In this document: one piece after another, positions 1 through 64,000 of the stretch
How the letters are laid out: the number at the start of each line of letters is the position of its first letter
Numbering within the stretch: position 1 is the first letter of the stretch
Assembly: GCA_001899175.1 (NCBI GenBank)
Contig: MKVH01000014.1
Location: forward strand, 8,907 to 72,906
Direction: 5' to 3'
Origin: Candidatus Kapaibacterium thiocyanatum
Lineage (GTDB): Bacteria; Bacteroidota; Ignavibacteria; Kapaibacteriales; Kapaibacteriaceae
Length of the DNA: 64,000 bases
Made by a program: the position numbers and the translations under genes
Notes under the pieces: generated by a model
The model's input: the letters and a program-made list of their open reading frames with translations, nothing else
What the model was told of the DNA's origin: nothing
Databases searched by the model: none

Positions 1-17706: not shown

Positions 17707-19164
17707 ATGGGATTCAACCTTACCTTCAAGAAGGACATCAACGAGCTGCAGAGCGATGCGGCTCACAACCATGACCTGAAAAGGACACTGTCGGCGTGGA
17801 ATCTCGTCGCCCTTGGCATCGGCGCCATCATCGGTGCGGGGCTCTTTTCGTTGACGGGGATCGCCGCTGCCGATCATGCCGGTCCCGCCGTATCGATTTC
17901 CTTCGTCATCGCCGCCGTTGGGTGTGCCTTCGCCGGACTGTGCTACGCCGAATTCGCCTCGATGATTCCCGTCGCGGGCAGTGCCTATACGTATTCCTAT
18001 GCGACGCTCGGCGAGCTCTTCGCATGGATCATCGGATGGGACCTTGTCCTCGAGTATGCCGTGGGTGCCGCTACCGTGGCCATATCGTGGAGCGCCTATC
18101 TGGTGAAGTTCCTCGAATACTTCAAGGTCCACTTGCCGCACTGGATGATGGCTTCGCCATGGCAGGTCGTGAAGATGGCCGACGGAACGGAGGTCAGCGG
18201 TATCATCAACATCCCTGCGATGGTGATCGTCTTCGCCGCCTCTTTCCTGCTGATCGTGGGAATCCAGGAGTCGGCGCGGGCCAACGCCATCATCGTCTTC
18301 CTCAAGGTCGCCGTCGTCATCGTCTTCATCGGCCTCGGCTTCATGTACATCAACTACGATAATCTCGATCCGTTCATTCCTGCCAATACGGGTACCTTCG
18401 GTTCCTTCGGATGGAGCGGCATCTTCCGCGGTGCGGCACTGGTCTTCTTCGCCTTCATCGGCTTCGACGCGGTATCGACTGCGGCGCAGGAAGCGAAGAA
18501 TCCACAGAAGGACATGCCCATCGGTATTCTCGGTTCGCTGGCCGTCTGTACGGTCCTCTACGTGCTGTTCTCCTTCGTGATGACGGGCGTGGCGAACTAT
18601 ACGGAGTTCAAGGGTGCAGCGGCTCCCGTGGCCGTGGCCATCGATCACATGAACATCGCCTGGCTGAAGCCGGCCATCAATCTGGCCATCATCGCCGGTT
18701 ATTCGTCGGTGATCCTGGTGATGCTGCTCGGTCAATCTCGTGTCTTCTTCACGATGAGCAAGGATGGCCTGCTGCCCAAGCTCTTCTCCGAAAGCCATCC
18801 CAAGTACAAGACGCCGTGGAAGAGCAACCTGCTCTTCGCCGTTCTCGTCGCCGTTTTCGCAGGTCTGGCGCCGATCACGCTTGTGGGCGAGATGACGTCG
18901 ATCGGTACGCTCTTCGCCTTCGTGATGGTCTGCGCGGGTGTCATCATCCTGCGCAAGTCCGATCCCGATCGCCCGCGTCCGTTCAAGACGCCGCTGGTAC
19001 CCCTGGTGCCGATTCTCGGTATCGTGGCATGTACGGCGCTTATGCTGTCGCTCGACCTCGAGCACTGGGCCCGTCTGATCATCTGGCTCGCCATCGGTCT
19101 CGTCGTCTACTACGGATACAGCGTCAAGAATTCCAAGGTTCGTCAAGCGGCCAGGAAGTCCTGA
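17707..19164 (+). CDS. APC-family amino acid permease
   Basis: 485 aa with 12 predicted TM segments. The N-terminal motif ...WNLVALGIGAIIGAGLFSLTG... is typical of amino-acid/polyamine/organocation transporters. Confidence 0.85.
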   Translation: MGFNLTFKKDINELQSDAAHNHDLKRTLSAWNLVALGIGAIIGAGLFSLTGIAAADHAGPAVSISFVIAAVGCAFAGLCYAEFASMIPVAGSAYTYSYATLGELFAWIIGWDLVLEYAVGAATVAISWSAYLVKFLEYFKVHLPHWMMASPWQVVKMADGTEVSGIINIPAMVIVFAASFLLIVGIQESARANAIIVFLKVAVVIVFIGLGFMYINYDNLDPFIPANTGTFGSFGWSGIFRGAALVFFAFIGFDAVSTAAQEAKNPQKDMPIGILGSLAVCTVLYVLFSFVMTGVANYTEFKGAAAPVAVAIDHMNIAWLKPAINLAIIAGYSSVILVMLLGQSRVFFTMSKDGLLPKLFSESHPKYKTPWKSNLLFAVLVAVFAGLAPITLVGEMTSIGTLFAFVMVCAGVIILRKSDPDRPRPFKTPLVPLVPILGIVACTALMLSLDLEHWARLIIWLAIGLVVYYGYSVKNSKVRQAARKS

Positions 19165-20579
19165 TGTCGTTCCGCCGCTCCCTCGGTCCGCTCGATGCCA
19201 CGATGCTCGTTGCCGGTTCAATGATCGGTTCGGGCATCTTCATCGTCAGCGCAGGTATCGCCGGTATGGTGCAGACGCCAGGTCTGCTGCTGGGTGTATG
19301 GGTGCTCACGGGCTTCCTGACCCTCATCGCCGCGCTCTCCTATGGAGAGCTTGCCGGTATGATGCCCGAGGCCGGTGGACAGTACGTGTACCTGCGAGAG
19401 GCCTTCGGGCCTCTCGCAGGTTTCCTCTACGGATGGACGTTGTTCACGGTGATCCAGACCGGTACGATCGCTGCCGTGGCGATGGCCTTCGCCAAGTTCA
19501 CGGCCGTCCTGATACCGGGCCTGGCCGAGAGCCAAATCCTCTTCCATCTCGGGCCGGTATCCGTGAGTGCGGCACAGATCGTAGCCATTGCATCCATCAT
19601 CGTGCTCACGGCCCTGAATGCCCGCGGTGTGAAGCTGGGCAAGATCGTGCAGAACATCTTCACCTCGACGAAGCTCGTCGCCGTCATCGGCCTGGCCGTC
19701 GTCGGTATCGCCATTGGGGTCGGAAGCGAAGCATGGACGTCCAACATGTCCGCATTCTGGAACGCTCCGGTCCTCGGCGCAGATGGTCCGTCCAGTATCC
19801 TGGCCGTGATCGCGGTAGCGATGGTGGGGACGATCTTCTCCAGCGACGCATGGAACAACATCACCTTCGTGGCCTCCGAAGTACAGAACCCTAAGCGCAC
19901 GATACCGCTGTCGCTGTTCTGGGGCGTGCTGATCGTGACGGGGCTCTATCTGCTCGTGAACGTCGCCTATCTGAGTCTGCTGCCCATTCTCGGCTCGCCC
20001 GAGGGCGCTGACGTGATGTCGCGCGGAATCCAGTACGCCGTCAACGACCGCGTGGGAACGGCTGCTGCCGAAGTCATGTTCGGAACGAACGGCGCCTTCA
20101 TCATGGCCATCCTGATCATGGTGTCGACGTTCGGCTGCAACAACGGTCTGATCCTGTCCGGCGCCCGGGCATACTATGCGATGGCCGTGGATGGCCTGTT
20201 CTTCGCGAAGGCCCGTACCCTGAACGGGAACGACGTACCTGCGACAGCTCTGTGGATCCAGTGCCTGTGGGCGGGTGTCCTGTGCCTGAGCGGTCAGTAC
20301 GGCAATCTGCTCGACTACGTCGTGATGGCCGTCCTCCTGTTCTACATCCTGACCATCGTCAGCATCTTCCGTTTGCGGCGCCTTCGCCCGGATGCCGAAC
20401 GTCCGTACAAGGCCATCGGCTATCCCGTCCTGCCGGCACTCTACGTCGTCCTGGCGTCGGCCATCTGCGTATGTCTGCTGATCTACAAACCGGGGTATAC
20501 GTGGCCCGGTGTCGGTCTCGTGGCCCTGGGTCTACCCGTCTACTTCATCTGGACGAAGGGGAAGGGGCGGACGGCGTGA
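19164..20579 (+). CDS. APC-family amino acid permease (second, tandem)
   Basis: Its start MSFRRSLGPLDATMLVAGSMIGSGIFIV overlaps the upstream stop (ATGA). The track ORF 18411..20579 is an artefactual upstream extension. Multi-TM permease. Confidence 0.85.
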   Translation: MSFRRSLGPLDATMLVAGSMIGSGIFIVSAGIAGMVQTPGLLLGVWVLTGFLTLIAALSYGELAGMMPEAGGQYVYLREAFGPLAGFLYGWTLFTVIQTGTIAAVAMAFAKFTAVLIPGLAESQILFHLGPVSVSAAQIVAIASIIVLTALNARGVKLGKIVQNIFTSTKLVAVIGLAVVGIAIGVGSEAWTSNMSAFWNAPVLGADGPSSILAVIAVAMVGTIFSSDAWNNITFVASEVQNPKRTIPLSLFWGVLIVTGLYLLVNVAYLSLLPILGSPEGADVMSRGIQYAVNDRVGTAAAEVMFGTNGAFIMAILIMVSTFGCNNGLILSGARAYYAMAVDGLFFAKARTLNGNDVPATALWIQCLWAGVLCLSGQYGNLLDYVVMAVLLFYILTIVSIFRLRRLRPDAERPYKAIGYPVLPALYVVLASAICVCLLIYKPGYTWPGVGLVALGLPVYFIWTKGKGRTA

Positions 20580-20663
20580 CAGGCCAGCGGCCCTGAAGGT
20601 TCTTCGTATCTTCGCCGTCTCCCGCTGTAACGTTCCCGTCGAACCAGCGATTCTTGCATCGTC

Positions 20664-23600
20664 ATGACCCAACGGATGCTTATGAACGCTTCCATCCGCG
20701 TTCTTCTCGTTCTCGTATGGTCGCTCTTCGCCATACGTGCCGCGGCACAATATCCCGCACAATGCGATACCCGCAAGGAATGCGTCGGTAATGCCGTGTC
20801 GTTGACGGTGTCGTCTGGCCGTACAGCGCACTTCATCGAGATATCCGGATATCCTACGCAACCCCGCCAGCAGGCGCTGACGGTGGAAATGTGGATCAAC
20901 CTCGAGCGTCAGGCAGGTAAACGACAATTCCTGGGTGGATTGTGGGGGCCGAACAAGGATTACAACGATCAGTGGGTCTTCTATATCGACGAGGCCGACA
21001 GACTGACCTTCGAAGTCAATGCCGACGCCACGACGCTCGATCAGGCGGATAACACGATCGCCAGAGCGTCGGCCTCGGGACTGTACGGACGTTGGGCCCA
21101 CGTAGCGGCGGTATTCGATGGCGGTGCAGCCACGGCAACGCTCTACATCGACGGTGCAGTCGCAGCCGGCCCGACCTCGAACCCGCAGTATCCCGCGACG
21201 TATCTCAAACCCCTCGAACGTCAGGACCTGACGACGCATATCGGCAGTTGCAACGGTCTGGCCGATAACGAAAACCTGAACAGGACGATGAAGGGGCTGG
21301 TGGACGAGATCCGCATCTGGAACCGTGCCCTCGCAGCGAGCGAGGTGCTGTGTCAGAAGGACCGCTCCCTCAACGGCAACGAGGCCGGGCTTCAGGTCTA
21401 CTACCGCTGCAACGAACCGGTGGATAACATCCTTCAGCTCTGCGATGCCACGGGGAAACAGCACGTCGGACTCCTGCGTTCCGGCGCGAAGAACGAACGG
21501 TCGAACCGAACGCCTCCACGTACCGTGACGGTAAGTCCGTCGACCATCACCGAAGATATCAATTGCGATTCCACGCGGACGTGGACCTTCACCGTCACCG
21601 ATACGTCCATCTGCGGTAGTTCGGCCACGGCCGTCGTGGCAGGGCCCGAATCGGCGCTGTTCACCGTCACGCCACGCAACATCCAGCTACTGCCCGGTCA
21701 GCCCGTCGTCGTGACCGTCGTCTATACGGGCACGAACGTCGGATACTTCGAGAACAACTTCGAGATACGTCCCGGAAACCGTTGCGGACAGGTGATGCGC
21801 GTAGCGATGAAGCTGACCCGCAACACCGAAATAAGCGTCTCGCGAAGCAGTATCGTGTTCGACACGTTGTTCGTCGGTTGCAAGGAAACGACGTCGATCG
21901 ACTCCTCGATCACGATCTGCAATACGTCGGACAAGGTCGGTCAGCCCCGTACGATCACTCTCACGAACGTCCTGAACAACGAGCCGCTGGGGTATCGCAT
22001 CATCAATGCGACGTTCCCGATGCAGCTCGCACCCGGGCAGTGCACGACGCTCGTCGTCCGTTCCTTCGTGCGCGACACGACGAACGACTACCTCGATACC
22101 CTGCAGATCTTCTCCGACGACAGATGTCAACGGACACCTGCGCGTATCGCGCTGAGCGGCAGGACGCAGGAGGTGATCTCGATCCGCAGCACCGACGGTT
22201 CGAAGCGCATCGATACCATGCGGTTTTCCCCGACGTGTCCGGATCTCGCCAGCAGCCCTCAATACTATACGTGGCAGAACCTGACGCTCGGTACGCTGAC
22301 GATCGACACGATCATCGTTCCGCAGGACTTCACGCATTACAGGATCAGATTCCCGTTCCCGCTGATGCCGGCTACGGGGTATGACCCGATCGCCATCAGA
22401 TTCCGTCCGCGCTCGCCCGGTATCAAGTTCGACAGCGTCATCATCCGTACCAGGATACAGGGCTGTACCATCGAGCGGGTCATCTACGTGACGGGCCGCG
22501 GGCTCGACAACAAGGTCTCGTGGCAGGTCAACGGCGTCGTCGATGCAGGATCCGTCATCGTCGGACAACAGACGACCGTCAACGTCGTCGCGAAGAATAC
22601 GAGTCAGTTCGATACGCTGAACGTCTCGCTCTACGTCGAACGGGGCGAAGCCTTCACGCTCCTGGCAGGAACCGGACGCCGTATTCCGCCTGGAGATTCC
22701 GTGACCATTCCGGTCACTTTCCGACCGACCGACTCGCTCGAGTATCTCGATCGCCTGTGCCTGTTCGAAACGCGATGCTATACCGTCGACTGCATCGACC
22801 TCAGGGGCAAGGGCATTCTCCGTACCTACCGGTTCTCTCCCATCGTCATGGAAACGGAGAACGTGGTGGCCTGCGATTCGCGCGACGATACCGTCCATGT
22901 CGTCAACATCACGAATCAGGCACAGACGATGACCGACGTGGTCTTCGCCGATCAGAGCGGGGGGCGAATCACGGTGATCAGCCCACCATTGCCATGGACG
23001 ACGTACACGATCGCCGCTGGAGATTCATTGCCGTTCATCTTCCGGTATACGCCGAACGACGTTACGCAGGATCGGGCGGACCGTGCCTACATCCGGTACA
23101 AGAGCGTCGGCGCAGACTGGCAGGTACAGTTGATCGCTACGTCGGCGACACCGAAGCTGTTCGTGACCCAGTTCACGGCATTCGGTACGGTAGAGGTAGG
23201 GGATCGCCGGCAACTCACGCTGATCGTGGAGAACACATCCGCACTCAAGGTGAAGGTCGACAGCCTGACCCTCGGTCCCGGCTTCACGATCGTCAGTACG
23301 AGCAGGCCCGTTCCAGTCGAGCTCGATCCGCGCGATTCCATCGCCGTCGTGGTCGAATTCGCACCGACGGCAGCACAGAACTACAACACCGATCTCACGG
23401 CGCATTCGACTACGCCATGTACGATCGAGGGTGCGGGCAACCTGCAGGGGCGAGGCGTCATCCTCGAACTCGAGAACGCCATCAGTCTCATCAACTTCGG
23501 ATACGTACGGCCATGCGAGTGTTCGGAGCGCATCATGCCGCTACTGAACGCATCGCTCGTCCATCCGATGATCGTCGACTCGCTATGGATCGACAACGGA

Positions 23601-25715
23601 GGGACGGCGTCCTTTACACCTCAGTTCTATGCATGGCGCTCGAAGTTCTCGCCGAACGGAACCTTCCCGTACGAGATTCCGCCCAATACGAGGGACACGG
23701 TCTATCTTACGTTCTGTCCACGGTCACCGGCCGTCGATACGGCCACGACATGCCAGGCCATCGCTCATGTCGCCGCACATGGTCCGGGCTGGTCCAGGAC
23801 GACGGAGACCTTCCTCGCAGGGAAACGCTCACTGACCTTCGCACCCGTGCCGACGCTCGTCCAGTTCGCACCTGGTCCTGTCGACGTCCTGAGCACGACG
23901 CCGTTGACGGTTACGGTAGGCATTCCGGACTTCACCGTCAACCCGACACAGGATACGGTGGTGATCGATTCGATAACGTTCGTTCCCGATGACCGCGTCT
24001 TCTTCATCACGAGTCCCGCCGCAGGGGCGATGCCGGTGACAATACGACCCGGGGAGAACCTCCAGATCGACGTCCGTCAACGTCCTCGTGCGCCGCGACT
24101 GTACGAAGCCCGCATGGTGTTGCACTACAGCAAGCCATGCAAGGGAACTGATACGACGGTCCTGGTGCGCGGCAGCGGCTATGCACAGACGAAGGGCCTT
24201 GCCTTCACGTTCGATCCACGACGTGTCGAGCCCGATACTTTCAATATGTATTCCTGCGATACGCTCGTCGTACCGGTCTATTCGTCGATCGTCATCGATG
24301 CCAGTGTGGTCGACATTTCGTTGCGCGTCGACTTCGATACGACGCAACTACGACTCGTCGACTTCCAGTCGCCGGTACTCGCACGGTCGTGTACGTCGAT
24401 TTCCGGCGGGATCGCCTATACGCCGACCCTCACGCATGTACCATCACCCTTCGGCGGAAGAGCGGTGACGTGCAAGAACTTCTGTGGCGTCGACTCTCTC
24501 ACGCCGTTCCTCTATGCGCGATTCGTGACGCTGAACAACAATGCTGCGAACAGTCCTATCACGGTGGACAGCGTCAATTTCGATACCGAGGACGTGATCC
24601 TGTATCGCCTCATCGCGACGGGCGACAGGGGGACGATCATCGCACGGCGCTCGGAGATCGAAACGCGGCTTGCCGTTGCATTCGACAGCGTGCGTATTCT
24701 CGACTGCGTGGATCGCCAACTGATCGTCCATAACGTCGGCGACGTCACGAATACGGTCGACGCACTGCTCGACCTTCCTGCCGGTGTCACCGTCGTGGGC
24801 AGCGTGCCCGCACTCGGCGACAGCGTCCTGCCGGGCGACAGTGCGGTTCTTACGCTGAGGTTCTGTCCGCGTGAGGAGCGCCCGATCGATACGAACGTCA
24901 TCGCCGTCAGCGCCTATCCGTGCGAGACACGCGATACGACGATGGTCGGTGGGTATGGCTATGCCCCCGAGTTCGACCTGTCGTTCGCAGCGATGACAAC
25001 GTTCTGGATACCGGACAGCCTTGGAGGTGCGATCGGCGATACGATCCATATCCCGGTCATGGTCGAGAAGGACATCAGCGCCACCTATCAGGGAACGACG
25101 TACTGGCTCAATGGCCTGAACTTCGGCATCGACCTGAGCTATAATGGACGAGCGCTGAAGTATCTCGATGCGGACTCGTTCGCGGAGCCGAATACGACCG
25201 TTACGTCGCCGATGCCCGGAGCTATCCTCATCGATGTCCGTTCCGCCGATACGGTGCGTGCAGGCCAACTGCTGCGATTGCGCTTCCTCGTCACCGTTCC
25301 CGATTCGATACGGTCGACGATGGCTGCGGTCGGTACGGGCTTCGTCTCGGATTCTCTGCAATTCCTCGACGTGGTACCGAAGACGATGATCACGCCGTTC
25401 GTGACGACCGGTTCGTGCAACATCACGGTACTGGAGTACACGACGGTCGGTGCCCCGGCCATGCGTATCGTGCCCAATCCTGCCGTATCGGAGGCGACGC
25501 TTCAGTTCCGCATGCAGGAAACGGTTCCTGTCACGGCCGTGATCTACAATGCGAGCGGACAACCCGTACGAGAACTGATGGATGGGTCGATGACGTTGCG
25601 TGGCGGAGAATATGCCGTGGCATTCACGACATCCGATCTCCCGTCTGGCGTCTATCAGATACGTCTGAGCGCAGGCATCTTCACGAAGACCGTTCCACTC
25701 GTCGTCGTCAAATGA
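20664..25715 (+). CDS. Giant T9SS cargo protein: signal peptide, LamG/ConA-like domain, many tandem Ig/ASH-like beta-sandwich repeats, type-A T9SS C-terminal sorting domain
   Basis: 1683 aa. The N-terminal signal is MTQRMLMNASIRVLLVLVWSLFAIRAAAQ. Residues ~60-230 are LamG-like (LTVEMWINLERQ…WAHVAAVFDGGAATATLYIDGA). A repeated ~100-aa module recurs (LxFGxV..G…TLTNVG…). The C-terminus MRIVPNPAVSEATLQFRMQ…SGVYQIRLSAGIFTKTVPLVVVK is a Por_Secre_tail. Confidence 0.8.
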   Translation: MTQRMLMNASIRVLLVLVWSLFAIRAAAQYPAQCDTRKECVGNAVSLTVSSGRTAHFIEISGYPTQPRQQALTVEMWINLERQAGKRQFLGGLWGPNKDYNDQWVFYIDEADRLTFEVNADATTLDQADNTIARASASGLYGRWAHVAAVFDGGAATATLYIDGAVAAGPTSNPQYPATYLKPLERQDLTTHIGSCNGLADNENLNRTMKGLVDEIRIWNRALAASEVLCQKDRSLNGNEAGLQVYYRCNEPVDNILQLCDATGKQHVGLLRSGAKNERSNRTPPRTVTVSPSTITEDINCDSTRTWTFTVTDTSICGSSATAVVAGPESALFTVTPRNIQLLPGQPVVVTVVYTGTNVGYFENNFEIRPGNRCGQVMRVAMKLTRNTEISVSRSSIVFDTLFVGCKETTSIDSSITICNTSDKVGQPRTITLTNVLNNEPLGYRIINATFPMQLAPGQCTTLVVRSFVRDTTNDYLDTLQIFSDDRCQRTPARIALSGRTQEVISIRSTDGSKRIDTMRFSPTCPDLASSPQYYTWQNLTLGTLTIDTIIVPQDFTHYRIRFPFPLMPATGYDPIAIRFRPRSPGIKFDSVIIRTRIQGCTIERVIYVTGRGLDNKVSWQVNGVVDAGSVIVGQQTTVNVVAKNTSQFDTLNVSLYVERGEAFTLLAGTGRRIPPGDSVTIPVTFRPTDSLEYLDRLCLFETRCYTVDCIDLRGKGILRTYRFSPIVMETENVVACDSRDDTVHVVNITNQAQTMTDVVFADQSGGRITVISPPLPWTTYTIAAGDSLPFIFRYTPNDVTQDRADRAYIRYKSVGADWQVQLIATSATPKLFVTQFTAFGTVEVGDRRQLTLIVENTSALKVKVDSLTLGPGFTIVSTSRPVPVELDPRDSIAVVVEFAPTAAQNYNTDLTAHSTTPCTIEGAGNLQGRGVILELENAISLINFGYVRPCECSERIMPLLNASLVHPMIVDSLWIDNGGTASFTPQFYAWRSKFSPNGTFPYEIPPNTRDTVYLTFCPRSPAVDTATTCQAIAHVAAHGPGWSRTTETFLAGKRSLTFAPVPTLVQFAPGPVDVLSTTPLTVTVGIPDFTVNPTQDTVVIDSITFVPDDRVFFITSPAAGAMPVTIRPGENLQIDVRQRPRAPRLYEARMVLHYSKPCKGTDTTVLVRGSGYAQTKGLAFTFDPRRVEPDTFNMYSCDTLVVPVYSSIVIDASVVDISLRVDFDTTQLRLVDFQSPVLARSCTSISGGIAYTPTLTHVPSPFGGRAVTCKNFCGVDSLTPFLYARFVTLNNNAANSPITVDSVNFDTEDVILYRLIATGDRGTIIARRSEIETRLAVAFDSVRILDCVDRQLIVHNVGDVTNTVDALLDLPAGVTVVGSVPALGDSVLPGDSAVLTLRFCPREERPIDTNVIAVSAYPCETRDTTMVGGYGYAPEFDLSFAAMTTFWIPDSLGGAIGDTIHIPVMVEKDISATYQGTTYWLNGLNFGIDLSYNGRALKYLDADSFAEPNTTVTSPMPGAILIDVRSADTVRAGQLLRLRFLVTVPDSIRSTMAAVGTGFVSDSLQFLDVVPKTMITPFVTTGSCNITVLEYTTVGAPAMRIVPNPAVSEATLQFRMQETVPVTAVIYNASGQPVRELMDGSMTLRGGEYAVAFTTSDLPSGVYQIRLSAGIFTKTVPLVVVK

Positions 25716-26881
25716 TGGATGTCGTCGTGCTCGGCGCTGGCGCCGCCGGATTGTTCTGCGCCGCAGTGGCCGCTTCCAGGGGCAAGCGCGTTCTGGTTCT
25801 GGAACACAACGATCGTCCAGGAAAGAAGATCCGCATCAGTGGTGGTGGTCGTTGCAATTTCACGAACGTCGGCACGACCCATCGGAACTTCATCTCCGAC
25901 AATCCCGATTTCGCACGCTCGGCACTCACGCGATATACGCCACAGGACTTTCTCGATCTCGTCGAGCGTCATGGCATCGCATGGCATGAGAAGAAACTCG
26001 GGCAACTGTTCTGCGACGAGTCGTCGCAACGGATTATCGACATGCTCGTGGATGAATGCCGACGCAGCGACGTCGAGCTCCGTATGCGTGTCCGGGTCAA
26101 GGGTGTGAGGCGCGCCGACGACTTCATCATCGAAACGGACGGTGGTGATATCCACGCTTCGCACGTCGTCGTCGCGACCGGAGGACTGTCCATTCCCTCG
26201 CTTGGCGCGTCCGATCTAGGCTATCGCATCGCGCGGCATTTCGGTATCGCCCTGGTGACTCCGGGTCCGGCCCTCGTTCCGCTGACGTTCGACGATGCCT
26301 ATGCCGCACGATTCGGATCGTTGAGCGGCATCAGCATCGATGCCGTGGCCAATGCCGGGAACGTGCCATTCAGGGAGAACATTCTCTTCACGCACCGTGG
26401 ACTCAGCGGGCCTGCCATCCTGCAGGCATCGTCATACTGGAAGCCCGGTGAGGGATTGTCCATCGATCTTCTTCCGGATCATGGATGGAACGATCTCATA
26501 CCCGATCAACTGCGTGAGCTCCGGACACTCGGTACCGTACTCTCGACCGTCCTGCCCAGGCGATTCGTCCAGCAGTGGAACGACGAGCGATATGGGATGC
26601 ATGTGAATCGGACGCAACGTCGCGTTCTCGAAGCTGCCGTCCAGGACCTGAAGACATGGTCGGTGATTCCGAATGGTACGGAGGGATATGCGAAGGCCGA
26701 AGTCACGCGTGGTGGTATCGATACGCGTGCGCTGTCGTCGAAGACGATGGAGGTACGGTCCGTGCAGGGGCTCTACATGATCGGTGAAGTCGTCGACGTC
26801 ACCGGGTGGCTTGGGGGATACAACTTCCAGTGGGCCTGGGCATCGGCATCGGCCGCGGGATCAGCGATCGCGGAGGCCTGA
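25712..26881 (+). CDS. FAD-dependent oxidoreductase, HI0933/YhiN (aminoacetone-oxidase-like) family
   Basis: MMDVVVLGAGAAGLFCAAVAASRGKRVLVLE is a Rossmann GxGxxG motif. ...GGGRCNFTN and the C-terminal GEVVDVTGWLGGYNFQWA are characteristic of the HI0933 family. The start overlaps the upstream stop. Confidence 0.8.
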   Translation: MMDVVVLGAGAAGLFCAAVAASRGKRVLVLEHNDRPGKKIRISGGGRCNFTNVGTTHRNFISDNPDFARSALTRYTPQDFLDLVERHGIAWHEKKLGQLFCDESSQRIIDMLVDECRRSDVELRMRVRVKGVRRADDFIIETDGGDIHASHVVVATGGLSIPSLGASDLGYRIARHFGIALVTPGPALVPLTFDDAYAARFGSLSGISIDAVANAGNVPFRENILFTHRGLSGPAILQASSYWKPGEGLSIDLLPDHGWNDLIPDQLRELRTLGTVLSTVLPRRFVQQWNDERYGMHVNRTQRRVLEAAVQDLKTWSVIPNGTEGYAKAEVTRGGIDTRALSSKTMEVRSVQGLYMIGEVVDVTGWLGGYNFQWAWASASAAGSAIAEA

Positions 26882-29800
26882 CCTGCGCAACCGTCGTTCG
26901 ACGGTACGGCCGATCGCTTCGTCGAGCGAGCGTTCGAGCACGACGATGTTCGCGCGATGCCATTCATCGGTATGCGTCCACCAGTCGCCCAGTCCAGCCG
27001 CCTTGGTGAACAGCAGGCGCGTCCGTACACGTCGTATCGCAGGCATCGTGCGCAGGCACATCCATGCATAGGCCATCATCTGCGGCAGGTACGGTGCGGC
27101 CCGTTGGCCGACGTCGGCCGCAGACGCTACATGGGAGGTCTTCCAGTCCCACACTTCCACGATATCGTCGTCGACCGTCATACGAACGTCGATGACGCCT
27201 TGCAGGATCGTATCACCGAAGGCCGCGATGAGAGGCTCTTCCACGATTGCGTGGTCGAAGACCATGCCCGCGACAGGTGTGGCATGCAACACGGCCAGCA
27301 CTTCGCCGATGGCGAATGTCCGTACGTCGGGTGTGATGATCCGCGTGTCGAGCAGCGTTTCCAGTCGTGCACGTTGTTCCGCCTCGTTCATGGTCACTGC
27401 CGGTAGCATGTGTTGCAACAGGAAGTGCATGAGCGTTCCATAGGCCGGTCCGGTGCTCGAATCGATACCGGTCTCGATCGTCGATGCACTCGGTTCATCG
27501 AGCATGGCCAGTGGATCGAGGAGATCCGTCGCCGTGAGGATGTCGGGGCGATAGTCGATCGCGAGCGGTGCGGAGAGGTCGAGGACGTCGCGTTTTGTGG
27601 TGTCCGGAGGCACATAGCCGGCGGCGTCGTATCTCCCGTATCGTCCATGAATGATGAGGCCATTGGAAAAGGCCCATGCGTCCGGGCGATCCGCGATGGG
27701 AGAACGCGCATCGAGTACGGGCTGCAGGAGGGCGTTCAGTCCCTTCGGTGCCGAGAGGAATCCCCTGGAGGTGATCCCGAACGGCATACTGACGAGCAGA
27801 TGATCCCTGGCACGGGTCATTGCGACATAGAGAAGTCTCCGTTCTTCCGCACCATCACGCAGGATCGTCGCCTGACGATTGATGTCGTGCATGAAGGATG
27901 TCGGGCGCTCGACGGCGCGACCATCGCTCCGGTAGATCCTGTCGGTCAACGACAGGGTGAGTCCCATCTCGTCCGACCATATCCAGCCCGGCGGTGGTAC
28001 GCCTGCATTGGTATCGGCGACGATGACGACGGGGAATTCCAGACCCTTCGATGCATGGATGGTCATGACCTGCACGGCGTCGGGATCCGCCATGAAGGTA
28101 CGTTCCGCCTCCGTATCCCGTTCGGACGGAGGTGTCAACGCATCCACGAGATCGCGTAGCGTCGCACCGGCAGATGTACTCGTATCGTCGAGAATGTCGA
28201 GAGCCTTGTCGACGTTCGCGACGATCTGATCCCTGCGTCGATCACCCGCTATGGAAGGATACCATCGTGACGACGACAGCGCACGGCGGAGCACTTGCGT
28301 CGGCGGAATGAGGCCGATCGTCGTCCGCGCTTCATCCAGTACCTTCCATGCCGCCTGAAGGGATTCGCCTGCACTACCGTTCCTGACCATGCCGGAGAGG
28401 GCATCCCATGCCGAGACCGGGGAGCCGGCGATACGGACCAGGTCGATGTCGTCGACCATCATCATCGGAGAGCGCAGGACGCAGAACAGTGCCAGATCGT
28501 CGGCCGTATCGCTGCACCAGAGCAGCAGGTTGCGGAGGTCCGCGATTTCGGGCCGCGAGAAGAATGCCCGCCCACCGTGTGCCTGGTATGGAATGCCCAG
28601 CGTACGCAAGGCGTCGATCATGACCGGAATGGCCGTCGTACGGCGTACGAGGATGGCGATGTCACCGGGGCCGACTCGCCGCAGGCCCGACGCATCTTCC
28701 ACATGGAGCGGTATCGTGCCGTTCAGGATGTCTGCGACGCCACGGGCGCAGTTGCGCAGTTCGGCCGACAGCGCGGAGTCGTCCACGTCCCGCTCGTCGG
28801 CTTCACCGGAAAGCTGTGTGGCGATGATCGTCATGGAGCCGAGACCGTCGGGCGCGATACGGCCGCAGGCGAGGTCGGTGTAGGCTACGTCGTAGTCGCT
28901 GGCCTGACGGAAGATGTCCGCGCAGAGCGTATTCACCGCCGTCGCCAGTCCGGGAGCCATCCGGAACGACGACGTCATCTTCACCGTATGCCCGATATCG
29001 TCAGCCGCCTTGCGGAACAGGCGCACATCGGCTTCGCGGAACCCATATATACTTTGTTTATCATCACCGACGATATAAAGATTCGGAGCGCGGAGCAGGT
29101 CGACGATCTCGTACTGTAGGGGATTCGTGTCCTGGAATTCATCGACCATCAGGAAGCGGATACCTCTGCGGACATCCGCGGCGATGCGTTCGTTGCGCAG
29201 GAGGTCCCGTGCCATGAGCATCATGTCGTCGAAATCCATACCGTTCCGTTCGATCTTGGCGGCTCTGTAGTGCCTGGCCGCATCGGCGGCGAGATCGAGG
29301 ACGGTATTCATGCAGTCGATCTGCAACAGTTCCGCATCAGTATCGATATCGGCCGTGGCGAACGATGCGATACGTTCCCACGTCGACTTCGAGATCGGTG
29401 TGATATCCCGTACTTCCGGAAAGGCTGCCTGCGCGGACTTCTTGTGTCCGGTGCCACCCTTTGTATAGATGGTGCCGATGAGATGGATGGCTTCTCCGAT
29501 GATGAGAAGCGAGTCGTCGTGCGCACCGTATCTGAGTCTGTCGACGATGCCGTCGATGGTTCCGATCGTCGTTGCGGCTTCCACGATACCGTTGCCGAGC
29601 AATGCGACGAGATTCGTACGAACGGTCAGGAGCAGCGATATCACCGATGAGCGGGCTACGTAGGGCCACGTCTGCAGCCGATGTTGCAGCAGATCCGCCT
29701 CGTCGGAAAACCGGCGCCGCCATTCGTCAATGCGGCTGGCCCGTTCGGACGATGTTCCGAAGGTCATGACGAGCTGCTCGACGTTCGGAGGATCGATTTC

Positions 29801-30274
29801 ATCGAAGAGACGCAGCAGGCGCTCGCGTCGATCGTCACCGGACTGCAGCCACATCCGGACGGTCTGCATTACGGCATCCCGTTGCAGGGAGTACGTTTCA
29901 CGCGGTCCGAGTTCGCGCATGTCGGATTCGAGTCCGAGCTCGTCGGCATACTGCGTGATCAGGCCGCCACAGAAACTGTGGAAGGTACTGATACGAGCCG
30001 TGCCCATATGCTGTGCCCATTCGCGGGCCTGGATACCGATCGTCGGATCGTCCTGCAGATCGTCGAGCCGTTCGCGGATGCGACTGCGCATTTCCGCGGC
30101 GGCCTTGATCGTGAAGGTGATAGCCACGATCTCGTCGAGTTGCGCTTCGCCGGCCAGGAGAATATTGACGAAACGTTCCGTCAGCACTCTGGTCTTGCCC
30201 GAACCGGCATTGGCGAGGACCGCCAGATGGCGGTTCGTCGACAACGCTTCCTGCTGTTCGGGAGTGAACATCAT
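26861..30274 (-). CDS. UvrD/PcrA-type SF1 helicase fused to a C-terminal PD-(D/E)XK nuclease domain (AddA-like)
   Basis: 1137 aa. The N-terminus MMFTPEQQEALSTNRHLAVLANAGSGKTRVLTERF is the UvrD motif I/Walker A. Further helicase motifs follow (…VDEFQDTNPLQ…, …TIHASKGLEFPVVIV…). The C-terminus has a RecB-like nuclease signature (…DVRMTVDDDIVEVWDWKTS…). Confidence 0.85.
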   Translation of the reverse strand: MMFTPEQQEALSTNRHLAVLANAGSGKTRVLTERFVNILLAGEAQLDEIVAITFTIKAAAEMRSRIRERLDDLQDDPTIGIQAREWAQHMGTARISTFHSFCGGLITQYADELGLESDMRELGPRETYSLQRDAVMQTVRMWLQSGDDRRERLLRLFDEIDPPNVEQLVMTFGTSSERASRIDEWRRRFSDEADLLQHRLQTWPYVARSSVISLLLTVRTNLVALLGNGIVEAATTIGTIDGIVDRLRYGAHDDSLLIIGEAIHLIGTIYTKGGTGHKKSAQAAFPEVRDITPISKSTWERIASFATADIDTDAELLQIDCMNTVLDLAADAARHYRAAKIERNGMDFDDMMLMARDLLRNERIAADVRRGIRFLMVDEFQDTNPLQYEIVDLLRAPNLYIVGDDKQSIYGFREADVRLFRKAADDIGHTVKMTSSFRMAPGLATAVNTLCADIFRQASDYDVAYTDLACGRIAPDGLGSMTIIATQLSGEADERDVDDSALSAELRNCARGVADILNGTIPLHVEDASGLRRVGPGDIAILVRRTTAIPVMIDALRTLGIPYQAHGGRAFFSRPEIADLRNLLLWCSDTADDLALFCVLRSPMMMVDDIDLVRIAGSPVSAWDALSGMVRNGSAGESLQAAWKVLDEARTTIGLIPPTQVLRRALSSSRWYPSIAGDRRRDQIVANVDKALDILDDTSTSAGATLRDLVDALTPPSERDTEAERTFMADPDAVQVMTIHASKGLEFPVVIVADTNAGVPPPGWIWSDEMGLTLSLTDRIYRSDGRAVERPTSFMHDINRQATILRDGAEERRLLYVAMTRARDHLLVSMPFGITSRGFLSAPKGLNALLQPVLDARSPIADRPDAWAFSNGLIIHGRYGRYDAAGYVPPDTTKRDVLDLSAPLAIDYRPDILTATDLLDPLAMLDEPSASTIETGIDSSTGPAYGTLMHFLLQHMLPAVTMNEAEQRARLETLLDTRIITPDVRTFAIGEVLAVLHATPVAGMVFDHAIVEEPLIAAFGDTILQGVIDVRMTVDDDIVEVWDWKTSHVASAADVGQRAAPYLPQMMAYAWMCLRTMPAIRRVRTRLLFTKAAGLGDWWTHTDEWHRANIVVLERSLDEAIGRTVERRLRRSGLRDR

Positions 30275-30280
30275 GATCGG

Positions 30281-31543
30281 TCAGTCATCGGATGGTGAGG
30301 GCAGTATCAGGCAGCGACTCCATCGATCCGGACGGCACCAGCGCCGGGCTGCCGCATTGACGTCGTCGATGGTCACGGCGTTGATCCTGTCGATCGTCAC
30401 ATAGGGATCTTCGGGAACGCCGTCTTCGAACATTCCCTTGCCGAGCATCGTCATCCGTGCCGTCAGTGATTCGAGCGACATGATCTTGCCTGCACGCATC
30501 TGTTCCTTTGCCCTGCGCAGTTCGGCGGGACGCAGACCCTCGCGTGCGACCAGCGCCAGTTCTTCGTCGATGACGGCCAGTGCGCGATCACGGCGCTGCT
30601 CTTCCACACCGGCGTAGATGGCGAAGATTCCGCAGTCGACGAACAGTTGCAACTGCGAATAGACGTTGTAGGCCAGTCCCTTCCGCTCGCGCAGACGTAC
30701 GTTCAGTCGCGAGGACATTCCGTCTCCCAGTGCCGTGTTCAGCAGCATCAGGGCGAACCGTTCGGAATCGCGGTGACCGGGTACGCGCACCTGCCAGAGG
30801 ATGTGGGCCTGCTGGACCGGACGCTCCATGGTCAACGACGAGGTGGAGAGAGAAGGAGGGGCCTTACGCGACAAGGCACGGCCTCGCGGGCGCACATTCG
30901 TCAACGTGCGTTCGGCCAGTGCGATGAAGTCTTCGGGGTCGACGTTGCCCGATACCGTGACGATCAGCGACCCCGCATGATAGTGGCGGGCATGGAAGTT
31001 CCGGACATCGTCGGCCGTGATATTCGCCACGCTGTCCACCGTGCCCACGATGGGAACTCCCAGCGGGTGCCTGCCGAACATCTGTCCTTCACCGGTATCG
31101 AAGATGAATTCTTCGGCTTCGTCCTCGTATGAACGGATCTCTTCGGTGATGATCGTACGTTCCTTCTCCACATCCTTCGGATCGAAGACCGGATTCAGGA
31201 CGACGTCGGCCAACGTACGGAATACGGCGGGGAGGTGTTCGCGCAGGGTTCTGACGTAGTAGCAGGTCTCTTCCTTCGTCGTATATGCGTTGGCATAGGC
31301 TCCGACGTTCTCGAAGTCCCTGGCGATGCGCTGCGTCGTACGTCCGGGTGTGCGTCGGAACGAGGTATGTTCGACGAAATGGGCCACGCCTGCCTGGGAG
31401 CGGGGTTCGTCCCGTGTACCGGCCCGTACCCAGATGCCGACGGCACACGAATCCACGGACGGTACGCGATCGACGATGACCGGAATTCCGTTGGACAGGC
31501 GGGTCGTGAGGGGAGAATATACCGAGCGTGAGGTCGTATCCAT
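30281..31543 (-). CDS. M16-family (pitrilysin/insulinase) zinc peptidase
   Basis: HxxEH zinc motif (GVAHFVEHTSF) with downstream ...NAYT..E.T.YY. The ORF extends to 31579, but a start at Met13 (31543) fits family length and leaves room for the divergent promoter. Confidence 0.8.
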   Translation of the reverse strand: MDTTSRSVYSPLTTRLSNGIPVIVDRVPSVDSCAVGIWVRAGTRDEPRSQAGVAHFVEHTSFRRTPGRTTQRIARDFENVGAYANAYTTKEETCYYVRTLREHLPAVFRTLADVVLNPVFDPKDVEKERTIITEEIRSYEDEAEEFIFDTGEGQMFGRHPLGVPIVGTVDSVANITADDVRNFHARHYHAGSLIVTVSGNVDPEDFIALAERTLTNVRPRGRALSRKAPPSLSTSSLTMERPVQQAHILWQVRVPGHRDSERFALMLLNTALGDGMSSRLNVRLRERKGLAYNVYSQLQLFVDCGIFAIYAGVEEQRRDRALAVIDEELALVAREGLRPAELRRAKEQMRAGKIMSLESLTARMTMLGKGMFEDGVPEDPYVTIDRINAVTIDDVNAAARRWCRPDRWSRCLILPSPSDD

Positions 31544-31596
31544 ACCGTCATCATTGGAAGGAGAGCCCAAATATAGCACCGGGTAGGCAGTGACCG

Positions 31597-32859
31597 TTGG
31601 CCGTGATCCGGGATATGGCCATTTTCGTATCCGAGTATCACAAGGGGAACATGCGAGCTCTCATCCGCCTGTTGCTGTCGTTCGACAATCTGATGATCAC
31701 CATCGCCACGTGTATCGCGGCGCTGCTGCTCTATGTCGTGCCGCAGAACTTCGACTTTCTCAGCCCGCTTTCCCAGGCCCTCGGAGACGTTGATCTCACG
31801 GACATCGTGCTGTCCCAGCTCCGTGGCGACGATCATGTCGACGTCGACACGTCGATCGTTCTGGTCAACATCGGTAACGGAGACAGGGCACAGATCGCCG
31901 AACAGCTCCGGAACATCAGCCGTTTCGAGCCGGCAGCCGTAGGTCTCGATGCCTTCTTTCTCGCACAGAAGGACGTCGAGCTGGATTCTGCTCTCGCACG
32001 GGCGCTGGCCGCGACACCGAATCTCGTGATGGTGTCCAGGCTCGAAGCCGACGACGACGGAACCTCGTTCCACGACCTCGTGCGCAGCCGCCCGGAGTTC
32101 GGTCATAGTGCCTATACCGGATTTGCCAACCTCGTCACCGAAGAGGAGAAGGACGTGAAGACGTGCCGCGAGGTATCGTTCGAGGAGAAGGTCGATGGCC
32201 GGACGGAACCGTCATTCCCCATCGCCCTGGCCACGATCGTCGCCCCGGACAAGGCGCGTACCGCTCTGGCACGCGAGCAGACGACGGAGACCATCAACTT
32301 CCGTGGCAACCTCGGGAGCTTCTACCACATCGACGTCGAGCAATCGCTCGATCCGGGGGCCGACCTCTCCGTGGTCAAGGGCAAGGTCGTCCTGATGGGC
32401 TTCCTCGGAGACTACATCGGCGAGAAGAGCGTGGAGGACAAGTTCTTCACGCCCATGAACGAACAATACGTGGGACGCAGTCTGCCGGACATGTACGGTG
32501 TCGTGATCCATGCCAATGTCCTGTCCATGATCCTGTCGGGTGAATACATCGCGACGGCGACATTCGCCCAGAATCTTTTACTCGGTATGTGCGTACTCGT
32601 CCTGAACGTTTTGACGTTTACGTACATTTACACCCGGTACGAAGCCTGGTACGATACACTTGCCCTGGCCATCCAGCTCGTGGAGTCCCTCGCGATCTTC
32701 TATGGAACCATCGTTCTGTTCGATGATTACCACGTCAAGATCAATCCGACACCGGCGCTCCTGGGCGTCTTCCTCGTCGGGACGGTCCATGATCTCTATC
32801 AGGACTCGTTGAAGAAAATCATCCTTCGTACCTTCCGAAAGAAAAGGGCAGAACAATGA
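31597..32859 (+). CDS. CHASE2 domain-containing membrane protein without a recognisable output domain
   Basis: An N-terminal TM segment is followed by a periplasmic CHASE2-like region (…IVLVNIGNGDRAQIAEQLRNISRFEPAAVGLDAFF…) and then three to four C-terminal TM helices. No kinase, cyclase or GGDEF domain is present. The start may be Met19 (31651). Confidence 0.65.
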   Translation: MAVIRDMAIFVSEYHKGNMRALIRLLLSFDNLMITIATCIAALLLYVVPQNFDFLSPLSQALGDVDLTDIVLSQLRGDDHVDVDTSIVLVNIGNGDRAQIAEQLRNISRFEPAAVGLDAFFLAQKDVELDSALARALAATPNLVMVSRLEADDDGTSFHDLVRSRPEFGHSAYTGFANLVTEEEKDVKTCREVSFEEKVDGRTEPSFPIALATIVAPDKARTALAREQTTETINFRGNLGSFYHIDVEQSLDPGADLSVVKGKVVLMGFLGDYIGEKSVEDKFFTPMNEQYVGRSLPDMYGVVIHANVLSMILSGEYIATATFAQNLLLGMCVLVLNVLTFTYIYTRYEAWYDTLALAIQLVESLAIFYGTIVLFDDYHVKINPTPALLGVFLVGTVHDLYQDSLKKIILRTFRKKRAEQ

Positions 32860-33869
32860 GAGCGATACTCCTGACGATGTTCCTGTGTGCAGCCGTGACG
32901 GTGACGTCCGCGCAGGACAGATTCAAGGTTCTTGCGGTGCGGGGCAAGGTGACCTGCAATGCGGGATCGGTCCGTCTAGGTATGAAGCTTGGTCTCAAGG
33001 AACGCGTCACGGTAACGAAGGGCGGCTACGTCAGTCTCGCCCACAACAACGGCCGCACACTCGAGCTGAGCAAGGAAGGCGCATACAAGATCGCCGATCT
33101 CGACAAGGCGGCCACCAGGAAGAGCTCCAGCGTCAGCGGCAAGTTCGCCGCCTATGTCTACAACGAACTGACCGAGGTCGACGAGCCCATCGCATTCAAG
33201 GACGATCACAAGGGGCGCATGAAGACGGTCGGTGCCGTCGAGCGTGCGGATGGCGATGACGTGAGCGTCGTCGATACCATCGATGCCGCAGTAGGTGGTA
33301 TGGGCGAGGCACGACAACTGGCGGTGGTCGCATACAACGGTATGGCCAGGGGGAAGGAACTCGTCGCCATCATGCCCCGGCATACACGACTGATCGGCGA
33401 TAGCGTGACGTTCGTATGGCACAGGCTGCCGAACACGTCGAGATACAAGGTCGTCGTTCTGGACCGTGAGAACAGGGAGATATTCGGCCGTGACGTATCG
33501 GATACGTCGATGATGGTCACGACGGCGCAACTGCCGCTGACGCCTGGCCAGGTCTACTTCTGGCACGTCGAAGGTGGGGGCGGCGTCCGCTCGGACGAGT
33601 ACGCTCTCTATCGTCTGACGCCGGCGGAGCGTGCGGAGGCCGAAGCCGTGGTCCATGGGGCGAAGGACGACATGGACGACGATCAGTCGGCTATCGCACG
33701 GCTGATTCTCGCCGCTGCCTATGAAGATCAGGGATTGATGTACGACGCACATCGTGCGTATATCGACGCGGTGAATATCGCACCGGGCGTACAGAACTAC
33801 AAGCGCCTGCATGCCGAGTTCCTGCGCCGTCAGGGATTGAATTACGACGCCTATCAGGCGTATCGATAG
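32856..33869 (+). CDS. Secreted protein, unknown function; possible FecR-like N-terminus and TPR-like C-terminus
   Basis: Its ATG overlaps the CHASE2 stop (ATGA). Signal peptide MRAILLTMFLCAAVTVTSA|QD. The C-terminus is helical-repeat-like (…ARLILAAAYEDQGLMYDAHRAYIDAVNIAP…). The family assignment is tentative. Confidence 0.5.
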   Translation: MRAILLTMFLCAAVTVTSAQDRFKVLAVRGKVTCNAGSVRLGMKLGLKERVTVTKGGYVSLAHNNGRTLELSKEGAYKIADLDKAATRKSSSVSGKFAAYVYNELTEVDEPIAFKDDHKGRMKTVGAVERADGDDVSVVDTIDAAVGGMGEARQLAVVAYNGMARGKELVAIMPRHTRLIGDSVTFVWHRLPNTSRYKVVVLDRENREIFGRDVSDTSMMVTTAQLPLTPGQVYFWHVEGGGGVRSDEYALYRLTPAERAEAEAVVHGAKDDMDDDQSAIARLILAAAYEDQGLMYDAHRAYIDAVNIAPGVQNYKRLHAEFLRRQGLNYDAYQAYR

Positions 33870-33878
33870 GAGAACTAC

Positions 33879-34313
33879 ATGACGCCGGTACAACTCTGGC
33901 TCGTCGCTGCCATCGTTCTGTTCATTCTCGAAGTTATCACACCAGGCTTCGTTCTGGCAAATTTCGGCGTAGCCGCTCTCGCCGCAGGTGTTGTGGCATG
34001 GGCCGGCGGGGGAGAGATCGCCCAGGTCATGACTTTCTGTATCGTCTGCCTGCTGTCCTTCGTGACCATCCGGCCCTTCCTGCAGAAGACCATCTTCCGT
34101 GAAGGAAGGCGTGCGCGTACGGGAACGGATGCGTTGATCGGTCGCATGGCGAAAGTATCGGAAGACATTCCATCGGCACCCGATACCGGGCGCGTGCTCA
34201 TCGACGGCGACGACTGGCGTGCCATGTCGCTGAACGGTGGCGCTATCCATGCCGGGGCCGTGGTGCGTATCGTGCGGGTAGACAGTACGACCGTCATCGT
34301 CAGCGAACAATAG
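33879..34313 (+). CDS. NfeD-family membrane protein (OB-fold partner of SPFH proteins)
   Basis: 144 aa with N-terminal TM helices (WLVAAIVLFILEVITPGFVLANFGVAALAAG) and a C-terminal beta-rich domain (…GRVLIDGDDWRAMSLNGGAIHAGAVVRIVRVDSTTVIV). It lies immediately upstream of an SPFH gene. Confidence 0.75.
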   Translation: MTPVQLWLVAAIVLFILEVITPGFVLANFGVAALAAGVVAWAGGGEIAQVMTFCIVCLLSFVTIRPFLQKTIFREGRRARTGTDALIGRMAKVSEDIPSAPDTGRVLIDGDDWRAMSLNGGAIHAGAVVRIVRVDSTTVIVSEQ

Positions 34314-34337
34314 TCATTCATTCAGCAAGGTCTCGTC

Positions 34338-35309
34338 ATGGAATATGTACTCGGTGCATTGGTCCTGTTCGTCCTCGTCCTTCTCATGAAGGGTATCCGT
34401 GTCGTTCAGCAGGCGGAGACGATCATCATCGAACGTCTCGGCCGCTATCACAGGACGCTGGAAAGCGGCATCAATATCATCATCCCGTTGATCGACAAGC
34501 CGCGTCCGATCGACTGGCGCTTCGTACGCACCGATCCGTCCGGCAAGAGCCTGTACATCGCCATGCGTACGCCGAAGATCGATCTGCGCGAAACCGTCTA
34601 CGACTTTCCGCGCCAGGGTGTGATCACGCGCGACAACGTGACGATCGAGATCAATGCCTTGCTCTACTTCCAGGTCGTGGAACCGATGAAGGCCGTTTAC
34701 GAAATCTCCAATCTTCCCGATGCGATCCAGAAGCTGACGCAGACGACGCTGCGTAACGTGATCGGGGATCTCGAGCTCGACGAGACGCTGACGTCACGCG
34801 ATACCATCAACAGCAAGCTGCGGGCCATCCTCGACGAGGCATCGCACAAGTGGGGCGTGAAGGTCAATCGCGTCGAGTTGCAGGACATCATCCCTCCGCG
34901 GGACATCCAGGAAGCGATGGAGAAGCAGATGCGTGCGGAACGCGATCGTCGTGCCACCATCCTCACGGCCGAAGCCAGCAAGAAGAGCGCCGTCCTCGAG
35001 TCGGAAGGTATGCGCGAGTCGGAGATCAATCGTGCAGAAGGCGAGAAACGTTCGCAGATCCTCATTGCCGAGGGCGAAGCCGAGGCGCGGATGCGTGTTG
35101 CCAACGGAGAGGCCGAAGCCATCAAGAGCGTCGCTTCGGCCGTCGCACAGAGCAAGGGCGATCCCACGCAATACCTGATCGCGATCCGTTACATCGAGGC
35201 CATGAAGGAAATGGCGATGAACGGTAACAAGACGGTCTTCATGCCCTATGAAGCCAGCGGTGTTATGTCGTCGCTCGCCGCCATGAAGGAGATCTGGAAA
35301 CAACCATGA
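34338..35309 (+). CDS. SPFH/band-7 (stomatin/prohibitin-like) protein
   Basis: Has an N-terminal TM helix. The SPFH core reads …RGIRVVQQAETIIIERLGRYHRTL…GINIIIPLIDK…TRDNVTIEINALLYFQVV…. A C-terminal coiled coil (AEGEAEARMRVANGEAEAIK) follows. Confidence 0.9.
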   Translation: MEYVLGALVLFVLVLLMKGIRVVQQAETIIIERLGRYHRTLESGINIIIPLIDKPRPIDWRFVRTDPSGKSLYIAMRTPKIDLRETVYDFPRQGVITRDNVTIEINALLYFQVVEPMKAVYEISNLPDAIQKLTQTTLRNVIGDLELDETLTSRDTINSKLRAILDEASHKWGVKVNRVELQDIIPPRDIQEAMEKQMRAERDRRATILTAEASKKSAVLESEGMRESEINRAEGEKRSQILIAEGEAEARMRVANGEAEAIKSVASAVAQSKGDPTQYLIAIRYIEAMKEMAMNGNKTVFMPYEASGVMSSLAAMKEIWKQP

Positions 35310-35935
35310 TGACGTACCTGGTTGTCCTTTCACTGGTCGGTGCCAGTCTTCATGGAATGACGGTATCCGACCCCGATGATGTCTGGAAGGCCCTCCATCA
35401 GCGGATGAGGGCCTTCGACACGACGCTGGACTATACACAGGTACGGATGGCCTACGTCCGGTCCTCGGCATACGATCCGTACGGTGAGTTGTCGATGAGC
35501 GATATGATCATGGATGGGGTTCGTGCTCTGGCAGCCGGTAACACCCGACGCGCACGAACCCTCCTGGATTCTGCCGTAGCTGGACAACCACTGAACGTGC
35601 AGGCAAATATTGCCATGGCTACGTTTTTGGAACGTATCGGACGGAATGATACGGCTAAGGCATACAGGAGAATTGCGAATGGAGTATTGAGTGCCCTGAT
35701 GTCGTCCGGGAATGGGCGCTCTGCTTCTACGGCGATGGTGGCTATCAGTACCGGCGAAGAATATGCCTATATGACCATGTTCAACCTGACGCCGCTATTC
35801 GAGATAACACGGTACGTCGATGGCAAGCGGTATAATCTGCGTCAATGCCAAACCGCAGATGGTGACACAGTGCGAATTTGGTTCAATATCGATCTGTCGA
35901 TCGAACGTCTGTCCCGAACGACACGGGAAAGATAG
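35306..35935 (+). CDS. Hypothetical secreted protein
   Basis: Its ATG overlaps the SPFH stop (ATGA). It has an N-terminal signal-like segment. The 3' half has locally low GC (~48%). Confidence 0.5.
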   Translation: MMTYLVVLSLVGASLHGMTVSDPDDVWKALHQRMRAFDTTLDYTQVRMAYVRSSAYDPYGELSMSDMIMDGVRALAAGNTRRARTLLDSAVAGQPLNVQANIAMATFLERIGRNDTAKAYRRIANGVLSALMSSGNGRSASTAMVAISTGEEYAYMTMFNLTPLFEITRYVDGKRYNLRQCQTADGDTVRIWFNIDLSIERLSRTTRER

Positions 35936-35941
35936 TACGGA

Positions 35942-36937
35942 TCACTCCGGTATCACCGACCACGGAATCGTCCTGCCGGCCCACATCGGTACCACGGAGC
36001 CGTAACGTTCGGGAATGGTCATGGCCTCGTTCGTCAATCGTATGGTGCGTTCGGGAGGCTGGATACGATAGATGCGCTTCGCATTGTCGCTCACGAAGGC
36101 CTGCAGACGATCCAGCGCGTGATGACGTTCGAACAGCTCACCGAGCAAGGGCAGGATGATTGGGGCGGTGAAGACGCCGGCCGCGCATCCGGGACATTCC
36201 TTCTTGTCGATAGGATGCGGCGCACTGTCGCTGCCGAACATCAGTTTCGGGTGGGCCTCCAGCGCCGCTTTCAGCAAGGCGTCGCGGTCCTCGGGGCGCT
36301 TCGCGATAGGCTTGCAGAACAGATGGGGATTCATGAGGCCACCGACGACGTCATCGAGCGTGATGATGAGGTGATGCAGCGTTACCGTCGCATGAAGATT
36401 CTCGTACCGGTCGAGCAACGTGACGGCATCGGCGGTGGTGATGTGTTCCATCGTGATCCGCAGGCGCGGGAACCGTTCCGCGAGATGACGATAGACGTCG
36501 CAGAATTCACGTTCCCGATCCATCACGAAGCCGTGCGTTTCGCCGTGGACGAGCAGGGGAATGTCCTGTTCCTGCATCATGGCGAAGACGTGATCCATCT
36601 TCCCGATCTCCTGGACACCCGCTTCGCTGTTCGTCGTGGCACCGGCGGGATAGAGCTTGATGCCGATGATATGCGGCTTCGCGGCAGCGAGTTCGGCTTC
36701 CGTATAGTCGCGGAAGAACAGCGTCATGTAGGGCTCGAACGCATGCGGGGCGACGGCTGCACGGACTTCCTCCGTATACCACAGAAGGCGCTCGACGGAG
36801 TTCACCGGCGGGAGCAGGTTGGGCATGATGACGCCACCGGCGAAATGGCCGGCGGTGAGTGGAGCCACGAGACGGAGCATGTCGTCCTGCCTGAAGTGCA
36901 GGTGCATGTCGAGCGGAGAGCGGAGGGTGATGGTCAT
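35942..36937 (-). CDS. pyrC: Dihydroorotase, homodimeric type II (PyrC)
   Basis: [21 protein letters not shown]…[10 protein letters not shown]…[11 protein letters not shown]…LLVHGE…FGSDSAPHP…CPGCAAGVF aligns along its length with E. coli PyrC (RRPDDWHLHLRDG…MPNLAPPV…KLYPANATTNS…FLGTDSAPH…CGCAGCF). The upstream in-frame extension to 37267 was rejected. Confidence 0.9.
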
Positions 36938-37395
36938 GATCGTTCCGGATATGCGGGAATGTCGGGGCACATGTCGACGACGCCATCGGCATCCACATGT
37001 GCGCAGTAGGCCGTGAAGCCGTTCGTCAGAAGGACGTACGGCGCCTTCAGCGTGATGTTGTACCAGGCGGACTGGCGTAGCGTATCGGCGGTGACGGGGA
37101 CGCTCGGTGCCTTGCATTCGACGAGGAGGAAGGGCTTGATGTCGGAATCCACCCACAGGATGTCGTAGCGCATACCCTGCTTGTCGATCGTCCGTTCGAT
37201 GGAACCGTGCCCGATGGGATAGCATTTGTCGTTGATGAGCCAGTTGATGACGTGCTGTCTGACCCACTCTTCGGGTGTCAGCACGACGTACTGTTTACGG
37301 ATGACGTCGAAGATGCGCACCGTACCGTCCTCGGTCCGCACGCGAGGTGCGATCGGAGGGAAGATGAGGGACGGTAGTGCGATCAACTCAGACAT
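36934..37395 (-). CDS. Type I restriction enzyme HsdR N-terminal-domain-containing small protein
   Basis: 153 aa. …[27 protein letters not shown]…[14 protein letters not shown]… matches the HsdR_N (PF13588-like) stand-alone domain common in FCB genomes. Its stop overlaps the pyrC start by 4 bp. Confidence 0.65.
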
Positions 37396-38089
37396 GAAGA
37401 GGATCCGGCGTCAGCATGGCGAAGAGGGCTCCGATGGCTTGCTGGACGTTGTCGTGGACGTCGACGATGGACGCTTCCATCATGTAGCACGGTGCCGTGA
37501 TGATGTTGTTGCCGGCATCGATCGTGACTTCATGGACGGAATTCATATGCGTTCGTGCATCAAGTTTCTCCATGCCTGCGTTGACCTCGGCGATATCGTA
37601 GGGCGAAGCCTCTTCCGTCGTTCCGACGGTCAGATGCGGCTTGACGCCGGATCCTTCGAGAGCTTTCGCGATGACGGTAGGTCCCATGCAGAGACCGACG
37701 ACCGGTTTTCCTGCGTGGACCATGGAGACGATGAGGTTCTTCACGGCAGGCAGGATCGTCCCATCGGGACCATCGAAGGCCCATGAGGTGAGATTCTTCG
37801 CATCGCCGAATCCACCGGGAATGACGAGCGCATCGATCTCGTCGATCGTGATATCGGCAACGTTCCGGATGTCGCCGCGGGCGATGCGCGCCGCCTCCGT
37901 GAGGACATTACGCTGCTCCGGCATTTCGTTGCCGGTACGATGGTCGATGACGTGATGCTGTCGTACGTCCGGAGCCAAGCACAACGATGTCCCTCCACGT
38001 TGACCGATGGCCAGCATGGTGAAGACCGATTCCTGGATTTCCGCGCCGTCGTAGACGCCGCAGCCTGAGAGAAGTATGCCGATGGTCAT
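37388..38089 (-). CDS. elbB: Isoprenoid biosynthesis glyoxalase ElbB (DJ-1/PfpI superfamily)
   Basis: MTIGILLSGCGVYDGAEIQESVFTMLAI…LVIPGGFGDAKNL… parallels E. coli ElbB (MKKIGVILSGCGVYDGSEIHEAVLTLLAI…LIVPGGFGAAKNL). Confidence 0.85.
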   Translation of the reverse strand: MTIGILLSGCGVYDGAEIQESVFTMLAIGQRGGTSLCLAPDVRQHHVIDHRTGNEMPEQRNVLTEAARIARGDIRNVADITIDEIDALVIPGGFGDAKNLTSWAFDGPDGTILPAVKNLIVSMVHAGKPVVGLCMGPTVIAKALEGSGVKPHLTVGTTEEASPYDIAEVNAGMEKLDARTHMNSVHEVTIDAGNNIITAPCYMMEASIVDVHDNVQQAIGALFAMLTPDPLHV

Positions 38090-38143
38090 GGTATTCTGTC
38101 GATGGTGATGATGTCGTCTGTTGGAGCTGGCGGCGGGCAGGAC

Positions 38144-38416
38144 TCATCGTCGTCCGGTCCGCATCATATCCTTCGTCTTCTTCGTGAACATGTAGACGAT
38201 GAAGAGAAAGGCCACGCCGTTGGCCCAGATGATACTGACGTCGGAACGGATGATGCCGTAGAGCAGCCAGAGAAGGCTGCCACAGAGCATCAGGCCGAGC
38301 ATGCCGATGCTGAGCTGATCGACGGCCTGCGTACGCCATACCTTGAAGGCCTGTGGCGCCAGTGCGAAGGTGGAGCAACTGCCGGCCATCAGACCGAGAA
38401 TCGTAACGTCATCCAT
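38144..38416 (-). CDS. SemiSWEET / PQ-loop (MtN3-like) small sugar transporter
   Basis: 90 aa with three TM helices and a PQ-like motif (…FALAPQAFKVWRTQ…). Confidence 0.65.
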   Translation of the reverse strand: MDDVTILGLMAGSCSTFALAPQAFKVWRTQAVDQLSIGMLGLMLCGSLLWLLYGIIRSDVSIIWANGVAFLFIVYMFTKKTKDMMRTGRR

Positions 38417-39188
38417 GGAACGTCAATCGATGGTAGGCAGCCGTGATACGTTCGGGATGATTGCTCACCACGGCCTGGATGCCGTACGACAGTGCCTTGC
38501 GGAGATCGTCTTCCGTGTTGACGGTATAGACGCCGACAGGAAGTCCGTGAGCACGGGCATCGTTGGCGCGCGCGTGGGTGAGCTCCTGAAGCGAGCAGCC
38601 GTAGGCATCGGCTCCGCAAGCGCGTACCACTTCGCTGGGCATGCGCTTGTCGCCGGGAACGTTGATGGCGACGGTATGGAGCGTATTGTCGATCGACTTC
38701 ACGAGAGCCAACGTGCGATGATCGAACGAGGCGAAGGCCATGAACGGTCCGATGCCGACCCGATGGACGAGTGCGACGAGGTCGTGGATATCCTGAACGG
38801 TCGATGGGTCGTCGTCCTGCATCGGCTTCAATTCGATGTTGAGATAGGCGCGCCCCTCGAGTGCGGACAACGCTTCGCTCAGCAGGGGCACACGTTCACC
38901 CGTGAACAGCGGCGAGAACCAGGAACCTGCGTCGAGCTTGCGGAGGTCGGCGAGCGGTGTACGGCGTACGTAGCCATGACCGTTCGTGGTGCGGCCGAGT
39001 ATGGCGTCGTGGAATACGACGAGTTCGTGATCGGCCGTCGTCTGCACATCGAGTTCTACCATACGTGCGCCACCTTCCACGGCCATACGTAGTGCGGCGA
39101 GGGTATTCTCCGGTGCCATGCCGGAAGCGCCGCGGTGGGCGACGACGAAGAATGGTGTGGACCGGACGAATCGTGCGAGTGGAATCAC
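38409..39188 (-). CDS. Glycerophosphodiester phosphodiesterase (GDPD family)
   Basis: …FFVVAHRGASGMAPENTLAALRMAVEGGARMVELDVQTTADHELVVFHD… is the GDPD catalytic signature. The Met-initiated ORF (to 39413) would overlap fmt by >100 bp. A GTG at 39188-39186 overlaps the fmt stop as GTGA and gives a family-typical ~260-aa protein. The start is uncertain. Confidence 0.7.
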   Translation of the reverse strand: MIPLARFVRSTPFFVVAHRGASGMAPENTLAALRMAVEGGARMVELDVQTTADHELVVFHDAILGRTTNGHGYVRRTPLADLRKLDAGSWFSPLFTGERVPLLSEALSALEGRAYLNIELKPMQDDDPSTVQDIHDLVALVHRVGIGPFMAFASFDHRTLALVKSIDNTLHTVAINVPGDKRMPSEVVRACGADAYGCSLQELTHARANDARAHGLPVGVYTVNTEDDLRKALSYGIQAVVSNHPERITAAYHRLTFHG

Positions 39189-40105
39189 GCAAATGTTCCT
39201 TCGACGGGGCCGCGATAGCCACGAAGCATGTCGGTCGTCTGCATGCGCTTCTTGCCGGGAGTCTGGATCTCGCTCAACAGCAATGCACCATCGGCACATC
39301 CTGCGAGCAGGCCATACGGCGTCATGCGAAACGTTCCCATCGGACATGTTTCGTCTGCGGGTGCGGCGTGATAGATCTTGAGTACTTCGCCGTTCCAGTG
39401 CGTCCATGCGCATGGTACGGGCGAAAGGCCATGGATGAAGTTACGCACATCGTGCCGTTGTTTCGTCCAGTCGATCCGGCTCGTCTCGCGGAATACCTTC
39501 GGCGCTGGCGAGGCCAGCGATTCCAGTTGCAGGATGGGAGCCGTCGTGCCGTCCAGGAGCATCCGCACGGTCTGTACGGCACAGTCCGCGGCCAGCGGCA
39601 TCAGACGGGCATAGAGCTCGCCTGCCGTCATGCCGTCGGGAACGTCGCAGCGTTCCTGCAGGAGGATGTTGCCGGTATCCACGACGTCGTTGAGTAAAAA
39701 GCTGGTAACACCCGATTCCCGGTCGCCGTTGATGATGGCATGATTGATCGGTGCCGCACCACGGTAACGGGGCAGAAGGGAGGCATGGACGTTGAAGGCG
39801 CCGAGGCGGGCCATCGTATAGATGGTGCGGGGAAGGATACGGAATGCGATCACGCACAGGATATCGGGTTCGAGGGCGGCCAGTGTCTCGGCGAAGGCGG
39901 GGTCCTTCAGCGACGCGGGCTGAAGAATCGTGTCGATGCCGAGATCCAGGGCTGCCCGCTTGACCTCGGACGGCTGTACGTTGAGTCCGCGTCCTCGTGC
40001 CTTGTCGGGAATGGTGACGACTGCGCGGACACCGAATCCGGTATGCAGGGCCTGCAGTGCGGGTACGGCGAATTCAGGCGTTCCCATGAAGATGATCGAG
40101 GACAT
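39185..40105 (-). CDS. fmt: Methionyl-tRNA formyltransferase
   Basis: MSSIIFMGTPEFAVPALQAL…DILCVIAFRILP…FNVHASLLPRYRGAAPINHAII… are classic Fmt motifs. 306 aa. Confidence 0.9.
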   Translation of the reverse strand: MSSIIFMGTPEFAVPALQALHTGFGVRAVVTIPDKARGRGLNVQPSEVKRAALDLGIDTILQPASLKDPAFAETLAALEPDILCVIAFRILPRTIYTMARLGAFNVHASLLPRYRGAAPINHAIINGDRESGVTSFLLNDVVDTGNILLQERCDVPDGMTAGELYARLMPLAADCAVQTVRMLLDGTTAPILQLESLASPAPKVFRETSRIDWTKQRHDVRNFIHGLSPVPCAWTHWNGEVLKIYHAAPADETCPMGTFRMTPYGLLAGCADGALLLSEIQTPGKKRMQTTDMLRGYRGPVEGTFA

Positions 40106-40107
40106 GG

Positions 40108-40685
40108 TCAGCCGTGCATCGTTGGTTGATTCGTGAGGTTGCCGACGATGGACGCCTCGATGGCGCCGAACTCCGTCAGGCGCTGCTTGACGACGTCATG
40201 CGGGAAGTACTCGCGGGCGATGTCGGTATAGGCTCTGTAGTGTCCGGCTTCCGATGCCAGCAACGATCTGTACAAGGTTCGCAGCACGTCCGTGTCGGCA
40301 TGCTCCGCGAGCAGGGAGAACCGCTCGCACGAACGGGCTTCGATGAAGGCGCCGACGATGAGAGAGTCGAGCAGCCTGTATGGTTCCGCCGTACGGATGT
40401 GTTCGTGCAAGGCCTTGGCGTAGGCATTTCCCGTATCGGGTGTCAGTGTGATACTCCGTTGTTCGAGTTCACGAACGACGAGGTCGAAGTGTTCGATCTC
40501 TTCCTTGGCGAGATCGATCATGTCCTTCACGAGACGCATGCGGTCCGGATACCTGTTGATCATGGCCAGGGCAAAGGCTGCAGCCTTCTTCTCGCAATGG
40601 GCATGGTCGATCAGTATCTGTGCATGATGGGCATTGGCCACGGCCACCCATCCCGGATTGCTTTCACATTGGAGGCAGAGCATGG
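40108..40685 (-). CDS. miaE: tRNA-(ms2io6A37)-hydroxylase MiaE (ferritin-like di-iron)
   Basis: MLCLQCESNPGWVAVANAHHAQILIDHAHCEKKAAAFA…FIEARSCERF… matches the MiaE family. It is ~192 aa from Met72 of the track ORF. Confidence 0.7.
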
Positions 40686-40817
40686 GACAAAGATATGACC
40701 GAAGCGAGCCATGGCGGGTATGTAATATGCTCCGGCCGCACGTGGACACGACGGCGCCGCCGTATCCGTTCGGACAGGGCGGCGTCATGGATCCGTTCCG
40801 TGGTACGAAGGTATCTC

Positions 40818-42119
40818 CTACTTCAGGAGTTCCAGGGCCTTCTGTACGATACCGGCGAATCTGGCGTCGTCCACGGGTTCCTTCGTATTCATCCACGAAC
40901 AGGAGATCGAATACCAGTCCCCGTCGGTCGCGCGAAGGAGGTAGGTCATATTGATGACGCCGGGCTCGGAGCCGCCCTTGTAGCCTGCATAGCTCCAGCG
41001 ACGTTCGTCAACCGTGACTCCCTTGTTGATGCCGAGGACTCCGAGAACGGGAGAGAGCTTCGGCTTGTCGGCCTGCATGCGGAGCCAGTTCATGGCCTTC
41101 GTGAGATCGGGCGTGGTGGCGAACCATTCGACCTTGTCCGGTATCACCACCTTGTCGGCCATGGCTACGTCGGACAGGGGAAGGGGAGCTATTTCCTTGC
41201 CGAGCATGTCCATGCGTTGTTTCGCATCGAGGGAAGCGTATCGTTGGGCACGGGAAGCGTCTTCGGTGAACTTGATGAGGAACATGTCACGCGTCGTCAT
41301 GAACGGACTGTTGAGTACGGATTGCCTGTGCCCCATGACCGCCTGGATGGCTTCCACCTTGTCGCGTCCGAGATGGAGAAGGAGATGATCCGTTGCCGTG
41401 TTGTCGGAAATGCTGATCATCAGCGATGCGAGCGTGTGGAGCGTGACGGGTGAGCCATGTGGCCACTTCTGCAGGATGCCTGACGGTAACGAGAACCTGT
41501 TCGAATCGAGAGCGATGACTTCGTCCCATCGATGCTGCCCTGCATCGATGCTCCGCACGAGCTCGCCCAGAATGTAGAGCTTGAAGGTACTGCCGATCGG
41601 CAGTGCCGCATCGGGATTGTAGGAGGCGACGGTCGTTCCCTTCGTCAGATTGACGGCATGGAGTGACGTCGTACCGGGGAAGGTCTTGAGATCGGCCAGG
41701 AGGCTGTCCATCGTGGCGACGTTCTTCGACGGCGGACGCAGCATGAGGCCGGAAATGCGGTGAGGCGGTTGCGATTCGATACGGATGTCGACGGGGACAG
41801 TGTATCCGCCCGACGTCTGCATGGCCGTCGAAGCTGCCCATTCACCTTCGCGCTTCGTCAATGCCCATCCCGTGCACGTTCCTGCCATCGTCTGAAGCTG
41901 CTGGATACCGGCCAGGAGTCGTGGGATCGGGACTGCCTTGACGAATTCGTTCGTGAACATGGTGTCGAGACCACCGGGCATCGGCGTGAAGGACGTGCAG
42001 AGCTGATCCATACGTCTGCTCAGGGGGTCCCCTCCGGATGCCGGTTCCAGGGCGAACGCCGAACCGGCGCCGACGACGCAGGAAATTCCGATGATAAACG
42101 AACGTAGCATCCGGGGCAT
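40818..42119 (-). CDS. Class A beta-lactamase-related serine hydrolase (secreted)
   Basis: SxxK (IGSTFKLYIL), SDN (ISISDNTATD) and a C-terminal KTG-like region. Signal peptide MLRSFIIGISCVVGAGSAFA. The start is chosen at Met51 with GGAGA 6 nt upstream; the ORF extends to 42269. Confidence 0.7.
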   Translation of the reverse strand: MPRMLRSFIIGISCVVGAGSAFALEPASGGDPLSRRMDQLCTSFTPMPGGLDTMFTNEFVKAVPIPRLLAGIQQLQTMAGTCTGWALTKREGEWAASTAMQTSGGYTVPVDIRIESQPPHRISGLMLRPPSKNVATMDSLLADLKTFPGTTSLHAVNLTKGTTVASYNPDAALPIGSTFKLYILGELVRSIDAGQHRWDEVIALDSNRFSLPSGILQKWPHGSPVTLHTLASLMISISDNTATDHLLLHLGRDKVEAIQAVMGHRQSVLNSPFMTTRDMFLIKFTEDASRAQRYASLDAKQRMDMLGKEIAPLPLSDVAMADKVVIPDKVEWFATTPDLTKAMNWLRMQADKPKLSPVLGVLGINKGVTVDERRWSYAGYKGGSEPGVINMTYLLRATDGDWYSISCSWMNTKEPVDDARFAGIVQKALELLK

Positions 42120-42330
42120 GAACGTCTCCATAGTGGTGGATGGAACTGGCATGATTTTTACTTCCTGAAGAACATGCAATATACCGTGCATCATCTTCCG
42201 TGTATCTCCAAGCTGGACGCCGTCAACCCGGTGTCGTGCGTCGTCGTGTTCGACGTGGAACCGATACATAGGAGAATTGCCGGATACGGATAGAAGAACA
42301 GACTAGTTACGTGCAGACCGAGGCGATTCT

Positions 42331-42370
42331 CCGAACCAGGGGAATCGCCTCGTTGTTTTTTCAGGAGGGA
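42331..42370 (+). terminator. Intrinsic-terminator-like hairpin plus T-tract in the 5' leader of the MFS transporter gene
   Basis: GAGGCGATTC-tccgaaccagg-GGAATCGCCTC is an 11-bp perfect stem. It is followed by GTTGTTTTTC, then AGGAGGG and ATG. There is no upstream + strand gene to terminate. Confidence 0.4.
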
Positions 42371-42372
42371 TC

Positions 42373-43605
42373 ATGGAACGAAGGGTACGCTTGAAAAGGA
42401 ACATCACGTTGCTGCGGATCCTGCAGATCGTGCGTTCATTCACACTCACCATTCCGATCATCGTCATTTTCTACAAGTCGGCGGGGATGTCGATCCAGGA
42501 CGTCATGCTGCTGCAGGCCATTTTCGCCGCCATCATCGTCGTGGTCGAAGTACCGTCCGGCTATTTCTCCGACGTTCTCGGACGACGGAAGACGCTCATG
42601 ATCGGAAGTATCTTCGTGGTCGCGGGGTGGGCCTACTATACCGTCGCATCGTCGTTCGGCGGCTTCTTCGTGGCCGAGCTCCTGCTCGGCATAGGATTCA
42701 GTTTCCATTCGGGAACGGATTCGGCATTGCTCTACGATACGTTGCTCGAACTCGGTACGACGGAGCGCAGCGTGCGTGAAGAGGGGGCCCAGCTTTCGGC
42801 GGGGAATTTCGCAGAAGCCGTGGCCGGTGTACTCGGTGGCCTGCTGGCGGGTATTTCCCTGATCACACCGTTCCATGCACAGGCCATCGTGACCATCGTG
42901 CTTCTGCCTGCATCCTGGATGCTCGTCGAACCCATCGTCCATCGTACGGAGGGAAGGGCCGCGAGCATGCGGGACGTGCTGGCCACGGTACACGATGCCA
43001 TGGTGAAGAATGCCGAGCTGCGATGGATCATCATCGCAGGGTCCATCATGGGAGCCTCGACGTTGACGATGGTCTGGCTGCTCCAGCCCTACATGTTGAA
43101 CGTGGGAGTACCCGTGGCCTGGTTCGGCGTCATCTGGGCCTCGCTGAATGGACTGGTCGGTGTGTTCGCCCTGCGCGCCCATACGCTGCAGGAGCGTTTC
43201 GGTGACCGGTCGACGGTCGTCCTGCTCGCCATCGCCGTCGCGATCGGCTATGCGGTACTCGGTACGTGGTCCACGTGGATCGTCCTGCCCGTCGTCGTCG
43301 GCTTCTACTTCGCGCGTGGTGTCGGCAACCCCGTCTTCGCATCGGCCATCAACGTCCGTGTGGCGAGTGAGCGACGCGCGACCGTGCTGTCCGTCCGACA
43401 GCTGGGGATGCGCGTGATCTTCATGATCGTCGGTCCCGTCGTGGGATGGGTGAACGACAACGTATCGATGAGTGTGGCGCTCTACGTTTCCGCGCTCGTG
43501 TTCGGAATGTCGTCCCTTGTCGCCGTGTGGCTGTGGGGACGCAGTCAGCGTACGTCGAACGGTACGCTGACCTCGAACGTGGAGGTGAACAGTCGCATCA
43601 CGTAG
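42373..43605 (+). CDS. MFS transporter
   Basis: 410 aa, 12 TM helices. Strong SD (AGGAGGG) 5 nt before ATG. Confidence 0.8.
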   Translation: MERRVRLKRNITLLRILQIVRSFTLTIPIIVIFYKSAGMSIQDVMLLQAIFAAIIVVVEVPSGYFSDVLGRRKTLMIGSIFVVAGWAYYTVASSFGGFFVAELLLGIGFSFHSGTDSALLYDTLLELGTTERSVREEGAQLSAGNFAEAVAGVLGGLLAGISLITPFHAQAIVTIVLLPASWMLVEPIVHRTEGRAASMRDVLATVHDAMVKNAELRWIIIAGSIMGASTLTMVWLLQPYMLNVGVPVAWFGVIWASLNGLVGVFALRAHTLQERFGDRSTVVLLAIAVAIGYAVLGTWSTWIVLPVVVGFYFARGVGNPVFASAINVRVASERRATVLSVRQLGMRVIFMIVGPVVGWVNDNVSMSVALYVSALVFGMSSLVAVWLWGRSQRTSNGTLTSNVEVNSRIT

Positions 43606-44735
43606 TTACCGGCAGGCTTGTTCCGCATGTCGAGCGTACGTTCGACAAGACCCGATTCCGCCGCATCGTTCTCGATCTCGATCACGCGCCATCCGAAGGG
43701 ATTGGTGACGTAGAGCATGATGTGCTGCTGCTCGGGGATGGTATAGCGGATGCGGAAGTAGTTCGCGGTGTCGGCGTCCATCGTCACGGACATCGATGGG
43801 CGCCGTACGTCGCGGAGTTGCTCGACGTCGGCCTTCGAGCCTACGCGTGAATAGAAGTAGATGCGCGGTGTCCACGTGGAATCCGTCTGCTCGCTGACGG
43901 TATAGTATCCGCTGCCGTCCGCGGACCAGGTGATGCTTTCACCCTGCGTTTCGGGCATGTATTCGAGGGTGTCGGGTTGACGGGCGAACATCGACCGGAA
44001 CGATTCGCCCCGCTCGACGTCGCGTTTCCAATGGAAGACGTTGATGTAGTTCTTGACCAGCACTTCCCGTCCATCGGGGGAGACATCTCCTGCGACGGCG
44101 AGATAGAAGGGGAGTTCACCAACGAACTCGAGCGTGTCGACCACGCCCGTCCGCTGCGGATAGGCCGCACGATAGATACGGTTCCTGCGTTCGCGTTTGC
44201 TGATGACGTAGAGATCGCCCGTCGTGGGATCGGACAGCAACGTCTCCGCATCGCGGGCACCATCGGGATAGGCGAACTCGAGTTTATCGGCCGTTGCCGA
44301 CATCTTCGAGGCCGCGATCTTCGGTTCTTCCAGACGATAGACGACGATCGTCGGGGCCTTGGCCTCGTTATCGCCGATTTCGCCGATATAGAGATAGGAA
44401 CGTCCTTCGTTCGGCCCCGGACCTATGGCGATGTCTTCCCAGTCGCGATTCGTGGCATTGTCGATCTTCACTTCGGACAGCAGGTTCCCCTTGTCGTCGA
44501 TCGCGAAGATCCGCGCCTCGTCGCCCGAATCGTTCAGCGCCCACAGAACACCGTCCTGCATCCTGGACGCGATCAGTCCGGATGCCTCGTTGATGACGAC
44601 CGGGAGCTTCCCCGTCTGCATGAGGACGAAGTACGGCCGCTCCGATGGTTCCGGAGAGGATGTGCAACCTGCCGCATGCATGGTGGCGAGCATGCATAGG
44701 GCGACGATCGGGACGATGACGTTCTTCATGGTCAT
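43545..44735 (-). CDS. Secreted lipoprotein-like beta-propeller protein with T9SS C-terminal sorting domain
   Basis: N-terminus MTMKNVIVPIVALCMLATMHAAGC (lipobox). The C-terminal ~80 aa …YFRIRYTIPEQQHIMLYVTNPFGWRVIEIEN…AGNYVMRLFTSTFEVSVPFDVR is T9SS-CTD-like. Its 3' end overlaps the MFS gene convergently by 61 bp. Confidence 0.55.
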   Translation of the reverse strand: MTMKNVIVPIVALCMLATMHAAGCTSSPEPSERPYFVLMQTGKLPVVINEASGLIASRMQDGVLWALNDSGDEARIFAIDDKGNLLSEVKIDNATNRDWEDIAIGPGPNEGRSYLYIGEIGDNEAKAPTIVVYRLEEPKIAASKMSATADKLEFAYPDGARDAETLLSDPTTGDLYVISKRERRNRIYRAAYPQRTGVVDTLEFVGELPFYLAVAGDVSPDGREVLVKNYINVFHWKRDVERGESFRSMFARQPDTLEYMPETQGESITWSADGSGYYTVSEQTDSTWTPRIYFYSRVGSKADVEQLRDVRRPSMSVTMDADTANYFRIRYTIPEQQHIMLYVTNPFGWRVIEIENDAAESGLVERTLDMRNKPAGNYVMRLFTSTFEVSVPFDVR

Positions 44736-47287
44736 CAGGCAACGATGAGGTTGACGAGTTTGCCCTTCACGATGATGCGCTTCACGATCGTCTTGCCATC
44801 GATCATGCGTTGCACGTTCTCGTCAGCCAGTGCAGCCTGTTCCATTGCCGCCTCATCGGCATCGGCGTCGATGACGGCCTTGCCGCGAACCTTCGAATTG
44901 ACCTGCAGGACGATCTCGACTTCACTCTGGACGAGTTTGGCTTCGTCGACGATGGGGAAGGATGCGAGATGGACCGACGTCGCATGACCGAGTTTCTGCC
45001 AGAGTTCTTCCGTGATGTGCGGTGCGAAGGGAGCGAGGCAGAGAACGAACTGTTCCATGGCGATGCGTGGACGTATGTCCACGGCCGTGAACTCGTTCAC
45101 GAAGATCATGAACTGGGCGATGGCGGTATTGAAGCTGAGGGTATCGATGTCCTGCCTTGTCTTCCTGATCGTTGAATGCAGCACGAAGTCCTGCTGTTTG
45201 TTGCACGGCACGTCCTGTACCGACGGATGGAGGGTTCCTTCCTCCGTCACGATCAGTCGCCATGCGCGGTTGAGGAACCGTGAAATCCCTTCCACACCCT
45301 TCGTATTCCACGGCTTGGACGCTTCGAGCGGTCCGAGGAACATTTCGTAGAGGCGGAGTGCATCGGCTCCGTATTCGGCGACGATATCGTCGGGATTGAC
45401 GACGTTGCCGAGTGACTTGGACATCTTCCGTCCGTCCTCACCCATGATGAGGCCCTGATGGAAGACCCGTTTGAACGGCTCCGGCGTCGAGACGTAGCCG
45501 TAGTCGAAGAGGACCTTATGCCAGAAGCGGGCATAGAGCAGGTGTAGCACTGCGTGTTCGCTGCCCCCGATATAGAGGTCCACGCCGGTTGCGCCCATCC
45601 AGTAGCGCTCCTTGTCGGTAGCGCAGAAGGTGGCATCGTTGTGCGGGTCGCAGTACCGGAGGTAGTACCAGCACGATCCAGCCCATTGCGGCATCGTATT
45701 CGTTTCGAAGCGTGCACGCTTGCCCGTCTTCGCGTCCACGAAGTCGATCCATTCCGGTACGGTCGCCAGCGGAGACTCGCCCGTGCCAGCAGGTTTGAAG
45801 TTCTTCACGTCGGGCAGGATGAGCGGGAGCTCGTCCGCATCGAGTGCGCGGCGGCTTCCATCTTCGAAGAACATGATGGGAATCGGCTCACCCCAGTAGC
45901 GTTGACGCGAAAACAACCAGTCGCGAAGCTTGTACTGGATCCGTCGTGCGCCGATGCCTTGGGCCTCGACCCATGCGATGAGGGCTGCCTTCGCGGCAGC
46001 CGTATCGAGGCCGTTCAGCGAGACGTCGGTATTCATCGAATTCACGCCGATCCCGGCATCGGAGAACGGAGCTTCGGCAACGTCGATCACCGTGCCGTCG
46101 GCAGGGGTCACAACCTGGACGATCTGAAGGCCGAAGGCGCGTGCGAACTCGTGATCACGCCCGTCATGCCCCGGAACGGCCATGATGGCTCCCGTTCCGT
46201 AATGTGCCAGGACGTAGTCGGCGATCCAGATTGGGATGAGCTGGCCACTGGCCGGATTGACGGCATAGGCACCGGTGAAGACGCCGGTCTTGTTCTTGTT
46301 CAGTTCCGTACGTTCGAGGTCGCTCTTGAACGAAGCGGCTTCGCGATAGCCGAGCACTTCACCGCGACGATTCTCACTGACGATATATTCAATGAGTGGA
46401 TGTTCCGGAGCCAGTACGAGGTAGGTGGCTCCGAAGATCGTATCCGGACGCGTAGTGAAGACCGTGATGGTATGATCCGTTCCATCGACGCCGAAGCATA
46501 CGTCGGCGCCTTCGCTGCGGCCGATCCAGTTACGCTGCATGTCCATGGTGGACGACGGCCATTCCAGCCCGTCGAGGTCCTGCAGCAGACGCTCAGCGTA
46601 GGCCGTGATCCGCAGCATCCATTGACGCATCGGACGCCGTTCGACGGTATAGCCCTTCTCCTTCCATTCATCGACTTCCTCGTTCGCGAGTACCGTTCCG
46701 AGTTCCTCGCACCAGTTCACGGGAATCGACGCGATGAAGGCCAGCCTCTTGCCGTCCTTGTAGAGTTCGATCTCGAGAGGATCTACGATGTCGGCCGGTA
46801 TCGGCAGTTCATCGATATGTCGTGCGCGCCCGGCTGACTCGTCGTACCATGAATTGTAGATCATGAGGAACATCCACTGCGTCCAGCGATAGTAGGACGG
46901 TAGCGTGGTGTTCACTTCGCGGCTCCAGTCGTAGTCGAAGCCGACCAGATTCAACTGGCGTTTGAAGTTGCCGACGTTCTGTTCGGTAGCGACGGACGGG
47001 TGGATACCCGTCGTCATCGAATAGCGCTCGGTAGGCAGGCCGAAGGCATCGAATCCCATCGGATGCAGGACGTTGTATCCGCACATGCGCTTGAACCGCG
47101 ACACGATGTCCGTGGCCGTATATCCTTCCGGATGGCCGATATGGAGGCCTGCGCCGGATGGGTAGGGGAACATGTCGAGCACGTAGTACTTCGGACGCGA
47201 CGTATCGTCGGATACCCGATAGACGTTCGTGTCGATCCAGTTCTGTTGCCACTTGCGTTCGATGTCGGAAAACGGATAGAAGGACAT
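44735..47287 (-). CDS. leuS: Leucine--tRNA ligase
   Basis: From Met92 of the track ORF: MSFYPFSDIERKWQQNWID…YYVLDMFPYPSGAGLHIGHPEGYTATDI… (HIGH motif) and …KMSKSLGNVV… (KMSKS). ~850 aa. Confidence 0.9.
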   Translation of the reverse strand: MSFYPFSDIERKWQQNWIDTNVYRVSDDTSRPKYYVLDMFPYPSGAGLHIGHPEGYTATDIVSRFKRMCGYNVLHPMGFDAFGLPTERYSMTTGIHPSVATEQNVGNFKRQLNLVGFDYDWSREVNTTLPSYYRWTQWMFLMIYNSWYDESAGRARHIDELPIPADIVDPLEIELYKDGKRLAFIASIPVNWCEELGTVLANEEVDEWKEKGYTVERRPMRQWMLRITAYAERLLQDLDGLEWPSSTMDMQRNWIGRSEGADVCFGVDGTDHTITVFTTRPDTIFGATYLVLAPEHPLIEYIVSENRRGEVLGYREAASFKSDLERTELNKNKTGVFTGAYAVNPASGQLIPIWIADYVLAHYGTGAIMAVPGHDGRDHEFARAFGLQIVQVVTPADGTVIDVAEAPFSDAGIGVNSMNTDVSLNGLDTAAAKAALIAWVEAQGIGARRIQYKLRDWLFSRQRYWGEPIPIMFFEDGSRRALDADELPLILPDVKNFKPAGTGESPLATVPEWIDFVDAKTGKRARFETNTMPQWAGSCWYYLRYCDPHNDATFCATDKERYWMGATGVDLYIGGSEHAVLHLLYARFWHKVLFDYGYVSTPEPFKRVFHQGLIMGEDGRKMSKSLGNVVNPDDIVAEYGADALRLYEMFLGPLEASKPWNTKGVEGISRFLNRAWRLIVTEEGTLHPSVQDVPCNKQQDFVLHSTIRKTRQDIDTLSFNTAIAQFMIFVNEFTAVDIRPRIAMEQFVLCLAPFAPHITEELWQKLGHATSVHLASFPIVDEAKLVQSEVEIVLQVNSKVRGKAVIDADADEAAMEQAALADENVQRMIDGKTIVKRIIVKGKLVNLIVA

Positions 47288-47343
47288 GCTCTGATTCTTG
47301 ATGCTGGTGTCGAATGATGTTGGGATGCCGCCGGACCCGCAAT

Positions 47344-47745
47344 TTATGTTCCGGAGGGTACATTTTCCTGAATCAGACCGAGAACTGCGCCGGCGGGATC
47401 CCTGATGACGGCGATCAGCATGTCGCCGATACGGCGAGGTCCGTTGACGACGGCCCCTCCACGCGCATTGACCTTGCGGACGCTTTCGGTCATGTCTGTC
47501 ACGGTGACGTAGATGATCCATTGGGCCGGGATGTCGGCATTCATCCCCCGGGCATGGCACACACCGGTCACGATCTCGTTCGTATCGGGGCGATGCATGT
47601 TGTAGTCGGCGTAGGTCTCCATGTCATGGTCGCTGGCCGTCCAGCCGATGACGTCCTTGTAGAAATCGCGTACTTCTTCGGCGTGGGGAACGGTAAGATC
47701 CTGCCATACGATCCGGCCGGGCGACGACGAGCTTGATTCGGACAT
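47344..47745 (-). CDS. VOC (glyoxalase/bleomycin-resistance) family protein
   Basis: 133 aa, typical VOC size; no closer assignment possible. Confidence 0.6.
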   Translation of the reverse strand: MSESSSSSPGRIVWQDLTVPHAEEVRDFYKDVIGWTASDHDMETYADYNMHRPDTNEIVTGVCHARGMNADIPAQWIIYVTVTDMTESVRKVNARGGAVVNGPRRIGDMLIAVIRDPAGAVLGLIQENVPSGT

Positions 47746-47847
47746 GACACCTCCCTGTGTATGAATGATGAATAGACGATGATACCGTTACAACATACGG
47801 CGAAGGGGCATAGTTCCGCAGGCGGCCTGTTGTCATATCTTGCGAAT

Positions 47848-48819
47848 ATGAACTACACCCGTCTCGGGCGTACAGCCCTCAGCGTAAGCCGACTTTGCCT
47901 CGGCACCATGAACTTCGGTCCGACCACGCCGGAGCGCGAATCCTTCACCATCATGGACCGGGCCCTCGAGTTCGGCATCAACTTCTTCGATACCGCCGAC
48001 GTCTACGGTGGCGAGAAGGGAAAGGGAGCAACGGAAGAGATCATCGGCCGCTGGCTCGCCCAGGGTGATGGGCGTCGTGATCGCATCGTCCTCGCTACGA
48101 AGGTCTACGGTCTTATGAGCGACGTGCCCAATGACCGCGGCCTGTCGGCCTATCACATCAAGCGTGCATGCGAGGCGTCGCTGCGGCGCATGAAGACGGA
48201 TCACATCGATCTTTATCAAATGCACCACGTGGATCGCATGGCGCCATGGGAAGAGATATGGCAGGCCATGGAGCAGCTCGTCCAGGAAGGCAAGGTCACC
48301 TACGTCGGATCGAGCAACTTCGCCGGATGGCATATCGCCCAGGCGAACGAGATCGCATCGAAGCGTCATTTCCTCGGTCTCGTGAGCGAGCAGAGCGTCT
48401 ATTCGTTGCGCAACAGGGCGGTCGAACTGGAAGTGATTCCTGCGGCACGCGCCTACGGTCTGGCCATCCTGCCATGGAGCCCGTTGGCAGGCGGCATGCT
48501 TTGTGGCATCTTCTCCAGCGACGATCATGTGCGCCGTGCCCGGCCCACCCTCCTCGCAGCGGCCGAGAAGCTGCGCCCGAGCGTCGAAGCCTATGAAGCA
48601 CTGTGCAGGGAACTCGGACTCGACTATGCCGACGTCGCACTGGCCTGGGTCCTTTCACGTGAAGGGATCACGTCGCCCATCATCGGACCTCGCACGATGG
48701 CCCAGCTCGAGGCGAACGTCAGGGCCGCCGATATCGTGCTCGACGAAGTGACGTTGAAGCGTCTGGACGAGATCTGGCCCGGACCGGGCGGGGCCGCGCC
48801 GGAAGCCTATGCCTGGTGA
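47848..48819 (+). CDS. Aldo/keto reductase
   Basis: MNYTRLGRTALSVSRLCLGTMNFG…FFDTADVYG… is the AKR N-terminal signature. Confidence 0.85.
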   Translation: MNYTRLGRTALSVSRLCLGTMNFGPTTPERESFTIMDRALEFGINFFDTADVYGGEKGKGATEEIIGRWLAQGDGRRDRIVLATKVYGLMSDVPNDRGLSAYHIKRACEASLRRMKTDHIDLYQMHHVDRMAPWEEIWQAMEQLVQEGKVTYVGSSNFAGWHIAQANEIASKRHFLGLVSEQSVYSLRNRAVELEVIPAARAYGLAILPWSPLAGGMLCGIFSSDDHVRRARPTLLAAAEKLRPSVEAYEALCRELGLDYADVALAWVLSREGITSPIIGPRTMAQLEANVRAADIVLDEVTLKRLDEIWPGPGGAAPEAYAW

Positions 48820-48821
48820 TT

Positions 48822-50291
48822 CTAGAGGCGGATCCGCATCAGGCCTACGCAGAGGGAGAGGACGGGACGCTTCGTCGTGAACAGCGTGATGATGTCGCGC
48901 GACGAAAGTCCGAGCTCCCATACGCCGCCGAAGAGCGATGCCATGGCGCCGATGGGGATGAAGGTTCCCATGTTACCTCCGCCTCCGAAGCCCGTGCTCA
49001 CGCGCAGCCATATCAGCGGACGCCAGTCCACGCCGCCTGAGACGATCGGTTCGCCGAGCGATCCTGCGGCACGGTTGAATGGCACGACGGCGTCGATGCC
49101 GAAGCGCCAGCGCGAAGTATGATAGTAGGAGATGCCGCCGCGTATGCGGCTGGCCAGTTCCGATGTCGCCGTCGACAGGCCATTCCAACTGAAGAAGTTG
49201 CCTTCACCCGTGATCTTCGGTGCTTCCTCGAAGATGTTGTAGTTGTTGAAGCCCGTACTCGATACGCCGTTCAGGATCGTATCCTTCGCGATGAAGACGT
49301 TGCCGTCCCATCGCATGGCACCGAGATCCACCACCGATGCGGAGATCGTCCACTTCAGCCCGATCTCCGCGGTGAGGCCGATGTCGAGTCCCCATCCGTT
49401 TCCGACGCTGCGGAAGTCCTTGCCGGGAATGAAGGAGGGCGAGACCGCCTTACCGTAGCTGATACCGAAGACAGGACTGAGGGAAGAGCGTGCCATCAGC
49501 TGGTGGTCGCGCACTTCCGCGTCCATGTACGCATAGCCCATCAGATACTTGGCAGTTGCACCCGCATAGAGACGGAATCCCGGCACGTCGAGGATCTTGA
49601 GACCATACGAAAGCCCGAGCTCACGATACCACGTCATCGCCAGACGCGTGCCTTCGAACAACTGGGCATATGTCTGCGGATTGCGGGCATAGCCAACGGT
49701 ATCGCCCTTGTAGTTGACGCTGGTGGAATCGAAGTAGTCGTAGTACCTTCCTTCGAATGCCAGGCGGGATGCCGATTCATTGAAGATGAAGGTGCCTGAT
49801 ACACGTTCGTGCACGGTCAGGGCCAGGCCACCCCACTTGTCGGACTGATAAGAGATGGCTACCGGGATGATGTCGGCGCTGAATCGCAGGCCGTTGTCGG
49901 CGAAGGCACGTGCGGCCGCGAGCTTCTGTTCCGGTGTGAAGTCGAACGACGAGCTCTGGAAGACGGCATCCCAGAGGTCTCCGCGTTTCAATGCATCGGA
50001 ATGCGTTGCGAAGCCACCTTCGGCGACGGTGAACGACCAGTTACGCTTCGCCCGGTCCATGCCCCCATCGATGGGCGAACCCATGATGTAGACGTCGAAC
50101 TCGGGTACGAAGCCAAGATTGGCCGGATTGATACCGACACATTGATAGTCGCTCGCCGTGGCTGTCAGGAATGCCCCGAAGCCTATGCGGGAATAGTCGG
50201 CCGCTTCGGTCTGCGCATGCAGCGTGTTCACGCCGACGACGACACAGACGCATGCGACGACGCGCCACAGCATTCGTGAGCGAACCATCAT
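48822..50291 (-). CDS. Outer-membrane beta-barrel-like protein, unknown family
   Basis: Signal peptide MMVRSRMLWRVVACVCVVVGVNTLHA|QT. Aromatic/Gly-rich amphipathic beta-strand composition. Its start overlaps the downstream Gfo gene stop. Confidence 0.5.
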   Translation of the reverse strand: MMVRSRMLWRVVACVCVVVGVNTLHAQTEAADYSRIGFGAFLTATASDYQCVGINPANLGFVPEFDVYIMGSPIDGGMDRAKRNWSFTVAEGGFATHSDALKRGDLWDAVFQSSSFDFTPEQKLAAARAFADNGLRFSADIIPVAISYQSDKWGGLALTVHERVSGTFIFNESASRLAFEGRYYDYFDSTSVNYKGDTVGYARNPQTYAQLFEGTRLAMTWYRELGLSYGLKILDVPGFRLYAGATAKYLMGYAYMDAEVRDHQLMARSSLSPVFGISYGKAVSPSFIPGKDFRSVGNGWGLDIGLTAEIGLKWTISASVVDLGAMRWDGNVFIAKDTILNGVSSTGFNNYNIFEEAPKITGEGNFFSWNGLSTATSELASRIRGGISYYHTSRWRFGIDAVVPFNRAAGSLGEPIVSGGVDWRPLIWLRVSTGFGGGGNMGTFIPIGAMASLFGGVWELGLSSRDIITLFTTKRPVLSLCVGLMRIRL

Positions 50292-51250
50292 GACGTCATT
50301 CTGTCGATCAACTCCGCGATGCGCACGGCCTCCGTGGCTTCCCGTGCCGTGACGGCGATATCGGCGCCGTGCGTGATGCTATCGAGAAAGGCGCGTTGTT
50401 CCTCGGCGATGGCATTGACGGGCGGAACCGGCGGTGTGTCGAAGACGATCATGCGATCTCCATGCTGCGTGCTGAGCGTGCCCAATGGTATCTGATGCGA
50501 CGGATCGAGTGCCGTACCGTCGATCAGCCGATACAGTTCCAGGCCGGGTGCTGCGAGGTCGAGCGAGATATAGCTGTCGCGCTGGAAGACGCGCATCTTG
50601 CGCATCGGCTTGGCCGTGATGCGCGAGGCCGTGAGGTTGGCCACGCAGCCGTTCGCGAAGGTGATACGTGCATTGCAGATGTCGGGCGTATCCGTGAGGA
50701 CGGCCACGCCCGTAGCGTCGACCTTGGTGACTTCGCTGCCGGTGAGCCAGAGAATGAGATCGATGTCGTGGATCATGAGGTCGTGCACGACGCTCACGTC
50801 GATGGCCCGTGGCTTGAACGGTGCGAGACGGTGTGCTTCGATGAACAGCGGCTGGACGTCCACATGTGCCAGTGCGCGAACGGCAGGATTGAACCGCTCC
50901 ACGTGGCCTACCTGAACCACCCTTCCGACGCGTTCCGCTGCGGCGAGAACGTCGAGTGCTTCGGTATGGGTGGCCGTGATCGGTTTCTCGATGAAGCAAT
51001 GCATGCCCCGTTCCAGGACGTCGAGAGCGAGGCGGTGATGCAAGGATGTCGGTGCCGCGATCGTGACGGCGTCGACGTCCGGCATGGCCTCGAGGGAAGG
51101 ATACCATGCTGCGCCGTGTTCTGCGGCTACTGCCCGGCCCTTCGTTTCGTCGGGGTCGACGATGCTGGCGAGCGTGACGCCTTCCTGCTGTGCCCAGAGG
51201 CGGGCATGAATCGTTCCGAGATGTCCTGTGCCGATGACTGCGATGTTCAT
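50288..51250 (-). CDS. Gfo/Idh/MocA-family NAD(P)-dependent oxidoreductase
   Basis: MNIAVIGTGHLGTIHARLW…VDAVTIAAPTSLHHRLALDVLERGMHCFIEKPI. Confidence 0.85.
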   Translation of the reverse strand: MNIAVIGTGHLGTIHARLWAQQEGVTLASIVDPDETKGRAVAAEHGAAWYPSLEAMPDVDAVTIAAPTSLHHRLALDVLERGMHCFIEKPITATHTEALDVLAAAERVGRVVQVGHVERFNPAVRALAHVDVQPLFIEAHRLAPFKPRAIDVSVVHDLMIHDIDLILWLTGSEVTKVDATGVAVLTDTPDICNARITFANGCVANLTASRITAKPMRKMRVFQRDSYISLDLAAPGLELYRLIDGTALDPSHQIPLGTLSTQHGDRMIVFDTPPVPPVNAIAEEQRAFLDSITHGADIAVTAREATEAVRIAELIDRMTS

Positions 51251-51271
51251 GGAGCTGATGGATGTTGACGT

Positions 51272-51292
51272 TGTTACCGACTCTGTTACCGA
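51272..51292. promoter_or_regulatory. Tandem direct repeat GTTACCGAC(n3)GTTACCGAC in the xerD / Gfo-Idh-MocA intergenic region
   Basis: …TTGACGTT GTTACCGAC TCT GTTACCGAC TTTTCGG…. Spacing is 12 bp. The repeats lie 22-42 bp upstream of the minus-strand oxidoreductase start. A related GGTTACCGACT occurs at 62643-62653 upstream of the SBP gene. Confidence 0.3.
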
Positions 51293-52185
51293 CTTTTCGG
51301 GTGTGCGTTCTTGTAGGCTTCCTTCAGCCGCTCCACGCTGACGTGGGTGTAGACCTGCGTCGTCGACAGCGACGAATGGCCGAGCATCTCGCTGACCGCC
51401 GTCAGGTCGGCCCCGTTATCCAGCAGGTGTGTGGCGAAGGTATGACGGAGGATGTGAGGACTTTTCCGTTGTGCTTCCGTAACGGGGCCGAGAACCCTGT
51501 TCACGATGCGCCATGCGCTGTTCGGAGTGAGGCGGCCGCCTCTGTCTCCGAGGAACAGTGCGGACTCGTCGCTCGCAGGGGAGAACGAGGCACGCAGTAC
51601 CTCGTAGGCCGAGATGGCATCGACGGCGGCGACGGTCACCGGGACGATGCGTTCCTTATTGCGTTTGCCCAGGACCCGGACCGTACGCGACGACATGTCG
51701 ATGTCGCCCAGGTTCAGTTGCAGGGCCTCGCTGATACGGAGGCCTGAACCGTAGAGAAGTTCGCACAGTGCCTTGTTGCGCGCTCCCTTCGGCGTGGAAA
51801 CGTCGAAGGACGCATACAGTGCGGTCGTCTCGTGTTCCTGGAGGAAGGAGGGCAGCTTGCGGTCGATCTTCGGGCTGGCGACGAGAGCTGCGGGATTGCG
51901 CGTGAGATCGCCGCTCCGCACGAAGAAGCGGAAGAGCGCCTTCACGGCGGCGAGCTTCATCCGAAGCGAGCGTTTGGCAAGGTTCCTGTCGTGCAGCCAG
52001 CCCAGGAACGGCCTGATATCCGCTTCGGTCAGGTCCTCGATCGCAGGTTCCGCTCCCCACGTCTCCGTGATATAGGCGGAGAACTGTTCCAGGGCCGTTC
52101 TGTAGGCGGTGACGGTATGGTCGCTCGCGCCTTTTTCGATCTCGAGGGCAGATAAAAAGGTCCGTATTCCTTCGGGAAGCTGCAT
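51286..52185 (-). CDS. xerD: Tyrosine recombinase XerC/XerD family
   Basis: 299 aa. An N-terminal core-binding domain is followed by a catalytic region …HILRHTFATHLLDNGADLTAVSEMLGHSSLSTTQVYTHV… (R..H..R..Y). Confidence 0.85.
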   Translation of the reverse strand: MQLPEGIRTFLSALEIEKGASDHTVTAYRTALEQFSAYITETWGAEPAIEDLTEADIRPFLGWLHDRNLAKRSLRMKLAAVKALFRFFVRSGDLTRNPAALVASPKIDRKLPSFLQEHETTALYASFDVSTPKGARNKALCELLYGSGLRISEALQLNLGDIDMSSRTVRVLGKRNKERIVPVTVAAVDAISAYEVLRASFSPASDESALFLGDRGGRLTPNSAWRIVNRVLGPVTEAQRKSPHILRHTFATHLLDNGADLTAVSEMLGHSSLSTTQVYTHVSVERLKEAYKNAHPKSR

Positions 52186-52227
52186 CTCACAATATCCGTA
52201 AATTGGACGACTATTAAGCCGTTACGC

Positions 52228-53670
52228 ATGAAAGACATCCTTCATTACATCAATGGTTCCCTCGTTCCGTCGGCCGACGGAACGTGGCTCGATGGCGTGA
52301 ATCCCGCCACGGGCGACGTCTATGCCCGTGTGGCACGTGGGAGCAGGACCGACGTCGAGCGCGCAGTCGATGCCGCCCGCGCGGCATTTCCGCATTGGTC
52401 GGGCATGACGGCCCGCCAGCGGTCGGCCATCATGATGGCCATATCACGGAAGATCGGCGAGAATCTGGAAGAGCTGGCGCTGGCGGAAACCAACGATCAG
52501 GGGAAGCCGTTATGGCTGGCCAGGACGGTAGACATTCCCCGTGCGGTGGACAACATGGCGTTCTTCGCCACGGAGATCCTGCATACGGAGACGTCGACGC
52601 ACCTCACCGACAAGCACACGCTGAACTACACGGTTCGGCAGCCGCTCGGCGTGGTGGGCTGCATCTCTCCGTGGAATCTTCCGCTTTACCTGTTTACGTG
52701 GAAGATCGCTCCGGCCCTGGCGGCCGGTAACTGCGTGGTTGCCAAGCCCTCCGAACTCACGCCGATGACCGCCTGTCTGCTCGCCGGGATCTGCATCGAA
52801 GCGGGGTTGCCGCCCGGCGTCCTCAACATCGTCCATGGTCTCGGACCGGAAGCCGGTGCGGCCATCGTCGATCACCCTGCGGTCAAGGCCATCTCCTTCA
52901 CGGGAGGAACGTCGACCGGGCGTGCGATCGCGGCCACTGCTGCGCCCATGTTCAAGAAGATGTCGCTCGAGCTCGGAGGAAAGAATCCGACCATCGTCTT
53001 CGCCGACGTGGACATCGCCCATACGGCCCGCAACGTGGCCCGGGCGGCCTTCACCAACCAGGGCGAGATATGCCTCTGCGGTTCGCGGATCTTCGTCGAA
53101 CGATCGATCTACGACACCTTCCGGCAGGCCCTGATCTCCGAGACGGCCCGCTTCGTCGTCGGTGATCCACTCGACGAAGCCACGAAGACCGGGGCGCTGG
53201 TCAGCCGCGACCATATGGAGAAGGTACTCTCCTATATCCAGCTCGCCAGGGAAGAGGGTGGAACCGTACTCTGCGGTGGAGAGCGGGTGATTCCGGACGG
53301 ACGATGCGCCGGCGGCTTCTTTGTGGCACCCACATTGATAGAGGGATTGGATCCATTCTGCCGTGTCAATCAGGAAGAGATATTCGGTCCCGTCGCAACG
53401 CTGATTCCGTTCGACAGCGAGGACGACGTGATCACGTGGGCGAATTCCACGCCGTATGGTCTTGCGGCGTCGGTATGGACGAATACGCTGGCCCGCGCAC
53501 ATCGTGTGGCGCATGCCCTGGAAAGCGGTATCGTATGGATCAATTGCTGGCTCGTCCGTGACCTGCGTACGCCCTTCGGCGGCGTCAAGCAGAGCGGTGT
53601 GGGCCGTGAAGGCGGAGTCGAAGCGCTCCGCTTCTTTACCGAACCGAAAAACATCTGTCTGCAGATATGA
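52228..53670 (+). CDS. Aldehyde dehydrogenase of the 2-hydroxymuconic / 2-aminomuconic semialdehyde dehydrogenase family
   Basis: Near end-to-end similarity by eye to XylG/DmpC. [44 protein letters not shown] matches [50 protein letters not shown], catalytic Cys (QGEICLC) and the C-terminal …[11 protein letters not shown] versus …YTELKNICVKL also match. Confidence 0.85.
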   Translation: [480 protein letters not shown]

Positions 53671-54089
53671 ACGAACCCGTCATCATCAATTCCGGGCGTG
53701 CACCGGAACCCGTGGGCGCCTATCCTCATGCCCGACGCGTCGGCAACCTCCTTTTCCTGAGCGGAGTGGGGCCACGCGAGCGTGGTACGAAGGTCATTCC
53801 CGGTGTCGATCTCGGGGACGACGGCTCGATACGGAGCTATGACATCGAGGCCCAGACCTTGAGCGTTTTCCGTAATGTGCGTGCCATCCTCGAGGATGCG
53901 GGGAGCGCATGGGAGAACATCGTCGACGTGACCGTGTTCCTCACGGACATGAAGAGGGATTTCCCCATCTTCAACGGACTCTATGCCGAGCATTTTACGC
54001 ATGTCCAGGCATGCCGGACGACGATCGAGATCGGCGCACTGCCGACGCCGATCGCCGTCGAACTCAAAGTGATTGCCACCATCGACTGA
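53667..54089 (+). CDS. RidA/YjgF family deaminase
   Basis: 140 aa. MNEPVIINSGRAPEPVGAYPHARRVGNLLFLSG… and the C-terminal …RTTIEIGALPTPIAVELKVIA are RidA hallmarks. Its ATG overlaps the ALDH stop (ATGA). Confidence 0.8.
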   Translation: MNEPVIINSGRAPEPVGAYPHARRVGNLLFLSGVGPRERGTKVIPGVDLGDDGSIRSYDIEAQTLSVFRNVRAILEDAGSAWENIVDVTVFLTDMKRDFPIFNGLYAEHFTHVQACRTTIEIGALPTPIAVELKVIATID

Positions 54090-54094
54090 CGGAC

Positions 54095-57000
54095 ATGACC
54101 AACTTCCTTTGTGCCCTTGTACTGACCCTCTCTGCCGTCGGTGCACTCGCGCAGCCACAGTTGTCCTACATCATTCCAGATATAGGAACGACGAGATTCG
54201 GTACCTATGTCGAATTCATCGGCCCGGCCAATCGTAACGGTAACTTCGGTACCGACGGTATCTATCTCAACAATCCGGGAGATGCGGTCCGCATCCGGTG
54301 CGTGAACGATGGAGATACGCTGAAGGTCAAGTTCGGACCGGCCGTCGTGAGCTGGAGCGGCCGTATGGTATCGTCCCACATCTACGTGCTGCCGACGATC
54401 GTACCGAATTCATCGGACTGGCGTCAGCTCGATGCTGCCTATCGCATTCCGATCGTCGTGGAAGTCAACGGTCAGCGTTCCAATCCCGATACCTTCTACA
54501 TCGTACGTCCGTTCTCGTTCGGTGACAAGCGCGCATCCGCCGATCGCATCATCGGCGAGGGGGCTCTCGGACAGCGTTCGCGTCGTGGAGCCATGCTCAT
54601 CGACAGTGCGCTGCTGGCTTCCGGCGCGCCCTATACGATTTCGATGCTCGACCCCGATACGCAGACGCCGGGTAATCAGGCCTTCCTGCCCTTCGTCCTG
54701 CTCGCCGTGGGCAACATCACGGGTGCCCCGACGGGTACGGAAATACGTGCCGATGCCAGCGGGCCCAATGGCGGTCCGGGCGGCGGCGGCGGCGGCGGGG
54801 GGTACGGTAACGCACCGTTGTTGGGTCCTGGCCAGCAAGGTACCGCCGGTGGAAACGGATATACGGGTGGTGGTCCTGGCGGACGCAATAACAGCGGCGT
54901 CAACGGCAGCAACAGCAAGCGTAAACCCGGTATCGGTTCCGGTGAGGACCTTCCGGAAGCCGGTCCCAACACGGTCGGCAGCAAATCATTGAACGGCACG
55001 AGTGGCGGCGATTCCGGTCCCGCCTACGAGAATGCGGGTGGCGGCACGGGGCATCCGTTCGGACAGAGCGGCCTCGCCTGCGATGCCCGTACGAGCTGCG
55101 ATCCTGCGGGACAGGCGGGCGGCGGTAGCGGACATCGCGATGGTCGGCGTGGTGGTGCCGGTGGTTTCGGTACCGACGGCGGTAGCGACAACGGTGCGAA
55201 CAACGGCGGCAAGACGCACGGTAACGTCAGCCTTATCCCTCTCGCAGGTGGAAGCGGTGGCGCCAGCGGAAATCCTGCGACGCTCGGAGACGTCTCGAGT
55301 CCCGGCGGCGGTGGTGGTGGTGGCGTATCGATCCACGCACAGCGTCTGGCCCTGTTCGATGTCTATTCGCTCGGTGCGGCAACATCGCGCCAGGACGTAC
55401 TCGCAGGATCGGGATCCGGCGGTGGAATCATCCTCGGTACGCGTCTCGACAACGCCGGTATCGGATTCACGAGCGGCCAGGCCTATGCACCCGACGTCAC
55501 CGGCTTCCTGACCGGTGGCCGTGGCCGTACCCGTTACGACGCACGTGTATCGGTGTCCAATACCTACTATGTAGGGCCTCTGACCGATACGATGATGAAT
55601 TCGCTGCGCGTGATCCGTCTTACGGGATGGGGGAACGGCAGCGATCTCCAGATCTATACGAAGGGCGAGCATGGTCCGTGGATCGCCGGTCCCCGCGTAA
55701 GCGGATACAGCGGCACGTGGAATGCTTCCTTCACGTTGCCCGGTACGGATACGCTCTACTTCATCAGCGTCGCCCAGAACGTTCCGCTGCCGAAGCGCAG
55801 CACCTACGAACACGATCCCGACTGGGTATTGTCCCAGTCGTCATGGAACATCGTCCGTATCTACGGCCCGCCCGTCATCGACGCTGCGACATCCGTGAAC
55901 ATGGGTCGCCATCAATGTTCGGGTGACGTGCTGCTCGATACGCTCGTCGTACACAACAGGGGCGAATCTCCGCTCGACATTTCCGGTCTGACCTGGCAGA
56001 ACAACAACGGATTCCGCGTCATCAGTCCTTCGTCACTTTCGCAGACGATCCAGCCCTTCGATTCGATGGACGTCATCGTCGAGTTCTCGCCGCTGGCCGG
56101 ACAGAATGGCGCCATCAGCGACATACTCAGCATCGTAAGCAACGATACGAATGCGACGCGCTCGACGTATCGTGTGACCTATACGGCCGACGTCCAGAAG
56201 GTCGATCTCACCTATCGCTGGAGCGGTAGCATCATCGATACCCTCGATCTCGGCGTGCGCTGCCTGGGGGCGGGAATCAGCGAGAACGTCGACGTCACCA
56301 ACAGCGGTACGCTCACCACGACCATCCTTCAGGTCTCATCGTCCAATCCGAACGTCGTCAATGCATCGACGAACGGACCGCTCGCACTGACGGTAGGCAG
56401 TACCGGTACGATCTTCCTCACGGGTGTCGTGCGGCAGACGGGCAGTGCTCTCATTCCCGTTCTCGTGCGCGTGGCCGAATGTCCGAATCCGGATACGCTC
56501 TGGGTCCGGTTCGAAGGTGTCGATGCCAACCTCACCGTCGTGGGGACCGGTCAGTTCGGTACCATTCGCGTCGGTGCATCGCGTCAGATCCTCATCGAAC
56601 TCCGTAACGACGGTGCGAGCGATCAGATGGTCGTGCCTCCGCCCGCCGTTCCATCGCCATTCCGCATCGTGGGCATGCAGCCCATGCTTCCAGCACTGCT
56701 GAAGCCTGGTACGTCGGTCATCATCACGTTCGAGTATGCGCCGCTGGCGGTCGGATCGCATACGACGGAAGTACGTTTCGTCACGTCGGCCGGTGGCCGC
56801 CAGTGCAGCGACACCGCCATCGTCGTCCTTGCCGGCACGGCCGTGCAGGCGAGCCTCGAACTGTCGAAGGAAGCGCTGATCATGGACCCCGTACCGCTCT
56901 GCTCGCGTGGAAGCGACAGCGTGACGATCACCAATCGTGGTACGGCCAGTATCCGGTTGCTCTATCCTGCATTTGTCAACGGTCCCGACGCGGCATCGTT

Positions 57001-58837
57001 CATCGTGCGGACACAGCCGACGGTGGACATCGATCTGCAACCGGGCGAATCCGCGGTCTACGCCGTGGACTTCATTCCATCCGGTGCACAGGACCAGGTG
57101 CGGACGGCTATCCTCAGCGTACGTACGGACGATCCAACGCAGGCCCAGATCGACGTTCCCCTGAGCGGCAGGCAGATCCCCATCGCACTGAACGGCCCGG
57201 CGTCGATAGACCTCGGCACCTCGCAACTCCAGGTGCCGGTCACGAAGCCTGTCGTCTATACGAACAACACGGCCGCTCCGATCAGCGTCGCAGCCGTGCG
57301 GACGTCCGATCCGCAGTTCACCGTCGTACCACAGTCCGTCGTTATCGCACCGGGCGCAGTCCAGCAGTTCGACGTGACCTTCACACCGAACGGGGAAGGA
57401 TCGCAGTCGGCCGATATCTGGTTCGTCTTCGATGCCCCGTGTGCCGATTCGATCCATCTCACGGCGCGCGGCCAGGGAGCGGTCGGCATGCTGTCGGTAC
57501 CCAATGCTCTCAACTTCGGCACGCTCTTCAATTGTCAGTTCAAACGTGACAGTGTGGTCTATCTCAATACCAGTGCCGTCGCCGTGGATCTCATCGACGT
57601 CGGCATCACCGGACCGGATGCGACGTTGTTCACGATCGAGAATCCGGCCGTCGCCACGGCAACGACCTTGCCTGCAGGCGAGCGCGCCATACTCTACGTG
57701 CGATTCGATCCGCGTGCCGTGGCCGATGGATACAAGACGGCGCAGCTGACGCTGCGTGCGCGCATCAACAACCAGCCCACGCGCTTCGTGACGAACCTCA
57801 GCGGCACGCGTCAGACGTCGCTGCCCGGAACGTCGCCGTCGGTCGCCTTCGGTTCCATAGACCTTGGTTCGGCAAGCACACAGACGTTCACCGTGCTGAA
57901 CAACACGACGGTACCGATGCACATCACGGCCGTCACATTGCGAGGCGCTGCCGGTGGTGTCTTCACCGTGACCACTACTCCGGGTGTTCCCGCAACACTC
58001 GCACCAGGCGACCGCATGGACGTCATCGTCCGCTTCGCACCGACCGAGCAACGTTCCTATGCCGACTCCATCGTGTTGTCCTTCGATCTTCCGTGCCCGG
58101 ACGATCGCATCGTTCCCGTGACCGGTACGGGCCGTCTCAATGTCGAAGCCGCCATCATCATGCCGAAGGTTCTGGCCGATCCTGCTGCCGACGACTATTC
58201 GTTGCCGGTGAGCGGCCGCGTGGCGATCGGCACGACGATGCTGGAGAATGCGAATCTCAAGCTGACGATACGCTACGGTTCATCGTTCTTCGTCGCCCGA
58301 CGTCTCTCGACCGGTACGATCACACGCAACGAAGTGATCGGTGGATTCACGTATCTCGATCTCGACATCCCCGGCGTTTCGATCAATACGACGGAAGCGG
58401 TGATCACGAACATCATCGGCGACGTCACGCTCGGGCCGATCGATTCCACGGATCTCGAAATCGTGGCGGCCACGATCGTTGCACCGCCTGCCGCTCCCAC
58501 CGTCCGGCCTGTGAACGGCTGGCTGAAGCTCGACATCTGTCGTGAAGGTGACGATCGTCTCGTACAACGCCGCGGCGCACTGTTCATCGGTACGAATCCG
58601 AATCCCGTCCGCGACGTCGTCAATCTCGACGTCGAAGTCTTCGAGCCCGGGGACCATCATATCATGCTCGTATCGTCGACGGGTGAAGTGCTGTGGTCCG
58701 AAACATGGCAACACGTCGCCGGAGCTCAGCCGCGGTCGATACGCATGAATGCCCAGACGTTCGGCTCGGGCATGTATCAGATCGTTCTCCAGACACCCAC
58801 GAGGCGTCGGGTGAAGTCCCTTCTCATCGTCCACTAA
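54095..58837 (+). CDS. Giant T9SS cargo protein: signal peptide, N-terminal beta-sandwich, Gly-rich low-complexity segment, many Ig/ASH-like repeats, type-A T9SS CTD
   Basis: Start MTNFLCALVLTLSAVGALA|QP (the track ORF is extended upstream to 53909). A Gly-rich region spans ~54760-55330 (GPNGGPGGGGGGGGYG…GGGGGGGVS). Repeated ~100-aa modules recur (LNFGT…V.NTG…). The C-terminus LFIGTNPNPVRDVVNLDVEVFEPGDHHIMLVSSTGEVLWSE…GMYQIVLQTPTRRRVKSLLIVH is a Por_Secre_tail. Confidence 0.8.
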   Translation: MTNFLCALVLTLSAVGALAQPQLSYIIPDIGTTRFGTYVEFIGPANRNGNFGTDGIYLNNPGDAVRIRCVNDGDTLKVKFGPAVVSWSGRMVSSHIYVLPTIVPNSSDWRQLDAAYRIPIVVEVNGQRSNPDTFYIVRPFSFGDKRASADRIIGEGALGQRSRRGAMLIDSALLASGAPYTISMLDPDTQTPGNQAFLPFVLLAVGNITGAPTGTEIRADASGPNGGPGGGGGGGGYGNAPLLGPGQQGTAGGNGYTGGGPGGRNNSGVNGSNSKRKPGIGSGEDLPEAGPNTVGSKSLNGTSGGDSGPAYENAGGGTGHPFGQSGLACDARTSCDPAGQAGGGSGHRDGRRGGAGGFGTDGGSDNGANNGGKTHGNVSLIPLAGGSGGASGNPATLGDVSSPGGGGGGGVSIHAQRLALFDVYSLGAATSRQDVLAGSGSGGGIILGTRLDNAGIGFTSGQAYAPDVTGFLTGGRGRTRYDARVSVSNTYYVGPLTDTMMNSLRVIRLTGWGNGSDLQIYTKGEHGPWIAGPRVSGYSGTWNASFTLPGTDTLYFISVAQNVPLPKRSTYEHDPDWVLSQSSWNIVRIYGPPVIDAATSVNMGRHQCSGDVLLDTLVVHNRGESPLDISGLTWQNNNGFRVISPSSLSQTIQPFDSMDVIVEFSPLAGQNGAISDILSIVSNDTNATRSTYRVTYTADVQKVDLTYRWSGSIIDTLDLGVRCLGAGISENVDVTNSGTLTTTILQVSSSNPNVVNASTNGPLALTVGSTGTIFLTGVVRQTGSALIPVLVRVAECPNPDTLWVRFEGVDANLTVVGTGQFGTIRVGASRQILIELRNDGASDQMVVPPPAVPSPFRIVGMQPMLPALLKPGTSVIITFEYAPLAVGSHTTEVRFVTSAGGRQCSDTAIVVLAGTAVQASLELSKEALIMDPVPLCSRGSDSVTITNRGTASIRLLYPAFVNGPDAASFIVRTQPTVDIDLQPGESAVYAVDFIPSGAQDQVRTAILSVRTDDPTQAQIDVPLSGRQIPIALNGPASIDLGTSQLQVPVTKPVVYTNNTAAPISVAAVRTSDPQFTVVPQSVVIAPGAVQQFDVTFTPNGEGSQSADIWFVFDAPCADSIHLTARGQGAVGMLSVPNALNFGTLFNCQFKRDSVVYLNTSAVAVDLIDVGITGPDATLFTIENPAVATATTLPAGERAILYVRFDPRAVADGYKTAQLTLRARINNQPTRFVTNLSGTRQTSLPGTSPSVAFGSIDLGSASTQTFTVLNNTTVPMHITAVTLRGAAGGVFTVTTTPGVPATLAPGDRMDVIVRFAPTEQRSYADSIVLSFDLPCPDDRIVPVTGTGRLNVEAAIIMPKVLADPAADDYSLPVSGRVAIGTTMLENANLKLTIRYGSSFFVARRLSTGTITRNEVIGGFTYLDLDIPGVSINTTEAVITNIIGDVTLGPIDSTDLEIVAATIVAPPAAPTVRPVNGWLKLDICREGDDRLVQRRGALFIGTNPNPVRDVVNLDVEVFEPGDHHIMLVSSTGEVLWSETWQHVAGAQPRSIRMNAQTFGSGMYQIVLQTPTRRRVKSLLIVH

Positions 58838-58853
58838 TCCAGCATCGCACCTC

Positions 58854-61019
58854 ATGCGCCTTCGGCTTTGTCTTCTTCTTATAGGACTCGTCATGGTTGC
58901 CGGCAACGCGCCCGCACAATTGACGAGATTGAATGCTGAAACTGGACAGAAGGAAGAGCTTCAGTATTATATCGGTGGTTATGGTGCGTTGAACATCAAC
59001 TTCCATACGACCGACTTCGGGACGTTACCCGGTATTCCGTCCTGCTGCAACGAATACAACAACAACTCCAAACTGGGCCCGGCCTTCGGCGCACTTGTGG
59101 AGATCCCTCTCACGCGTCTGCTGCGTCTACAGTTCCGTGCGGGATATTCGACGTTGAGCGGTACGCTGCTCGCGAACGAGACGATCGGCAACGAACCGGT
59201 ACTCGACGATGGCCCGGTACCTACGGAACGTCGTCGCGACATCCGTGTCGAGCATTCGCTCGACGCATCCATTCCGTTGATCGTCGCCGAACCGGCATTG
59301 TCCTTCCAGGTCTTTGACCTCCTCTGGTTCACCGCCGGTATGCGTGGCGCCTTCGCGATGAAGAAGACCTTCGAGCAGAAGGAGACGCTGGTGTCGCCCG
59401 ACGGCTATGTCTTCCTCAACGGTACGGCCGTGCGCAATCAGTATGCGGGAGACATCCCCGACGCCAAGACCTTCCATGTCCATGGAATGTTCGGTCTCGG
59501 CTACGAGATCGCGACGAAGACGAATCTTCGTATCGTTCCCGAAGTGCGCTACTACCTGCCGCTCCACAAGGTGGCCAGTGTCGACTGGGCCGTGCAGTCG
59601 TTCCAGATCGGTGTCGCTCTCAAGTACGGCATCTACGCCCCGGTGGATCCGACGATAAAGAACGATACTATCTACCGCCGCGATACCGTCGTCGTGGAAC
59701 GCCCCGGCATCCGTGAGGACCGCGTCGTACTCACCGACCGTACGTCGTCGGAGGAACGCAATCGCCAGGGTGATGTGGAGTACCGCGTCGCGACGGTCAA
59801 GGAAACGTATACGCGCGAAGTGCCCAAGGCTTACTCGCCCGATATCCAGTTGTCGGCATTCACGACGGACAAGGATGGGGTGGCCGTTCCCGTACGATCG
59901 ATCCGGGTCCAGGAGCTCGACGTCATCGAAAGCTATCCGCTGCTCCCGCAGGTCTTCTTCCCCGAAGGCAGTGCCGATCTGTCCCAGGCTTCGGCATCGA
60001 GACTGACAGCCGACGAGACGCGAGATTTCCGTCCGAACGAACTATCGCGGGACCAGCTCGACGTCTATCGGAACCTGCTCAACGTCGTCGGTTCTCGTAT
60101 GCGCTCGAATCCGAAGCTGAACATCACCGTTACCGGATGTACCAGCAATCAGGGCGTGGAGCAGAACAACCGTCAGCTCGCGAAGGAACGTGCCGACGCC
60201 GTCAAGCAGTATCTCGTTGATGTGTGGGGTGTCGATCAGGGACGCATCGGTACGGCGTCGCGTCTGCTTCCCGCCAATCCCGCGAATCCGCAGAGTGCGG
60301 ACGGACGGCAGGAGAATCAGCGTGTCGAGATCGCGGCGAACGACCTGTCGGCGCTCGAGCCCGTCGAATTCCGCGACCGTGATCTGACGATCACGCCGAA
60401 GGAAGTCAGACTGCGTCCTACCGTGAGCAACGGCGAGGACATCGCATCATGGAACTTCGATCTCAAGCAGAAGGACCGTTCGCTTCTGGCGTCGGAAGAC
60501 AAGGGGCAACCGCGCGAAGTGACGTGGACTCCGTCCGCGACGGATCGCAATCTCAAGGACGACGGTCCTGTCAAGGCTTCGCTGTCCGTGAATAACGGTC
60601 TCGGACAGTCGAAGACGGCGTCGACGGAACTGCCGGTAGACTACGTCTCCCTGCAGACGATCAAATCCAGCTCGGTGGAAGGAAAGCGTATCGAGCGGTA
60701 TTCGCTCATCGTGTTCGACTACAACAGCGCCCAGCTCAACCCGAGTAACCAGCGCCTCATGCAACGCGTGAAGGAACGGATCCAGCTGGATTCGAAGGTC
60801 CGGATCACGGGCTTCGCCGACCGTCAGGGCGAGGCTACCTATAACCGTGAGCTCGCACGTCGCCGGTGTGTCGAGGCACAGCGTGTCCTCGGTATTCCGG
60901 ATTCGCAGGTCACCATCGACCCGCAGGGCAGCGATCGTCTGCTGTACGATAACGACCGCCCGGAGGGACGATCCTATTCGCGTACCGTACAGATCGAGAT
61001 CGAGACGCCGACGCGCTGA
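58854..61019 (+). CDS. OmpA-family outer membrane protein (N-terminal beta-barrel plus two OmpA-like C-terminal domains)
   Basis: Signal peptide MRLRLCLLLIGLVMVAGNAPA|QL. The N-terminal half is beta-barrel-like. The OmpA-like segments are …NITVTGCTSNQGVEQNNRQLAKERADAVKQYL… and …VRITGFADRQGEATYNRELARRRCVEAQRVL…. Confidence 0.75.
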   Translation: MRLRLCLLLIGLVMVAGNAPAQLTRLNAETGQKEELQYYIGGYGALNINFHTTDFGTLPGIPSCCNEYNNNSKLGPAFGALVEIPLTRLLRLQFRAGYSTLSGTLLANETIGNEPVLDDGPVPTERRRDIRVEHSLDASIPLIVAEPALSFQVFDLLWFTAGMRGAFAMKKTFEQKETLVSPDGYVFLNGTAVRNQYAGDIPDAKTFHVHGMFGLGYEIATKTNLRIVPEVRYYLPLHKVASVDWAVQSFQIGVALKYGIYAPVDPTIKNDTIYRRDTVVVERPGIREDRVVLTDRTSSEERNRQGDVEYRVATVKETYTREVPKAYSPDIQLSAFTTDKDGVAVPVRSIRVQELDVIESYPLLPQVFFPEGSADLSQASASRLTADETRDFRPNELSRDQLDVYRNLLNVVGSRMRSNPKLNITVTGCTSNQGVEQNNRQLAKERADAVKQYLVDVWGVDQGRIGTASRLLPANPANPQSADGRQENQRVEIAANDLSALEPVEFRDRDLTITPKEVRLRPTVSNGEDIASWNFDLKQKDRSLLASEDKGQPREVTWTPSATDRNLKDDGPVKASLSVNNGLGQSKTASTELPVDYVSLQTIKSSSVEGKRIERYSLIVFDYNSAQLNPSNQRLMQRVKERIQLDSKVRITGFADRQGEATYNRELARRRCVEAQRVLGIPDSQVTIDPQGSDRLLYDNDRPEGRSYSRTVQIEIETPTR

Positions 61020-61064
61020 GCGGAGGAACAGAGCCCGTCGGCATCCCATATCCCGTGGCCGCCG

Positions 61065-62618
61065 CTATGCGACGGCCTGATGTGAATGCGTGGAAGACGA
61101 ACCGTTGGGGATCATGTTCGTCGTCGACCATTCTTTCAGCAACCGACGGATAACTACGTGCATGCCGTCGGTCGACGATTCGAGCCATTGCCGACATATG
61201 TCGTCGATGATGGAAGGCAGGGAACGCCCCGTTCCCCGCACGAGACGTCCCATCGTGCGCAGCAACGAAACGTCGGCACCGGATAGTGCCGCACCGCGTT
61301 CCGTCCTGCGTACGGCCGAACGGATGCAGTACGGTACGTAATCCCTGTTGTCGAGCGCAAGGTGAGTGATCGTATTCACCATGAGCGTCTGACCATGCCA
61401 GTACGGATGCGCCGTTCGACCTGCCTGATCGCTCAGGACATCGTTCACCAGATCGAGCGCATCCTTGTAGCGCAATGTCATGAGACATGCCGTCGCCAGC
61501 CGTACGTTCCATGCGGCACGTGCTGCCGTCGGTAGAGCGCGCCGCGCATCGGAATGTTCGCGTAGTGCCGTATCCACCACTGCATGTGCATTGATCCCCG
61601 CCAGAATGGCCAGGGCGCATTCGGCATCGATGGCCGCGACGCGCGCACGCTGCTTCATGTCGACCGACATGGCTGCGGCTTCGATGGTCCTGGCCAGTGC
61701 CGCCAGCATGCGGAGCGCTTCTCCATCGCCGAGACGGAATGCCGTGTCGTTGCATTCCACGATGGCGTCCGTCCAGTCCAGCACGGCCGTGCCGTGGAGA
61801 TGGGGCGCATGTTGTAGGGAACCGGCGACGTCGCGGATGGCATGACGCTGCCGTTCCGTATCGTTTCGGATGATCGCATGCCGCAGCCCGATACGCAGCC
61901 GGCATATACGTGTACGGACAGACGAACGGACCGTATCGTCGTCGGTACGTGTCTCCAGTTCGATCCATGCACAGTCCTCGGAAGGAATCGTCCTGCGGGC
62001 ATACCATTCGGCAACCCAGGTGGCCGAGCGGGCCAGTACAGACAGTGCATCGTAGGTATCCCGCAGCATATGGATCGCCCGACGTTCTTCCGTCAGTGTC
62101 CGTTCGAGCGTCCGCGATGGAACGTCGGGCAACCGTCGTTGCAGACCGCACAATTCCAGGACGATGCCCGGAAGTTCCAGTCGTTGCGCCTGTTGCAATG
62201 CCTTACGCAGTCGTCGTTCGGCAACGCCCGTACAGCCGCGGCCGAGCAGGAAGGCTATGGCATCGATATCGCTTCTCATGGTGGCTTCGGGCGAAGCCGA
62301 GGACGGAAACCGTTGAAGGCATCCGATGACTTCGTTGATAAGGGTATGTCTGATCACTGCCAGATGCCTGGCACTGACCGTTTCCTTGAAGACGCGGCGA
62401 ACCGCGTCTTCGTCGTACTGCTTCTGCCGACCCAGCGTCTCGAAGAGCGTCAGGTAGTGCGGCTCCTTCAGATGACGTCGTGCGTGAAGGGCGAATGCCC
62501 GTTTCTCAGCCGGCGTCAATGAGCGAATGAGCATGTACAGATCGTCAGTCCTGCCCATGTGCCCTCTCCTTTCGATGCGATCTCCTCCGATACCGCACCA
62601 GGTGTGTGTGCCCCACAA
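61065..62618 (-). CDS. Hypothetical alpha-helical protein
   Basis: Long ORF with gene-like codon bias. No recognisable family or signal peptide. The start may be Met21 (62558). Confidence 0.45.
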   Translation of the reverse strand: MWGTHTWCGIGGDRIERRGHMGRTDDLYMLIRSLTPAEKRAFALHARRHLKEPHYLTLFETLGRQKQYDEDAVRRVFKETVSARHLAVIRHTLINEVIGCLQRFPSSASPEATMRSDIDAIAFLLGRGCTGVAERRLRKALQQAQRLELPGIVLELCGLQRRLPDVPSRTLERTLTEERRAIHMLRDTYDALSVLARSATWVAEWYARRTIPSEDCAWIELETRTDDDTVRSSVRTRICRLRIGLRHAIIRNDTERQRHAIRDVAGSLQHAPHLHGTAVLDWTDAIVECNDTAFRLGDGEALRMLAALARTIEAAAMSVDMKQRARVAAIDAECALAILAGINAHAVVDTALREHSDARRALPTAARAAWNVRLATACLMTLRYKDALDLVNDVLSDQAGRTAHPYWHGQTLMVNTITHLALDNRDYVPYCIRSAVRRTERGAALSGADVSLLRTMGRLVRGTGRSLPSIIDDICRQWLESSTDGMHVVIRRLLKEWSTTNMIPNGSSSTHSHQAVA

Positions 62619-62678
62619 CTAAGAACAAGGAGTTGTCGATTTGGTTACCGACTGATTCCGTAATGGTATCTTTGGCCC

Positions 62679-64000
62679 ATGCAACGAATCGCTCTTCTCC
62701 TCGCCGCCGTCGCCCTCGTCACCTCATGCAAACAGCAGGGAAGACCTGAAGGAACACTGCATCCAGCCAAGGGTGGAAAGTATCACGGTGGTGTATTCCG
62801 CGTGAACGAGAACGGCGACCTCAGCTCGCTCGATCCCGTGGCCATCAATGACGTGACGTCGGCCCACATCGCAGAGAACATCTACGACAATCTGCTGTCC
62901 TTCGACGAACATCTCGAGCTCGTACCCGAACTCGCGAAGTCGTGGACGGTGTCGGAAGACGGACGTACCTATACCTACCATCTTCACGACGACGTCTACT
63001 TCCATGACGATCCGTGCTTTCCTGGCGGAAAGGGGAGAAAGATGACGGCACATGACGTGAAGTATTCGCTGTCGCGTGCCTGCGATTTCCGTGCGAAGAC
63101 GAAGAGCTACGACTACTTCCGTGGCAAGGTCGATGGCGCCGACGAATACTACGAGTCCACGCACAAGGCGTTCGAACAGGGTGGTGAACCAGGCGTGCGA
63201 GGGGTCAGGGGCTTCGTCGTCGTGGACGATACGACGTTCAGCATCCATCTCGTGAAGCCGTTCGCGCCGTTCAGGCATTACGTGGCACTGACGTCGATGG
63301 GTATCCATGCACGCGAAGCCGTCGAACACTACGGCCGGAACTTCTTCAAGAACCCTGTCGGTACCGGGCCCTTCGAGTTCGTATCGTGGTCGGATGGACG
63401 TGACCTGAGCCTCGTGGCAAACAGGAAGTACTGGAAGTACGATGAAGCGGGCAACAGGCTTCCGCTGCTGGAAGCGGTGCGCTTCACGTTCATGAAGGAT
63501 GACAAGATGCAACTCCTCGAATTCCAGGCAGGCAACCTCGAAGAGTCGTATCGCATCGCCAATGAATTCTTCGGTGACATCGTGGACGAGAACAAGAAGC
63601 CGAAGGGCAAGTATGCGAAGTACAATCTTCTGCATGCCACTGCTGCATCGACACAGTTCTACGGCTTCCTCACGACGGATCCGGTTCTCAAGGACAAGCG
63701 TATACGCCAGGCCTTCAATCTCGCCATCGACCGTCGTCGTATCATTCGTTACGTGCTGCGAGGTCAGGCCGCAGGCCCAGCCGAGCATGGCTTCGTACCA
63801 CCGACGATGCCTGGTTATAGTACGGACAGCGTGAGAGGCTATTCCTTCGATCCCGTCCGTGCCAAACAGCTTCTCGCCGAGGCGGGTTATCCCGATGGAA
63901 AGGGCTTGCCCGAAATCACGTTGCAACTCAATGCGGGAGGCGGGCGAAACATTTCCATCGCCGAAGCCATCCAGGGCATGCTCAAGGAAAACCTGAACGT
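62679..64000 (+). CDS. ABC transporter substrate-binding lipoprotein, family 5 (peptide/nickel, DppA/OppA-like); 3' partial
   Basis: Read directly from the sequence (no stop in window, so absent from the ORF track). MQRIALLLAAVALVTSC (lipobox) is followed by …VFRVNENGDLSSLDPVAINDVTSAHIAENIYDNLLSFDEHLELVPELAKSWTVSEDGRTYTYHLHDDVYFHDD…. The frame stays open to the window end. Confidence 0.75.
   Translation, partial: MQRIALLLAAVALVTSCKQQGRPEGTLHPAKGGKYHGGVFRVNENGDLSSLDPVAINDVTSAHIAENIYDNLLSFDEHLELVPELAKSWTVSEDGRTYTYHLHDDVYFHDDPCFPGGKGRKMTAHDVKYSLSRACDFRAKTKSYDYFRGKVDGADEYYESTHKAFEQGGEPGVRGVRGFVVVDDTTFSIHLVKPFAPFRHYVALTSMGIHAREAVEHYGRNFFKNPVGTGPFEFVSWSDGRDLSLVANRKYWKYDEAGNRLPLLEAVRFTFMKDDKMQLLEFQAGNLEESYRIANEFFGDIVDENKKPKGKYAKYNLLHATAASTQFYGFLTTDPVLKDKRIRQAFNLAIDRRRIIRYVLRGQAAGPAEHGFVPPTMPGYSTDSVRGYSFDPVRAKQLLAEAGYPDGKGLPEITLQLNAGGGRNISIAEAIQGMLKENLN

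Follow-up and report, generated by a model that had tools for sequence, protein, structure and literature searches.

The window analysed here is the whole stretch of 64,000 nucleotides, and an open reading frame (ORF) listing of it places five forward-strand ORFs, g1 to g5, at positions 31597-35935. The first-pass annotation had described five chained genes here, and its coordinates proved exact: the g1/g2 and g4/g5 junctions are 4 bp ATGA overlaps, g2 and g3 are 9 bp apart, with GGAG ahead of the g3 ATG, and g3 and g4 are 24 bp apart. The features of the locus are as follows.

31544..31650, no strand assigned: probable divergent promoter region, between an M16 peptidase gene (- strand) and g1
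31597-32859, + strand: g1, 420 aa from TTG; CHASE2 membrane protein without an output domain
32856-33869, + strand: g2, 337 aa; predicted secreted, MtxA-like partner of g1
32856-32912, + strand: predicted g2 signal peptide (leader sequence)
32913-33305, + strand: g2 N-terminal beta-domain and conserved linker motif, residues 20-150; CHASE2-associated module
33363-33620, + strand: g2 Ig/FN3-like domain, residues ~170-255 (AF2 model and Foldseek)
33621-33866, + strand: g2 two-TPR helical domain, residues 256-337 (AF2 model, Foldseek and TPR profile matches)
33879-34313, + strand: g3, 144 aa; short NfeD, partner of the stomatin gene
34338-35309, + strand: g4, 323 aa; QmcA/p-stomatin-type SPFH protein
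35306-35935, + strand: g5, 209 aa; DUF4919/TPR-like, hydrophobic leader; translational coupling to g4

The TTG at 31597 is correct as an ORF coordinate, but ATG 31651, which would give a protein of 402 aa, is the more likely true start of g1, since homologues align from about residue 20-24. No non-coding stretch other than 31544..31650 has room for a promoter serving all five genes, and the ORF layout together with the homologue starts makes this interval a probable divergent promoter region. Note that our scan, which does not cover Bacteroidota-type promoters, gave no sigma-70-like match in this interval; inside the cluster it gave no terminator- or promoter-like site above shuffle expectation. 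The five genes are real and are probably co-transcribed. When the five proteins were compared with the PADLOC defence models, two marginal matches only were returned (E 0.005 and 0.002; 14-16 bits).

An output-less CHASE2 protein and its secreted neighbour

The g1 protein matches Pfam CHASE2 (PF05226) at 82.8 bits (cut-off 26.3, E 3.9e-23) over nt ~31879-32598, and neither Pfam nor NCBIfam gives a second domain. An AF2 model (pLDDT 87, pTM 0.85; helices 11-33, 305-329, 331-360 and 367-401) and hydropathy/positive-inside analysis agree on a CHASE2 topology: one N-terminal transmembrane (TM) helix, a periplasmic alpha/beta domain of ~270 aa, three C-terminal TM helices (nt ~32563-32853) and a basic tail that is predicted to be cytoplasmic. 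Because the protein stops ~20 residues beyond its last TM helix, there is no output domain, as the first-pass annotation had said. The cytoplasmic output that follows the last TM helix in CHASE2 signal transducers is likewise absent from all relatives examined. In particular, all 109 homologue clusters carry PF05226 and are CHASE2-only, the relatives that were fetched (~130) measure about 380-474 aa where complete, and the motif PDMYGVVIHAN is invariant in the family. Comparison of these sequences supports the idea that the missing output domain is a family trait of g1 and not a truncation.

The g2 protein begins with a clearly signal-peptide-like leader (MRAILLTMFLCAAVTVTSA/QD) and has no Pfam family, and its own family comprises 394 clusters at E<=1e-30. 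With an AF2 model of g2 (pLDDT 81.8) as the query, the best Foldseek match was 4z29, the C-terminal domain of MtxA, with a TM score of 0.64-0.68 on the target (4z29_A and 4z29_B: E 5e-8 and 6.6e-8, 177-179 aligned columns, rmsd 3.9-4.4 A). Both MtxA domains, the Ig-like domain packed on the two-TPR helical domain, are matched together, and the C-terminal TPR is seen by sequence profile as well. This likeness covers the C-terminal part only, as 4z29 is without MtxA residues 1-141. Common descent of the modelled protein and MtxA is unproven, since identity in the structural alignment is 14% and a PDB sequence search with the g2 family profile (E<=10) misses 4z29. Within the N-terminal module, residues 107-137 are strongly conserved and modelled with low confidence. 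Profile searches bore out the earlier assignments of CHASE2, NfeD and Band_7; of the label "FecR/TPR-like" that had been attached to g2, the TPR part stood, on profiles and structure, whereas the FecR part did not. Specifically, g2 gave no match to FecR (PF04773) at E<=1, 0 of 40 diverse family members matched it, and hhalign of the family against E. coli FecR, a comparison of sequence profiles only, gave a probability of 0.25%.

The neighbourhood of CHASE2-only genes was compared across 130 loci, falling into 61 clusters at >=60% identity; the loci were drawn from CHASE2 motifs, and thus represent CHASE2-side contexts only, and the gene calls are longest-ORF calls. A g2 gene adjoins the output-less CHASE2 gene in 58 of the 61 de-replicated clusters, from Bacteroidota, Ignavibacteria and Kapabacteria. 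By tblastn synteny the pair is present in 34/39 genome loci, on the same strand and with a median gap of 33 bp. Moreover, natural CHASE2-g2 fusions occur in two independent protein clusters (2 members of P0171 and 3 of P0293, from independent contigs), in which the g2 leader is retained as a fifth TM helix. Together with the MtxA-like structure, these findings uphold the suggestion that the secreted protein is the partner of the CHASE2 protein, and they support the view that g1 and g2 form an ancient, uncharacterised two-gene cassette in which co-translated g2 would be the partner of g1.

Related arrangements are known. In magnetotactic bacteria mtxA adjoins a CHASE2 cyclase gene, and MtxA is secreted (PMC4439547). 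Like the MtxA and CHASE2 adenylate cyclase pair (Magnetospirillum gryphiswaldense MGR_0208; PDB 4z29), the pair described here sets a secreted protein, whose N-terminal region precedes Ig-like and two-TPR domains, beside a CHASE2 gene; unlike it, g1 has no cyclase output and g2 lies downstream of the CHASE2 gene, whereas mtxA lies upstream. More generally, sensors that sit beside or work with beta-rich and TPR modules are found in CHASE2 systems with envelope accessory proteins: the Burkholderia BiofilmReg operon (response regulator, LysM-FecR protein, CHASE2 kinase), the Campylobacterota CHASE2 cyclase cluster (FecR outer-membrane protein, TPR protein, phosphodiesterase) and S. meliloti NsrA with CyaD1/CyaD2/CyaK, where a protein signal is relayed via an outer-membrane partner. 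The receptors of these systems have kinase or cyclase outputs and their accessory proteins match Pfam FecR, neither of which is true of g1 and g2. Our verdict is that the g1-g2 pair is a variant of the known theme of CHASE2 plus a periplasmic accessory protein.

The NfeD-stomatin pair and the gene appended to it

The g3 protein matches Pfam NfeD (PF01957) at 52.9 bits (cut-off 29.1) and, in the PDB, the "stomatin operon partner protein" 3wwv (2.8e-5) and also 3cp0. It has three TM segments and a C-terminal OB-fold, with no protease domain by Pfam, and five K+R residues after the third TM segment predict that the C-terminal domain is cytoplasmic. The g4 protein matches Pfam Band_7 at 128.1 bits; its PDB matches are QmcA (8z5g, 2.8e-65), the PH stomatin (3bk6, 2e-37) and HflK (4e-15), and the NCBIfam models for HflK, HflC and FloT all scored under their cut-offs. 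By these profile matches g4 is assigned to the stomatin/QmcA type and not to HflK/C or flotillin. Following an N-terminal TM helix, its SPFH domain is predicted from the positive-inside pattern to be cytoplasmic; QmcA faces the cytoplasm as well (PMC10434171). Judged by sequence, g3 and g4 are an ordinary NfeD-stomatin pair. They resemble the operons of E. coli (qmcA-ybbJ) and Pyrococcus (PH1511-PH1510, "STOPP") in their adjacency, in direct matches and in a common predicted cytoplasmic orientation, and differ in that nfeD precedes the SPFH gene, unlike qmcA-ybbJ, and in that g3 is a short NfeD without the ClpP-like protease domain of PH1510.

An NfeD-SPFH pair lies near CHASE2-g2 in 8 of 47 clusters, all from one Kapabacteria clade in which g1 is >=46% identical, and at none of the Bacteroidota loci. 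Within this clade the four genes are co-directional (g1 46-57% identical), with g2-g3 gaps of 2-31 bp at the loci with gene calls, and the whole neighbourhood of ~15 kb is collinear, including flanking UvrD, M16, pyrC, HSDR_N, PQ-loop, GDPD, fmt and MiaE genes. Because these unrelated housekeeping neighbours are equally kept, the CHASE2-SPFH synteny carries no specific signal, and the comparative evidence points to a juxtaposition rather than a system.

The last gene, g5, matches DUF4919 (PF16266) at 46.3 bits (cut-off 29), with weak TPR matches too. Its homologues fall into 5 clusters only, all with PF16266 and all in the same slot, and are confined to a sub-clade of the Kapabacteria clade; the five-gene order recurs in full at locus L052. 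Thus the five-gene order, whose conservation the first-pass annotation had asked about, is not unique to this genome, but the CHASE2-NfeD-SPFH linkage is limited to one clade. The same annotation had called two of the proteins secreted, which holds for g2; secretion of g5 is less certain, since its hydrophobic leader has no basic n-region. Note that g5 contains a sharply bounded hypervariable core (~35440-35935): DNA identity drops within the gene from ~0.90 to 0.41-0.67, and dS is 1.4-2.3 as against 0.3-0.5 in the flanks, with a dN/dS of 0.18-0.31.

A probable composite operon, competing readings and caspase-like proteases

We favour, as reasonably probable, the reading that three modules (g1 and g2; g3 and g4; g5) make up a composite operon: one Kapabacteria lineage transcribes them together, but they do not constitute one system. 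The N-terminal module of g2 would dock on the CHASE2 domain, probably via residues 107-137, and its Ig-TPR face would recruit a client protein. Since g1 has no cytoplasmic output, the pair most likely acts within the envelope. A secreted caspase-like protease (C14 or CHAT), encoded beside the pair or replacing the Ig-TPR part of g2 by fusion, is the probable client in about one third of lineages. The other two modules would be a canonical membrane-scaffold pair of the YbbJ/QmcA type and, added after the stomatin gene, a hypervariable DUF4919 protein peculiar to the lineage. The adjacency of g1-g2 and g3-g4 probably arose once, in the Kapabacteria clade, and would persist with the rest of the collinear neighbourhood. 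There are observations that run against this composite view: tight co-direction at 46-57% g1 identity is also expected of a true operon-level functional link, and co-transcription alone can create functional coupling.

SPFH scaffolds organise membrane signalling proteins, as the B. subtilis flotillins do the KinC kinase. An alternative in this spirit, akin to the earlier proposal of the NfeD-SPFH pair as a candidate signalling partner of the sensor, is that the five genes are one unit in which the CHASE2 sensor, with g2 as co-sensor, signals laterally to the scaffold, for example via recruitment into or release from a stomatin cage that alters the organisation or turnover of membrane proteins. 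Beyond that general role of SPFH proteins, such a unit would explain why co-directional genes with overlaps or gaps of <=24 bp are kept in all sampled members of the clade (8 clusters), with L052 repeating the complete order, and it would supply the partner that an output-less g1 needs. We consider it quite unlikely, and a specific partnership of this kind is not supported, because 39/47 clusters lack the linkage, among them the nearest outgroups (44%, 40% and 38% g1 identity), because the collinear flanks are conserved just as well, and because NfeD and SPFH are predicted to lie mostly in the cytoplasm whereas a periplasmic location is predicted for the CHASE2 domain and g2. In addition, NfeD-SPFH pairs occur independently across bacteria and archaea (PMC10434171). 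The literature yielded no described CHASE2-SPFH link, in keeping with the first-pass remark that the arrangement is undescribed.

A split receptor is unlikely too, although every characterised CHASE2 protein transduces signals through a cyclase, kinase or GGDEF output, and accessory proteins of the MtxA and FecR types operate together with receptors of this kind. Here g1 and g2 would be an input module, and the output would lie in a separate kinase, cyclase or full-length CHASE2 receptor reached by hetero-oligomerisation through the g1 TM bundle, rather than in an envelope-confined protease adaptor. The complete three-TM bundle, the usual relay to the output, is kept in g1 and confidently predicted, tandem CHASE2-only duplicates (L107, L116, L117, L122 and L130) would fit hetero-oligomerisation, and at L071 a Reg_prop/Y_Y_Y guanylate-cyclase-domain protein is encoded two genes upstream. 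Against this, no output-domain gene is a recurrent neighbour across the 61 clusters, where secreted cysteine proteases are; the g1 tail has just ~20 residues; and fusions of g2 to C14 and an outer-membrane protein (OMP) put the effector outside the cytoplasm. That g1 is instead the remnant of a decayed CHASE2 receptor in a chance run of unrelated genes is extremely improbable. Truncation can yield output-less sensors, and g2 and g5 are without annotated function, but more than 100 homologue clusters share one architecture of ~400-450 aa with invariant motifs, the g2 partnership is conserved and fusions exist, and comparison with a close relative gives a dN/dS of 0.10 for g1 and 0.07 for g2; conservation and purifying selection thus effectively refute this idea.

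The proteases on which the composite reading draws for a client lie <=4 genes from the pair in 18/61 clusters, in at least six different arrangements, by Pfam on the neighbours; this is a raw count without genome-wide background control, from HMMs seeded with the first neighbour set. In 41-43 of the 61 clusters, the present one among them, no such protease lies nearby, and the window itself encodes no C14/CHAT protease. All of the neighbouring C14/CHAT proteases carry signal peptides, and catalytic His/Cys motifs are retained in 22 of 23. At L065, L070 and L071 (two clusters), the N-terminal module of g2 is fused to C14, which replaces the Ig-TPR part, and to an OMP beta-barrel that recalls the outer-membrane partner in S. 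meliloti. A secreted caspase-like protease, C14 or CHAT, is a recurrent third partner across Bacteroidota.

We tentatively suggest that CHASE2-only proteins and g2 form a widespread, undescribed envelope module of the FCB group (Bacteroidota, Ignavibacteria, Kapabacteria), which may have as its output not a second messenger but the control of secreted caspase-like cysteine proteases, by anchoring, activation or targeting, in the periplasm or outer membrane. If so, it would be an extracytoplasmic bacterial "caspase platform", in which CHASE2 serves as membrane receptor and the N-terminal module of g2 as adaptor, and lineages without an adjacent protease, as here, would apply the module to a client encoded elsewhere. 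Fusions that tie CHASE2 to a caspase-fold protease are known, namely the metacaspase-CHASE2 protein of Trichodesmium erythraeum (PMC3501461) and EACC2-caspase-CHASE2 proteins (PMC8195603), and the flanking C14/CHAT genes make a similar tie. The caspase of the published fusions is predicted to be cytoplasmic, N-terminal to TM1, whereas the proteases found here are separate signal-peptide proteins or are fused to the g2 module.

Layout of the cluster and its CHASE2 protein

By best hits, the window falls in Kapabacteria, part of the Ignavibacteria/Bacteroidota (FCB) group. The cluster consists of five plus-strand open reading frames, recovered at exactly the coordinates of the first-pass annotation. 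Together with the genes that border it, the cluster reads as follows.

26861-31579, minus strand: upstream flank, UvrD/AddA-like helicase (1137 aa) and M16 peptidase
31597-32859, plus strand: g1, CHASE2 membrane protein without an output domain
32856-33869, plus strand: g2, secreted MtxA-like protein
33879-34313, plus strand: g3, NfeD protein
34338-35309, plus strand: g4, SPFH (Band_7) protein of the QmcA/stomatin type
35306-35935, plus strand: g5, DUF4919/TPR-like protein
35942-40105, minus strand: downstream flank, pyrC-like amidohydrolase, HSDR_N_2, PQ-loop, GDPD and fmt

The junction sequences contain ATGA overlaps between g1 and g2 and between g4 and g5; g2 and g3 are separated by 9 bp, with GGAG ahead of the start codon, and g3 and g4 by 24 bp. 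Because a scan (which excludes Bacteroidota-type promoters) found no terminator-like or sigma-70-like site within the cluster above shuffle expectation, the sequence makes it very likely that the five genes are co-transcribed in this genome. The true start of g1 is probably the ATG at 31651 rather than the TTG at 31597, since homologues align only from residue ~20-24 of the TTG-initiated reading frame. (The pyrC reading frame as listed, 441 aa with a GTG start, is probably over-extended because its homologues are ~332 aa. The flanks on both sides are ordinary housekeeping genes that are collinear throughout the Kapabacteria clade.)

In g1, Pfam identified a CHASE2 domain (82.8 bits) and no other domain; a search against NCBIfam gave nothing further above cut-offs. 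For g1, AF2 gave a confident model (pLDDT 87, pTM 0.85), which, like the other AF2 models used here, is a prediction. It opens with a transmembrane helix at the N-terminus, passes into an alpha/beta domain and ends in three long helices and a basic tail (~20 residues), leaving no space for an output domain. Every relative fetched is of the same size, and the earlier description of g1 as a CHASE2 protein without output thus holds.

To our knowledge, no ligand or mechanism has been established for CHASE2 in most receptors. The polar residues D51, R79, D280, H287 and N289 (numbered from the ATG at 31651; 31651-32859) are invariant in alignment A3, the last three within the motif PDMYGVVIHAN, which suggests a defined, putative binding or catalytic site in the CHASE2 domain. 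We also considered whether CHASE2 might be a pseudo-caspase or another known fold and rejected this, since Foldseek gave the g1 model no meaningful match in the PDB, the best being subtilisin (E 0.055, TM 0.19-0.26, rmsd ~15 A).

The secreted partner of CHASE2

The g2 protein has a signal-peptide-like leader. In its AF2 model (pLDDT 81.8) the N-terminal part comprises a small beta-domain and then a helical linker, part of which (residues 107-137) is modelled with low confidence, and the C-terminal part an Ig/FN3-like sandwich followed by a five-helix TPR-like domain. The top structural match to this model in Foldseek was the C-terminal domain of MtxA (4z29; E 5e-8, TM 0.64-0.68 on the target), with both the Ig-like and the TPR domains aligned. 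Magnetotactic bacteria secrete MtxA, and in their genomes a conserved CHASE2 adenylate-cyclase gene follows mtxA (PMC4439547). Periplasmic or outer-membrane accessory proteins have also been described from Burkholderia, Campylobacterota and S. meliloti, where they are encoded together with CHASE2 receptors. Given the structural match, the gene context of mtxA and these published accessory proteins, the most fitting description of g2 is an MtxA-like accessory protein of CHASE2.

The first-pass annotation had labelled g2 FecR/TPR-like. Its TPR character is seen both in the model and by sequence profile. The FecR label is not supported at the sequence and profile level: PF04773 matched neither g2 nor any of 40 diverse family members, and hhalign of the g2 family against E. 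coli FecR returned a probability of 0.25%. Seeded with the E. coli protein, jackhmmer likewise turned up no FecR homologue in any fetched locus.

Residues 107-137 (window 33174-33266; consensus ELTEVxEPIAFxDxRRxNMRTTGSVERAxGD) rank with the best-conserved segments of the family, yet their pLDDT is below 50. As judged from the model, they are candidates for partner-dependent folding, for instance on the CHASE2 domain. An exhaustive profile search placed 394 clusters (at 50% identity) in the g2 family at E<=1e-30 and 1,344 at E<=1e-10, and in none of these clusters did we find a Pfam domain.

To examine the pairing of g1 and g2, we used 130 loci with relatives of g1, all found through CHASE2 motifs: 39 from reference genomes, about a dozen from exact-protein look-ups, and 80 from metagenomes, the latter sought via a CHASE2 alignment and being the best-scoring 80 of 542 confirmed. 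Loci were scored with tblastn and HMMs, the reading frames tallied being longest-ORF calls, and de-replication at 60% identity of the CHASE2 protein gave 61 clusters, which are not equivalent to independent evolutionary events. A g2 gene adjoins the output-less CHASE2 gene in 58 of the 61 clusters (of the 130 loci, with the metagenome part limited to the best 80 of 542). Among the 35 reference-genome loci that have g2, 34 carry it 3' of the CHASE2 gene in the same orientation, and the median gap is 33 bp. (Raineyaceae loci were counted as lacking g2 because hhalign, with a probability of 0.8%, rejected the gene downstream of CHASE2 as a divergent g2.)

In two g2-family protein clusters, P0171 (755 aa; Kapabacteria MAG, MBL7998400.1) and P0293 (740 aa), CHASE2 and g2 form a single polypeptide in which a complete CHASE2 protein runs into the g2 leader, retained as a fifth transmembrane segment, and then the full g2 module; the predicted topology would return g2 to the periplasm. 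These fusions are not frameshift artefacts, since they occur in two and three members, respectively, on independent contigs of up to 988 kb. Tandem copies are found of the CHASE2-only gene (two copies; L107, L116, L117, L122, L130) and of g2 (two to three copies; L021, L035, L037, L110, L132), which suggests diversification of the sensor/adaptor pair in several lineages.

Secreted caspase-like proteases beside the pair

Outside Kapabacteria, the genes that recur beside the CHASE2-g2 pair encode, according to Pfam, secreted cysteine proteases of the following kinds.

TPR-CHAT protein (840-1650 aa)
C14 protein with TPR
WD40 protein with C14
CsgG-like protein with Glucodextran_B and C14
papain-like C1 peptidase, then a Glucodextran_B-C14 protein

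All of these neighbours have signal peptides, and they occur in at least six arrangements (upstream or downstream on the same strand, divergent, convergent and others); the caspase His and Cys motifs are kept in 22 of 23 C14 neighbours. Using HMMs for C14, CHAT and C1 that were seeded from neighbours found earlier, with a sample of the hits confirmed by Pfam, we counted C14 or CHAT at most four genes away in 18 of 61 clusters, and C14, CHAT or C1 at most two genes away in 17 of 61, both being raw counts. In the Chitinophagaceae loci L029-L035 the pair adjoins a C14-TPR gene.

At three loci the protease is fused to part of g2, in each case directly after an output-less CHASE2 gene.

L065:8314-10281: g2 N-terminal module, C14 and outer-membrane protein
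L071:8286-10232: g2 N-terminal module, C14 and outer-membrane protein
L070:2551-3597: g2 N-terminal module, C14 and outer-membrane protein

Here the N-terminal module of g2 (HMM 7-146) precedes a Peptidase_C14 domain with His and Cys intact and an outer-membrane beta-barrel. The N-terminal half of g2 is therefore the CHASE2-associated part, and a protease can take the place of the Ig-TPR half. Fusions of caspase and CHASE2 domains have already been published (PMC3501461, PMC8195603); the literature that we searched contained no mention of CHASE2 together with CHAT.

A recurrent extended cassette (L089, L090, L096, L101, L103; in part L080, L085, L106, L109, L111) consists of a CHASE2-only gene, g2, a C1 peptidase (~455 aa), a 166-aa protein and a Glucodextran_B-C14 protein (~488 aa), with signal peptides on all proteins. 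In a single case among the loci (L071:2979-6575), a 1199-aa protein that joins a Reg_prop/Y_Y_Y sensor to a guanylate/adenylate cyclase domain sits two genes upstream of the CHASE2-only gene. The recurrent neighbours MeaB, succinyl-CoA ligase and SPOUT methyltransferase were rejected as partners, their presence being lineage-specific housekeeping synteny, and PADLOC gave nothing meaningful to identify the five proteins as a defence system.

The NfeD-SPFH pair, the g5 slot and the reading of the operon

Pfam supports NfeD in g3 (52.9 bits) and Band_7 in g4 (128.1 bits) as it does CHASE2 in g1, in keeping with the domains first proposed, and the best solved relatives are a "stomatin operon partner protein" for g3 and QmcA for g4 (2.8e-65). 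The g3 protein has three hydrophobic segments, a basic stretch and then an OB-fold domain; g4 has a single N-terminal transmembrane segment with positive charges on its C-terminal side only. By the positive-inside rule, the soluble domains of both are predicted to be cytoplasmic, an orientation likewise reported for E. coli QmcA (PMC10434171).

An NfeD-SPFH pair lies within four genes of CHASE2-g2 in only 8 of 47 clusters, all eight from the clade of Kapabacteria in which g1 shares 46% or more identity with that of the window. Also collinear in this clade are UvrD and M16 upstream and pyrC, HSDR_N, PQ-loop, GDPD, fmt and MiaE downstream. The nearest outgroups (44%, 40% and 38% identity) keep CHASE2-g2 and lack NfeD-SPFH. 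The five-gene order recurs in L052 and is thus not confined to this genome, but the adjacency of the pair to CHASE2 reaches no deeper in the phylogeny than the surrounding housekeeping synteny. The link is most likely a clade-level juxtaposition, a caution that a tight operon and clade-level synteny alone do not prove a functional system. (L001, JAGFIZ010000051.1, is titled a "Bradyrhizobiaceae bacterium" MAG; it is collinear with the Kapabacteria loci, with proteins 49-78% identical to those of the window, and the contig or bin is probably misassigned.)

We moderately favor reading the cluster as a composite operon of three parts: an ancient CHASE2-only/MtxA-like envelope module, an NfeD-stomatin pair and a lineage-specific hypervariable gene. 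The data establish which domains are present, how the synteny is nested and that fusions exist, along with the topology as predicted. Within the envelope module, g2 may dock on the CHASE2 domain via its N-terminal module, the pair would act inside the envelope rather than via a cytoplasmic output, and secreted caspase-like proteases may be its clients in many lineages. Searching the 64-kb window by tblastn (16 CHAT/C14 queries) and by CHAT, C14 and papain-like C1 HMMs revealed no gene for such a protease, and there is no second copy of the CHASE2 gene or of g2. That the CHASE2-g2 pair is a split receptor whose output is a distantly encoded protein strikes us as rather unlikely. The first-pass annotation had the CHASE2 signal pass to the SPFH protein. 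In the Kapabacteria clade the tight packing of the four genes leaves some room for this model, but it faces a topology problem, lacks independent support and seems distinctly improbable. That interpretation is partly supported: the output-less CHASE2 protein, its co-translated secreted partner and an order that is not unique stand, and neither FecR nor a CHASE2-SPFH system is supported; a canonical NfeD-stomatin pair juxtaposed with CHASE2-g2 in one clade is best supported.

The general theme of CHASE2 plus an accessory protein is already known; new here are the output-less CHASE2/MtxA-like pair and its repeated tie to secreted caspase-like proteases. A large output-less CHASE2 family with a near-constant secreted partner and recurrent proteases suggests that CHASE2 can do its work in the envelope and need not signal into the cytoplasm. 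The N-terminal module of g2 is likely a CHASE2-binding element, and the pair gives a testable handle on the binding targets of CHASE2 domains. At least 394 g2-family clusters (50% identity, E<=1e-30) without Pfam annotation now have a context.

The hypervariable gene of the composite operon is g5, in which Pfam finds DUF4919 (46.3 bits) and a weak TPR match. Its homologues form only five clusters, and all of these occupy the equivalent slot, where they overlap the stop codon of the stomatin gene; the remaining members of the Kapabacteria clade have a different gene there or none. In three relatives (L051, L052, L053) g5 is 47-57% identical, compared with 92-100% for the products of g1-g4 and pyrC, and DNA identity falls from ~0.90 to 0.41-0.67 inside g5 and recovers immediately 3' of its stop codon. 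The hypervariable core spans ~35440-35935, the first ~58 codons being less diverged. This sharply bounded pattern fits allelic replacement or a long-lived polymorphism at a fixed slot. With dS of 1.4-2.3 (versus 0.30-0.54 in the neighbours) and dN/dS of 0.18-0.31, the g5 alleles appear to be old and still constrained rather than products of simple decay.
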